A stretch of DNA of 63,888 nt, filler included, from Octopus bimaculoides (GCF_001194135.2; 10 parts of 9 records of this genome joined end to end with filler, not necessarily neighbours in it), one strand, 5' to 3'; positions 1-63,888 are shown, counted from the whole stretch's first letter. The notes: generated by a model not told the origin, from the letters alone. Translations and numbers: made by a program.

Positions 1-104
1 TTACCTCTTGTGGCTACAGTAGAAAAGATATTTCACTGTTTCTGTTTTGAGTAACTGAATGACTTGTAAGAGAATAATTTAAAAAGAGAGAGAATATATT
101 CTTT

Positions 105-311
105 TCTACTCTAGGCATAAGGCCCGAAATTTTGGTGGAGGGGGCCAGTCGGTTAGATCGATCCCAGTACGCAACTCATACTTAATTTATCGACCCCGAA
201 AGGATGAAAGGCAAAGTCGACCTCGGCGGAATTTGAACTCAGAATGTAAAGACACGAAATACCGCTAAGCATTTCGCCCGTCGTACTAACATTTCTACCA
301 GCTCGCCGCCT
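105..311 (-). mobile_element. tRNA-derived SINE with Meta-like core (family A)
   Basis: Reverse strand has a head with A-box-like TGGTAGAAATG and B-box GAGTTCAAATTC, then core GTCGACTTTGCCTTTCATCCTTTCGGGGTCGATAAATTAAGT. Many near-identical copies in the window. Confidence 0.85.
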
Positions 312-440
312 AGAGAGAGAACATATTGAGTCTAGTTTAGAAACTAAAACGTCAGCTATATACACTCATACGTGCATACATGCGTCACACATTTATACAA
401 GCATGCGTATGTCTCTCTGAATAATGTAGATATTTATATG

Positions 441-540
441 GGTGTGTAATAAGAAGCTTGCTTCCCAACCACATGTTCCGGGTTCAGTCCCACAGCGTGG
501 TACCTTGGGCAAGTGTCTTCTACTATAGCCTCGGGTCGAC
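441..540 (+). mobile_element. tRNA-derived SINE family B, 3' truncated
   Basis: AAGAAGCTTGCTTCCCAACCACATG..GGTTCAGTCCCAC..CCTTGGGCAAGTGTCTTCTACTATAGCC; same sequence at about 28790 and 41950. Confidence 0.8.
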
Positions 541-679
541 AAAATGTAAGACATTTACAGGCATGGCATAGTAGCAAAAATATATCGGATCCCATAACTG
601 TAGCCGAACCACCAATATATCGCTTGCCAGGCGATCGTGATGCTCATTGCACTAAACCACGATACTTTCGTTATAATCC

Positions 680-862
680 TTTCTGCTATAGGCACAATGC
701 CTGAATTCTGGAGGCGGGAGCAAGTCGATTACATCGAAAGCAAAGTCGATTACACCGAAAGCAAAGTCGACCTCGGCGGAATTTGAACTCAGAATGTAGT
801 GACGTGCGAAATACCGCTAAGCATTTCGTCCAGCGTGCTAACGATTCTGCCAGTTCGCCGCC
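680..862 (-). mobile_element. Family A SINE with internal deletion and 21-bp tandem duplication
   Basis: Head and tail match the copy at 105-311; the core is replaced by AAGTCGATTACA(T/C)CGAAAGC x2. Confidence 0.75.
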
Positions 863-3211
863 CACTTTCATTATAATGAAGAAATACTCATGTCTGTCAC
901 ATTCACGGTCTCTCTCCCTCTCTCCCTCCCTCTCTTTCTCTCTCTCTTTCTCTCTCTGCGTATGTGTGTGTGCATGCGTATTCGTGTATGTATGTGAGAG
1001 GATGCATATATGTAAACGTGTATGTATCCGCGTTTGAGTGTATGCGCATGTGTGTGTGTGCATGTATGCGAATGTGTATACGTGAAATCTAAATGAATAT
1101 CTACTAAACAGAAGGATTGAACAGAAGAAACTTCGAATTTACTTTCATATATATATATATATANNNNNNNNNNNNNNNNNNNNNNNNNNNNNNNNNNNNN
1201 NNNNNNNNNNNNNNNNNNNNNNNNNNNNNNNNNNNNNNNNNNNNNNNNNNNNNNNNNNNNNNNNNNNNNNNNNNNNNNNNNNNNNNNNNNNNNNNNNNNN
1301 NNNNNNNNNNNNNNNNNNNNNNTTATCTCTACTCTAGAGACTTTGCACAAAACCGTGCAACAGTATGAACTTCCCCGCTAAAGCCACTAAACGTGAAAGG
1401 TGGTGTGGTGTTAAACCAAGCAGTGGATTAAGTCAAAACCCCATATAAACCATGGTGGGATTTGAACACAGAACATAAAGAACCAGAACAAATCTCGCAA
1501 GACAGCTGCTGCGACGTCCTTATGTTTGCGCCAATAAATCGCCCTACGGGAATTGGTACTTTTGCGTTGAGTGACCTTCATTTCACATCGTTCTGAATTG
1601 AATTACTTAAAATCGAATTGGAATTAGTTCCATAAACCAGTCATCAAATACATAAAACACTTTGCTCAGATCATATTCACTTACGAATGATTGCTAAACG
1701 TGTACATGTGTGTACGAGCGGCTTTTAAGCTAGCTCCTGTTGAGGGCTCTTCATCGGGCCTTGGGCCCAACAATGACACTTCATGCATTGAGTACATATT
1801 AAATTTTATTAAACTTGAACAATATTTTTCAAGCAATGAACAATTTTTTTCAAAACAATGATATAATCTGTCTACTTGGAACTTATTGCAAAACTGCATG
1901 ATAAACAACATTTTTGTCTTCCCATTCGGATAAAGTCACTAAACCATCGAAAATTCAAAGTTGCCTCAACTTTGATTATTCTATTTTATTTTTAGGCAAA
2001 GTGTACTTAGAAACACATTTCCATGATGTCCTGCTATTTGTAGCAGGTCGCACAACCACATAGGGCTTCACACGCTGACCTTTTCACCTGGTGGAAGCTG
2101 TTTTATGCATAACAGATTTAATATGACTGTCAGTTGTTGTCGATGGCAATATCAATATTCTGATTAAACAGTTCAATTATCAAAATGAGTTCCTGTTGTG
2201 ATCATCATCGTATTTGATTCAGACATTGTTTCTATGCCTCCAATGTGCCTTTTAGTTTGAGCTTTTTTAAAAAGGAAGTTGGGTGTAGTGATTTGAGGAA
2301 GATTTGATTGCTATTTCTAACAGCTTTAGGGGCTCTCTCTTAATAGTGCATAATGGATTTGATTTGACGGCCAGTAATCAGAAGTGGGAGGGGGTGAACC
2401 CAGTAAGACAGCATGGCTAGTTAGACCGAGATTAAATGGTAGAGTTTGGTTGAGAACAACTTTCAAATGTTCTGGCAAATCTATCATACGCTTAGATAAA
2501 CTGGGGCGATGAAAAACGGAAAGTTTCGCCAGTAGCGAGTTTGAACTTCTGATTTCCTTGAGCAGATAATTTCGCCACACGTGCGCGCGCGCGTGCGTGT
2601 GTGTGTGTGTAACGTCTCTTCTGTTACTCTCATATATTGCACTCAGAGCTAACCGCTACTCCATCTTTGTCAAGCTCTTTCTCTCCTTTTCTCTCCCAAT
2701 CTAAGGGTCTATCCCGATCTTTCAAAACATGTCACAATCCTACTCTCAAGAAGAGTAATCCATTTGTCTGCCATCTATCAATTTCACTTCTGTCATCTTC
2801 AAATTGATAAAGACAACCGTTAACAATCGCATTCTGCTACATCTTGTGTCCTCGCCTCACCTATGTTCGGTTTATGTAAAACCTAATCGGCGGACCTGCT
2901 CTTCTAAATCATGTACCAGTGGTCCCCAGATCTTAGAAATACGGTGACAATATCCTTCTTGCAATTGACATTAATAAAGCATTCGATAGCGTCTGGCATA
3001 TTTCTTATCTTAACTCCCCGCCTGTGGGCTTCATTCGGCTCTCTGATCTTAGATCGGAAGATTCTTGAGATCGCATCATTCAATCGTGCGGTGGTGTGGT
3101 TCTCTGTAACCTGCGCTCTATCAATTTTGAAATACTCCAACGATTTGTTATGTCCTTCCACTCTTTCTCATGTGCATTAATAAGCTACTTTTTGTTACTG
3201 CTAACAGCCCA

Positions 3212-3252
<41 letters not shown>

Positions 3253-3277
3253 GTCTGTCTCTCTGTTAGTCTGTCTG

Positions 3278-3354
<77 letters not shown>

Positions 3355-3939
3355 NNNNNNNNNNNNNNNNNNNNNNNNNNNNNNNNNNNNNNNNNNNNNN
3401 NNNNNNNNNNNNNNNNNNNNNNNNNNNNNNNNNNNNNNNNNNNNNNNNNNNNNNNNNNNNNNNNNNNNNNNNNTATATATATATATATATATCTATCTCT
3501 CCTCACGTGCTATGCTTTCAGGTGTCAGCAATCTTGGACGACCACATCAAAGTTTGATGATTCATTGATTTTTCTAGGGAAACATATAATAGTGATTCCT
3601 TGTTGCCTTCTGCCGAATTAATCATGGTTTGCTCTGTTAGTCTCCTGCTCTCTCAAGCCACAGTATATTCCCCACATAGGTGGGCCTGTGATACATATCT
3701 AGGGTTAGCTCTCCTATATGTTCTGTATGCTTTAGAATCTTCTGCTATTTGACCCATAACTTAAGAGGTTCTATCAACCTGCGTCAGGGCAAACCTGGGA
3801 ATTGTAGTGACTAAGGATTAACTCTATACTCTCCAAAACATTTGAACCCAGGAGTTGGAACCTCACCAGCTGTAGCGGTTCAGTTTGGGGCCTCACCACC
3901 TGTTGCCGTTCAAGATAAAGACTACCTACTCCTATGCAA

Positions 3940-4095
3940 ATAATGGTTTCAAATTTTGGTACAAGACCAGCAATTTCGGGGTAAATTGGTTATATCGACC
4001 CCAGTGTTCAACTGGTACTTATTTTATCGACTTCAAAAGCAGGAAAGGCAAAGTAGACCTGGCAGAATTTGAACTCAGAACGTAAAGACGGACGA
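3940..4095 (-). mobile_element. Family A SINE, partial
   Basis: TTTATCGAC..AAAGGCAAAGTAGACCTGGCAGAATTTGAACTCAGAACGTAAAGAC matches family A. Confidence 0.75.
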
Positions 4096-4409
4096 AATCA
4101 TAGCTAGAAACCAGACTCAGTAACCCGCGGGCCCTCAAGTCCATGTTTGGCGGACATTTCGACATTTATTTTTCTCCCTGTCTGCCAAACATGGGTGGTG
4201 GTGGTACCGCGGTGCTTTGGACAAACCGCGTCGGATCGTCGAGATCGTATCTAGATAGAGTTCTATGTAGGACAGCGGATAGAGATAGTGTAGGATGTCC
4301 ACAATTTAAAATAGTCAGCTACACAGATCACAAGTTTGTGACGTGTACGCTCGACTTAGATAAGACACATAGGCAGGGTCCCGGTTACTGGAAACTGAAC
4401 GCTTCGCTC
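4096..4409 (+). mobile_element. L1/Tx1-like LINE fragment, end of APE endonuclease
   Basis: SYLDRVL..YTDHKFV..GPGYWKLNASL matches the (S)YLD..TDH and WKLNxSLL motifs of L1/Tx1 ORF2; runs into an N gap. Confidence 0.75.
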
Positions 4410-4546
4410 NNNNNNNNNNNNNNNNNNNNNNNNNNNNNNNNNNNNNNNNNNNNTTAATTAATTAANNNNNNNNNNNNNNNNNNNNNNNNNNNNNNNNNNN
4501 NNNNNNNNNGTGTCTATTTGATTACCCAAGTTAATGTGAAAATATA

Positions 4547-4752
4547 CAGTGTCCACAAAGTCTGAGTACATGGGATTGATACATACTTTAAGAAATTATT
4601 TCTTATATTTTATTGTTTATATTATGATTTTATTTACTCCATGTACCCACACGGGGATTAACACATACTTTAAGAAATTATTATTTCTTATATTTAATTG
4701 TTTATGTCATGATTTTATTTACTCCATGTACCCAGACTTTGTGGACACCCTG
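4547..4752. mobile_element. Tc1/mariner-type MITE with internal tandem duplication
   Basis: TA|CAGTGTCCACAAAGTCTGAGTACATGG ... CCATGTACCCAGACTTTGTGGACACCCTG|TA (about 28-bp TIRs, TA target); about 80-bp interior present twice. Confidence 0.8.
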
Positions 4753-4798
4753 TACAATGACATTTAGCCAGGCTAAATAAACGAAATCAATATAATCC

Positions 4799-5013
4799 TT
4801 TCTACTAAAGACACAAGGCCTGAAATTTGAGAGGAGGAGGGGATTAGTCAATTACGTCGACCCCAGTGTTTCACTGGTAGTTAATTTATCGACCCCGAAA
4901 AGATAAAAGGCAATGTGGACTTGGGCGGTATTTGAACTCACAACGTAAGGACGTATGAAATTCCGCTAAGTATTTTGTCCGGGATGCTAACGATTCTGCC
5001 AGCTCACCGACTC
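4799..5013 (-). mobile_element. Family A SINE, full length
   Basis: Complete head, core and tail on the reverse strand. Confidence 0.85.
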
Positions 5014-5034
5014 CTAAACGATATCAATATAATC

Positions 5035-5247
5035 TGTTCTACGATAAGCACAAGGCCTGAAATTTTGGAGGAGGGGACCAGTCGATTAGATCGTCCCCTG
5101 TCCGTAACTGGTACTTAATTTACCGACCCCGAAAGGACGAAAGGCAAAGTCAACCTCGGCGGAATTTGAACTCAGAACGTAAGGACAGACGAAATTCCGC
5201 AAAGCATTTCGCCCGGCGTGCTAACGATTCTGCCAGCTCACCGCCTT
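5035..5247 (-). mobile_element. Family A SINE, full length
   Basis: Reverse strand begins AAGGCGGTGAGCTGGCAGAATCGTTAGCACGCCGGG. Confidence 0.85.
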
Positions 5248-5275
5248 TAGTTTTATGGCATTATATTGAGGTCGT

Positions 5276-5512
5276 AAGGCGGTGACCTGGCAGAAACCTT
5301 AGCACGCCGGGCGAAATGCTCAGCGGTATTTCGTCTGCCGCTACGTTCTGAGTTCAAATTCCGCCGTGGTCGACTTTGCCTTTCATCCTTTCGGGGTCGA
5401 TAAATTAAGTACCAATTACGCACTGGGGTCGATGTAATCGACTTAATCCTTTTGTCTGTCCTTGTTTGTCCCCTCTATGTTTAGCCCCTTGTGGGCAATA
5501 AAGAAATGAGAA
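5276..5512 (+). mobile_element. Family A SINE with a different 3' tail
   Basis: Same head and core on + strand; tail ..CCCCTTGTGGGCAATAAAGAAAT differs from neighbouring copies. Confidence 0.85.
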
Positions 5513-5696
5513 ACGTTAGCACGCCGGGCGAAATGCTTAGCGATATTTCGTCTGTCTTTACGTTCTGAGTTGAAATTCCGCCGAGGTCAACTTTTCTTTT
5601 CATCCTTTCACGGTCGTTAAAATGAGTACCAGTGGAGTATTGAGATCGATTTATTCCCTCCCCGAAGTTGCTGGCCTTGTGCCAAAATTTGAAAGC
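5513..5696 (+). mobile_element. Family A SINE, 5' truncated
   Basis: CGTTAGCACGCCGGGCGAAATGC..GCTGGCCTTGTGCCAAAATTTGAAA. Confidence 0.8.
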
Positions 5697-6212
5697 AATG
5701 AAATGCCATAATACTGTTAATTGTAGGAGACAGGTTACAGTCTTCTTCTTCTTCTTCACAACACCCGGTCTGGGAAACGAAACCGCGATCCTATGACCGC
5801 GAGTCTGCTGCCCTAACCACTGGGCCATTGCGCCTCCACATCAATAGACAATAAGAGGGCAAAAAGAAATAATAAAAAACACTATTTCCTAGAATTTTGT
5901 TTTGATTCCAGCTTGAAGCAATCTTGTCTCACTTGTGCCGCAAATACACATTTTAAACGAATGAACATCACAACATCTCAGTTTTATGCTCTTAATCGTG
6001 TGATATGTTCACATATATTTGACATGTAGAGAGGGAATAATAAATTTAATGGAAATTCCCATGGAACCGTTTTACCATTTTGATACTAACTTGTTGATTG
6101 AAAAGGCACAACCATTAATTCTTTCACCTCTCACATATAGACACACCTCTCACTCTCTCTCAGTCACTCTCTCTCAGTCGCTCTCTCTCAGTCACCCTCT
6201 CTGTTCCTCTCC

Positions 6213-6258
<46 letters not shown>

Positions 6259-6644
6259 TTCTGTCTCCGTCTTCTCTTACTCTTCCTCCCTTTCCCTACA
6301 ACACACACATGCTTTGTTTGTGAGTATTTAGTGTAATTATGTTCTATTGAGGTGTTTGCACATGTATTTCTGAGCAACAGCCGTGCCATAGGATTAAATA
6401 GTATGACATAGATTGACGAAATTAACTTTCAAGCCCCCAAAGAAAAAGAATGAAAGAACGAAACAAAACAAAACAAAACAAGAAGAATAACAAGAATAAA
6501 AAGAACAACCAAAACGGCACTTAAATTTTCTATGGATTCAGTTTTTCTACAATGCATCGAAGAACGTTTTAACGGCTTCAAGTAATTTCAAACACACACA
6601 AACATACATACATACATACATACATACATACTCGTATATGTATA

Positions 6645-6684
<40 letters not shown>

Positions 6685-8156
6685 ACATATATATATATAT
6701 ATATATATGCTTGTGTGTATATGTATATATGTGTTTGTGTTAGGGTGCACGAATCTATATGTATGCATGTGTGTATGTATACAAATATACATACACGTAC
6801 CAATTAAATAAATAACACTTTAACATTGTAAGTAAATAATGGAATGCTTCTTTCTAAACTCTGTCGTAAACCTTCAAGAGGCGAGTATAGAGTTTTAACG
6901 ATTACCTCTCTCACATTACAACGAGCATGGTTTCCTCGCAGCAAGGTACGTCCTATGTATTTCATTTTTGAAGCTGCTGATATCAATGAATTTGAAAGGA
7001 CGTTTCGACTCTTTACTGTATCAAAATCGTGTTAGGTTAAGTTTTTACCTTTCATCTCATAACAATTGATACATCATGAAATAGTGGGGGTGATTCAAAG
7101 GCTTTTATTCATCCGGTAGGGATTTAAACACATTTAATATTTAAAATAAAGAACATATATACATATATATANNNNNNNNNNNNNNNNNNNNNNNNNNNNN
7201 NNNNNNNNNNNNNNNNNNNNNNNNNNNNNNNNNNNNNNNNNNNNNNNNNNNNNNNNNNNNNNNNNNNNNNNNNNNNNNNNNNNNNNNNNNNNNNNNNNNN
7301 NNNNNNNNNNNNNNNNNNNNNNNNNNNNNNNNNNNNNNNNNNNNNNNNNNNNNNNNNNNNNNNNNNNNNNNNNNNNNNNNNNNNNNNNNNNNNNNNNNNN
7401 NNNNNNNNNNNNNNNNNNNNNNNNNNNNNNNNNNNNNNNNNNNNNNNNNNNNNNNNNNNNNNNNNNNNNNNNNNNNNNNNNNNNNNNNNNNNNNNNNNNN
7501 NNNNNNNNNNNNNNNNNNNNNNNNNNNNNNNNNNNNNNNNNNNNNNNNNNNNNNNNNNNNNNNNNNNNNNNNNNNNNNNNNNNNNNNNNNNNNNNNNNNN
7601 NNNNNNNNNNNNNNNNNNNNNNNNNNNNNNNNNNNNNNNNNNNNNNNNNNNNNNNNNNNNNNNNNNNNNNNNNNNNNNNNNNNNNNNNNNNNNNNNNNNN
7701 NNNNNNNNNNNNNNNNNNNNNNNNNNNNNNNNNNNNNNNNNNNNNNNNNNNNNNNNNNNNNNNNNNNNNNNNNNNNNNNNNNNNNNNNNNNNNNNNNNNN
7801 NNNNNNNNNNNNNNNNNNNNNNNNNNNNNNNNNNNNNNNNNNNNNNNNNNNNNNNNNNNNNNNNNNNNNNNNNNNNNNNNNNNNNNNNNNNNNNNNNNNN
7901 NNNNNNNNNNNNNNNNNNNNNNNNNNNNNNNNNNNNNNNNNNNNNNNNNNNNNNNNNNNNNNNNNNNNNNNNNNNNNNNNNNNNNNNNNNNNNNNNNNNN
8001 NNNNNNNNNNNNNNNNNNNNNNNNNNNNNNNNNNNNNNNNNNNNNNNNNNNNNNNNNNNNNNNNNNNNNNNNNNNNNNNNNNNNNNNNNNNNNNNNNNNN
8101 NNNNNNNNNNNNNNNNNNNNNNNNNNNNNNNNNNNNNNNNNNNNNNNNNNNNNNNA

Positions 8157-8385
8157 TACTGGGGTCGGTCTAATCGACTGGCCCTCTCCCTAGATGTTTC
8201 GGGCCTTGTGGCTAGAGTAGCAGAACTTCGTCTGCCCTTACGTTCTGAGTTCAAATTCAGCTGAAGTCAGCATTGCATTTCATTCTTTCGGGGTCGAGAA
8301 AATAAATACCAGTTTGAGTACTGAGGCCGATGAAATCGACTTTCACCCTCTCCCGAAATTGCTGACCTTGTGTCAAAATTTGACC
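8157..8385 (+). mobile_element. Two family A SINE fragments
   Basis: A tail fragment followed by a second B-box/core fragment after the 1-kb gap. Confidence 0.7.
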
Positions 8386-8579
8386 CCAATGCTAGTTCTA
8401 TGTCAAGTTAAAGAACTCTTATTTCCAGTAGAAAGCTAACATATTCATATCTCTGTGCATACATTTCGCTATATCGTACACAATTACTATGTTATATTTT
8501 GGAAGAAAATATAAGACAGAATGCATGATACTTAATCTATACACTAATAAATAATTTATATTTTCGAACCGATATTATA

Positions 8580-8606
8580 TTAGTGATAGTGTGTGCGTAT
8601 GTGTGA

Positions 8607-8641
<35 letters not shown>

Positions 8642-9804
8642 CGTGCGTGCGTGTGCATCGTGTCTGTGTGTGTGTCGTCTGTATGTGTGTGTGTCGTGTG
8701 TGTGTGTGTATGTGCTTGCGTGTGTGTGTATGTATGTGTGAGTATGCGTCGTGTGTGCATGTGTGTATGTGCTTGTGTGCGTGTGTATGTGTGTGTGAGT
8801 ATGCATCGTGTGTGTGTTCGTCGTATGTGTGTGTGTCACGTGTGTGTGTGTGTGCCCTGTGTGTGTGTGTGAGTGTGTGTCGTGCGTGTGTGTGTATACG
8901 TGAATGAGTATTATATTAGTGTCAGTGTTTGTGTATGTGCGTGTGCGTTTTCTGTATGTGTGTGTATGTGTGAGTGTGTGTGTGTGTGTACGTGAATGGT
9001 TATGCATTTAGGTGAATGTATCTGCTTGTTTGTATGTTCATGTGTGTGTATGTGTTTGTGTTTGTGTGTGTGTGTGTATGTGTTTGTGTGTGTGTGTATG
9101 TGTATGTGTGTGAGTGGGCATCATGCATGCGTGTGTCATGTATGTGTGGTGTGTGTGTGTGTGATGTGTGTGTGGTGTGTGTGTCATGTGTGTGTATGTG
9201 TGTGTGTACGCGAAAGGGTATGTATAGAGGTGTATCTGTCTGTGTATGTGGGTGTGTGTGTTTGTGTATGTGTGTGTATGCGTGTGTGTGTGAGTGTCTG
9301 TGTGTGTACGTGAATGGTTATGTATTTAGATGAATGTGTCTGCTTATGTGCTTGCTTGTATGTTTGTGTGTGTGTATGTATGTGTGAGTGTGCATCATGT
9401 GTGTGTGTGTGAGTATGTGTGTGTGTATGTGAATGGATATGTATATAATTGAACGTGTCTGCTTATATACTTGTGTGTTTGTGTGTGTTTGTGTTTGTGT
9501 GTGTGTATGTGTTTATGTGTGCGTATGTGTATGAGTGTGTACGAGTGTGTGAGTATGTGTGTACTTGAATGGTTATGTATATAAGTGAATGTGTCTGCTT
9601 ATGTGGTTGTGTGTGTGTTTGTGTGTGTGTATGTATTTGTGTGAGTGTGTATGTGTGTGTGAGAGAGAGTGTGTGTGTGTGTATGTGAATGGATATGCAC
9701 ATAGGTGAATGTGTCAGCTTATGTGTATGTGTGTGTGTTTGTGCATGTGTATGTGCTTGTGTGTGTATGTGTGTGTGAGAGTGTGTTTGTGTGTTTGCAT
9801 GTGT

Positions 9805-9841
<37 letters not shown>

Positions 9842-9850
9842 GGTGCATCT
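8580..9850. repeat. Degenerate (TG)n satellite with higher-order units
   Basis: About 1.3 kb of interrupted TG repeats with a recurring GTGAATGGTTATGTA..GAATGTGTCTGCTTAT island. Confidence 0.9.
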
Positions 9851-9960
9851 CTGTGTTTGTTCCCGTCACCGGTGTTGGTTTGTTCATGTCCCCTTAACTG
9901 AATGACTTGGCATAATGTCCGACACAATAATTAAGATAATAAGTAAATAAAATAAAATAA

Positions 9961-10214
9961 ATAAATGCGCCCCTTTTAAAGCCTAACCAGGCTCATGGGC
10001 CCGGTTTCCCGGTTTTAATGGCGTATGCGTTGTCCGGCTGGACGGGACGCCAGTCCATCGCAGCGTTACCCATTTTTGCCAGCTGAGTGGAGTGGAGCAA
10101 CGTGAAATGAAGTGTTTTGCTCAAGAACACAATGCGTCGCCCGGTCCATGAATCGAAACCACAATCTTACGAGCATGATGCTGACACCCTAACCACTAGG
10201 CCACGCGCCTCCAT
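9961..10214 (-). mobile_element. CORE-like tRNA SINE (family C)
   Basis: Reverse strand: GGAGGCGCGTGGCCTAGTGGTTAGGG head, GGTTTCGATTC B-box, TTCTTGAGCAAAACACTTCATTTCAC core. Confidence 0.8.
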
Positions 10215-11003
10215 AAAATAATAAGTACTGGGGTAGATTTGTTTAAGTAAAACCATTAAGGCAGTCCCACAGCATAATCGTTGTCTAGTGACCGAAACAA
10301 AAGAAAGCGGAAGAAAACGGATTATTGCTCAATTAAGGCTTTAAAGTTTTTCTGTATTGGTAAAAACCCCCAAAGAATGATGCTTGTGGTTTTCTCTAAA
10401 GAGATGGTGAAGGGAAATGACTTTGAGACACGAATTGTAACCTCGTCTCTTATTCGACTCACGAGCTTGATATGAATAGTGTAGCTCAAGGAAAAGTAAG
10501 CCAACGATGCAGCGAGACCAATTAAACAGAACCAGGACGTGAAATTAATTAAATGTTGCGAGGAAATTAAACTGACAAAATCTATTATCAGATGCAAGCT
10601 ACTAGGATAGACTAAATTCAAAAACAAAACAACAACAAAAAAATTGAGATCTTTAATTTCAAAATTTTTGGTTGAATTATTGAAATATAAATTAAAAAGA
10701 ACATTTACACACACACACACTCACACACACACACATGTTTGTGTTTGTATAACATGTGCATGTATGTATATGTCTCCAAATACATACGTACATATGTGAG
10801 TGAGAGAGGGAGAAAGACAGAAAGAGAGAGGGAGAGAAAGATTAGCTGAAGGTATTTAATCAGAATAACGGAATTATCGACTATAAGAGGAAAAGAAAAA
10901 AAGACATAGCGTCCTTCTCGCCGAACCAAATATTTCCTTCAATGAAAGCGCGCTTGCAAAGAACATTAAATATAATTTCCTCAGCTGAGCCTCAATGGCA
11001 GAA

Positions 11004-11163
11004 ACTTCCGGTAGAGAATGAATACTAGTGATCTCACATGAGGGATATAATATCCTTTTCTCTTCACTCTTTACATGAATGCATCTGGGATTTATTGATG
11101 ACGGGAAGAAAAAGACCGTAATGATCAGAAAAGCAATACAGAGAGAATGAGGTAAAACATACA

Positions 11164-11196
<33 letters not shown>

Positions 11197-11199
11197 GCA

Positions 11200-11233
<34 letters not shown>

Positions 11234-11794
11234 NNNNNNNNNNNNNNNNNNNNNNNNNNNNNNNNNNNNNNNNNNNNNNNNNNNNNNNNNNNNNNNNNNN
11301 NNNNNNNNNNNNNNNNNNNNNNNNNNNNNNNNNNNNNNNNNNNNNNNNNNNNNNNNNNNNNNNNNNNNNNNNNNNNNNNNNNNNNNNNNTATATATATAT
11401 ATGTACATAAGGGAGAGAGAGAGAGAGAATGATAGAGAATGTATGAGAGGCAGAGAAAGAATTGCAGAAAGCAAATGCAAAGCCAACTTCATTGTCATCG
11501 CTCTGTGCTATTACGATGGATGATGGCAGATTAAACATTCGCACAGGTTATGCAGGAATTCATAAGATCTAAAATAGCTGAAAAGAGCTATTATTTTGTT
11601 TTCTTTTGAGAACAAAGAGAAGAATCCCATCGAATCAGACAGACGATTAGCAGCGTGGCCGCGAAAAATATCCCAATCAAAATAAAATTCAATGAATAAC
11701 ATGGAGAAACAAGATGGCGGAATGTGTATGTATGTATGTAAGCGTACGTCAGTATATGCCTGTTATTTTTACCACTCGGTATGCGTCATGACGC
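11004..11794. promoter_or_regulatory. Possible housekeeping-type promoter
   Basis: ETS site ACTTCCGGT (11004-11012), YY1 site CAAGATGGCGG (11710-11720), perfect palindrome GCGTCATGACGC (11783-11794), local CpG enrichment. No transcript evidence. Confidence 0.3.
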
Positions 11795-12027
11795 TGTTTT
11801 TTTGGGGTTTTTTTTCGCTGATCAGAAGCTTGCTTCCACACAAATAAACACAAACGCATACACACACTCGTGCAACCGCATGCACCCACCGCAAGTACAC
11901 TATGTATCTCTGTACCTAGTTTATGCCTGTCAATCGTGAGAACGTATTTTATTTGAAGACTGTCACCGAACTTCTACGTATGTTTTTTTCTATGTTCAAT
12001 AAATATCTGATCTCCTCCTCCTCCTTT

Positions 12028-12091
<64 letters not shown>

Positions 12092-12240
12092 ACTGCTGCT
12101 GCTGCTGTATTAATTTCCTTTTTGCTCTTTATTCTGTGTTATCATTCATGGCTAAAGCCATTCTGGAGCAGCGGTTTTAACAGTCTACGTTTGTGTGACC
12201 AGATATATAGGTGTTCACATATGTGAGCACACACTTTAGG

Positions 12241-12326
<86 letters not shown>

Positions 12327-12539
12327 CGAAATGATTCATGTAGGTATGTGCTTTAGAAGAGTGTGTTTAGTTGGTACTGTTGTGCTGAGAAATCGGGAAG
12401 TATAGAGCGTTGAGGTGTGCCATGGAGAAATAACCTAAGTGCTTTTTAAACGTTAGCTGTTAGAGTAGCTGAATCGGTTGCAAAAAGTGACAAACCATAG
12501 GCTTCAAGAAATGAATTAGCTGAGTATGTTCTTAAGTAT

Positions 12540-14190
12540 TCTACAGTTCGAAAATTTGATCAAAGAAGAGCTCGCTGCTGGTCTGCAGGCACCTGATATT
12601 GAAAAAGAGTCCTGTCCAGTTGGAATTTATTTGTGACTCCCTCTAGCTTACTATATTTTTTACTTAGCCATGTGATCGCACACATTAAATATTATAGGCG
12701 CTGGCATACATCTCTCCTGAGCTTCAGTTTCTACACTGAAGGGAATAGGTTTCAGCCTTCTTGCAACAACACGAGCCATCGTCTCCGTGCAGAATTGGCG
12801 GAGAAGTATCGGGAATCTGAGCGGACATCTAAACCTGATTCCACAGAAATCTAATGTTTGTTGTGTCAAGAGCCTTTCACGGACCACAAAAATACGATGA
12901 ATGAATTCTGATATTGTTCCTTAAACTTCTCCTGAAGTTACCTTGTAACGAAGATCATGTTGACATGTCAACTGTCTGTCAGTTCCTGCGGAAACCGCAT
13001 TGTGATTCTGGTGTGATGTTTTCGGATATCGATCAGATCAGTCTTTTGACCTTAATCCTGATAAGGATCTTCTCAGCTATAAACAAAAGTATTATAACCC
13101 ACTGATGGAACAGACAGATTTTACTCCTTGGGTTTTGCAGTAGATGATGTTAGCATCCCTCCAATACTAAGGTATTTATCAGAATAAATACCTTAATAAT
13201 ATTTTCACGCTTCTGTGAAGCAGCAAAGAAGCGTTCATATACAAAAGGTAACTAATGTTATTTATGAATTCTACCAGAATGTTATTCGGTCCAGAAGATT
13301 ACCTGGTTTTTAAACTTTTGAAATGGAGCATAATTTTCCGCAAAATATTGCAGTACATCAACACAATAAATTATAGACGTTTCAGGAAATCCCTCCATGC
13401 CTTTTGGATTCACTGATTTAGACTGGTTTAAGAGCTAACCGAATTGCTCTCTCTAGCGCTCCTCTATTATTAACTGGTCTTTTAGAAAAAAAATGCTGTC
13501 TGATGATGACTTCACTCATGCCATGAAACTATTCATGTGACGATAGTATTTACCCATCATAAGAATTCTGCATGGCATATCTATCTCCATACGTTTCGAT
13601 TGTTTAGTACTTTACAAGCGACTATTCTCTTTTCAGAGTGCAAAGTGAAGAAGAGCTTGTCACTATTCTGTAGACCTTGTGAATATCATTCAGTAGTCGA
13701 TCGATTGTACTGTAGTTCTCATTGGACCAGTTTCAATATTATCCGGTTTGAAATCAATATTTTGGTAACAGTATCTTAGAGGATAGAACTTCAGCGGAAT
13801 AATTTGTCATTCATGCGAGTATCCAAGGATTTCAGGAACCCTAGTAGCAAGAAAGTAAAAAAAGAAAAATCTTTACAAATACCGTGACTATCATGTTTGC
13901 AGTAATTCAGTCTTTTGATGTTCAACATTCTGGAGAATTGTAAGAAGCGCATGGACAGTGTGACGTTTGTTCGTATCATGCAATAGTCTGTTCAACACCC
14001 AGTTCACCGTATTGCGCGCGTGAGCAAAACATCCTTGCGATTTTCCGGTCTGATCATCAATAAGTAGCCTATGTTTTGATCTAGGAGGCGTTTATAAGCT
14101 TATGGTGTTATCATTCTGCTGGTAATTGATAATGGTAATATTAAGAGTGTTCTTCGATCTCAATATTACCTACAAGACGAAGAGCTATTA
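12540..14190 (-). mobile_element. RTE (BovB-like) LINE, decayed ORF2 (APE end plus RT)
   Basis: Reverse frames give PRSKH, WRDANII, AEKILIR, TPESQCGFRR, LQEKFKEQ and PAPIIFN remnants of RTE motifs; many stops and frameshifts. Confidence 0.85.
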
Positions 14191-14844
14191 GAGGTATTTA
14201 GATCTTGGTGGATTTGAGTATGAGCTCAGACCGCTAAACCAACATACACCATCACAAGTTTCTGCACACTGTGGGCCTGAACCCAATACCAAGTGAATAC
14301 AAAATGAGCCCTTCGGTTACTCATTGCCCTTAGACCTTATTTGAATAAGAAAATCAGAAACAAAAATAATCAGACAATCATTACTTTTCAATACCAAACC
14401 GTATAACACAAAGACCGCAATTCAGTGACTGGTCTTGTAAAAGAATTGAATATAAACCTCAACACATTTTAAAATAAATACATTTTATTGTATTATATTT
14501 CATAACGAATAAGTTTTTAAAAAAATAATAACATTAATTATATAAAATTATATTCTCGTGGCTTGAAATGATATTGTATTTTTTATGAGTGAATAATTAG
14601 AAGAAATAAAATCAATTTTTCTAAGGCGTGGTTCTTTTCAGACAGTGTGTATTAATTAATGTAATGTTATCTTGAGATATCTATCCAACTAAAGAAAAAA
14701 AGACCTATTTTTTTTTTAATGTACATTTTAAAGCTTGTTAATTAGTGTGTTGCGTTATGAATTATGTATACGACTTTGGATGTGAAAATAACGTATAATC
14801 ATTATCATCGTCGTCCTCCTCCTTCTCTTCCTCGTCCTCATCTT

Positions 14845-14846
14845 TC

Positions 14847-14903
<57 letters not shown>

Positions 14904-14904
14904 G

Positions 14905-14954
<50 letters not shown>

Positions 14955-14955
14955 G

Positions 14956-15009
<54 letters not shown>
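14845..15009. repeat. (CAT)n microsatellite with CAG interruptions, ending in (CAG)n
   Basis: Directly visible; explains the poly-H/M/D ORFs. Confidence 0.95.
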
Positions 15010-15010
<1 letters not shown>

Positions 15011-15561
15011 NNNNNNNNNNCAATTTTGTTTCCATTTCTCGCCGAGTGTCTTCCCAACACCTAGGTCAAAGAAACTCACTGTATACATTGGTTGGTCATC
15101 AAAACAAACACAACAGATTGTTCATGTTCATTTACAAAATCATGTGACAGAAGAATAGCGAAGGAAGAGAGAGGAAAGAAGGAAAAAATAAAACAAAGAA
15201 AATAACAGGGAAAAAGAAAGAAAATTCACAGCGACATGGCTCTTCTCAATATGTGTGAATCAGGGATCATTCTCAAATAATTTCCAGTTCCCTTTTTAAT
15301 CATTCCAAGTGCTCCTACAATCACTGGTATTGTAACCGTCATGAGATGCCACATTTTTTTTCAATTTCAATCAGCAAGTCTTTATATTTTCTGAGTTTAT
15401 CAAAATTATTTTGCCGAGAAAATTATGATCACAAGTTATGCTCATGTCAATCAATAAACAGATGGTATCGTTTTGGTCTTTCGCAACAATATCTAGTTTA
15501 TTATTATATTATTTACATTATTTACATTCGACGGATATTTGTCCTCATCTTGTTTGTTGTT

Positions 15562-15607
15562 AACACAACGTTTCGGCTGATATACTCTCCAGCCTTCTTC
15601 AGGTGTC
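15562..15607 (-). ncRNA. Minimal type I hammerhead ribozyme (Penelope-type)
   Basis: GACAC-CUGAAGA-A-GGCUG(GAGAGUAUAU)CAGCC-GAAAC-GUU|GUGUU: core intact, 5-bp helix II, helix I GACAC/GUGUU, palindromic AACGUU helix III. Confidence 0.75.
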
Positions 15608-15682
15608 TTGGGGTTGATATACACTCCAGCCTTCAGCAGGTGTCTTCGAACCTAGGTTGTCATTCCTAAGATATTTTTTCGA

Positions 15683-15734
<52 letters not shown>

Positions 15735-15821
15735 GTTGTTGTTGTTGTTGTTGTTCAGGTCACTGCTTGGAATTGAACTCGGAATTTTGGGGTTAGTAGC
15801 TCCAAGATTAATAATAGTAAT

Positions 15822-15973
<152 letters not shown>

Positions 15974-16012
15974 TTACAACGAAAGCTTTAGGAATGAGAA
16001 CCCAGGTTCGAA

Positions 16013-16055
16013 GATATCTGAAGGCTGGATGGTATATCAGCCGAAACGTTGTGTT
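16013..16055 (+). ncRNA. Defective copy of the same hammerhead
   Basis: GAUAU-CUGAAGGCUG(GAUGGUAUAU)CAGCC-GAAACGUU-GUGUU; a 3-nt deletion removes core A9 and helix I is weakened. Confidence 0.55.
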
Positions 16056-16485
16056 AACAACAAACAAGATGAGGACAAATATCCGTTGAATGTAAATAAT
16101 GTAGATAATGTACATAAATCCTCATCTCTTAAATAAAGAACTGTAATATCTAGTGTATTAGCTTTGATGGTTCGATCTGTATGTTCTGGAAAGTCTTAAA
16201 CAATCGTTACATTTTCTCCCTCAGTCACAGATGCCAACGTATTATCCAGTATAGATAATGGCCAACTGTCATATCCAGATTTATACCTTACTGGTGCAAA
16301 AACCTTACACTTAGAGATTAAGTGGTCCTCTGTTTCAATCTCATCGTTGCAATATCGGCACTTTGGATCTACTCCATTTTTCATCNNNNNNNNNNNNNNN
16401 NNNNNNNNNNNNNNNNNNNNNNNNNNNNNTTAATTAATTAANNNNNNNNNNNNNNNNNNNNNNNNNNNNNNNNNNNNNNNNNNNN

Positions 16486-16725
16486 GGCACATAAAAGACA
16501 CCATTTCGAGCGTGGCCGTTTTCGTGCGGGTGACACGTAAAAGCACCCACTACACTCTCTGAGTGGTTGGCGTTAGGAAGGGCATCCAGCTGTAGAAACT
16601 CTGCCAAATCAGACTGGAGCCTGGTGTTGCCATCCGGTTTCACCAGTCCTCAGTCAAATCGTCCAACCCATGCTAGCATGGAAAGCGGACGTTAAACGAT
16701 GATGATGATGATGATGATGATGATG
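16486..16725 (+). mobile_element. SINE with V-domain-like core and RTE-type tail (family D)
   Basis: GTTGGCGTTAGGAAGGGCATCCAGCTGTAGAAAC core; tail CCAACCCATGCTAGCATGGAAAGCGGACGTTAAAC(GAT)n; second copy at about 37620. Confidence 0.75.
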
Positions 16726-17154
16726 CATATTGATACAATGAAAATTGAAGTGTCCATCAATATATTTCCTGAACACTGATATACAGTAGTTTTCAGACAC
16801 AAATGTATATACACATACACATGATTGGCTTCAGCAAAGTTTCCACTCTCCAAATTGCACTGTGTTAGTCAACATATGTTTTATGAGTGGTATTTGTTCA
16901 GTGGAAACTTACTGAATCCTGTTCTGTGTGTGTTTGTCTAAAAATTGCTGTATCCTAGAACTTCTGGAAAATTTACCGGAGTGATTGTAGTTAAGCCTTA
17001 GGATTGCAATGTAGTTAGGATTGTGATTGTAGTTAAGCACAATATATATAAATGCCTTAAATTTGGGATAAAATTAAGTAACGTATATCACCATAAATGC
17101 TTCAAGGATTGCTTTTCCTTAGTGGTATTACAACAACTTTTATATGTTTTGCAG

Positions 17155-17433
17155 TTTATTTCTGGTGAAGTCTATGATGTAGATGGGAAGATGCTCACAC
17201 GACTCGATGAACTTGAACAGCATCCAGATGTTTACAAACGTGAAAAGATATCAGTTATTTCCAACGGCAATAGTTTTATGTCCTGGTGCTATATCCTTCA
17301 GAAGCCTAAGCCTAAACTTCTTGACCTAGAATTTCTTGATAATTACAACAACAACAACAGTGCTGAAAAGGATAAATATATCAGGCGTACTAAAGATGAT
17401 ACTCCTTTTCTTCCACAAGTGATGGAAAGTTAA
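17155..17433 (+). CDS. GGACT: Gamma-glutamylaminecyclotransferase-like last coding exon, copy 1
   Basis: TTTTGCAG acceptor, phase 0. FISGEVYDVDGKMLTRLDELEQHPDVYKR aligns with the GGACT/AIG2-like GEVYxVDxxML..LDxxE..P..YxR motif, with the catalytic Glu kept. 92 aa plus TAA. The N-terminal YGTLK exon was not found in the sequenced bases. Confidence 0.85.
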   Translation, partial: FISGEVYDVDGKMLTRLDELEQHPDVYKREKISVISNGNSFMSWCYILQKPKPKLLDLEFLDNYNNNNSAEKDKYIRRTKDDTPFLPQVMES

Positions 17434-17770
17434 CTTTCAACTCTAATGTTATGTTAACTCTTATGTATGTATAAGAGTTACCATACATTTGTATAAAATC
17501 ATGTTTTAATTCGATTTTATGAGAATTAAAGATAAATCAAATATATTTTACCACTTTTACTGATGTCTCAACTACTTATAATTTTACTTTTTAATGGCTT
17601 GGTCTAAGGGGAAAATCTAGGGTTTTTGACTTTTTATGGTCAAAAACCCTATAGAGTGATTGTAGTTAAGCCTTTGGATTGCGATGAGATTAACGAATAA
17701 ATATCACCATAAATGCTTCAAGAATTGCTTTTCCTTGGTGGTGTAACAACAACTTTTGTATTCTTTGCAG

Positions 17771-18049
17771 TTTATTTCTGGTGAAGTCTACGAAGTAGAT
17801 AAGAAAATGCTCAAGCAACTTGATGAGTTTGAACTGCATCCAGATGTCTACAAACGTGAAAAGATATCAGTTATTTCCAACAACAATAGTCTTATGTCCT
17901 GGTGCTATATTCTTCAGAGACCTAAGCCTAAACTTCTAAATCTAAAATTTCTCGATAATTACAACAACAATAGCTGTGCTGAAGAGGATAAATATATCGG
18001 GGATACGGAAGAAGATACTTTTTATCCATCTCAAGTAATGGAAAGTTAA
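17771..18049 (+). CDS. GGACT: Gamma-glutamylaminecyclotransferase-like last coding exon, copy 2
   Basis: TCTTTGCAG acceptor, phase 0. FISGEVYEVDKKMLKQLDEFELHPDVYKR..; intact 92 aa plus TAA, same length as copy 1. Confidence 0.8.
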   Translation, partial: FISGEVYEVDKKMLKQLDEFELHPDVYKREKISVISNNNSLMSWCYILQRPKPKLLNLKFLDNYNNNSCAEEDKYIGDTEEDTFYPSQVMES

Positions 18050-18249
18050 CTTGTAACTCTAATGTTACATTAACTCTTACATACGTATAAGAGTTACCAT
18101 ACATTTGTATAAAATCATGTTTTAATTCGATTTTATGAGAATTAACGATAAATCAAAATATATTTTATCACTTTTGTCGATGTCTCAACTACTTATAATT
18201 TTACTTTTTTAATGGGGAAAGACTAGGGTTTTTGACTTTTTATGGAACT

Positions 18250-18480
18250 ATATCATTTCTATGAGGTTTAGGATCCTGAAATCAGGCTTCACCACTTCAT
18301 CACATGTCTTCCTAGAGCTCCCGCTTCTGCAAACTCCATTGAGTGCCACTTCCTTTTACAACTGGCATCATCCATAAACATCACATGTCCATACCATTGC
18401 TGTCATCTTTCTGGCACACTATATCTGATTCCTTTGATGCCCAGTTTTTCTCCCAGTACAAGTCTCTAGTTTGGATATAG
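18250..18480 (-). mobile_element. RTE LINE 3' end fragment
   Basis: Reverse strand: LGIKGIRY..WYGHVM..MDDASC, then a decayed GRPRKT.DEVV motif. Confidence 0.75.
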
Positions 18481-19254
18481 CTTCCCCCGAGCCCCATTTT
18501 AAAGGGTCAGAACACTGCCTAACCGTAAAAGAAAAAATTCCTAAAATGACTGGATGATCATGGCTAGAATACCTTCGATTATAGGTCTGTTTTTCTTAAG
18601 GATGATTGTGGGGCTAAAGAATGGCTACTTCATTCACTTCAACCCAACAAATCCCAGCCTTTTCTCTCAAACAAGTCTTTGAAGCTATGTCATATCCTTG
18701 CTAATATTCCACTCTTTTTCTACATGGATCTATGGAAACATATAGCAAGACAGCTCCTACATGTCAGCCATTATCCTCACTTGTTGGTATCTCAAAGATG
18801 ATAAGAAATAATCTTAAGCAACCTCATTCCTCATCTAACGTTCCAAGGATTCTTCTAAAACACCGTCTTTGTAAAAGAGGAGTCAACAATAACTGAGGCA
18901 CTATGCGGTCTCACTACCTCCAGTGCTAAAAGGCATACTCACAGAGCTTATAAATGATCAACAGCTAATACATTTGATATAAAATGTAAAACCCCTATGC
19001 ACACACACACACACCTGAAACTGCAAATCTGACACAGTGTATATTAAGTATAGTCAATTACAGCATCAAATGGAGATAAAAACAATGTATCCAGTGATGC
19101 TCTGTGAGAATTTTTTCTTTGTTCAAGCTCTGGACAAAATATTTATGGCTATTTTATCCTGAGTTCAAATTCTACTAAGTTGAGTTACTTTTGGAGTTAA
19201 TAAAGGGCCTATTAGATAATTTGTATTGATTTAGTAATTTAGTTGTTCCTAGAT

Positions 19255-19625
19255 GTACTGGGAGAGAGTTTTAAAGAATTGAGGCTCTACTCCCTGGAGA
19301 GAAGATACCAAAGATATGCAGTGATATATGTATGAAAGATCCTGGAAAGTTCGGTGCCCAACTTTGAGATTGAAAGCTATACCAATTTCTTGTCCTGTCC
19401 TTTCTGTGAAGAGTGAGATCCAATTACTGTAACAGCTTAGGCTTCATAGACTCGCAACTTTTCAATACTGTGCCAAAAGACCTCGTGTAGATATGGATGT
19501 GTTCAAAGACAAATTAGGCAAATTCCGATGTGATAGAGCTGATAAATCCACATCACAGCAAGAAATGCAAAGAAGAACAGCCCTGATTAACTCATTACTT
19601 CATCAGAACCAATTCCAGAGACAAG
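19255..19625 (+). mobile_element. CR1-group LINE 3' end fragment
   Basis: KELRLYSLERR..YAVIY..KILE..VPNF..QLFNTVPKDL..DVFKDKL..NSLLHQ. Confidence 0.75.
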
Positions 19626-20266
19626 ACTGGGAAATGAGTCTAAAATATAAAAAAAAAAAAACCTTAACATCCCAGCATTGCCACAACCCCTGGCTAAAAC
19701 TGATAAGAGAATTTTTACAAAGCCTCCTAAATGTAAATGAAACGACAGTCTAAGAAGACTATTTGAAATCTGTGAATGTTTCAGTTGTCTTACAGTTTCT
19801 AGATTTAATCATTCCATGAAGACATTTATATTTCAAGGACTCAAAATTATGTGAAAGTACAGATGCAAGTACAAGTCAACACTTCCATATTGTTTTGGCA
19901 ATCCTTACTGCAAGAGATATAGTAGTATACTTTGGAAAACCGCAATTTTCACTGTTTCAAAAAAATTGCACCAGAGGCTTTCTGGGACAATATTCTTCAA
20001 GATTTTTTGTATTCCACACATTTATTATTATGCAGGGTACTTAATAGTACCCCTTTCTCAAGATTCTTGGTTGCAGTTATAGATTCAAGTGTGGATGATC
20101 ACATACCATCATGTCTTACTGAATCTAGCCTTGGTTTTTTTTCCTCAAAAGAATTTTTTTTGCAGTGAAGAAGAATTAAAAAATTGAATTGTGTTTGTGT
20201 TCGCTATTTCTTTGGTAGGAATCAATCAACTGTCTCAATACAAAATATGCCTCCTTGTTATATTTG

Positions 20267-20419
20267 CTACATGTAAAAGGATTTCGATCTCTCCTCATCC
20301 AAAACGTTCCATTCAGAGTAAGTCTGGGGCATACTCTGAGTGAGATTAGCTGCAAACAAGAATTTGTACCTTTGTAATGAGATTGTGAGAATGTCACACT
20401 GGGTCTGATTGAAATGTAC
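20267..20419 (-). CDS. Candidate last coding exon of an unidentified minus-strand gene
   Basis: TTTCCTGACAG acceptor; phase-0 frame VHFNQTQCDILTISLQRYKFLFAANLTQSMPQTYSEWNVLDEERSKSFYM*; AATAAA about 240 nt downstream on the minus strand. Confidence 0.45.
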   Translation of the reverse strand, partial: VHFNQTQCDILTISLQRYKFLFAANLTQSMPQTYSEWNVLDEERSKSFYM

Positions 20420-20641
20420 CTGTCAGGAAACTCACAAATACTGAGAATAGCATAATTAAAGGATGTAAAAGGATGCTTTTAATTATTCCCAATGTTTCTA
20501 ACATCACAAATGACTGTAGTAGGTTGAATGCGTTACGAAAAAGAAATGTATTAGAATTTGGCCAACTTAATTTTTTTTAGTAGAGCTAGAAAGGGAGATA
20601 ACTCAAAACCTTGCTACTTCATTAGGCTGCATTTATCTTAC

Positions 20642-20704
20642 TTCCTTGACCAAAGATAAAATATTAGTTAACCCATGGGTGGGTGGGCAAAAAACTAGCG
20701 AAAC
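20642..20704 (-). CDS. Candidate penultimate exon of the same gene
   Basis: CTCATTTCCTGATGCCTAG acceptor, GAA|GTAAGA donor, 63 nt, phase 0-0, VSLVFCPPTHGLTNILSLVKE; in phase with 20419. Confidence 0.4.
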
Positions 20705-20919
20705 CTAGGCATCAGGAAATGAGTAGTGACGCTGATAGAGTCGTGAGTACATGACTGTAAACAAAATTCCTTCTTTACGTACCGAGAGATCGCCAGAACA
20801 AGATTAAAAGAATTGAAAACTGTAACAGCATCAGAAAAGAAGCAAATGAACAATTAAATAACAGCAATCAAAGATATCGTTTTATCGGACAAATTTAGTT
20901 TGTAGACTTAATTCGCCTG

Positions 20920-21023
20920 GCATCATCTGGCACTTTGAGTGTTCTCAGCAGAATCAACGCAAGCATTCGGCTGAGGTCTTCGGTTTGAAGATATTTTTCT
21001 TCTTCCCACCATCCTCTAAAATA
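20920..21023 (-). CDS. Candidate upstream exon of the same gene
   Basis: Protein-like frame RGWWEEEKYLQTEDLSRMLALILLRTLKVPDDA near a strong pyrimidine tract; the donor is unclear (possible GC donor). Confidence 0.3.
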
Positions 21024-21362
21024 CTATGGATACTGCTTTTCTGACTAAAAGATGAAAATAAAAAGTCTGTGAGAATCATTTATATTAATCCGGGGTGGGG
21101 TGGAGGTGCAGTTAAAACACATGTGCGTGGGTGCACACATGTATAAGCACACACTCATACAAATGCACACACTCATACATGTCATGCCATCATATAAATT
21201 ATTGCCATCGTATACATGTCAAGTATTGTCATTTAATAAACTCATTTGATTAATTACTTTAAACAATAGCAATTATGCTTTACATCCTGCTATCTCGGTG
21301 TAGAGCAAGCTATTGATGAATAGCTCCTATAGCTTCAACGCAGTCTTTAATTTAGGGATATG

Positions 21363-21833
21363 GGATCTTTCCCCTTTGAACGACAGATCGAGAAATCAAT
21401 TTTTGGTAACTAAACACTTTCAAACTTCGGACACTCTTTTCCCTTTGAAAGCCAAATCGAGAAATTAATTTTTTGTAACTAAGCACTTTCAAACTTCGGA
21501 CACTGGTAGAATGTGTCATATAGAACATCTTTTACTCTTGGTGTTGTTGAGAAAAGTTTATATTTTCAGAGTTATTTCGTGTTAAAGTAGTCGTATTTCG
21601 GTAATTTCAACCAATCAATGACGTGTACTCAGCTGAATAAAATTACTGTTGTTGTTTGTCAACAACAACTATCGGCGGTGTATATTTCGTTTGTCACGAA
21701 ATAACCTTGAAAATAGAAACTTTTCTCAACAACACTAAGAGTAAAAGATGTTTTATATGACAGTGTCCGAAGTTTGAAAGTGTTTAGTTACAAAAATTAA
21801 TTTCTCGATCTGCCGTTCAAAGGGTAAAGATCC
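21363..21833. mobile_element. Fold-back MITE with about 140-bp TIRs and duplicated left end
   Basis: GGATCTTTCCCCTTTGAACG..CACGAAAT arm is mirrored by ..CGTTCAAAGGGTAAAGATCC; the first ~70 bp occur twice on the left. Confidence 0.8.
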
Positions 21834-21856
21834 AGGATATGTTTACATGCTTTCTC

Positions 21857-22282
21857 AAACACTATTGTGTAAAATGGGTGTTTGCTTAACTCTCTAAACT
21901 CCATTATCTCGAATGGGTGTTTGTCGTACTTCAACACCATTGTCTACAATACCATACAACCCTAAACTCTATTGTCTAGAATAGGCGTCTGCCTAGTTCC
22001 CTAACCTTCACTGTGTTGAATAGATGTTGCCTAGCTCCTTAACCATCAATGACAAAAACTGACGTTTGCCTAGTTCCCTAAACACCGTCGACAGAATAGA
22101 CATTTGTCTAGCTTCCTAAACACCATTGCCTCAAATGAGTGTTTGCTTAGAAACCTAAACACCATTGTCAGAAAAGAGTTCTTGTCAGGTTCTGGAAACA
22201 CCATTGCCAAGAACGTGCCTAGCTCTCTAAACACTATTGTCAAGAATGGGCGTTTTCATAGCTCTTTAAAACCATTGTTAAG
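21857..22282. repeat. Diverged ~39-bp minisatellite, about 11.5 units
   Basis: Consensus near AAACACCATTGTCNAGAATGGGCGTTTGCCTAGTTCCCT; units are 31-39 bp. Confidence 0.8.
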
Positions 22283-22689
22283 TAAGCAGTTTTGACTCTC
22301 ACATTTCCAATTCAGGATTACAACGTCAGTGCTTATACAATCTGCAGTGACAGCATCAAAGAAGCATGTGTGTGTTTTGTGTGTGCGCGCGCGTATTTAT
22401 ATAACCATGGATAGTGCAGTAATTGGACAGGTTCGTATAGCATACCATGCACGATCTGGCAGAACAAAAATTATGAGGAAAAAAAGTCGTTAAGAAACTT
22501 TTTAAGGGAAAGGGAAGATGATGGTTCTGTTCATTTAGCCAGTTAAATGAAGAGTATTGTTAATGTTGAGTGTTTACATCTAAAAAGACTATGTCTAATA
22601 GGAATATTCAAATGCATGAGTATTCCCATACATTTATAACTAAAATGCATGAAACTGCGAATCTTATCTGGTGAGGTGAAGGGGCATCT

Positions 22690-23290
22690 TCCATCTTGAT
22701 TTCAGAAACTTGGTTGAGATGCATACAACTTATAAAAATCTCTGATCTCGAGTTTAGCAGGTCGGTGCAGTTCTTTGATCTAATTAAGACGTGTGTTATT
22801 TCAGCTATACAACGCTTGCATTTTGTGTCTGTTAATGTGTTATGTCTCTACAGTCTTCCTCTGGATGGTATGTAATGTACTGCAGTTCTTCAGGTCCCTG
22901 ATATAGCTTGCTAGCTTTGTGCTTTTCCTTTTGTTTGCATACTTGAAAGAAGACTTTTTGAAGTCATCTTCGCACAATACAAGGTTTTTCTTTTGCCAAA
23001 ACAGAGGCAACTTCAGCCTCATAAACGACTGAGCTACCCATGCATCTATACACTAGCGGGCACGTATCTGGGTTCCTATAGTTGTATTTTGGGGTGAGCA
23101 TTTTGGTTAGCTTGCGTGAAATGATGCTTTTCATATTAGGACTGCAGTTGTAGGAAACTTTTGCGTCTATGGAACGCTTATGGAAGATATGAAAATATCT
23201 TCCAAACATCTTTATATAGCTATCAAAGAAATGTTTATCTATAGGTTAAAATTCCTTGCTAAACCACACAAGATAATCTGCTGAGGCATA
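22690..23290 (-). mobile_element. Penelope-like element C-terminus (GIY-YIG endonuclease)
   Basis: KVSYNCSPNMKSII..CPL..C..SVVYEAEV..FKKS..STKLASYIRDLK..CKRCIAE..LLNSRSEIFISCMH. Confidence 0.85.
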
Positions 23291-23776
23291 TGAAATTTAT
23301 TTCCCCGTTATTTTTGGTAAAAAGCGTGACTATAAATTGAACTTCCAATTTCTTTTACGTATGATAACCTTTCACAAACAAACCGTTACAGAATTCTAAT
23401 CTAATCTTAATCCAATAACAATACTAATTATCAACACTAAATCTACTCTCAGCTTTTATTCACATCTCTAACTTAAACTTTTAACCCGATACTATCGTTT
23501 AACATTAATTCGGCCTAATGCGACGCAGTCCCAGCTCCCACTTCAGTTGTCGTCAGAGCATAAGTTTTTTTTAAAGTATAGCTTAATGAAAATTTGAATA
23601 CATTAAAAAAAAAAGTCAACTTGGTTGAGATTAATAAAGCAACATTACATTTACCAAAGTCTTGGATAATAAAAGATAATATAACTGGAAGAAAAGAAAC
23701 GAAAAAAACAACTTATGATTTGGTAATAAATTTTACAGTGGTAAATTTTGTTCTTACACCGGTATTATACAACTAA

Positions 23777-23864
23777 CCGGAAGTAATATGGCAGTCGATC
23801 TAACAAGCTGTTATGTTTATGTTGATGCTTACACTTTAAACTGGGATTTTATCGCTTCCCCCAG
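23777..23864 (+). promoter_or_regulatory. ETS-YY1 composite motif and candidate first exon
   Basis: CCGGAAGT directly followed by AATATGGCAG; ATG at 23788 is open (MAVDLTSCYVYVDAYTLNWDFIASP) to a CAG|GTATTT donor at 23864. Confidence 0.35.
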
Positions 23865-25239
23865 GTATTTTACATAATTCTGATAACTGTATTATTTTTC
23901 TGAAGCGATTAGAATACTCATAGATTCTTTATTGTCGTAAAAACATTTTTGATCTTCGTTATTTTTATATTAAAAAAAAGGGGCAAACATCGTTGTTAAC
24001 ATTTGTTCGTTCCTCATTTTCGTAATTAATCTTTTCATCTAAAATTTCAAGAATATCTGTAAATAAATTTAGCTGAAATTATTGAGAGGAACGGACAGAC
24101 AATAGATCCGATATTTATTTATAAGTTTTTAACCTAATGCATAAATTGTGAGTTTTTTTTGCGTTTTTTTTTCACCACTGCTATTAATTTTACTTTTGTT
24201 TATTATCATAATCGCTTAGCCAGAACAGTAATTGTTGCTCTCGAGTATTTTCATTTTATTATAGTTTTATGTCAAAAGACAACTTTACACCAGTTAGAAA
24301 TGCTATAAAATATTTAAAAGTAACATTTTGATTTATTTTATAGTTTTCTGCAAAATGGAAAAAGTAATATTTCTAAAAAGTTTAAGAACATAAATGTTAT
24401 TTTACTGTTAAACATATATTTTCCAAAATTAACGTTTTTTTTTTCTCTGCTCATCTGGTTGTCGGTCAACTTGTTCACAGGCATGGTTGAGAAATTTGGT
24501 TCGTAACTAAATGGTGTCGGGTTCAATCCTGGAGTTAATCAAAGCTTTGTGAATTAAATTTAGTAGACAGAAGTCCCGAGGAAGCTTGTAAGGGATCCGT
24601 TCCTGTTTTGGTTAGTAAATCTAATCAGTTGATCTGCTCTAACACCATCGTCTGCTCCTTGGGTGCATTTAGCGGGTTTAGTCTATTGCGAGCACTCAGG
24701 TCAAGTATCCGGTCAGGGATAATTTTATTTCACAAGTCTCCGTGGTCCTGAAAAGTTTCATTGATGCTGCCCTTCCTCTTTTGATGAAGTATCTAAAAAG
24801 AAAAACAACGACCCCGAATGATCAGAAAATAGCTCTCAATGCCGCTGTAAACGGAATCTACGTCCACAGATGCAATTGTTTAGCTTCGGGTCAGATCTAC
24901 CCGGCCAGGCCTATCATAGGCATTCTAACCACATCCACCCCGTTTTTGCTATGCACTGTATATACGCAACTCGACGATTTGGCTGTTATTATTAGTACCT
25001 GAGTGACCATGCGGAAACTCTTTGGCAACTTATATGAGAGAGAGAAGGAAATTGTACAAGTTTGTTTGCACTCATGTAAAACAACAAAAAACCTTTATAT
25101 TGCTAATAGAAAACTGTTATGTCATGCTAAAAGTTGCGTGTTTTTATTTTTGTTATTTAGTAATTAACAATTTTTAAATTTATGAATAAATGAAGATTAT
25201 TTCAGTGTTGCATTGATTTGCATTTAAGAATTTAAAGTA

Positions 25240-26410
25240 TACCTACACAGTTGTGCCCCACCACCACTTTTGTTTTCTCATAGCTTCCAGAAAAATGAAT
25301 ATTTTTTAATGAAATTTTTACAGATACGTTTCAGATGATGTAGATTTGTGGATGAATTCTGCTCCAAGTACCCCATATAACCTCTTATAACTTTTTTATT
25401 TTGGGGGAATTTTCAGAACTTTTTTTTTGCGAATTTGTGTTCTACCCACAGGAATTCATACGATTATGCAAAAACCGAAAAAAAAAAAAAAAAAAAANNN
25501 NNNNNNNNNNNNNNNNNNNNNNNNNNNNNNNNNNNNNNNNNNNNNNNNNNNNNNNNNNNNNNNNNNNNNNNNNNNNNNNNNNNNNNNNNNNNNNNNNNNN
25601 NNNNNNNNNNNNNNNNNNNNNNNNNNNNNNNNNNNNNNNNNNNNNNNNNNNNNNNNNNNNNNNNNNNNNNNNNNNNNNNNNNNNNNNNNNNNNNNNNNNN
25701 NNNNNNNNNNNNNNNNNNNNNNNNNNNNNNNNNNNNNNNNNNNNNNNNNNNNNNNNNNNNNNNNNNNNNNNNNNNNNNNNNNNNNNNNNNNNNNNNNNNN
25801 NNNNNNNNNNNNNNNNNNNNNNNNNNNNNNNNNNNNNNNNNNNNNNNNNNNNNNNNNNNNNNNNNNNNNNNNNNNNNNNNNNNNNNNNNNNNNNNNNNNN
25901 NNNNNNNNNNNNNNNNNNNNNNNNNNNNNNNNNGAGAAGAATTTCGGAAAATTTACACGAGTCGGTTTTATTTCCTCATAACTTTCAGAAAAATGGTTAT
26001 TTTGTTTTTTTAAAATTTGTACAAATACCTATCAGAGTGTGTAGATTATATCGGAATTTAAGACGGAAAAATAATTTCGAAAACAATTGTGATATGTATC
26101 AGTATGTATGTCTGTGTGTCTTCCATTTTCCTCATTAAATCTTGATATAATCATAATCTACAAACTCTGCAAGATATTTATAGAAAATTTCATGTCCCTC
26201 CACCATTTTTCTGAAAGTTATGAGGGAACAGAGCCGACCACGTGTGGATTTTCCGAAACTCCCATCGGAAAAACTTTTTCACAATAAATTCCGATATAAT
26301 CGGAATTTACACCATCTGAGGCTAACTTGTAGAAAATTTCATTAAAAAATATCCATTTTTCTGAAAGTTATGAGGAAAAAAAGTCGGTGTGGGTTACACT
26401 TGTATAGGTA
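25240..26410. mobile_element. Fold-back DNA element with about 120-bp TIRs and internal subrepeats
   Basis: TACCTACACAGTTG..CATAGCTTCCAGAAAAATGAATATTTTTTAATGAAATTTT is mirrored at the right end; the TTCCTCATAACTTTCAGAAAAATGG unit recurs internally in both orientations; the centre is a gap. Confidence 0.7.
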
Positions 26411-26440
26411 GGCCGAAAATAACTAGGCATTCCTCTAGAG

Positions 26441-26790
26441 CAGTGGTACTCAACCAAGGCCCATATGCTCCCTGGGGGTCCATATAAGATTTTTGGGGTC
26501 CACGCAACAAACTAGTAATTCAGGGATCCACAGTAGTATTTTAAGGGCCTCTGGAAAAATTTTGCTTTCGATGTATGTATTGGTATGTATTGCAAGAAAC
26601 AGCTGGGCTTCTTTCTCCGACATTTTACATAGTTCAGCCGATACAAGTGAATGTACGAAGCACAAAATAGGAATTTTGAAAGAGGATTCTATAAAACTAG
26701 TTTTTAAACATCGAATGGCTATGGTGGGGTCCACCAGAATAAAATAGTAATCAAAGGGGTCCCTAGATCAAAAATGGCTGAGAACACCTG
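26441..26790. mobile_element. hAT-Charlie-type MITE
   Basis: CAGTGGTACTCAACC ... GGCTGAGAACACCTG termini; flanks CTCTAGAG / CTTGAGAG (6/8 match, NTCTAGAN-like). Confidence 0.8.
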
Positions 26791-28139
26791 CTTGAGAGTG
26801 ATTATAATTTATTAATCAATGAGTATTTTAGAGCTGGATATATTCCAATCTGATATCGTTTGATGATTGCATCGTGATAGAATTATTACAACTTTAAAAG
26901 CAAAAGTGAAACAAAGCGTATGTATGACTGCAATGACTCTACAGCGATGCAGGGCTATAAATCTCATCTATAAGAGTGCATATTTAATGGTTAGGATGTT
27001 GGGTTGACGAACATTATATCGTGTGCAGTATTCTGTGGCCTTCAGCAAGTCACATTATTTCACGCCATTCCAGCCTATTCAGCTGAAAATGAGCACCGGC
27101 CTGATGTGGTACATCACTTCTTTCCATCAGCTCTCATATCCTCTAAGGGCGATTTAGCTGTTGTTTTAAGCATATCACACGACCATCTAATACCTTTCTC
27201 ATTTGTTTGTCAGTCTGAGACAAACAAATTTTCATGTTTTTCATTACTTTTCTCCCCATAAACACATTTATTGGTCCATTGCTGGGATTTAAGCCAAAGA
27301 TTCGGACTGATCTAAGAACTGATTTTTAAAAGAATTCAAAAAAGTGGGAATTTTAGGATTTAGAGGGTGAGGAAAGGGGTTAAAAATTGAAAAAAAACAA
27401 ACCCCGCCCCCTAATCGCCTGAATTGCCTTGCGTAGAACCCAAATTGGCAAACAATTTTCTGAAAATTCCAAAAAATAATATAAAGGTTATGAGGGGGTT
27501 ATAATAGGGTGCTTAAACCAGATTTCAGCCCAGGGTGGTGCGCAGTGGGACTTGGAAGCAAGTTTCTCAGCCACCTCGGATCAACTGGTCGTCGTAAGCG
27601 ACAGTGTGTCAATCTATTGTTAGTTTTGGAATTGTGGTTATTGTGGAAAGGGAGTTTACACTAAGACAATTACGTTGTGGGAATAGGCACCATAGTCATT
27701 TTAGCACACATACACTGGACTATTATATTAATTAAAAAAGAAATTAACGATAGTTCTGTCAAATAATTTTGTCATTCATTGTAGTTATCTGTTATATGTA
27801 ACTTCTTGAGAAAAAGTAATTATTTGTATATACACCGAGTTTACTTTTAGTATTGATATAATAACAATCTTTTTTAGGTTTTCTTTGCGATTTTTTAAAT
27901 CTCATCCTTACATTGGGTTTTCGCCCATTTTTGTTATTGTAAAATAACTCTTCCAGTTGTTTAGTCTCCGTTTATCATCAGGTGTCAATCACTGAGAAAA
28001 TATTATCTTTATGTATGGACACTTATTGTTTTAATGCGAATTTTTTTTCACCTCTGTCTCCTTCCTTCCTTCCTTTGTATAAAGTTCTTCGGGTTTCTAT
28101 GCTTTGAACTTCAGAAGTTCAGAAATTATATATATTGCT

Positions 28140-28282
28140 TTCATGTTTTGGCACAAGGCCAGCAATTATTTTATCGACCTCAAAAGGATGAAAGGCAAAG
28201 TCGGCGGCGTCAGAATGTAAAGACGGATGAAATGCCGCTAAGCATTTTGCCTGGTTGGGCAACGATTCTGCCATTTCGCTTC
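28140..28282 (-). mobile_element. Family A SINE, internally deleted
   Basis: Tail, core and head remnants match family A. Confidence 0.7.
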
Positions 28283-28789
28283 CTTAAGTTAAAAAAGTAT
28301 AATATATCTCTATAAAAACAGAAGATTGTTATGGTTTTCGTAATTAGAATGAATAAAGAAAGAAATAAAGACTTGCAGAAATTTTCAAAAATAAATCGGA
28401 TCTGGTGCTTGAAACCGAAGAGGTAGAACAACAACAACAATAATAATACATTAATTAAAAAAAACAAAACATCATTAAAGTTTTTAAATTATTAAAGGAT
28501 TTCGAATGTAATCAATCTTAAGAAACTGTTGAGGTTTAGAAGATTTTTTTGAGTTGCAGTAGTTTTTTTGTTTTTATATATAAAATAAATACATTTAGTT
28601 TGGATTTGAAGTGTGTAAATATATTTTGTTTACATTTGAAAGTATTGGTTGTTTCATTTTTTTCTGAAAATTAAAAAATGCTGTTGTTTCACTTTCAATT
28701 TATTGAGGATGAAAATATTACAAATGCAAATTGAATATAAGATAAGTCAAAAACGAAATGGCTTTTTAAAAACAAATTACAATAGGTGC

Positions 28790-28945
28790 TGGTTGGCTGT
28801 GTGTGGGTAAAAGTTTTCTTCTCACATGGTTCCAGGTTCAGTTCCACTATGTGGCACTTTAGGTAAGTGTCTTCTACTATAGCCCCAGGCTGACCAAAGC
28901 CTTGTGAGTGGATTTGGTAGACAGAAACTGAAAGGAGCCCATCAT
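28790..28945 (+). mobile_element. Family B SINE
   Basis: GGTTCAGTTCCAC..GTAAGTGTCTTCTACTATAGCCCCAGGCTGACCAAAGCCTTGTGAGTGGATTTGGTAGACAGAAACTGAAAG. Confidence 0.8.
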
Positions 28946-29012
28946 ATATTTCGTGTTAATTGTTAACAAGGGAAAAATACACACATCTATTTATATATAT
29001 AGATATATAAGT

Positions 29013-29688
29013 ACTAGCTGGTGTACCCAGTAATTTCCAAGGGTAAAGATGTTCTATTGAAACGCCTCATTACTCTGATATAAGAAAGCAATATTGTTAT
29101 AACTGCCACAAAAGGTGTATTTTCCATCACAAAAATGTACAAAAAGCTGTCAGCTGGAGGAGGGGGGGATTGTTGGAGGTTAGTGAGAGACGTTTTCGGA
29201 GGTTGGCGAGAAAGATTGTCGGAGGTTGATGAGAGGCAAAGACATTATTCTGATTAGCGAAGGCATCTGGGAAATGTATAACTGCTGTCATTCACAGGAA
29301 AACTATTGTTTTACTGTGAAAAAAGCACTGTTGAAGTGTTAAGTGAAACTTGGCAATCGGGGATTGAATCCGCGCTATGCCTGCATGAAGCCACTACAAA
29401 TGCATTGTGGAATAAAAAATTTATCAAGTGTCATGGAAAAAGTGTAAGTGTAAAAATGCAGAGTTATCAGAGTAATGGGCATTCAAAAAAGTATGTATGT
29501 ATAGAAATATATGAATGAAGTCTTTAAGGGAAGTGCGATAATGATGTTCAGCAGTTCAAAACTGTGAGTAGTGAAATGTAGAATTAGGTTGGCTGATCGT
29601 GAGAATCAAATATTGATCGCTTCGCTAAAATCTGCAGGTGGTATGGGTTATTTCCCTTGGGATGTTTAAATAAAATATTAGTAATATG
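29013..29688 (+). mobile_element. Non-autonomous Helitron/Helentron-like element, 5' part
   Basis: Starts ACTAGCTGGTGTACCCAG after a TA-rich run; internal ~23-bp repeats; collinear with the inverted copy at 33895-34869. Superfamily inferred only from the terminus style. Confidence 0.55.
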
Positions 29689-30124
29689 TTTGACTTGTTG
29701 AATATAGACCTAGAAACCCTTAAATAGACAGGATGTCCATGGCTGGAATACCTGTGATTATAAGTCTGATCAGCCCAGATTGACCTGGGATGTACAGCAA
29801 TAGTTTATAGAGGTATTCTTACATCAGAGATTTTGTGAGGTGTCTTTTACTTGTTTTTAATGTTGACAAAACAGATTTCCAATTTTACTTTTTATCTTCT
29901 AGTTATTTCAGTCATTTGACTGTAGCCATGCTGGGACACTGCTCTGAAGGCTTTAGCTGAACAAATCAACCTTAGCACTTATATTTTTAAGCCTAGTATT
30001 CATTCAGTCAGTTTCTTTTGCCAAACTATTAAGTTACAGGGATGTAAACAAACCAAAACTGGTTGTCAAGTGGTAAGGGGACAAACACAGAGACATGCGC
30101 GTGTACACACACACACACACACAC

Positions 30125-30290
30125 ACGATGGGCTTCCACACAGTTTCTGTCTGCCACATTCACTCAGAAGGCATTGGTTGGCCTGATGCTATAATAGAAG
30201 ACACATGCCCAAGGTGCTATGCAGTGGGACTGAACCTGAAACCACGTGGTTGTAAAACGAACTTCTTAACCACACAGTCATGCCTGTATT
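30125..30290 (-). mobile_element. Family B SINE
   Basis: ATAGAAGACACATGCCCAAGGTGCTATGCAGTGGGACTGAACC is the reverse complement of the family B core. Confidence 0.75.
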
Positions 30291-30582
30291 TTTGTGAATT
30301 TCTTTTGTTTCTTGTTTAAGTATACAACAGGACAAGCTATTGGATATGCCTCATTTATTAGATAATGCTCTATTAACTGTGTGTGTCCTAATTAGCCGAA
30401 AGGCAAATTATTCATGTGAGTTCGTAGTTTTTTGTTTTTGCTTTGGTATTGTTTTCATGTACTTATTGTTTTATATGTTTTTTGTATAATAGTTTAGTAT
30501 ATACGTATTTCTGTGTATTTGTATATGTATGCATATGTCCATATGTACTTGTTTTGTGAGTGTATCCTTACATGCACAGACA

Positions 30583-30618
<36 letters not shown>

Positions 30619-31315
30619 TGTTGGAACACACAGTTTTCATTTGTAAAATATCTAATTGAAGGAAAGAATAATTGTTTTAACTGATTTGATTACTTGAACT
30701 AGTTTTTTTCTTTCTTTAGGAAGACAAATGCAAGACCCTTATTTATCCATTCAATTCAACATTGCTGTTTAGATTCAGTTCAACCCTGTTACAACAAGCC
30801 TGTAATTGACCCTGATTTATGCACATTCCATCACCATCTTGTCTTTTATTCGAACATGGCGTATCCCAAACTATATTAATCAACATATCTTTCCTTTTTT
30901 TTTTTTATCAAATACGACAGGATGTGATTTGAGAGATATTTAGCTGCTATTTCTAACAAAACAAATGATCACATTTGTTTTGTTAGATCACATTGGTTAT
31001 TTATGATCACATTAAGAGCCTGCTTAATTGCTGAATTTAGTTGACACTTTGCACTTGCTATATCTCGCATTTAACTGCAAAGAGTTTTTTAGTGCAGTTG
31101 AAATGAAGGAAATTAAATGATGTTTTTCACTAGAAATGTGACACTTATGGAACATGCTAGAAATGTTTATAATAAGAGTGTAATCTGTTTCATTTGTTAG
31201 AAAATGTCTTAGGTAGAACTTGAGCTGAAGAGAATAAAAATGGTTTCCAGATAGATATCTTGTTGATTTAAGGGATCTTGATAATATGATATAAAGGTAT
31301 TCATAATTGATTTAA

Positions 31316-31533
31316 CCCTTTAGCATTTAATCTGACCATATCCAGCCCAAATATTCTACCTGGTTTATGTTAAAACTGACCAGATCCGACCTCTTACACT
31401 TAACCTCAAAATGTCTTCTCAAAATATTCAAACACATCATTGAAATCTTGAAGCAACAAGATAATGCATGACTAAATTTTATCAATGTGAATAAATAAGC
31501 TTTACATTTGACAAAGAAATCAATGCTGAAGGG
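31316..31533. mobile_element. piggyBac-type MITE
   Basis: TTAA|CCCTTTAGCATT ... AATGCTGAAGGG|TTAA. Confidence 0.8.
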
Positions 31534-31590
31534 TTAAGATAAAAGAACATTATATTGACTTAGGATAAGGCTAATTGATAATTAATTTAA

Positions 31591-31754
31591 TCCTTCAGCA
31601 TTCTGATTAATTTATCAAATGTAATGCTTATTTATCTGCATTTAAAAAAAATTAACCATGTAATATCTTGTAGCTTCAAGATTTTGAAGATGTGTTTGTT
31701 TAATTTTAGAATGACATTGTTGGGTAGGTGTAAGAGGCTGGATCTGGCCAGTTT
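31591..31754. mobile_element. Second, inverted and truncated copy of the piggyBac-type MITE
   Basis: TTAA|TCCTTCAGCATT.. reverse-complements about 31365-31533. Confidence 0.7.
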
Positions 31755-32036
31755 CAGCCCTTCGTCCCCAAAATGCTGGCCTTGTGCCAGTATTTGAAAT
31801 CAAAATTTTATTATTAGTTACAGTTATTGTGTCTAGTGGACTTATGCTTACCCCGCTCCTTATCCTACAACACTCAATCTTCCATCTATAATATGGCCCA
31901 CATTAGATGCAGGGCAATATTTTGCCATGTATAGAAATAAAAAAATGTGTATTTTATATGCCAGCAAATATGATAATAATCTTTCAACTTTGTTTTGTAG
32001 ATTTAGTGTTGTGTAGAAAGCAAGAGAGCTGGAAGA

Positions 32037-32175
32037 ATGACGCTAGATCTGCATACTGTGAAAGAAGACTTTGCTGTTATGGTCCAAAAGGTGCAACCAT
32101 GGACATTATCACAGTTTGTAATGTGGTTAGATTTGAAAGTTGCTGAATATAAAGTCCATGGCTACATGATTTTGG
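32037..32175 (+). CDS. Candidate ATG-containing exon of an unidentified plus-strand gene
   Basis: TTTGTTTTGTAG acceptor at 32000; ATG with A at -3 after an in-frame stop; MTLDLHTVKEDFAVMVQKVQPWTLSQFVMWLDLKVAEYKVHGYMIL; TGG|GTGAGT donor, phase 1. Confidence 0.55.
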
Positions 32176-32346
32176 GTGAGTAACGATTTTATTGCCAGGT
32201 TCATATTTATTAGATTAATCTTTTAATAAGAGACAATGTTTTGAGGGTGTCTTGTCTTCATGTTGAGTTTGCAGGGTGGTGGGGAAAGATTGGTAAAAAA
32301 CAGAGATGTGATGTAAATGTTCTTTACAGGTTCCTTTATTTTATAT

Positions 32347-33070
32347 ACCGGGTACAGTGAAGAAAATGTCGTCTCAATTATGCAGAAATGAAAATAACAC
32401 TGACATCTCATTTTAACATATATTTACCAAAATTACATAAAAATATATTGAAATACTAAAGAGTAAATTTATTCAATAAAATCGCCATTGGCTTGACTCC
32501 GGCCTCAGAATCTCCTGCAACTCTTCTAGACGGTCTCCTTGTTTAAGTCGGTGAATGCTGCCATAATCCTTGCCTTCAGTTCATCTTTGGTGTTACAAGG
32601 AGTTTTGTTGGTCTCCCGCTCAACTGCTCCCCACACATAATAAAAGGGATTGCAGTCTGGGGAGTTTGGTGGCCAGATGTTAGGGGTGATGTCATTACAG
32701 AAATTGTTTGACAGCCATGACTGGATTCTCCTGCTTGTGTGGCATTGTGCAGAGTCCTGTTGCCAGATAGAGGGTGTTCCAGCAACCACTCTCTTGATCC
32801 AGGGCAGCACTATCTCCTGCTGGCACTTGATGTAGGCCTCAGTGTTGAGTCTGAGGCTGTGTTGGAAGATGAATGGAGGCATAACGTCGCCATCACTAGT
32901 GATCACTCCAAACACCATGATGTTGACTGGAGGTTTCATTTACGTACTGCAGAACTTGCTCTGCCTTTACTGGATTTGAGAAATTCAGCATCGATTTTCT
33001 GCCTGCATCATTCATCCTGCCAATACTGCCTTAAAGTGAGTTGAATTATCATGTTAGATCATATTAGGAG
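32347..33070 (-). mobile_element. Tc1/mariner (maT/DD37D-like) transposase C-terminal fragment
   Basis: IMVFGVITSDG..WQQDSAQCHTS..WPPNSPDCNP.YYVWGAVE..KARI. Confidence 0.85.
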
Positions 33071-33691
33071 GAGACCCACCCAGCAATCAACAGTTTCTCC
33101 TCCGAGTAGGCACGTGACCACGGTGGGGCCATAGCATTTATAAACTGTATCATTTGGTCTGCTATAATGAATCCATAAACACATGTAAAACATTCAAGGG
33201 TATATTTTCTCTCCCTGAAGATATGCTCAGGTCATATAAATTTAATGTTTACTGAATATTAATTGAAACAGCTGTAAAGGATGATGATTAATTTGCTGTT
33301 AATAATAAACAATTATTAACTTCCTAATCTCCATTTTCTTTTTATTATATATATATATGTGTGTGTGTAGAAAGTTGAGAAGGAACATACGAGTTGATAT
33401 GTATGAGGAAAATAAGACAAGGTTGAAAATACTAAAATAATTTTATCATGAAGAACATTTTAGTACTGGTTTCAGTCATTGTGACTGAAAAACAATTAAA
33501 TTGTGGAAAAATGAAATGAAATGTTTTTTTAAAAAAAATATATTTCCATAGTTTTCAAATGCAAGGGACATTTTCTTTTTTTTCTGCCTGTCTCTGTCTC
33601 TCTTTTTGACTCTTGTGGGTTCTAGGTAGTTAGCAGCAGCTATATATATATGTATATATCTATGTGTGTGTATATGTGAGTGTGTGTGTGT

Positions 33692-33859
33692 ATTAGTTAT
33701 ATGATGTAGATATAAAGATTCCTCCCAGGGGCCATATCGATTTTTTCAAAAATCTGTCATGAGGTTTCCAGACATGAGTTCTACTCATGTGTCAAGTTTC
33801 ATCAAAATCGTTAGCTAACAACGCCATAAACAAACAAACACCGATTTTCCAACTATGTA

Positions 33860-33870
<11 letters not shown>
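33692..33870 (+). mobile_element. 3' part of the Helentron-like family
   Basis: GATATAAAGATTCCTCCCAGGGG..GACATGAGTTCTACTCA..GTTAGCTAACAAC; inverted match to 33900-34045. Confidence 0.6.
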
Positions 33871-33894
<24 letters not shown>

Positions 33895-33907
<13 letters not shown>

Positions 33908-34869
33908 GCTAACTCCTCCTACATCGTTTTATAGATCTTGATGAAACTTGACACGTGAGTAGAACTCATGTCTGGAAACCTCATGACATAAATTGTTGAA
34001 AAAAATCAATAATATGACCCCTGGGAGGGATCTTTATATCGGCCTCATATTACTAATTTTTAAACACCCAAGGGAAATAACCCATAGCACCTGCATTTAC
34101 AGCTGTTAGTTTTTAACGCAGCGATCAATATTTGATTCTCACGATCAGCTGACCTAATTCTGCATTTCACTACTCACAGTTTTCAACTGCTAAACATTAT
34201 TATTGCACTTTCTTGATGCATGTACAGTTTCAATGCCCATAACTTCGATAATTCTGCATTTTTCCAGTTAAACGTTTCTGATGACAGTACATAAATTTTT
34301 GATTCCAGAATGTATTTAATAAATGTGCTCCAATACAATGAACTCATACTTTGAATGCTTAAAATTCTTAAAAAATGGAACCAAACTTCCACACCACATT
34401 CAGTTGGGACACCCTGTATCACTTATACTTATTTTACATATCATAATATTTATTGCTTATTTACAGTTCATACAACATTTTCATGAAACTAATTGAGCCA
34501 CCGAAATTAGAAATATTTTACAGGTTTCACTGTTTATGTTCGATTACTTTGAATATTGATTTTTTGTGTGTCCAATTTCTAAGTTTTGCAGACAATATCA
34601 CTTTTATACTTTATTTGACACTTGAGTAGAACTCATGTCTGGAAACCTCGTGACATACTTAGATTGTTGAAAAAAATCGATGAGTCAGAGTACTTTCTCG
34701 CCAACCTCCGACAATCTCTCCCTCCTCCAGCTGACAGTTTTTGTACTTTTTCATGACAGAAAATACACTTTTGTGGCAATTATAACAAAATTGCTTTCTT
34801 ATATCAGGGTAATAAGGCGTTTCAATAGAACATTTTTACCCCCAGGAATTACTGGGTACACCAGCTAGT
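33895..34869 (-). mobile_element. Near-complete inverted copy of the Helentron-like element
   Basis: Reverse strand starts ACTAGCTGGTGTACCCAG at 34869 and joins the 5' and 3' parts seen separately at 29013 and 33692. Confidence 0.6.
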
Positions 34870-36367
34870 ATATATACATATATATATATATATANNNNNN
34901 NNNNNNNNNNNNNNNNNNNNNNNNNNNNNNNNNNNNNNTTAATTAATTAANNNNNNNNNNNNNNNNNNNNNNNNNNNNNNNNNNNNNNNNNNNNCCCTCC
35001 CTCTCTCCCCTCCCTCCCTCTCTCTATCCATCTTTTCTTCTTTGCTTTTCTTTTTTATACTCCATTACTCTAGATGTTGTTTCCTTTTCTTCTCTTCTGT
35101 TTTTCTTTTCCTTTCTGTTTTCTAGTCTCTCCTTCCCTCCCCCTCTCCTTTTTTCCCCTCTATCTCTCTCCTTTCACTGTCTCTTTCTCCTCCACACAAA
35201 CATGCACAGACAAACACACACACACAGACAAACACACACGCACACACAAATATGCTTACAAACAGACACACGTACACACAAACACATGAGCGCACTCACA
35301 CACATACACACAGGCACACACCCACACACACCCACACACACAGAGGTGCACACATTCACTCTATACGTTTTGACAAATGACTTACTGTTGAATAAGATTA
35401 CCAATAGGTCCTTTGTCACTTCTAATCAACTGGCTGTTTCTCTAGTCTTCTCTATGGTAATGCTTATTAGCCAGTACCCCCACCCTGTACCTACACAGCT
35501 GAACCTAACCTGTTGTAACATCTCTGAAGACATATTTTCACACTGATATTCAACTAATAGAAGAACAACAGCAGCAGCAACAACAACAACAACAACAAAA
35601 TCATTTTGTGAATCAATAATCTAAGAGTACATTCTAGCAGTTTTTTCAAGAATGTGTGTGGGGGGGGGAGACTAAATTTTGCTGTCATAAACAAATAGAT
35701 TGGATGAACATTCTCAGTAAGATCTTACCAAAGTGGAGGTCACAACCTAGTTTAGATTCCTACTTAGGAATCATTTCACTTTCTACACACAATGAATTAT
35801 AATGTATTGAAGAAGTCTTCAGTGTCAGGACTTTTCATTCTGAGCCACATTCCCTATAAATCTTAAAAAGCCTTGCCATTTTGTCAAAAGAAACTAGAGA
35901 TAAACAAACTCAGTGAATGAGTTTAGTGGACAATATGGCTGTATAGTGGACAGATTGATGGATTTGACCAGCAACAAAGCAATTAATATTCAGCTGTGGT
36001 GGAGTGAAGTCTCTTTAATTTTTTTTATTGTGTTTTTACACCCTACTAACCTTTTTTTTTTAAACTGAGGCTTTTGTTGTTGTTTATGTAGTTTGGTTTC
36101 TATTTCCAAAGGAAATGTCTGTATGTATGTGCGTCTGTCCTTTGTTTGCATTGCTAAAAGCCCCTTGGATTTTAGTACGGCTGAAAGAACAAGTGGTGTT
36201 TTTTATATCTGTTGAAACTGAAGTAAATTGAAATTGTAATAATGACTTCAACAAGCTGGGTTTTTCCATCAGGGACTTAAGGCCTCCATTGAGAAAAACT
36301 CCAACTGAGTTGAACTCATTTTTCATACCAAACAAATCACATTGTCATCAGAAGATTAATGTGTGTA

Positions 36368-36640
36368 GTGAAGGTGAGTGGCTTACTGGTTAGAGTATTT
36401 GGTTCACGACTGTAAGGCCATGAGTTCAATACCAAGCATGGCAGTGTGTCCTTGAGCAAGACACTTTATTTCATGTTGCTCCAGTCCATTCAGCTGGCAA
36501 AAATGAGTAGTACCTGTATTTCAAAGGGCCAGCCTTATCACACTCTGTGTCACATTGAATCCCCCCTGAGAACTACATTGAGGGTACACATGTCTGTGGA
36601 GTACTCAGCCACCTGCACGTTAATTTCACAAACAGACTTT
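36368..36640 (+). mobile_element. CORE-like SINE
   Basis: GTGGCTTACTGGTTAGAG head, GAGTTCAATACC B-box, GTGTCCTTGAGCAAGACACTTTATTTC core. Confidence 0.8.
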
Positions 36641-37102
36641 ATATCTCCTCTACAGTAAGACACCTGTTCCTGTCCCTCTTATCATACTTTGGCCTAAAAC
36701 TACCTCCCTCAATAGAACTGTCACTAGTACCAGTGCCATATTGAAAGATATCTGGTACACTTTGTGAGATGGTTGATGTTACGAAAGGCATCCAAGAGAA
36801 GAAACCATTCCCAAGCAAACATTGGAACTTGGCGCAATCCCCTGGTTCACCAGCTTTTGCCAAACCATCCAACCGATGCCAGTACGGAAAACAGACATTG
36901 GTGATGATGTATATAGATGTATAATTATACACATTTTAACGATTCCTGGCAATTTATTTCATTATTATTATTTTTTTGTTTTGTTTTTATTTATTTAATA
37001 ATTAGTCAATCGAGCAATAATTATTTTCTTTTTCCTTTTTCTGATGATTAAATTTACCTGTCGTGCCTTTCTTACACGTTTTCTTCTTTGTTTTATTTCC
37101 AG

Positions 37103-37185
37103 TTTCAACAGTGGGCACATGAATCTGACAAAGCTATGTTTCACATTATATGATTTCAAACAGCTGGTTCTAACTGTTAATGCAG
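37103..37185 (+). CDS. Candidate internal exon
   Basis: TTCTTCTTTGTTTTATTTCCAG acceptor, CAG|GTAATT donor; only the phase-2 frame is open (FNSGHMNLTKLCFTLYDFKQLVLTVNA). Confidence 0.4.
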
Positions 37186-37619
37186 GTAATTATATACAGC
37201 AGTTGCATATTATGTAGCCTTAGAAACAACACAACAGCAACAACAACGAAAATAATAATAATAATCATAATTATCATGATAATTCTCTTAACTATTTACT
37301 ACTTCATTTTGTTCATTTTATTGCCCCCACTCTTCCCCCTGCCTTCTCGTTTCGTAATAACAGTATTAATTTTAGGGAAGTCTTATGTTAGCCTTTTCAT
37401 ATTGGATCTAAAAGCTAATAATAGGTGGTTTACTGCATATTTCCCTGTCATCTACAAAACATTCTGTAGTTATTTTTCCTCCACTTTCATTCAAACCCTG
37501 TGTGTGTGTTTGCACATGCGCATGTAAATATCATCATTGTCATTTAACATCCACTTTCCATGCTGGCATGGGTAAGACAGAATAAATATATATATATGTA
37601 TATATATCGTTTCCAGCTT

Positions 37620-37850
37620 TGCCTTACAGGCACTTGTGCCGGTGGCATGTGAACAAAACATTGGACTGACTCCTGTGCAGGTGGCATGTAAAAAGCACCC
37701 ACTACACTCTCGGAGTGCTTGGCGTTAGGAAGGGCATCCAGCTGCAGAAACTCTGCCAAATCAGATTGGAGCCTGGTGTAGCCATCTGGTTCGCCAGTCC
37801 CCAGTCAAATCGTCCAACCCATGCTAACATGGAAAGCGGACGTTAAATGA

Positions 37851-37852
<2 letters not shown>
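37620..37852 (+). mobile_element. Family D SINE (V-like core, RTE-type tail)
   Basis: Near-identical to 16486-16725. Confidence 0.75.
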
Positions 37853-37923
<71 letters not shown>

Positions 37924-37926
<3 letters not shown>

Positions 37927-38460
37927 GGTGTGATGGGTAAATTGTTAGCATTTTATATTTCTAATTTCGTGCATGCGCATTGGTTTTGATTTTGTCGACT
38001 ACACAGTATTGTAGGTTCAGTTGGGCACCAACTGTGAGAAAAACAGCACCACGATGCAGTTCACTCTGCCAGAAATTTGGAAGTGACTTGCTGTACTGCT
38101 TGGCATTCATGCTGAAAGCTTTAATACGAACATTTCAGAGTGTTTGGGTGTCAATCTGAAGACATTGCAGAGGATTTGGAAAGAGTTGGATGTGTCTAAT
38201 GGTGATTACGAAGGTACGGCAGCTTGGAAGACTCACTGTGATTGTTCTGATGAGAAAAGAACTACTGAATTTGTTAGTGAGATCCAGGCCATGATTGACA
38301 ACGATCCCTCCAAGTCAATCAGGTTCATCACCAGGGACATGGGAGTGTCTAAGTTTTTGATCAGGCAGGTAGTGCATGAAGACATTTGGTATTCCTCATA
38401 CGAGATGAGACAGGACCAATTTTTAACCCAAGCCATCAAGGACAAAGAAAGCCTGTGCTA
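37924..38460 (+). mobile_element. Tc1/mariner (maT-like) 5' end inserted after (TA)n
   Basis: TA|CAGGGTGTGATGGG TIR; GVNLKTLQRIWKEL..RTTEFVSEIQAMIDNDPSKSIR..DMGVS DNA-binding region with stops. Confidence 0.75.
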
Positions 38461-41048
38461 CGAAGGTTTTTCTTTTTGTCAAAAATTAGGTTAAAAAAAT
38501 ATGGGAGTTTCTTATACATGGATAGTATTATAATCCCTTACAAAAGCTTTTATCCAAATTTCAAGCCCCCAAAATTAGGGTTATTGGTGTGATGTTGCAC
38601 CCCTTATATATGATATATATTGTTGGCACGCACGCACGCACACACACACGCACACACACACACCACCGGGACTGAACCTGAAACCACGTGGATGCAAAAT
38701 GAGCTTCTTAGCCACACAACCATGCCGCTGTCTTCCCTACAGACAGAATATCACTCCATTACTTATGAGAAATCACTCTGTAATAATCTCTCTTCTCTTT
38801 TCTTCTTTACTAAATTTACTACTGTAGCATCTACTTTCTCATTTCTTTGTTATTGTTCTTCTTTTGTTGTTGTTTTTTTTGTGGAAGGTAGGTGTTAGGT
38901 GGGGGGTGAGGGTGGGGCCCCCAAAATAAATGCTGCTTTTGTGGTTAAGTTAAATGCCTGTAGTCATGGTTGTGGTTTTAACTTAACTACTGGTTACGGT
39001 CATAGTTGGACATCTTGGTGTAGTTGTCGGTGGTGGTGGTGGTGATGATGATGTTTTTCTCGGTGCTAGTTGTAACGATTGTACTGGTGTGTGTGTGTAT
39101 GTGTGTCACATCAGTGATGATGATAATGGTATTAGTGGTCGTGGTGTTGAGTGATTCCTTCCCCCCCCCCGCCTCCAGCAGTGGTAGTTGTGGCTATAGT
39201 TTTATATTTCATGCTATTATTTGCATTGTAATGACTGCGGCGGTGAGGAATGTTTGAGGTGTTTTTAGAGCTGTAAATTGTGATGCGTTGTGTAATTATG
39301 AACGACTGCTCTTTTGCCTTCAAACTTTGTCTAAAAGTACATGCTGCCTGTTGGTGGCGGCGGCGGTAGTGCTTACTCGATGTTTGTGGGCAGTCACAGC
39401 AATGGAGTGTGTATATGTGCGAGCAAGGGAGATATTCAACAGTGGCAATAGTTGTGTGTTTGTGTGTGTGTGTGTGTGTGTGTTATTTAGTTCCAGGTCA
39501 AGTATGGTCAAGCAGATCAATGATCAAAGGCATTCCAGCTTTTGCCATTCCTGTCTTTCGTCCAGACACAGTCTGTCTGTCTACTTTGGTCTACACTGTC
39601 CAATGTGTTCTTTCCCTTTTGAAGATGTTACAGTATGTTTTGACATAATTTTGGCTGCTATTTCTAATAGGTTGCACAACCATGTGCTCTCCCTCCCTAC
39701 CTTGTGTATGTATGTATGTATGCATCTATGTATGTATGCGTGTACTTATGCATTTATTTATGTATGTATGTATGTATGCATCTATGTATGTATTTGTGTA
39801 CTTATGCATTTATGTATGTATGTATGCATATACAGACGTATAGTGTGATATGATGCATTTATTCAGCAATGCTAGCAACCCCCTTGCTTACAGCTTGTTG
39901 TTGTTGCTTCCCCCCTTGTAGTGAAGTGGGAGGCAGTGTGCTGTATGAGTTTTCCCTGTTAGTACACAGCTTCACTCTCACCAACACTCCTGGATACAGG
40001 CTTTCCTTCATGTGGCCACACACATTAATTAGTTGCATTGCAAGCCCCCTGGTTAAGGATCTCAGAGCAGCAATTGGCCCCAGAGATACCATGTGCAGCC
40101 CTACCCTGGTGAATGAGCCCCTACCATGATGCTTTGTGGGTGAGTTCAGAAAACAAAAATCTTGGGTAAAACATCTTAAGAGGTAAAGAAGCTGAGGTGA
40201 GCCGTTTTAAGACTGTTTCTGACAGACAAAATAATATCCAGCTGCCTCCTGCATTTGGGAGGAGGTTTTACTCATCTTCGGTCACCCTTTGCCCTGACAA
40301 TTAGCAGTCACTGCTTTGAGGGTTTTATAGATGAGTCCAGGAGGTCAAAATCTTGGATAGAACCACCTGAGGGGTAAAAGAAGCATTGGTCACCAATTTG
40401 TTTCTGGCAGGCAATATTTCCAGCAACTTCTTGCATTTATTGAGTAGATTTTCTCTAGCCCGATGCCCTTCCTGTCGCCAACCCCAACTGCTTTCAAATA
40501 AGGCGAGATTTTGCAATAGCCAGGCAACTGCTTGTAGAATGCTGGAAATGAATGACACTGCTTTTATGACAGTGACATTCATTTACGACTATCACACGAT
40601 ATGAAGACAAGCAGACACAAACGCACGCACTCAGCGATTAGAGAATCAGGCTTACAGTCATGTGGTTGTGAGTTCAATTCCCAGACCAGGCTGTGTGTTG
40701 TGTTCTTGAGCAGGCCACTTTATTTCATGCTGTTCCATTTCACTCAGCTGTAGAAATGAGTTGCGATGTCACTGGTGCGTGCATGTGTATACATCAGGCT
40801 TCTTTCAGTTTCTATCTCACAAATCCACCCACAAAGGCTTTCGTCCACTTCGGGCTAACACTTTCTCCCCCCAAAGTGTCATGCAGTAGGATTGAACCTG
40901 GACCCATGTGTCTGGCAAACAAACTTCTTAACCCTACAGCTACGTTTGTGGGTGTGTGTCTGTATAACTATAAATCTGTAAAACCCTCTTCCACTATTTT
41001 GCTACTATAATAAAATCACATTTCTTTCTAACCCCGCGACCCTTACAG

Positions 41049-41133
41049 AATACCTTCTGGTTTGCCTTGCTGTGCTGCCCATCTTCTCATGAGGGTGATG
41101 TATGGTCCTGGACCAATAGGATTACCGCTTCAG
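41049..41133 (+). CDS. Candidate internal exon with consensus splice signals
   Basis: CTAAC branch point, CCCTTACAG acceptor, CAG|GTAAGT donor; two open frames (IPSGLPCCAAHLLMRVMYGPGPIGLPLQ or NTFWFALLCCPSSHEGDVWSWTNRITAS). Confidence 0.55.
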
Positions 41134-41169
41134 GTAAGTCATATTTTACACTTTGGATTTCATTCGTTA

Positions 41170-41206
<37 letters not shown>

Positions 41207-41947
41207 ATGAATGGACTACCATAACACTGAAGAAGGTAAGAATCTTGTTGCACCTGCAACTCTGGTGCCACTAATAACCTTGATGTTGTTATTGTTGTTT
41301 GTTAGCCATGAGTCAACTCTAAACGTACATTCCAATCTTCTCTTGGGTATTTATGTATTGTAGACAACATCTGACATTATCCAAAGTTTCCCTCCTTTTC
41401 CCAGATGACAGAGTGTTATTTGACAGGGGTTGGCCTGCTATTTTTAGCAGGTCGTGGGACCAGATACACAGTCACTCATTTAGTGGTCTTGAGAAAGATG
41501 AAGACATGTTTCTTGGATTATGAGTTCTTGCTCTGCGGATACATATTTCCAGTTTTCTTCTGTACCATGTGAATTCAAGATAAATATTCCTTCACCCGTG
41601 GATAGTGTCATTTAACTTCTATTTCCAGCAGATCAAATGATTATATAGAAGAGGTTCTCTCAAGCAGGTGTAATTCTGTTTCTCTATCCCTTGTCTCTCT
41701 GTCTCACAAAGCATTGGTTGACCCCTGGGGTTACATAGAAGACACTTTCCCCAAGGTGCTGCACAGTGGGATTGAACCCAAAACGATATGGTTGCAAAGT
41801 GAACACTTTGAATCATATATAGTTGTCCCAATGCCCGTGTGGAGTAGTAACTTAAAAAAAAAACAAAATAGCAATTTTTGAAATATTAGCAAGAAAGAGG
41901 ACATCCAATAACCACATAGTTAACAGTTTTAATAATGTGGATATAGA

Positions 41948-42105
41948 TGCAGGCCGGGCTGTGTGGCAAGAAGCTTGCTTCCCAACCACATGGTTCCTGG
42001 TTCAGTCCCACTGCATGACATCTTGGGCAAGTGTCTTCTACTATAGCCTCGGGCTGACCAAAGACTTGTGAGTGGATTTGATAGACAGAAACTGAAAGAA
42101 GCCTG
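41948..42105 (+). mobile_element. Family B SINE, full length
   Basis: Same head and core as 441-540, with the complete tail. Confidence 0.85.
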
Positions 42106-42796
42106 TTGTGTGTGTGTGTGTGTGTCTGTATAGATATGTATGTATGTGTGTGTGTGTCTGTATAGATATGTGTGTGTATATGTATATATATATATATATG
42201 TGTGTGTGTGTATATCTTATGCGTGCCTTTTCTTCATTGGACACTAAACTCTGCTTGCGAAGACCTGTTGAGGCAAGTGAAATCATANNNNNNNNNNNNN
42301 NNNNNNNNNNNNNNNNNNNNNNNNNNNNNNNTTAATTAATTAANNNNNNNNNNNNNNNNNNNNNNNNNNNNNNNNNNNNNNNNNNNNACACACACACACA
42401 CCTCAAATCAGATCACAATTAATGTATAATAAAATTGTCTTCTAATCAAGTCACTGAGCGATGATTCCCCCCACCCACCTTTGGACACAAGTTTAAAGAA
42501 ATACGAGGACAAATTAAAGGGAGATAATTCTCAGCGACATTTTTCATATAAAATGATGAACGCCCTTGTTTGACTACAAAATTAAAGCTGAAATTCTCTA
42601 TTTACGACTGTTTTGTCTCTTATGAAGGTGAGAGGCAGCTACCACAGGATTTCATCATCTGATACATACCGAAACAGTGAAACCCAACAATATTTGTTTA
42701 TGTCTGCGCTATTGCTTTTTCTCTAGTATATATTTTATCGCAATAATTATTTCTGTATTAGGTTCATCCTTTAACTGTTCTGATTTTCTTTTTTAG

Positions 42797-42894
42797 TTCA
42801 AGTATCGCCATGTTCGTCTAACCATTCCAACCTTCGTGAGCCAATAATACGTAGTACCGTTTGAGTACTGGAATCGATTTAATATTCCTCTCAG
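42797..42894 (+). other. Exon-like segment with a single in-frame TAA
   Basis: TTTTCTTTTTTAG acceptor, CAG|GTAACC donor; frame 0 reads FKYRHVRLTIPTFVSQ*YVVPFEYWNRFNIPL; the other frames also stop. Confidence 0.35.
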
Positions 42895-44489
42895 GTAACC
42901 GNNNNNNNNNNAGTACCGTTTGAGTACTGGAATCGATTTAATATTCCTCTCAGGTAACCGAGGTGTGAATGAAATTAGAACAAAACAATATGTATCTAAG
43001 TTGTGACGTTCCTTAGATAGAAACGATAAAAAAAAATCTAAAAAGCTGGATAGACAACGGTTCCCATATTTGGCGTGGTGCTGCTGCTACACACAAAAAT
43101 GTTGCAGACCACGTCTAAGAAGACTGCTACTTGACAGTTATGAAATCGTTTGTCATTAAAGTAACCAAAAGATTCTCAATTCTTTTTTCCAATTATCCCT
43201 GTCATTTTTTTGGAAGTAAATTTACTCAATTTATTTTCTGCCATCACTTAAGTTTACACTTTTACCATAATAAAACANNNNNNNNNNATTTATTTTCTGC
43301 CATCACTTAAGTTTACACTTTTACCATAATAAAACAACCAGCTCTATAAGCTCATGCCGACACCTGCAACTATTGATTCTAAGTGAACAATCAGTTTATA
43401 ACAAAATTCCAGTGNNNNNNNNNNNNNNNNNNNNNNNNNNNNNNNNNNNNNNNNNNNNNNNNNNNNNNNNNNNNNNNNNNNNNNNNNNNNNNNNNNNNNN
43501 NNNNNNNNNNNNNNNNNNNNNNNNNNNNNNNNNNNNNNNNNNNNNNNNNNNNNNNNNNNNNNNNNNNNNNNNNNNNNNNNNNNNNNNNNNNNNNNNNNNN
43601 NNNNNNNNNNNNNNNNNNNNNNNNNNNNNNNNNNNNNNNNNNNNNNNNNNNNNNNNNNNNNNNNNNNNNNNNNNNNNNNNNNNNNATGATGACGATGACA
43701 GTGTGGTTAGCTAACTTGTAGGTGAAGTGTTCAAACTTTAATAGTCATTCTGTTGTGCCCATGAGCAAGGCATATGACCTGATCACCAACAGTCAAATAA
43801 CAGTCCTCACCTACCCATTTCTTTTCACAATGGAAGAGATTCAGTCAACAGTTGGAAGGATACCAGCTCTGATAATCATTCCTCCAGAAAAATTGTCCAA
43901 TCATTCTGACGTCACAGATTTCAAACAAAAAAAATTTAAATAAATAGGAATGACTTCTGCCAGAGACCTGGTCCCATATTCAAGGGGTGGGGATAGGAGT
44001 GTNNNNNNNNNNNNNNNNNNNNNNNNNNNNNNNNNNNNNNNNNNNNNNNNNNNNNNNNNNNNNNNNNNNNNNNNNNNNNNNNNNNNNNNNNNNNNNNNNN
44101 NNNNNNNNNNNNNNNNNNNNNNNNNNNNNNNNNNNNNNNNNNNNNNNNNNNNNNNNNNNNNNNNNNNNNNNNNNNNNNNNNNNNNNNNNNNNNNNNNNNN
44201 NNNNNNNNNNNNNNNNNNNNNNNTGTAATACATTAGATATTAACAGATACACTCACCTCACCAGCATATGATACTAAAGGTGATATCTCACAGACAGGTG
44301 TGTTCTGAATATTATCACTACAATATAAAAAATATTTAATATCTCAAGAATTTCATAGAAACAAATATTTCATCATCATCATTTTATTAATTAAATCCAA
44401 AAATAAAGTCTCTTTAAGGTTTTCTGTAATTGAGGATTAAAATCAAATTGTGGATTTCACTAGATATAGATATATTACTNNNNNNNNNN

Positions 44490-44720
44490 TTCTACTCTAG
44501 GAACAAGGTCTGAAATTTTGGTGGAGTGGACCAGTCAATTAGATCAACTCCCGTATGCAACTGGTACTTTATTGATCCCAAAAGGATGAAAGCAAAGTCA
44601 ACCTTGGTGGAATTTNNNNNNNNNNAGTCAACCTTGGTGGAATTTGAACTCAGAATGTAAAGACTGACGAAATACCTCTAAGCATTTCACCCAGCGTGCT
44701 AACAATTATGCCAGCTCCCT
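44490..44720 (-). mobile_element. Family A SINE spanning a 10-N gap
   Basis: Tail, core and head match family A; AGTCAACCTTGGTGGAATTT is duplicated across the gap. Confidence 0.75.
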
Positions 44721-45263
44721 TGATATAAATATATTATTGCATCACCTATGCATGAACATGGTGCCATATGCAACACTGCTGCAATATGTACAACAATACT
44801 GATTCATTGTATTATTTTACTCAAAATTTAGTATTAGGGAAATCGAAATTAAGATTTTCTTTCAAAGTAATCATCTATCTACTTTCTGAAGTGGACCAGA
44901 CATGCTTGAGTTGCTCAGTATTAAAAATCCCCATCAGTGTGTTTTTAGCTCATGTTGTAGTTTCAACAGAATTGCAAAGTACCAAATTCCCATTCATCTA
45001 TGTCAGCAGTTCCCCAGTTTATTCTGGTGTGGAATTATCATNNNNNNNNNNNNNNNNNNNNNNNNNNNNNNNNNNNNNNNNNNNNTTAATTAATTAANNN
45101 NNNNNNNNNNNNNNNNNNNNNNNNNNNNNNNNNNNNNNNNNCTATCTCCGTTCACACACACATATATACACACACACACTTATATGGACTCATCCATATA
45201 TGCATAATTACACATACACAAACATACATGAGACATCATGTTGTACTACCTCACATCCTAAGA

Positions 45264-45760
45264 TCAGTTATACCAACGAAACGTACTTCTTATGATATGC
45301 GTACATTTCAGAGCATTATTCTTTACTTTGTTGATTAATTTATCCTTAGAGAAGAGTATGTAGTATAGTTCTACCGTACAGAGCGAACAATACTTTCTTC
45401 CTCTCTCATGTGGCATTGATCTTGCTATTATAGACCATTCTAATGAATACTGTTTATTNNNNNNNNNNNNNNNNNNNNNNNNNNNNNNNNNNNNNNNNNN
45501 NNNNNNNNNNNNNNNNNNNNNNNNNNNNNNNNNNNNNNNNNNNNNNNNNNNNNNNNNNNNNNNNNNNNNNNNNNNNNNNNNNNNNNNNNNNNNNNNNNNN
45601 NNNNNNNNNNNNNNNNNNNNNNNNNNNNNNNNNNNNNNNNNNNNNNNNNNNNNNAACAGTACTTGTAGTATAGCTCCATTCCAGCAGTAAACGTCCATGT
45701 AAAGAATCCTTAGTGGTATTTTCCGGAGATAATTTTAGTGGCAAAGGTGGATATATATCA
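45264..45760 (-). mobile_element. Penelope-like GIY-YIG C-terminal fragment
   Basis: QYSLEWSII..YCSLCTVELYYIL..LINK..KCTH; centre in a gap. Confidence 0.75.
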
Positions 45761-46824
45761 TATTGTATCCAGAGTACTCTGTGCGTTGTTTACTCAAAGG
45801 ATAGCCCAAATCAAGTGAGCGATGTGTGTAGGGTTAAGAGGTCAAGCCCTAAGACAGGAAGGAAGGGGGGAAGAAGTAAGTGAGAAATATGGTTGATAGT
45901 AGTATGCAGTCGTACGGTCAGTTATACTGACAAGAAGGAAGGAAGAAGGAGAGGGAGCAAAAGGAAGAAGGAGAGGGAGCAAAAGGAAGAATATGGGGGT
46001 GGAAGGATAAGTTTAGTAAAGAAATGGTAATCTAGAGAGAAGGAATGTGGGGAGGTAATGTGGAGAGGTATTTATAATTGTGTATAGTTTCAGGATATGA
46101 AGGAACCTGTAAGTGGTGATGGTGTTGGTGGCTTTCGAAGAACAGAGTTAGTAGTGATATATTCTAAAAATAGGTATTTGCAAGTTCGATACGCACGAGA
46201 TAGTAAAGTACATTTTACACCAAGACGACGACGACGTCACATATATGAGTGTGTATGTGTCTGTGAGTGCTTGTGTGTGGATGTATGAGTGTGCATGTCT
46301 CTCTGCCTGTGTGTGTGTTTCCACCTTAAGCAGTTATTAAGCACACACACACACTTCTACACATACATATATACATGCGACGACTGATATACTTGAATGT
46401 ATGTGTCTCTCTTACTATATTATGTGACTGTATATGAGAGTGTATGTGAGCGTATCTTCACATCTCGTATATGAATGCATACCTGTCTGTGAGTTTATTT
46501 GTCTTTTTGCACCCGTTATTTACGCTATCCAACATATATACATCTACACAAATACATATGTGACGAGTACGGCTGGAAGTGAAACTTTTGAGAAAAAAAT
46601 AATTACGTATATAACGATACACATATACTGTTCAATTAACAGTTCATAATTATTGCAGCAGTTGCAATGTTGCAAGGTAATTCAATTTGCTTATATTTGA
46701 TGAATTTACACTGCATCAAAAACAAAAATATACACATACTACAAACATACAACTGCTTACAAAAATAGAGATTGATGTATATGTTTTCTATATTCATAAA
46801 TTTTGTTTAAAATATTGAAAAAAT

Positions 46825-47085
46825 ACGCCACCAAAGAGAAAACGTAATTTCTCCAGAAACACATATAAACCAAAGAGGAGTGCAGAAGACCGAAGACGAG
46901 GGTCCCCAGAGATAAGGGACTTGAGACTTCATCAAGATCAGCAAAGGCCTGCTGCAGCACGTCACATGGAATCTCAATACAGAAGGGGGAAGGGCCATGA
47001 CACTTTCTGAAGATCACTAATAGCATGCTGCAGCACGTCAAATATAGTCTGAAGAGAGAACAGAGAGGATACTTTCTCAACATCA
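46825..47085 (+). mobile_element. Possible Helitron Rep/Hel N-terminal fragment
   Basis: (T)PPKRKRNFSRNT..RLHQDQQRPAAARHMES.. then a repeated HAAARQI.SEERTERILSQ unit; resembles the R/E-rich N-terminal repeats of animal Helitron ORFs (recollection, not searched). Confidence 0.35.
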
Positions 47086-48052
47086 GCAAATTCCTTAGTA
47101 GTGATGAGAGCGTTGAAGATGAAGAAGGTAGAGGAAGGTCATGTAGTCTTGACAATGAAAAAATTGAAAGCAATTGTTAAGCAAAACCCACGTCAAATTG
47201 TCAGATGAATCTCTGAGGCACTTGGTGTCGGTAAGGCAACAGTCTCACGCAATCTGCAGACGATTGATAATGTGAAGAAGTTCAATAAATTGGTACTGCA
47301 TGAGCTCAATGAAAATCAAAATGTTCGGCGATTTGAAGTGTACTCGATACTCTATCTGCGAAATACCAATTATCCTTTTCTTGACCGAATAGTCACTTTT
47401 GACGAAACTCGGATCCTTTATGATAACCGTATACGATCAGGTCAATATCTTGAGCGTGATGAGTCCCCCAGACATCTCTCAAAGCCAAAGTTGCATCAGC
47501 AAAAAATTTAGGTAACTGTTTGGTAGTCTGCAATTGGTGTTGTTCATTACACCTTTCTGCAAGCCAATCAGAGCCTTATAGCAGAGGTTTACTGCAATAT
47601 ACTCGCTGAAATGTATGCTCACTTGCAAAAATGAGACCTGCATTGGTGATCGGCGTAGCTCAATCCTACTCTACGGTAATACAAAGCCACATGTTGTAAG
47701 AATGAGGCTGCAGAAACTCACAGACTTGAGATACGAGACTTTACCACATCTTCCAAATTCTCCTGATCTTTCACCCACTGTCTACCATTTTTAAGCATCT
47801 AAACACGTTTTTAATTGATAAAACTTTCAGCGCCAAACCAGAGGTGGAATCAGATTTTAAACATTTCATAGCATCAAAACGAATAAGTTTTTCTTTTTTT
47901 TTTATCAATGAAGCATAAATAATCTTGTTGATCAATGGTAGAGATGCACAGATGTTCACGGCTCATTATTTGACCAATCAAAACGTTTCTATTAATTTTT
48001 CCAGAATAAAATTATGTTCCTAAAATCGGCCATTATTTTCGAAACACCCTCA
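47086..48052 (+). mobile_element. Mariner (DD34D) transposon, 5' truncated pseudogene
   Basis: FLDRIVTFDETRILYDN..KPKLHQ..SPDLSPTVYHF; 3' TIR CCATTATTTTCGAAACACCCTCA|TA. Confidence 0.9.
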
Positions 48053-48310
48053 TATATATATANNNNNNNNNNNNNNNNNNNNNNNNNNNNNNNNNNNNNN
48101 NNNNNNTTAATTAATTAANNNNNNNNNNNNNNNNNNNNNNNNNNNNNNNNNNNNNNNNNNNNATATTTAATAAAAATACTATTTTTTGTAATGGGGAGAT
48201 ATTTATACATAAAAATGTTTTGTGAGCCAATTCGATCCAATAAAAATTCCCTTTGACTTTTAAATATACCTTTCTTTTGCTTTTCAATGCTTCACATTTT
48301 CTAAATCTTT

Positions 48311-48330
48311 TTGTTGTTGTTGTTGTTGCG

Positions 48331-48396
<66 letters not shown>

Positions 48397-48455
48397 GTAG
48401 TTGTTATAATGATAATTATTATTACTGTTATTATTATTATTAGCGTTAACATTAA

Positions 48456-48499
<44 letters not shown>

Positions 48500-48531
48500 T
48501 TAATAATAATAATAATAATAATAATGATATT

Positions 48532-48581
<50 letters not shown>

Positions 48582-48595
48582 TAATAATAATAATT
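48311..48595. repeat. Compound microsatellite (TTG)n(TTA)n..(TAC)n(TAA)n
   Basis: Directly visible. Confidence 0.95.
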
Positions 48596-48676
48596 TGCAT
48601 TATCGTCCAATGCTCGGAATTGAGAAATTCGTCTATGAGTGAATTTCATATTCACATAATAAATATACATATACGT

Positions 48677-48774
<98 letters not shown>

Positions 48775-49063
48775 ATGTATATGTATCTATGTATTTGTAT
48801 ATGTTTATATATATACATATATATATATGTATATATATACACACACGCATATATATATGTATATATATAGCACATTGTTTACATATGCATGCAGTACACA
48901 CATACACAAATAGGCATATGTATGTATATACACATATTTGTGTGCATGTCTGTATACAAACATAAATATATATTAACGTTTGCTTTTATGTAGTTATAAA
49001 TAAAGAAACTGTCCATTAAATTGATGGATTATTCAATGCTTTTTCTTTCTTCTATTTTTTTAG

Positions 49064-49138
49064 AGTACGATATTTATCAATTTTTACAAAGAACAGTTCG
49101 ACAGTGATTTCGAAGTTTTGGCATCTATTTTGCATCAG
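49064..49138 (+). CDS. Candidate internal exon
   Basis: Long pyrimidine tract plus TAG acceptor, CAG|GTTATG donor, 75 nt; frame 0 reads STIFINFYKEQFDSDFEVLASILHQ. Confidence 0.35.
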
Positions 49139-49632
49139 GTTATGGTTTACTTTCGCTTTCAAGCCTAATTTATAGTAGCTAGATGGATGAAGGTAGAACT
49201 AGGTATAATGTAAGCTTGTTAGTAGGAAGGAGAATCGATAGGACACACGATTTTCCAGTTCATTTCTTACCAGGTGGCGTTTCGTGACACACCAGGGCAC
49301 TTCTTTTCAGGTTGGGTTGTTCCAATCCAAAATGAGAACCACTGGTAGCTAGGGGATTTAAACCTGTAACAGACTAAGTTTCCATTCACGAAGGTCAGGT
49401 TGTCTTGTACACTCAAACATCTGTAAAAGAACTGAACAGGCACTCAGCTTCTACTCATATTCAGCTTAGCAAAAAGGAGCAGAGTAACATAAAACAAGGA
49501 CACAGCAACACGTCACCCGGTCCAGGAATCAAGTCAAGTTTGTGAGCCCAACACCAGCACATACTTATGTGCATGTACTTATATTTGTATAAAAATATAC
49601 CCGTTAACGCACACACACACACACACACACAC

Positions 49633-49671
<39 letters not shown>

Positions 49672-50599
49672 CAGACAGATAGATGTGTGTCTATATATCT
49701 TCCCCCTCTCTTACATCCACCTTCCCCTTCTCCCTCCTCGTCAACACCCCCTCATAAGCTCATCCCACCACACCCCAACACACTCCTACTCTACCTTCCC
49801 ACTCCACCCAATTCCTTACACCCACCACCCACCCCTACCCACATACCCCACCCTACNNNNNNNNNNNNNNNNNNNNNNNNNNNNNNNNNNNNNNNNNNNN
49901 NNNNNNNNNNNNNNNNNNNNNNNNNNNNNNNNNNNNNNNNNNNNNNNNNNNNNNNNNNNNNNNNNNNNNNNNNNNNNNNNNNNNNNNNNNNNNNNNNNNN
50001 NNNNNNNNNNNNNNNNNNNNNNNNNNNNNNNNNNNNNNNNNNNNNNNNNNNNNNNNNNNNNNNNNNNNNNNNNNNNNNNNNNNNNNNNNNNNNNNNNNNN
50101 NNNNNNNNNNNNNNNNNNNNNNNNNNNNNNNNNNNNNNNNNNNNNNNNNNNNNNNNNNNNNNNNNNNNNNNNNNNNNNNNNNNNNNNNNNNNNNNNNNNN
50201 NNNNNNNNNNNNNNNNNNNNNNNNNNNNNNNNNNNNNNNNNNNNNNNNNNNNNNNNNNNNNNNNNNNNNNNNNNNNNNNNNNNNNNNNNNNNNNNNNNNN
50301 NNNNNNNNNNNNNNNNNNNNNNNNNNNNNNNNNNNNNNNNNNNNNNNNNNNNNNNNNNNNNNNNNNNNNNNNNNNNNNNNNNNNNNNNNNNNNNNNNNNN
50401 NNNNNNNNNNNNNNNNNNNNNNNNNNNNNNNNNNNNNNNNNNNNNNNNNNNNNNNNNNNNNNNNNNNNNNNNNNNNNNNNNNNNNNNNNNNNTATGTATG
50501 TATGTATATAACGATTTACTTTTCGTAATGAGATAAAAAAAACCAAGGCTGTGTACATTATAGAACATTTATAAATAAAAGGTCTTACATCTGTTTCAG

Positions 50600-50642
50600 G
50601 ATATTTATTATATCCCTTCATCGGAGACGGTGTGAGAGGATG
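50600..50642 (+). CDS. Candidate exon (frame uncertain)
   Basis: CTGTTTCAG acceptor; frame 0 DIYYIPSSETV*, phase-1 frame YLLYPFIGDGVRG to a weak ATG|GTTAAG donor. Confidence 0.25.
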
Positions 50643-51628
50643 GTTAAGTAATATTTAACTTAGATAAGATAGGAAATAGAGAATGAATGCAGGGATATTG
50701 TATTTGCAAATCCATTGTTTAGGCACAGATATTTCAAGAAGCCGACAACCGTTATTGCGTAAGGTGGTTGGTCGTATTATGCAACATTAGAGCATCAGAA
50801 GCAGTCTTTACGTTATTTGTTAAGACTCTACGCCCTGCGTTCACATGCTGCCGATGTAAACTTTGTCTTTCATTCTTTTGCGGTAGATGTAGTACAGTAC
50901 CAGTCAAGTACTGAGGACGATGATCTGGCATTATCATCTCCGCACAAAGACTACTGGCTTTGTGCCTAAATTAGATATAATTATAGCTATTATTATTCTA
51001 TGTTAGTATATTAGTCATTTCAATTTGGTCTCAACCTGACGCCAATTTACATATTGAATTCTCCTTGTGCGAATTAAGAGTAATTTTCTAGATGGCTGTG
51101 TCTAAAGTTAAACATATTTTGACAACATAAAATGGTAAGGAAACTATGTGGCTTTTGTCTAAACACACCACTGATATTCATATATACTGCGGTACTGTGA
51201 TTCTCTCTCTCTCTCTCNNNNNNNNNNNNNNNNNNNNNNNNNNNNNNNNNNNNNNNNNNNNNNNNNNNNNNNNNNNNNNNNNNNNNNNNNNNNNNNNNNN
51301 NNNNNNNNNNNNNNNNNNNNNNNNNNNNNNNNNNNNNNNNNNNNNNNNNNNNNNNNNNNNNNNNNNNNNNNNNNNNNNNNNNNNNNNNNNNNNNNNNNNN
51401 NNNNNNNNNNNNNNNNNNNNNNNNNNNNNNNNNNNNNNNNNNNNNNNNNNNNNNNNNNNNNNNNNNNNNNNNNNNNNNNNNNNNNNNNNNNNNNNNNNNN
51501 NNNNNNNNNNNNNNNNNNNNNNNNNNNNNNNNNNNNNNNNNNNNNNNNNNNNNNNNNNNNNNNNNNNNNNNNNNNNNNNNNNNNNNNNNNNNNNNNNNNA
51601 TATATATACTTGTATATAAGTGTATATA

Positions 51629-52618
51629 CGAAGAGGTACGCAAAAATAACCCGATACATTTTCTGTGTATCAATCCTGCTGTAGTTCAGGCTTCCGCCGC
51701 TAGAAGCCACTTGATGCTATCCTCAGGCATCAGTATGCCGATCGGCGTCGTCAAGTACAGTCGTACTGCCACGTGGTACGTCTTTGTTTTGCAGTCTTCT
51801 CCTGTGTCCCGTGTCCTTCGAAAAAAAGTCCGGTTCTACTTCCAGCTGTTCTTTCAGTTCATGACACTCATTCAGTCATGAATGCTTTTGATCTTCCGGG
51901 AGCAAGCGATGGCTGAAATGAATGGACAGCGTGCTTCTGTGGAATTCTGTTTTCTGCTGAGAAAAACGGTGGCCGAAACAGTTGTCATGCTTCAAACAGT
52001 TTACAAGGACGCTGTCATGAGCAAAACACAAGTTTACGAGTGGTCTTTCACGCTTTAGGAATGGCCACTTGTCACTTGATGACAAACCTCATTCAGGGTG
52101 AAAGGCGACCTCTTGAACGAATGAAGACATCATGAAAATTAATGAACTGATCTTGGAGGACCATTACCGAACAATTGACGAACTTTGTTATGACTAGTGT
52201 TTCCTGGAACTCCTGCCAATGAATTTTGAGCGAGGGATTGTGAATAAAATGAGTTGCAAAAAAATGTGTGCCTCGTTTGCTCCCGGAAGATCAAAAGCAT
52301 TCCCGACTGAATGAGTATCATGAACTGAACGAACAGCTGGAAGTCGATACGGACATTTTTTCGAAGAACATTACTGGCGAGGAAATCTGTTGCTACAGAA
52401 TTTGCAATTGTGTAAGAGGTGAAGAGAAAAACCGACGGAGACGTTAAAAGCATCACTTCGCAAGAATTCCAGCACTGCTTCGAACAGTGGAAAACGCGTC
52501 TAGATCAATGCATCGATTCAAATGGAGTATAATTTGAAGGTGATAAAAGTGCAAACATGTAAAATTAAGTGAATAAAATAATATTGCAAAATTCTGGTTT
52601 CTTTCAGGTACCTCCTCG
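51629..52618 (+). mobile_element. Mariner transposon with both TIRs, internally deleted
   Basis: TA|CGAAGAGGTACGCAAAAATAACC ... GGTTTCTTTCAGGTACCTCCTCG|TA; QRASVEFCFLL..KTVAETVVML..KTQVYEW N-terminus; D..D catalytic region largely missing. Confidence 0.85.
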
Positions 52619-53015
52619 TACATGTACGTACATATACACATATGTATATGTGTGTATATATGTTTGTGCATGCGCGTGATGTGTGAGAAACAAACATGAA
52701 GTTACATAGAACAATGTTACCAAACATGATTAATATTCACTCAGAGAGCACATTTCTAAAGGCCGTCGGAGCTATATCGTTATATCTGTTCAACTAACGA
52801 GAAGGAATAACAAACAGATCGAACAAACATATGGAATACATGTGAGAAGCTGCCTTGCGATATCCATACATACATACACATATATGTATACATGAGCGTG
52901 TATGAGCATGTGTATGTGTGTGTGTGTATTGTGTGTGTATTGTGTGTGTATGTATATATATATATATATATATGCCGCTGGCGATTTCTCTTTCTTTAGG
53001 CTTTTCCCTTTCTCC

Positions 53016-53048
53016 TTTCCGACGAAGATCTATGCTCGAAACGTCAAA
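53016..53048 (+). ncRNA. Degenerate minimal hammerhead of a second family
   Basis: UUU-CCGACGA-A-GAUC(UAU)GCUC-GAAACGUC|AAA; U4 is changed to C and helix II has one mismatch. Confidence 0.45.
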
Positions 53049-53177
53049 CGCTCTCCTTTCACCGAGTGTCAAGCTAATACACTTCTTGTGTTCGTCCTCG
53101 CGTTCGTTTCTTCTTTTTTTCGTTTTTTATTCGTTTATTTGAATTGACTACACACACACACTCACNNNNNNNNNNNN

Positions 53178-53231
<54 letters not shown>

Positions 53232-53310
53232 TTATATAGGACAGGAATGGGGATGCAAAAAGGAAAAGTACAACTCAAAATGTGTGTATATGTGTATTTT
53301 TATTAATATC

Positions 53311-53424
53311 TAGCAGAAGTAACAGAGTGATTCAAGGTCCGAGGGTTTCGTGCGTTGCCACATAGATTGATAAGGGGTAAAGCACAAAACTCTCGGATGT
53401 TGAATCACTCTGTTGCTTCTGCTA
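53311..53424. repeat. 114-nt near-perfect inverted repeat (MITE or hairpin RNA)
   Basis: TAGCAGAAGTAACAGAGTGATTCAA..TCCGAGGGTTTCGTGC / GCACAAAACTCTCGGA..TTGAATCACTCTGTTGCTTCTGCTA; 28-nt loop; TA at both ends. Confidence 0.8.
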
Positions 53425-55269
53425 AGTGTGTGTATGTTGCGCGCGCGCGTATGTGTGTGTGTGTGTGTATTTAACTTTGTCTTTGAAATTTATGCAATTG
53501 ACATTCTTCTGTTGTTTCCCTTCGGTTTTATGCTGATGAGGCCAATAACCGAAGCATTGTCCCGCGAATGCAGCAAATACTAGATTAACTTTTTTTGGCA
53601 CATAAATAAAACCATGAAATTTACTATTCTTTCCTTGAAATTATCTCCTCTTCTTTAGAGACGCCAACCAAGATTGAAGTGTTCCTAGTATTCGTAATGA
53701 ATTCCATATACTGACATTAATGACGTAGTGTGTGTTGGTTTAATCTAAGGCTTTAATAATTAGTGATTTGGGTATCGAAAGAGAAAATTTGGCAATATCG
53801 AAATGAGTGAATATACGCTCACTTTAGTCAATGCTATCATTAAACGAGAAAATGGCGATGTTACTGTGGTTCTTGTGATGAAGGTTGTTGACATTTTTAA
53901 TTGTATCTTGCAAGTCATTTAAAATGTCTTTCGTAATTAATCCGATCTCACTCTTGAGATTAATCTGTGTTTTGGATTAGAGGCGGCTTAGAAGACCAGC
54001 GAAGTAAAATGTCGTAAGTACGACAACACTTTTCAGAAATAAACTAAATTCTGATATCATGTACATTAAGAAATCCGATAAAACGAAAAAATATTTATGA
54101 ATTAGCTAAAGATATGTAGAGTGCCACTACAGAAGACTACAGAAAAGTTAACTTGCATATTTATAAATGCGTAAACAAACGAGGCAGCAGATTACAGTGC
54201 TTAACCAAACACGAAACATACATCACTTTCAAAGATCACAGAACTACAGGTTAATGAAGGCCATAAAGAGTGAGGTCGATTAATTATCGCGCACATTTTA
54301 ATAAGATTGATGACAGAACTAAGAAAGCGTCAACTTTCGTTAATGAAACAAGAGTAACACAGTGGTCATCTGGTTTAAAATTATCAATAGGTCGCTCAAA
54401 ATAAGTACCAGATACACACTGGAGTCAAAATAAATTGAAACCTGTAATCAGTGCCAAAGTAAGAATGCATTATTATTATTATCATGATACATTTCTATAG
54501 TCAATATTTCTTGTGGATTGGTTAGAAAAGAAAAGAAAACGTAAAGTTTCAGACGCTGTTAAGTGGAAGTAGAGATGTTCCACCTTGATAGGATATTTGG
54601 CCGAATACTTCTAACAGACTTGACTCTATTAAACAGACTCAAAACTAAGAAGTTGTATCATGTGCTATTTCAAGTTTACCACCTTTGAAGAGGTAGATTC
54701 TACCCGACTTGCTTTGCATAATTTCTATTTCTCCAGTTTCATTCACTTGTGCCGAAGATAACTGTCAAAGATTCCATGCATTAGATTAAATCTGCAACCA
54801 CATGACTACCTTTCTCATTTCTTAATCCCATTTCCGTGCATGTACAAAATGATCCCAACATTATATGCATGTATTTATGTATGTATGTATGTGTCTGTCT
54901 ATCTATCCATTTACCTGTCTATCTACTTATTTAACTATCTATCTGTATNNNNNNNNNNNNNNNNNNNNNNNNNNNNNNNNNNNNNNNNNNNNNNNNNNNN
55001 NNNNNNNNNNNNNNNNNNNNNNNNNNNNNNNNNNNNNNNNNNNNNNNNNNNNNNNNNNNNNNNNNNNNNNNNNNNNNNNNNNNNNNNNNNNNNNNNNNNN
55101 NNNNNNNNNNNNNNNNNNNNNNNNNNNNNNNNNNNNNNNNNNNNNNNNNNNNNNNNNNNNNNNNNNNNTATATATAATATTTATATACACATATATGTAT
55201 ATATAAAATGTACACACACACATACACATAAAAAATATATATGTAATGCATGTATTATATGAATGTATA

Positions 55270-56680
55270 TATGTGTGTGTGGAACGTTACATGTTTTCTG
55301 AAGAGAAGTATGGTGAGTTGGAAAACTGAGCTGACGTCGTACAAACAAAGCTTGAACATTCTGGGCATCAGGGGGGGACTTTTCCACGGCGATAATTGAT
55401 TCCCATAGCCTTTTTGTACTTTGCTTGATCCCTCTACCTTGGTACTGAGGAAAGTGAACCTGGGATATTAGTTCAAGGGAGAAACACAAAAATTCAACCA
55501 TGTCTTCATGGAGGATCTGAAGCCGTATTGCAAAGATGAGGTCCAGGTAAGTTCCAAGGCAAACATGGTCCATTGTTTTAGTGTTGATGTTACGGTGGAA
55601 TTCGAAGTTATGAAGTGCAGTATAATGAACCTCAGAATAGGCAAGGTATGTTCCTGGCATGGATAGAATTACCAAGTAGAGACGTAATGAAGCCAATTGA
55701 AAAGGAAGGGCATAAGTACCTTGACATACTAGGATTCAATGAAATCATGGAAATGAAATTGAAAGAACGGCTGAGGAAATAATAATATTTCCGAAGACTA
55801 AGATTGGTGCTGCACTCAAAATTGACTAAATGGAATAAAATCCAAGTAGTAAATACATGGAATCATAAACTGGGAAAAGAAAGAACTTATAAGCCTGGAT
55901 ACAAAAAGACGGAAGCTGTTGACAGTATACGGAGTATTCCATCACAAGCGTGACACTCATAGGGTGTACTTGTCCAGAAGAAAGTGTGGGAGAGGTTTAA
56001 TCAGTTGTCAGGAGTGTGTTGAAGCAGTGGAAAATAGTTAGGGTGGCATGCTGAAAATGCCGTGGAACTGTTGTTAATGCATGTGAAGAAGTCCGGCATC
56101 ATCAAAATTGATAATTGTGCTAAAAAAAGGAAATTCTAAAAAGAAAATGAACACAAAAAAGAAATCGCATGGAAAGAAAAAAATATACGGTCAGTTTGCA
56201 AGAGATTCGAGTTCCAAGATAGAAGGGCGGAGGAGTGAAGATAGAAACAGAAGCACTTATATCTGTATCACAAGAACAAGCGTCAAGGACTGACTATGTG
56301 AAGTGCGGAACTGATGACACAACTGAGGACGGCAAAAGCAGAATGTATGGTGAAAATGTGTGGCATATTATTAGGGAATGCCTGAAATTGACACAACGCA
56401 AATACAAAGGACACGACAACGTGTCAAGAATCTTCCATTGGGAGCTCTGTGGAAATTATGACCTAGAAAGGTCAGAGGTGTGGTATGACCACATTTCACA
56501 GAGAATTACTGAGAATGAAGATCGCAGAATCCTATGGGATGCAATGAGTCTGTGTGACCATCAGATCAGCCGTCGGAAATCTGATATTGTCGTCGTGAAA
56601 AATGAAAAAATATCGTTGGTAATCGACATAACATCCTGGTGACAAGAGGATCGAAGAGAAAGAAGAAAAAGTGGTTTTCT
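55270..56680 (+). mobile_element. R4/Dong non-LTR element, decayed RT plus CCHC plus REL
   Basis: Remnants of GIFQGDSLSPL, NHVFMEDLK, HKYL, RRLRLVLHSKL, YLSRRKCGRGL, ETEALI..QEQ, HDNVSRIFHWELC and RRKSDIVVV. Confidence 0.85.
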
Positions 56681-57189
56681 TTTCACCTGGAATAATTTCA
56701 AGAAAGGAATCTTTTCATAAATCAAATTTCAACAAGCACCTTTGGTCTCCTACTACACATTCTTCAGTTTTAGAATCATAGTTCTGACTTTTCCGTTTCC
56801 ATATATCTTTAAGAGAAATATTATGGATTGTACGAGTAACAATGTCGATTCTATATAACGTTCGTTAATTTATTTTCCTTAGACCCTTGTATAAATACTT
56901 AAAATCTGATTAGTTGTTAAAATACCGTAAGATATTTTTTGCTTGGCTTGTTTTTCCAAACACTGCTGCAATTTGATACTTGTACCATTTTACAGTGACT
57001 TCTGAATCATGTTTTCGACGCAATTTCAAAATGAAAGTTTGAGCTCACTTTTGTATTTTTTCTGAAACTACATTTTTCAACCACTGAACAAGTGTTTACA
57101 CTTCTACTTTTTATTCTTTCGAAGCATAACGGTTATAAAGAAAGGGTTTCTCATTTCTTGTCACATTTTTATTAAGCTCTGTGAGGTCT

Positions 57190-57460
57190 TTAGAGATGCA
57201 GGGGCAGGGTAGCGATCGCAGACAAGGCAGTGTTCCATAATATGGTCTGCTTCTTCACATTCATAGGTGATTTTGTAGTCCTATTTGACCAAAGCAACTC
57301 ATGATCGACTCGTTCTTGAGTTCGTGTAATTGAGTGATTTCCAATGATTCCATGGTGCTTCTGGGACAGAGGGGAGCTCTTCAACTGGGAGTGGGATTCC
57401 ACGTCATTTGGAGGTGGGTCGTCCTCAAGCTTTTCCAACAAGAGCTGATAATATAAACGC
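57190..57460 (-). mobile_element. Ingi/I-group-like LINE 3' fragment
   Basis: WKSLN..RTSRS..ALVK..YECEEADHIMEHCLVC resembles the WxTLNRLRT..CxCxE..H..C C-terminus. Confidence 0.45.
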
Positions 57461-57470
57461 TTCCAAGTGT

Positions 57471-57558
<88 letters not shown>

Positions 57559-58219
57559 GACAGACAGACAGACAGACAGAAAATTCTCTTTGTATGTATG
57601 TGTGCGTGTGTGTTTGTGAGTTTCTGTGTGCATGTATTAAAATGTTGACGATGACCACGAAGTCAATTGCAAGTTATATTTTTAAATTTATTTTTGTATT
57701 CAACAACTAATTTATATAATAAATGTATAATCAGATCAAAGACTGCAAAACAAATATAACGAGTACAAAGAAACAGAAAAGTTTAAAAACTATAATTTTC
57801 AAAGACTAACAATTAAAATAGAAGTTGACCAAAAACCGAAACAAAGTAAATATTATAAGAGCTGAATGCATTACGAAGATGATCTTGACAAATTTACTAT
57901 AAAGATGACGAAATAACCAGAAATTATAGCAGTGCTTCAATTTGTTTGATACCACACAAGTGTAAGACTCTGATGAAAATAGATTCTATGAAAACAAGGT
58001 TATAAAAATGGGATTTATTTTAATATTTACAGGGTTAAACAAGAGTAGTTTGTCATGTCTGTTGTTTTCTAAACAGCGTTATATAATACGGGTATCATGG
58101 TAACATTAATCTTGAAGAAATTTCTTTTCCTTCTTCGATTGTTTTCCTCTTATTAGAATTTCTGTTCACTGTGGGCATAAACCAACCAGCATTACACACA
58201 GAACTTGGTAAATTTCGTC

Positions 58220-58233
58220 CTCAGAATCTTCGC

Positions 58234-58268
<35 letters not shown>

Positions 58269-58432
58269 TCACTCTCTCTCTCCTTATCTCTCTCTCTCTC
58301 TCCTTATCTCTCTCCTCTCTCTCTCTCCTCTCNNNNNNNNNNNNNNNNNNNNNNNNNNNNNNNNNNNNNNNNNNNNTTAATTAATTAANNNNNNNNNNNN
58401 NNNNNNNNNNNNNNNNNNNNNNNNNNNNNNNN

Positions 58433-58474
<42 letters not shown>

Positions 58475-59096
58475 ACAGACAGGTAAAGAGAGAGGGTGAG
58501 AGAATAGAGGGAGAAAGAGAGAGATGTTGACAGATAGAGAAAAAAGAGAGAGAGAGTAAAAGAGAGAAAGTAAAAGAGAGAGAGAGGGGGAAAGAAAGAA
58601 CGGGAGAGAGAAACATAGAAAGAGGGAGATTAGAACAAGAAGAGAGAGAGAGAGATTAAGAGAGAAAGAGAAAGAAAGAGAGACAGAGAAATAGACCATC
58701 AGAGAGAAAGAGAGTGAGAGAGAGAGAGAGAGGCAGACAAACAGATGAAGTGTTTGAGAAAGAAACAGTAAGAGAGAGAGAGAAAGAGATATATAGAGAG
58801 AGAGAGAAAAAGAGAGAGAGAGAGTGAGAGAGAGATAGTGAGAGAAAGACAGACTGGCGAAGAAATAGAGAAAGAAACAGTAAGAGAGAGAGAGAGAGAG
58901 AAAGTGAGAGAGAAAAGAGAGAGGAAAAGACAGACGAAGAAATAGGAAAAGAGAGATATATAGGAAAGGAGAGATATATAGAGAAAGTGAGAGAGAGAGA
59001 GAGAGAGAGAGAAGAAGAGATGGAGAAATTAATAGTGAAAGTAAGAGATATATAGAGAAAGTGAGAGAGAGAGAGAGAAAGAAAGAGAGGAAGAGA

Positions 59097-59145
<49 letters not shown>
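58220..59145. repeat. Polypurine/polypyrimidine (AG)n/(CT)n block
   Basis: CT-rich before the gap, about 700 bp AG-rich after it. Confidence 0.9.
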
Positions 59146-59237
59146 ATTTGTATGATGCAAATCTATTTTGTCGGTGCCGTTAGCCAGGAACAGAAGCGGT
59201 AAAGTAGTAAAAGCAGCAGCAGCAGCTATAGTAGTAA

Positions 59238-59273
<36 letters not shown>

Positions 59274-59983
59274 AAGAGACGGTGTTGGTGGTGGTGTCAG
59301 TTAAGGTTGTGTAATAGTGGCGAGGCGTTGTGATGGATATATCCAGTCGACCTTGTGCGAGCCTCATTCATCAATACCGCCTCCCCCCCTCCGTCTCTCT
59401 CCCTCCGCCCACTCCTACCCACCAAGCATCGTATCAGTCTGTCTGTCTNNNNNNNNNNNNNNNNNNNNNNNNNNNNNNNNNNNNNNNNNNNNTTAATTAA
59501 TTAANNNNNNNNNNNNNNNNNNNNNNNNNNNNNNNNNNNNNNNNNNNNAGAGATAGACAGGTAGATAATTGAGGGACGTGAATGGAATCAGTTCTCTAAA
59601 CATATGTCTGCCCCTATTTTTTATGTTTATGTACCTACTTGTACATACATATTAATTATGTACCAACATTTATCAATATACATATACATATACATACATA
59701 CATACGTATACATATATATATATACATGCACACACATATACACACACACACATTAATATATTTCAATGTTAGTCAGCTAGTGATCTAAAGGATACCAAAA
59801 TTGACCAATTCATTTTGTAACACCGACCGGAAGTAAGTAATAAACGAACAAAACAGATTCGCAATGTTTTTAAAGCTCAACCGTCAACAGTTGAATGCAG
59901 AATGGCAAAGTTGTATTCACTCACACGAATGGCATTCGTTAAATATACATAATTATGCAAGCATATACACATGTATATACGTA

Positions 59984-60027
<44 letters not shown>

Positions 60028-60034
60028 TGTGGAC

Positions 60035-60065
<31 letters not shown>

Positions 60066-60755
60066 NNNNNNNNNNNNNNNNNNNNNNNNNNNNNNNNNNN
60101 NNNNNNNNNNNNNNNNNNNNNNNNNNNNNNNNNNNNNNNNNNNNNNNNNNNNNNNNNNNNNNNNNNNNNNNNNNNNNNNNNNNNNNNNNNNNNNNNNNNN
60201 NNNNNNNNNNNNNNNNNNNNNNNNNNNNNNNNNNNNNNNNNNNNNNNNNNNNNNNNNNNNNNNNNNNNNNNNNNNNNNNNNNNNNNNNNNNNNNNNNNNN
60301 NNNNNNNNNNNNNNNNNNNNNNNNNNNNNNNNNNNNNNNNNNNNNNNNNNNNNNNNNNNNNNNNNNNNNNNNNNNNNNNNNNNNNNNNNNNNNNNNNNNN
60401 NNTTGTTTGAATTCACGTTATACGTATGTGTCCGTTTCTGTATTCGTATCTGTGTGTGTCTGTGTTTCAGGGCCCATTTCTTATGAATGCTCGGCGTATG
60501 AATGCGCCCTTTTTGTTTCTATTACTTGTTTCGGTCTCCGCCGTCGTTGTGGAGCTCTCGGTCAGCCCCGGATCAATGATCGAGTTAGCATAAACATACA
60601 AATGTTTTTCCAGCCGTGACCATTTCTGTCTTTGAATTGTACACTGCGTCCTTCTCTCCTCTAACGTTCCGCTTCCTTGGACTAAATTCTTCATAATTTT
60701 ATTTAACATGATTCTCCATTACTTATGATTACTTACATGATTCTCCATTACAATA

Positions 60756-60815
60756 AACCCAGAGCTTATTATATGAATCATGTATATAAATAATTCCTAT
60801 AATAAGCTCTGGGTT
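60756..60815. other. 60-nt hairpin with an 18-bp perfect stem
   Basis: AACCCAGAGCTTATTATA / TATAATAAGCTCTGGGTT, plus GAAT/ATTC and a 14-nt loop. Confidence 0.75.
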
Positions 60816-61299
60816 CCAAATCCACGCAAATGATTTAAATGGCCGGGGCCCTTAAACAGTCAGTAATTTTGGGTGATAGGGGATTAATCCCTAACATCAA
60901 CCCCAGTTTTTGGATGGCACTCTAATTTCTCGACCCCAGAGGCGCAAAAGCTAAGCTTGGAATGTTTATGAATTAACAGTATGAATAGGTAGAACAAGTA
61001 TTGCAAAGGAGTTCTCTGACGATTGCTCGATTCTGCCCGCTGGTTTTATGTATGTTTAACCTCCCTTTATATTATGTTCTACCTTCCAAATAAGGAGAGG
61101 ACACACGAGCTGATAAAAGATGTTATGATTTGATTGCTGTGGTTTCTGTCAAAGAATGGTGTGCACCTTCGTTTTCCCGTTGGAATCGGCCATTGGGATT
61201 TCTTGAGGAAGATCAGTGTGCTATTTCTTGCAGGATATTGGTTTGAAACGCAAACACCTGAAGAAAAAGAAAGCTACTAAATAAATAGAATGGAGGAGG

Positions 61300-61530
61300 A
61301 GGGGAGGAGGAGAAGGAGGAGGAGGAGATCGAAGAAGAAGAAGGAGGAGGGGAGAAGATGAAGAAGGAGGAGGGGAGAAGATGAAGAAGGAGGAGGGGAG
61401 AAGATGAAGAAGGAGGAGGGGAGAAGATGAAGAAGGAGAAGATGAAAAAGGAAAAGAAGAAGAAAGAAACATAAAGAAGAAATAGAAGAAGAAAGAAATT
61501 AGAAGAAGAAGAAGAAGAAGAAGAAGGTAA
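61300..61530. repeat. 24-bp purine minisatellite grading into (GAA)n
   Basis: GAAGAAGGAGGAGGGGAGAAGAT(G) repeated about 4-5 times. Confidence 0.85.
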
Positions 61531-61832
61531 GAAACGGATGATGGTGATGACGAGGTCTGCTTTGGGAATTAAGAGATCCAGAGTTATACGAGTGAGAAGA
61601 GAAGTTTTAGTCGCCAACGGTCACTGGTCAGTTTGCAATGGTCACTTATCTGTAAAAGGTTTATTAATACCGGACAGTTGTAAGCATTGCCTTCCATGGG
61701 CTTTGCCATACACTTTATTTGTTTCCGNNNNNNNNNNNNNNNNNNNNNNNNNNNNNNNNNNNNNNNNNNNNTTAATTAATTAANNNNNNNNNNNNNNNNN
61801 NNNNNNNNNNNNNNNNNNNNNNNNNNNTAATA

Positions 61833-61871
<39 letters not shown>

Positions 61872-61873
<2 letters not shown>

Positions 61874-62439
61874 AATAATTAATGTCCTAATGCAGCACAA
61901 GACAGTGGCTCTCATGGCTTCTGATCTTAATTGATTGGAAGTGTTATTATGTACAGTGTTTTGTCTTGGTCTAGAAGATGAGCTACAGCAAATATTCTGC
62001 TCAATGCCACAGATTTGCTTGTCAGTTGTTTGACCATAACCAGTTGAGCATGTCCCTTAGTGGTTGACGATATGTGCATCTGATCACAAGCAGAATTAGT
62101 GGGTGGGGGGAGCATCATAGCCATGTGTTGAGAAGAATTCTTTGGAGTTTGGATAATTCACCTTTGGAAACATGGGTGTTTTGTTCATCATCCTTAAACA
62201 ACCCTTATTCAGGGACCTTTTGAGCGGGATGGGCTAATCAATCTGAAGAAAATTCTAACTGAGCCCCCACCTGCAAGGTCATGCGCTGTTTATCTTGATA
62301 TGAGATCACTATGTTGTGCACATATCGTTGTGATGCATGTGCCTGGTGTACCCTTATCAGATAGGTAGTCATTTTGGGTATACTGGGCTTCGTATATTTT
62401 AGCTTGTGTCACTTTGATGGCATGCACCGCTCTCTCACT
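61872..62439. repeat. Non-coding interspersed-repeat-like segment bounded by (GAT)n and (TAA)n
   Basis: Sharp microsatellite borders; no ORF; possibly a UTR of an R4/Dong family (inference). Confidence 0.4.
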
Positions 62440-62440
62440 C

Positions 62441-62486
<46 letters not shown>

Positions 62487-62503
62487 GTAATAATAATAAT
62501 GAT

Positions 62504-62746
62504 AAAGATCTGGAAATACAAGTAACTCGAATGTGGAGCCTAAAACAGAAACAATTCCCATTATAGTAGGCGCATTTAGGACAAGTATATGTAACATACA
62601 GAAAAGAGCATTACTAGGCACCGCGCACATACTACGTAAAACACTTTCAATTCAGTGAAAGTAAAAGCACCACAACAAACCACAGTACATACTCAAGGCA
62701 CACAGAGCTGCGCTCGGTAGTGCAGTGAAAGCACGTGATAAAAATA

Positions 62747-62748
<2 letters not shown>
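62504..62748 (+). mobile_element. 5'-truncated R4/Dong 3' end inside a (TAA)n array
   Basis: KDLEIQVTRMWSL..TIPIIVGA..IQKRALLGTAHILRKTLSIQ* plus UTR; (TAA)n on both sides. Confidence 0.85.
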
Positions 62749-62799
<51 letters not shown>

Positions 62800-62800
<1 letters not shown>

Positions 62801-63266
62801 TGAGAAGGGCAAACAAAAGATGAAGAGTTTGAAAATAGAAAGCAAAGTTATATGGAAAAGCATTTACACCCTTAGCTTATGATGAAATCCGAGACGAAAA
62901 GAGGCAGACATTTGGGATTAGTTGAAGAAGGAAATTCTTAAAAAGGAGACAGAGGGATTAATCATGGCAGCTCAAGATCACGCCCTCGGGACAAATAGTC
63001 TAAAATGTAGGGCAGGAGTTAATGTGTACAGGTTGTGCGATGGACGAGAAATAGTGCCTCACATTGTTCTAAACTCACACAGAAACAGTAAGAATCTTGG
63101 AAACATGATAATATTGCAAAGATCATCTTGTGAGAAACGTGTAAGTAGTACGGACTTCCATCAGGACACAAGTGGTATGAAGACGCACCCGAAAAGGTGA
63201 CTGAGAATGATAAGGTCAACTTTGGGGGGACATACCTATCCAAACGGATCGTGTCCTAGAACAAAG
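62800..63266 (+). mobile_element. R4/Dong internal fragment starting at the (TAA)n edge
   Basis: LKKETEGLIMAAQDHALGTNSLK..WYEDAPEKVTENDKV..IPIQTDRVLE. Confidence 0.8.
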
Positions 63267-63371
63267 GTGGGTAACCCTTTCACTGCATTAAGTTAGTTGT
63301 AATTTAATTAGACCGCATTCAAGACGCTTCAATTAGATATTCTTGAAAATTTACATTATTTTGTATAAATC

Positions 63372-63750
63372 TTGTAGTAACGCCGTGCGCATGCGTAGTC
63401 TCACGCATGCGTGGAATTAAACAACCACGCGTTCCCGCTTCTACTCTATCTCTTTCTCGGTCGGCCGGCCATGAGCATGGACGTGTCAAGCAGTGTCTCC
63501 AACATTCCAACTCTGGAGACAGTCTCTTTCTTGCTGGCCAGCAATAGAGCATGGACGTGTTTAGCTGTCTCTCCATCTTTCGGACTTACGCTCGACAGCT
63601 CGCTTACATCTACATAACAACGTCCCAACAACTATGCTCACACACACAGAAGCTGTAACAACAAACAAGAGCTAAAGATGTATATATCTACCACCTGAAT
63701 AAATGTTGTTTAAGTTGATAGTCTGGAGTTCAGCGTTCCGTTATATTTCT
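63372..63750 (+). mobile_element. Possible solo LTR
   Basis: Begins TGTAGTAACG; GC-richer interior with TGCGCATGCG and a GAGCATGGACGTGT direct repeat; AATAAA near 63698; ends CGTTATA. Canonical CA end and TSD not confirmed. Confidence 0.3.
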
Positions 63751-63888
63751 TAATTTTATATAGGAAAGTCAGGTATACATCTAATGATGGATAACCCACT
63801 TTCCTATAATCTAATTACTGTATACTAATTAACTTCAAAAAAAATTTTTTTAATTAATTCTAAAATTAACTAACATTTTAATTACTTT

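What the first reader, a model, noticed from the sequence alone, without database searches (positions are those of the whole stretch)
16979..18245. Tandemly duplicated GGACT last exon: candidate alternative terminal exons
Two ~600-660 bp units each carry an acceptor, an intact phase-0 92-codon exon and 3' UTR. Only ~130 bp separates the end of unit 1 from acceptor 2, so copy 2 has no upstream exons of its own. They differ at 22 of 92 residues yet keep the frame, length and catalytic Glu. One gene could therefore make two enzymes with different active-site halves by last-exon choice. Vertebrate GGACT is known to me only as a single catalytic form.
Basis: partly seen in the sequence, partly recalled or inferred. 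Interest (0 to 1): 0.8.

Follow-up and report, generated by a model that had tools for sequence, protein, structure and literature searches.

The report
Octopus GGACT duplicated alternative last exon
An octopus gene for the small enzyme GGACT carries two tandem copies of its last coding exon. They very probably serve as alternative protein endings, but public annotation of this species already lists them as isoforms X1 and X2, so the case is ordinary.

Summary
Window 16979-17653 and 17654-18245 are tandem copies. Each holds a ...ttgcag acceptor, a 92-codon phase-0 exon (17155-17433; 17771-18049), a stop codon and a homologous 3'UTR. The exons differ at 22 of 92 residues.

The piece is Octopus bimaculoides chromosome CM046606.1. 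The gene has a single first coding exon 3.8 kb upstream, outside the piece, ending in phase 0.

RefSeq already lists both endings as 'putative gamma-glutamylcyclotransferase CG2811' isoform X1 (XP_014778863/4, copy 1) and X2 (XP_014778865, copy 2). O. sinensis (X1/X2) and O. vulgaris (CAI9724073/CAI9724072) carry the same pair. The O. vulgaris authors say splice variants were added from transcript assemblies.

The duplication predates the O. bimaculoides/O. vulgaris split, and 12 of the 22 differences are copy-specific in both species. Argonauta hians shows a single last exon within the 10 kb examined.

Both copies keep every family-invariant residue, including the catalytic Glu (human Glu82; codon 21). 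Copy-specific residues flank that Glu and lie in the C-terminal cavity loop and tail.

Copy 2 is under purifying selection (dN/dS 0.27). Copy 1 evolves at dN/dS near 1. Mid-exon and 3'UTR show gene conversion.

Lingula anatina has the same architecture independently. I saw no transcript reads directly. Verdict: real, well interpreted, already annotated, modest interest.

The parts
16979..17653 (+). Duplication unit 1: 176 bp of intron, exon copy 1 and about 220 bp of 3' flank
   Evidence: Direct repeats and alignment. The orthologous units in O. vulgaris and O. sinensis are 1.1-1.4 kb.
17654..18245 (+). Duplication unit 2: 117 bp of intron, exon copy 2 and about 196 bp of 3' flank
17155..17433 (+). 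Last coding exon, copy 1 (92 codons plus TAA). This is the C-terminal half of RefSeq isoform X1 (XP_014778863/4) and UniProt A0A0L8GR56.
   Evidence: Translation. 100% match to P0001/P0004. Acceptor ttttgcag|TTT is conserved in O. vulgaris and O. sinensis.
17771..18049 (+). Last coding exon, copy 2 (92 codons plus TAA). This is the C-terminal half of RefSeq isoform X2 (XP_014778865).
   Evidence: Translation. Identical to the C-terminus of P0005. Gene model L004 10001-14929. Acceptor tctttgcag|TTT is conserved in three species.
17215..17217 (+). Codon 21 of copy 1 (GAA), equivalent to catalytic Glu82 of human/mouse GGACT
   Evidence: Alignment to 2kl2/3jub. Catalytic residue list in PMC2954230. 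3jud is the E82Q mutant.
17831..17833 (+). Codon 21 of copy 2 (GAA), equivalent to the same catalytic Glu
17434..17639 (+). 3'UTR-homology block of copy 1, with ATTAAA at 17525-17530
   Evidence: 92% identical to the copy-2 block. Hexamer scan. ATTAAA is conserved in 5 of the 6 units of three species.
18050..18245 (+). 3'UTR-homology block of copy 2. The ATTAAA is changed to ATTAAC (18141-18146); a TATAAA variant lies at 18108.
17618..17651 (+). Perfect 13-bp inverted repeat (TAGGGTTTTTGAC / GTCAAAAACCCTA) exactly at the unit 1/unit 2 junction. It is present only in O. bimaculoides and probably marks the rearrangement that removed the spacer.
   Evidence: RNA fold -20.4 kcal/mol, z = -3.8. The right arm is absent from the O. 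vulgaris and O. sinensis units.
17696..17701 (+). AATAAA hexamer in the 117-bp stretch before acceptor 2. It is a possible second poly(A) signal for copy-1 transcripts.
   Evidence: a consensus match only.

Best explanation
The piece lies inside the Octopus bimaculoides GGACT-family gene (RefSeq name 'putative gamma-glutamylcyclotransferase CG2811').

Gene structure. The coding sequence has two exons. Exon 1 lies 3.77 kb upstream of the piece and encodes the YGTLKRG substrate-binding loop. The last exon encodes the other 92 residues, including the catalytic Glu and three active-site tyrosines.

Origin. A segment holding the last exon, part of the intron before it and the 3'UTR was duplicated in tandem. 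This happened before O. bimaculoides and O. vulgaris diverged, and probably after the Argonauta lineage split off.

Mechanism (inferred from gene structure). The single exon-1 donor (phase 0) can be spliced to either acceptor. Each copy has its own stop codon and 3'UTR. The outcome would then depend on competition between splicing to acceptor 1 with polyadenylation after copy 1, and read-through with splicing to acceptor 2. This is a standard alternative-last-exon arrangement.

Products. The two proteins share residues 1-65 and differ in the half that carries the catalytic Glu. Fixed copy-specific residues sit on the helix just before that Glu and on either side of it (L vs F, Q/S vs L). Others lie in the C-terminal loop and tail that line the substrate cavity in mouse GGACT (RRTKDD vs GDTEED, i.e. 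near-neutral vs strongly acidic).

Later changes. Gene conversion has homogenised the middle of the exon and the 3'UTR. In O. bimaculoides the several-kb spacer seen in O. vulgaris and O. sinensis was lost, bringing acceptor 2 to 338 bp after stop codon 1.

Shown here: the anatomy, the single exon 1, conservation, residue retention and the fold. Inferred: the splicing competition and any biochemical difference. Taken from others' annotation: use of both acceptors.
For: - The piece is 100% identical to CM046606.1.
- There is one exon 1 with a phase-0 GTAAGT donor and no second copy within 25 kb.
- RefSeq isoforms X1/X2 in O. bimaculoides and O. sinensis, and two O. vulgaris proteins, share one start and use copy 1 or copy 2.
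- O. vulgaris splice variants came from PASA transcript assemblies.
- Copy 2 orthologues are 90% identical at protein level against 76% between paralogues.
- Four-taxon informative sites favour orthology over concerted evolution by 21:2 in the intron, 7:0 in codons 1-23 and 8:1 in codons 65-93. The counts are 1:2 in codons 24-64 and 1:6 in the 3'UTR.
- dN/dS is 0.33-0.49 between paralogues, 0.27 for copy 2 orthologues and 0.30 for exon 1.
- All 15 invariant or near-invariant family columns in the last exon are kept in both copies of three species. For copy 1 the chance of this is P = 0.022 given its 19 changes.
- Equivalents of Glu82, Tyr88, Tyr115 and Tyr143 are retained.
- Both isoforms score above the Pfam GGACT gathering cut-off.
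- AlphaFold2 gives pLDDT 94.9 and 93.4 with the same topology. The best structural matches are mouse and human GGACT, TM 0.82-0.91.
Against: - No transcript read or cDNA contig was seen. Look-ups of all isoforms returned only genome records.
- Copy 1 evolves at dN/dS = 1.13 between O. bimaculoides and O. vulgaris (Nd 24.7, Sd 5.3). This is compatible with neutrality. The difference from copy 2 is only marginal (Fisher P = 0.077).
- An open frame in copy 1 is weak evidence by itself. About 40% of simulated neutral copies stay open after 30 substitutions.
- In O. bimaculoides the conserved ATTAAA of copy 2 is mutated to ATTAAC, so its poly(A) site is not identified.
- Annotation pipelines can propagate models from protein alignments.
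Confidence: 0.8

Rival explanations
1. Only one copy matters. Copy 1 (or less likely copy 2) is a relic exon that is spliced rarely or never and is drifting. The gene would effectively make one enzyme, and the second isoform in databases would be annotation noise.
For: Copy 1 orthologues have dN/dS = 1.13 and 19 of 92 amino-acid changes, against 9 of 92 and 0.27 for copy 2. An intact ORF is expected by chance about 40% of the time. No transcript was examined here.
Against: - Copy 1 keeps all 15 conserved family positions (P = 0.022) and all active-site equivalents.
- Its acceptor is identical over the last 22 nt in O. bimaculoides and O. vulgaris.
- It carries the conserved ATTAAA.
- RefSeq calls it isoform X1 with two accessions in two species, and it is the UniProt entry.
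- Copy 2 is clearly constrained.
Confidence: 0.15
2. Assembly artefact: two alleles, or a mis-joined repeat, placed in tandem by the assembler.
For: The two units are adjacent and similar in length. The window contains an assembly gap elsewhere (25498-25933).
Against: - Protein divergence of 24% is far above allelic levels.
- Both copies are present in independent assemblies of O. vulgaris and O. sinensis.
- 12 copy-specific residues are shared across species, and 21 copy-specific intron sites.
Confidence: 0.01
3. Two separate genes: copy 2 belongs to a second GGACT gene with its own promoter and first exon.
For: GGACT-family genes do occur as tandem whole-gene paralogues in other animals, e.g. 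Drosophila CG2811/Tina-1 and zebrafish ggact.1-3 (from memory, not tested here).
Against: tblastn finds a single exon 1 in 25 kb of O. bimaculoides, and one each in the O. vulgaris, O. sinensis and Argonauta loci. Only 117 bp of duplicated intron precede acceptor 2. The exon starts at codon 66 with no ATG context.
Confidence: 0.02

Closest known systems
RefSeq/ENA annotation of this very locus: O. bimaculoides XP_014778863/4 (X1) and XP_014778865 (X2); O. sinensis XP_029638373/XP_036360007 (X1) and XP_036360008 (X2); O. vulgaris CAI9724073 and CAI9724072
   Same: Exactly the two endings found here, joined to the same first exon.
   Different: The databases only list the isoforms. I found no paper that describes the duplication, its age, the gene conversion or the residue mapping.
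Alternative exons created by tandem exon duplication (general class; Kondrashov & Koonin 2001 and Letunic et al. 2002, cited from memory), and alternative last exons coupled to polyadenylation (review PMC11802343, listed; I did not read it)
   Same: Homologous exons in tandem have the same length and phase, and one is chosen per transcript. Choice of the last exon implies choice of poly(A) site.
   Different: Classical mutually exclusive exons are internal and need a mechanism that prevents double inclusion. Here each copy ends in a stop codon and a 3'UTR, so exclusivity follows from 3'-end formation.
Lingula anatina (brachiopod) GGACT-like gene, isoforms X2 (P0017) and X3 (P0108)
   Same: One exon 1 ends at the same position (…GKGQ|), followed by two alternative C-terminal exon sets in tandem (L006 11533-11964; 12849-13118 plus 13461-13499). 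One copy has LDLLE and the other LDDFE at the catalytic Glu, the same L/F contrast as in octopus.
   Different: The Lingula copies are only about 40% identical and are each split by a further intron. This is a separate duplication: octopus copies are 76% identical to each other and at most 46% to either Lingula isoform at full length, and Argonauta has one exon.
Human/mouse GGACT (A2LD1; PDB 3JUB, 3JUC, 3JUD, 1VKB, 2KL2)
   Same: Same fold (TM 0.82-0.91), the YGTLKRG loop, and equivalents of catalytic Glu82, Tyr88, Tyr115 and Tyr143.
   Different: 36-38% identity. I know of no alternative C-terminal halves in mammals (from memory). The octopus proteins have a longer C-terminal tail.

Membership tests
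GGACT / AIG2-like gamma-glutamylamine cyclotransferase (Pfam PF06094) | Pfam GGACT domain above the gathering score | tested here: met
   Isoform X1 scores 86.4 bits and X2 85.9 bits against a cut-off of 22.8.
GGACT / AIG2-like gamma-glutamylamine cyclotransferase (Pfam PF06094) | N-terminal YGTL(K/R)xG substrate-binding loop (mouse Tyr7-Leu10) | tested here: met
   VFVYGTLKRGQPNH is in exon 1 (L004 10067-10261), outside the piece and shared by both isoforms.
GGACT / AIG2-like gamma-glutamylamine cyclotransferase (Pfam PF06094) | Catalytic Glu (human/mouse Glu82) and active-site Tyr88, Tyr115, Tyr143 | tested here: met
   Codons 21, 27, 46 and 75 of both exon copies in three species.
GGACT / AIG2-like gamma-glutamylamine cyclotransferase (Pfam PF06094) | Gamma-glutamyl cyclotransferase fold | tested here: met
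   AlphaFold2 pLDDT is 94.9 and 93.4. The isoform X1 model best matches 1vkb, 3jud, 3juc and 3jub in Foldseek, E = 1e-13 to 1e-14.
GGACT / AIG2-like gamma-glutamylamine cyclotransferase (Pfam PF06094) | Activity on gamma-glutamyl-epsilon-lysine rather than gamma-glutamyl-alpha-amino acids | not testable with these tools
   This needs an enzyme assay. The RefSeq name 'CG2811' is by homology only.
Alternative last exons from tandem exon duplication | Two homologous terminal exons in tandem, each with an AG acceptor and a pyrimidine tract | tested here: met
Alternative last exons from tandem exon duplication | A single shared upstream donor in a compatible phase | tested here: met
   One exon 1 with donor AAC|GTAAGT, phase 0. 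Both copies start in phase 0.
Alternative last exons from tandem exon duplication | Each exon has its own stop codon and poly(A) signal | tested here: inconclusive
   Both copies end in TAA. Copy 1 has ATTAAA at 17525, and an AATAAA lies at 17696. Copy 2 has ATTAAC in place of the conserved ATTAAA and only a TATAAA variant.
Alternative last exons from tandem exon duplication | Transcripts that contain each junction | not testable with these tools
   The only support is indirect: RefSeq X1/X2 in two species and PASA-derived variants in O. vulgaris. No cDNA contig was found.

The most novel reading that the evidence does not exclude
Both endings are expressed and kept different by selection despite ongoing gene conversion. 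Octopus would then make two GGACT enzymes that share the gamma-glutamyl-binding loop but differ next to the catalytic Glu (Leu vs Phe) and in the cavity-lining C-terminal loop and tail (near-neutral vs strongly acidic). These would have different amine-side substrate preference or partners. The same solution would have arisen independently in Octopus and in the brachiopod Lingula.
Probability: 0.3. Interest if true: 0.45.

Novelty: already known. Interest (0 to 1): 0.25.

Why it matters
The case shows how a partial gene duplication can give one gene two enzyme variants without a second promoter. It adds an evolutionary picture that the databases lack:
- the duplication predates the split of the Octopus species compared;
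- gene conversion is mosaic, with two islands of fixed copy-specific residues around the active site;
- the two copies are under unequal constraint;
- an independent parallel exists in Lingula.

If the isoforms differ in substrate preference, this would be a new facet of gamma-glutamylamine catabolism. As it stands, the arrangement is a standard kind and is already annotated at this locus.

Tried and rejected
- Transcript evidence. Exact-sequence look-ups of all isoforms (P0001-P0005) returned only genome assemblies or nothing. No run-assembled cDNA contigs appeared.
- Literature. There were no hits for the six XP accessions. No listed paper contained 'gamma-glutamylcyclotransferase CG2811' together with octopus or cephalopod.
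- A second last exon in Argonauta hians. Only one was found from exon 1 to 10 kb downstream of it. 'Isoform X1' there must refer to some other difference.
- Collapsed alleles or assembly artefact. Rejected on cross-species conservation.
- A second first exon for copy 2. Rejected.
- Pseudo-exon reading of copy 1. Not excluded, but weakened by retention of all conserved residues.
- Spacer origin. I asked whether the 5-6 kb spacer in O. vulgaris and O. sinensis is insertion or the compact O. bimaculoides state is deletion. O. bimaculoides unit 2 lacks about 300 bp or more of upstream intron homology that unit 1 and both O. vulgaris units keep. Sequence downstream of O. bimaculoides unit 2 resembles the O. 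vulgaris spacer at paralogue-like identity of 81-85%. This favours a larger ancestral duplication with different deletions in each lineage, but it is not proven.
- The deep profile search of 1.84 billion representatives was not used, because it carries no names or context.

Full report
**1. Observation**

The region 16979-18245 is a tandem duplication. Four collinear repeat families have a period of 606-675 bp, and the pairwise alignment has 88% mean column identity.

Each unit contains a pyrimidine-rich tract ending in ttgcag. After it comes an open 92-codon exon starting TTT ATT TCT GGT GAA (17155-17433 and 17771-18049), then TAA, then about 200 bp of homologous 3' flank.

The exons differ at 42 of 279 nucleotides and 22 of 92 residues. 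Unit 2 begins 117 bp before its acceptor.

**2. Identity of the locus**

The piece is 100% identical to Octopus bimaculoides chromosome CM046606.1 (L004 position = window position minus 3120).

Both peptides hit only Octopus GGACT-family proteins. Cluster look-up gives their names.
- Copy 1 is the C-terminus of RefSeq 'putative gamma-glutamylcyclotransferase CG2811 isoform X1' (XP_014778863.1, XP_014778864.1) and of UniProt A0A0L8GR56.
- Copy 2 is the C-terminus of 'isoform X2' (XP_014778865.1).
- O. sinensis has X1 (XP_029638373, XP_036360007) and X2 (XP_036360008).
- O. vulgaris has CAI9724073 and CAI9724072.

In all three genomes the two gene models start at the same base and end after copy 1 or copy 2.

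The first coding exon lies at L004 10001/10067-10261, 3.77 kb upstream of acceptor 1 and outside the piece. It ends AAC|GTAAGT in phase 0. It is the only such exon in 25 kb.

This reading is already in public annotation. For O. vulgaris the authors state that alternative splice forms were added by PASA from Iso-Seq and RNA-seq assemblies (PMC10700109). RefSeq variants are, to my knowledge, created only with alignment support; I did not verify that here. I could not see a transcript myself, because exact look-ups returned genome records only.

**3. Age and evolution**

In O. vulgaris and O. sinensis the duplicated units are longer (1.1-1.4 kb, 86.7% identical) and lie 6.1-6.8 kb apart. The spacer contains several SINE-like repeats.

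Copy 2 orthologues are 90% identical in protein and copy 1 orthologues 79%. Paralogues are 76% identical.

Twelve of the 22 O. bimaculoides differences are copy-specific in O. vulgaris as well: codons 8, 16, 20, 22, 69, 77, 78, 80, 81, 84, 86 and 87.

Four-taxon informative sites show a mosaic:

| Region | Orthology : concerted |
|---|---|
| upstream intron | 21 : 2 |
| codons 1-23 | 7 : 0 |
| codons 24-64 | 1 : 2 |
| codons 65-93 | 8 : 1 |
| 3'UTR | 1 : 6 |

The duplication therefore predates the species split. Gene conversion has since homogenised the mid-exon and the 3'UTR. One recent tract is visible in O. vulgaris copy 2, which reads RPQP like copy 1, while O. sinensis copy 2 still reads RPKP.

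Argonauta hians has one exon 1 and one last exon from exon 1 to 10 kb downstream of it. That exon is 49-52% identical (45-48 of 92 residues) to the octopus copies. This places the duplication within the lineage leading to Octopus, unless Argonauta lost a copy.

The compact O. bimaculoides arrangement looks derived. Unit 2 lacks upstream intron homology that unit 1 and both O. vulgaris units retain. The junction carries a perfect 13-bp inverted repeat found in no other unit.

**4. Constraint**

| Comparison | dN/dS |
|---|---|
| paralogues | 0.33-0.49 |
| exon 1, O. bimaculoides vs O. vulgaris | 0.30 |
| copy 2, O. bimaculoides vs O. vulgaris | 0.27 |
| copy 1, O. bimaculoides vs O. vulgaris | 1.13 |

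The counts for copy 1 are Nd 24.7 and Sd 5.3. For copy 2 they are 9 and 7, giving Fisher P = 0.077.

So copy 1 is relaxed, or diversifying, or perturbed by conversion. Its open frame is weak evidence, because P is about 0.4 under neutrality. However, none of its 19 changes touches the 15 invariant or near-invariant family columns of this exon (P = 0.022). Its acceptor is unchanged between species.

**5. What differs between the proteins**

Both isoforms exceed the Pfam GGACT cut-off. Both are predicted with high confidence to have the same fold: pLDDT 94.9 for O. bimaculoides X1 and 93.4 for the O. vulgaris copy-2 form. The X1 model's best structural matches are mouse 1VKB and human 3JUB/3JUC/3JUD.

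The mouse catalytic site is Tyr7, Gly8, Thr9, Leu10, Ile50, Glu82, Tyr88, Tyr115 and Tyr143. Cavity residues are 11-13, 79-81, 84, 133-142 and 144 (PMC2954230).

By alignment, Glu82, Tyr88, Tyr115 and Tyr143 correspond to exon codons 21, 27, 46 and 75. All are retained in both copies.

Note that the catalytic Glu is the one in LDE(L/F)E, not the Glu of GEVY.

The copy-specific residues form two islands.
- Codons 8-22 lie on the helix that ends at the catalytic Glu. They include codon 20 (mouse Phe81, a cavity residue), which is Leu in copy 1 and Phe in copy 2. They also include codon 22, next to the Glu.
- Codons 68-87 lie in the C-terminal cavity loop and tail. Copy 1 reads RRTKDD and copy 2 reads GDTEED. 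The tail net charge is 0 to -2 in copy 1 and -7 to -9 in copy 2.

That these changes alter specificity is inference.

**6. Comparison and novelty**

The arrangement is an alternative last exon born by tandem exon duplication, which is a well-known kind.

The same architecture exists independently in the brachiopod Lingula anatina. There, one exon 1 ends at the same position and is followed by two alternative C-terminal exon sets that are about 40% identical, annotated as isoforms X2 and X3.

No paper mentioning these octopus isoforms was found, but the isoforms themselves are in RefSeq and ENA. I therefore rate the finding as real, correctly interpreted, already known at annotation level and of modest interest. 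The open questions are whether both junctions are used at meaningful levels, and whether the two enzymes differ.

Noticed in passing
window 16524-16725: A SINE-like repeat of about 190 bp is followed by a (GAT)n microsatellite in the intron upstream of unit 1. Copies at 80-92% identity occur several times in the O. bimaculoides, O. vulgaris and O. sinensis loci, including three in the O. vulgaris spacer between the exon copies.
   Followed up: partly
window 17618-17651: A perfect 13-bp inverted repeat (predicted hairpin -20.4 kcal/mol, z = -3.8) sits exactly at the junction of the two units. It is specific to O. bimaculoides. It may be a scar of the rearrangement that removed the spacer, and it lies about 90 nt after the copy-1 ATTAAA.
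   Followed up: partly
window 17450-17485 (and the homologous 18066-18101): A 15-nt inverted repeat (93% complementary) lies just after the stop codon. It is conserved in the 3'UTR of all six units of three species. The 3'UTR is more alike between copies (92%) than the coding exon (85%).
   Followed up: no
L004 10001-10066 (O. bimaculoides, upstream of the piece): The RefSeq 179-aa models start at an upstream in-frame ATG that adds a hydrophobic 22-residue N-terminus (MSRFNLIVLISLLSFVLCLPLI) resembling a signal or anchor. O. vulgaris, O. sinensis and Argonauta have no ATG there, so it may be 5'UTR.
   Followed up: partly
L006 10001-13502 (Lingula anatina LFEI02000243.1): A brachiopod GGACT-like gene has one first exon and two alternative, about 40% identical C-terminal exon sets (isoforms X2/X3). 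This is an independent instance of the same architecture, with the same Leu/Phe contrast beside the catalytic Glu.
   Followed up: partly
L001 22218-22496 vs L002 24687-24965: O. vulgaris copy 2 carries a short tract (…AGAGGCCTCAGCC…, RPQP) identical to copy 1. O. sinensis copy 2 keeps the copy-2 state (RPKP). This indicates a recent gene-conversion event across a 6-kb spacer.
   Followed up: partly
window 25498-25933: A run of N (assembly gap, 436 bases) lies inside the piece and is also present in CM046606.1. ORFs listed across it are artefacts.
   Followed up: yes
window 32526-32939 (- strand): A 137-aa ORF has a weak DDE_3 transposase match (27.2 bits, just under the 28.6 cut-off). It is probably a Tc1/mariner-type transposon remnant.
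   Followed up: partly
window 21363-21435 and 21762-21833: A pair of 73-bp inverted repeats (94.5% identical) lies about 330 bp apart. This may be a MITE-like element.
   Followed up: no
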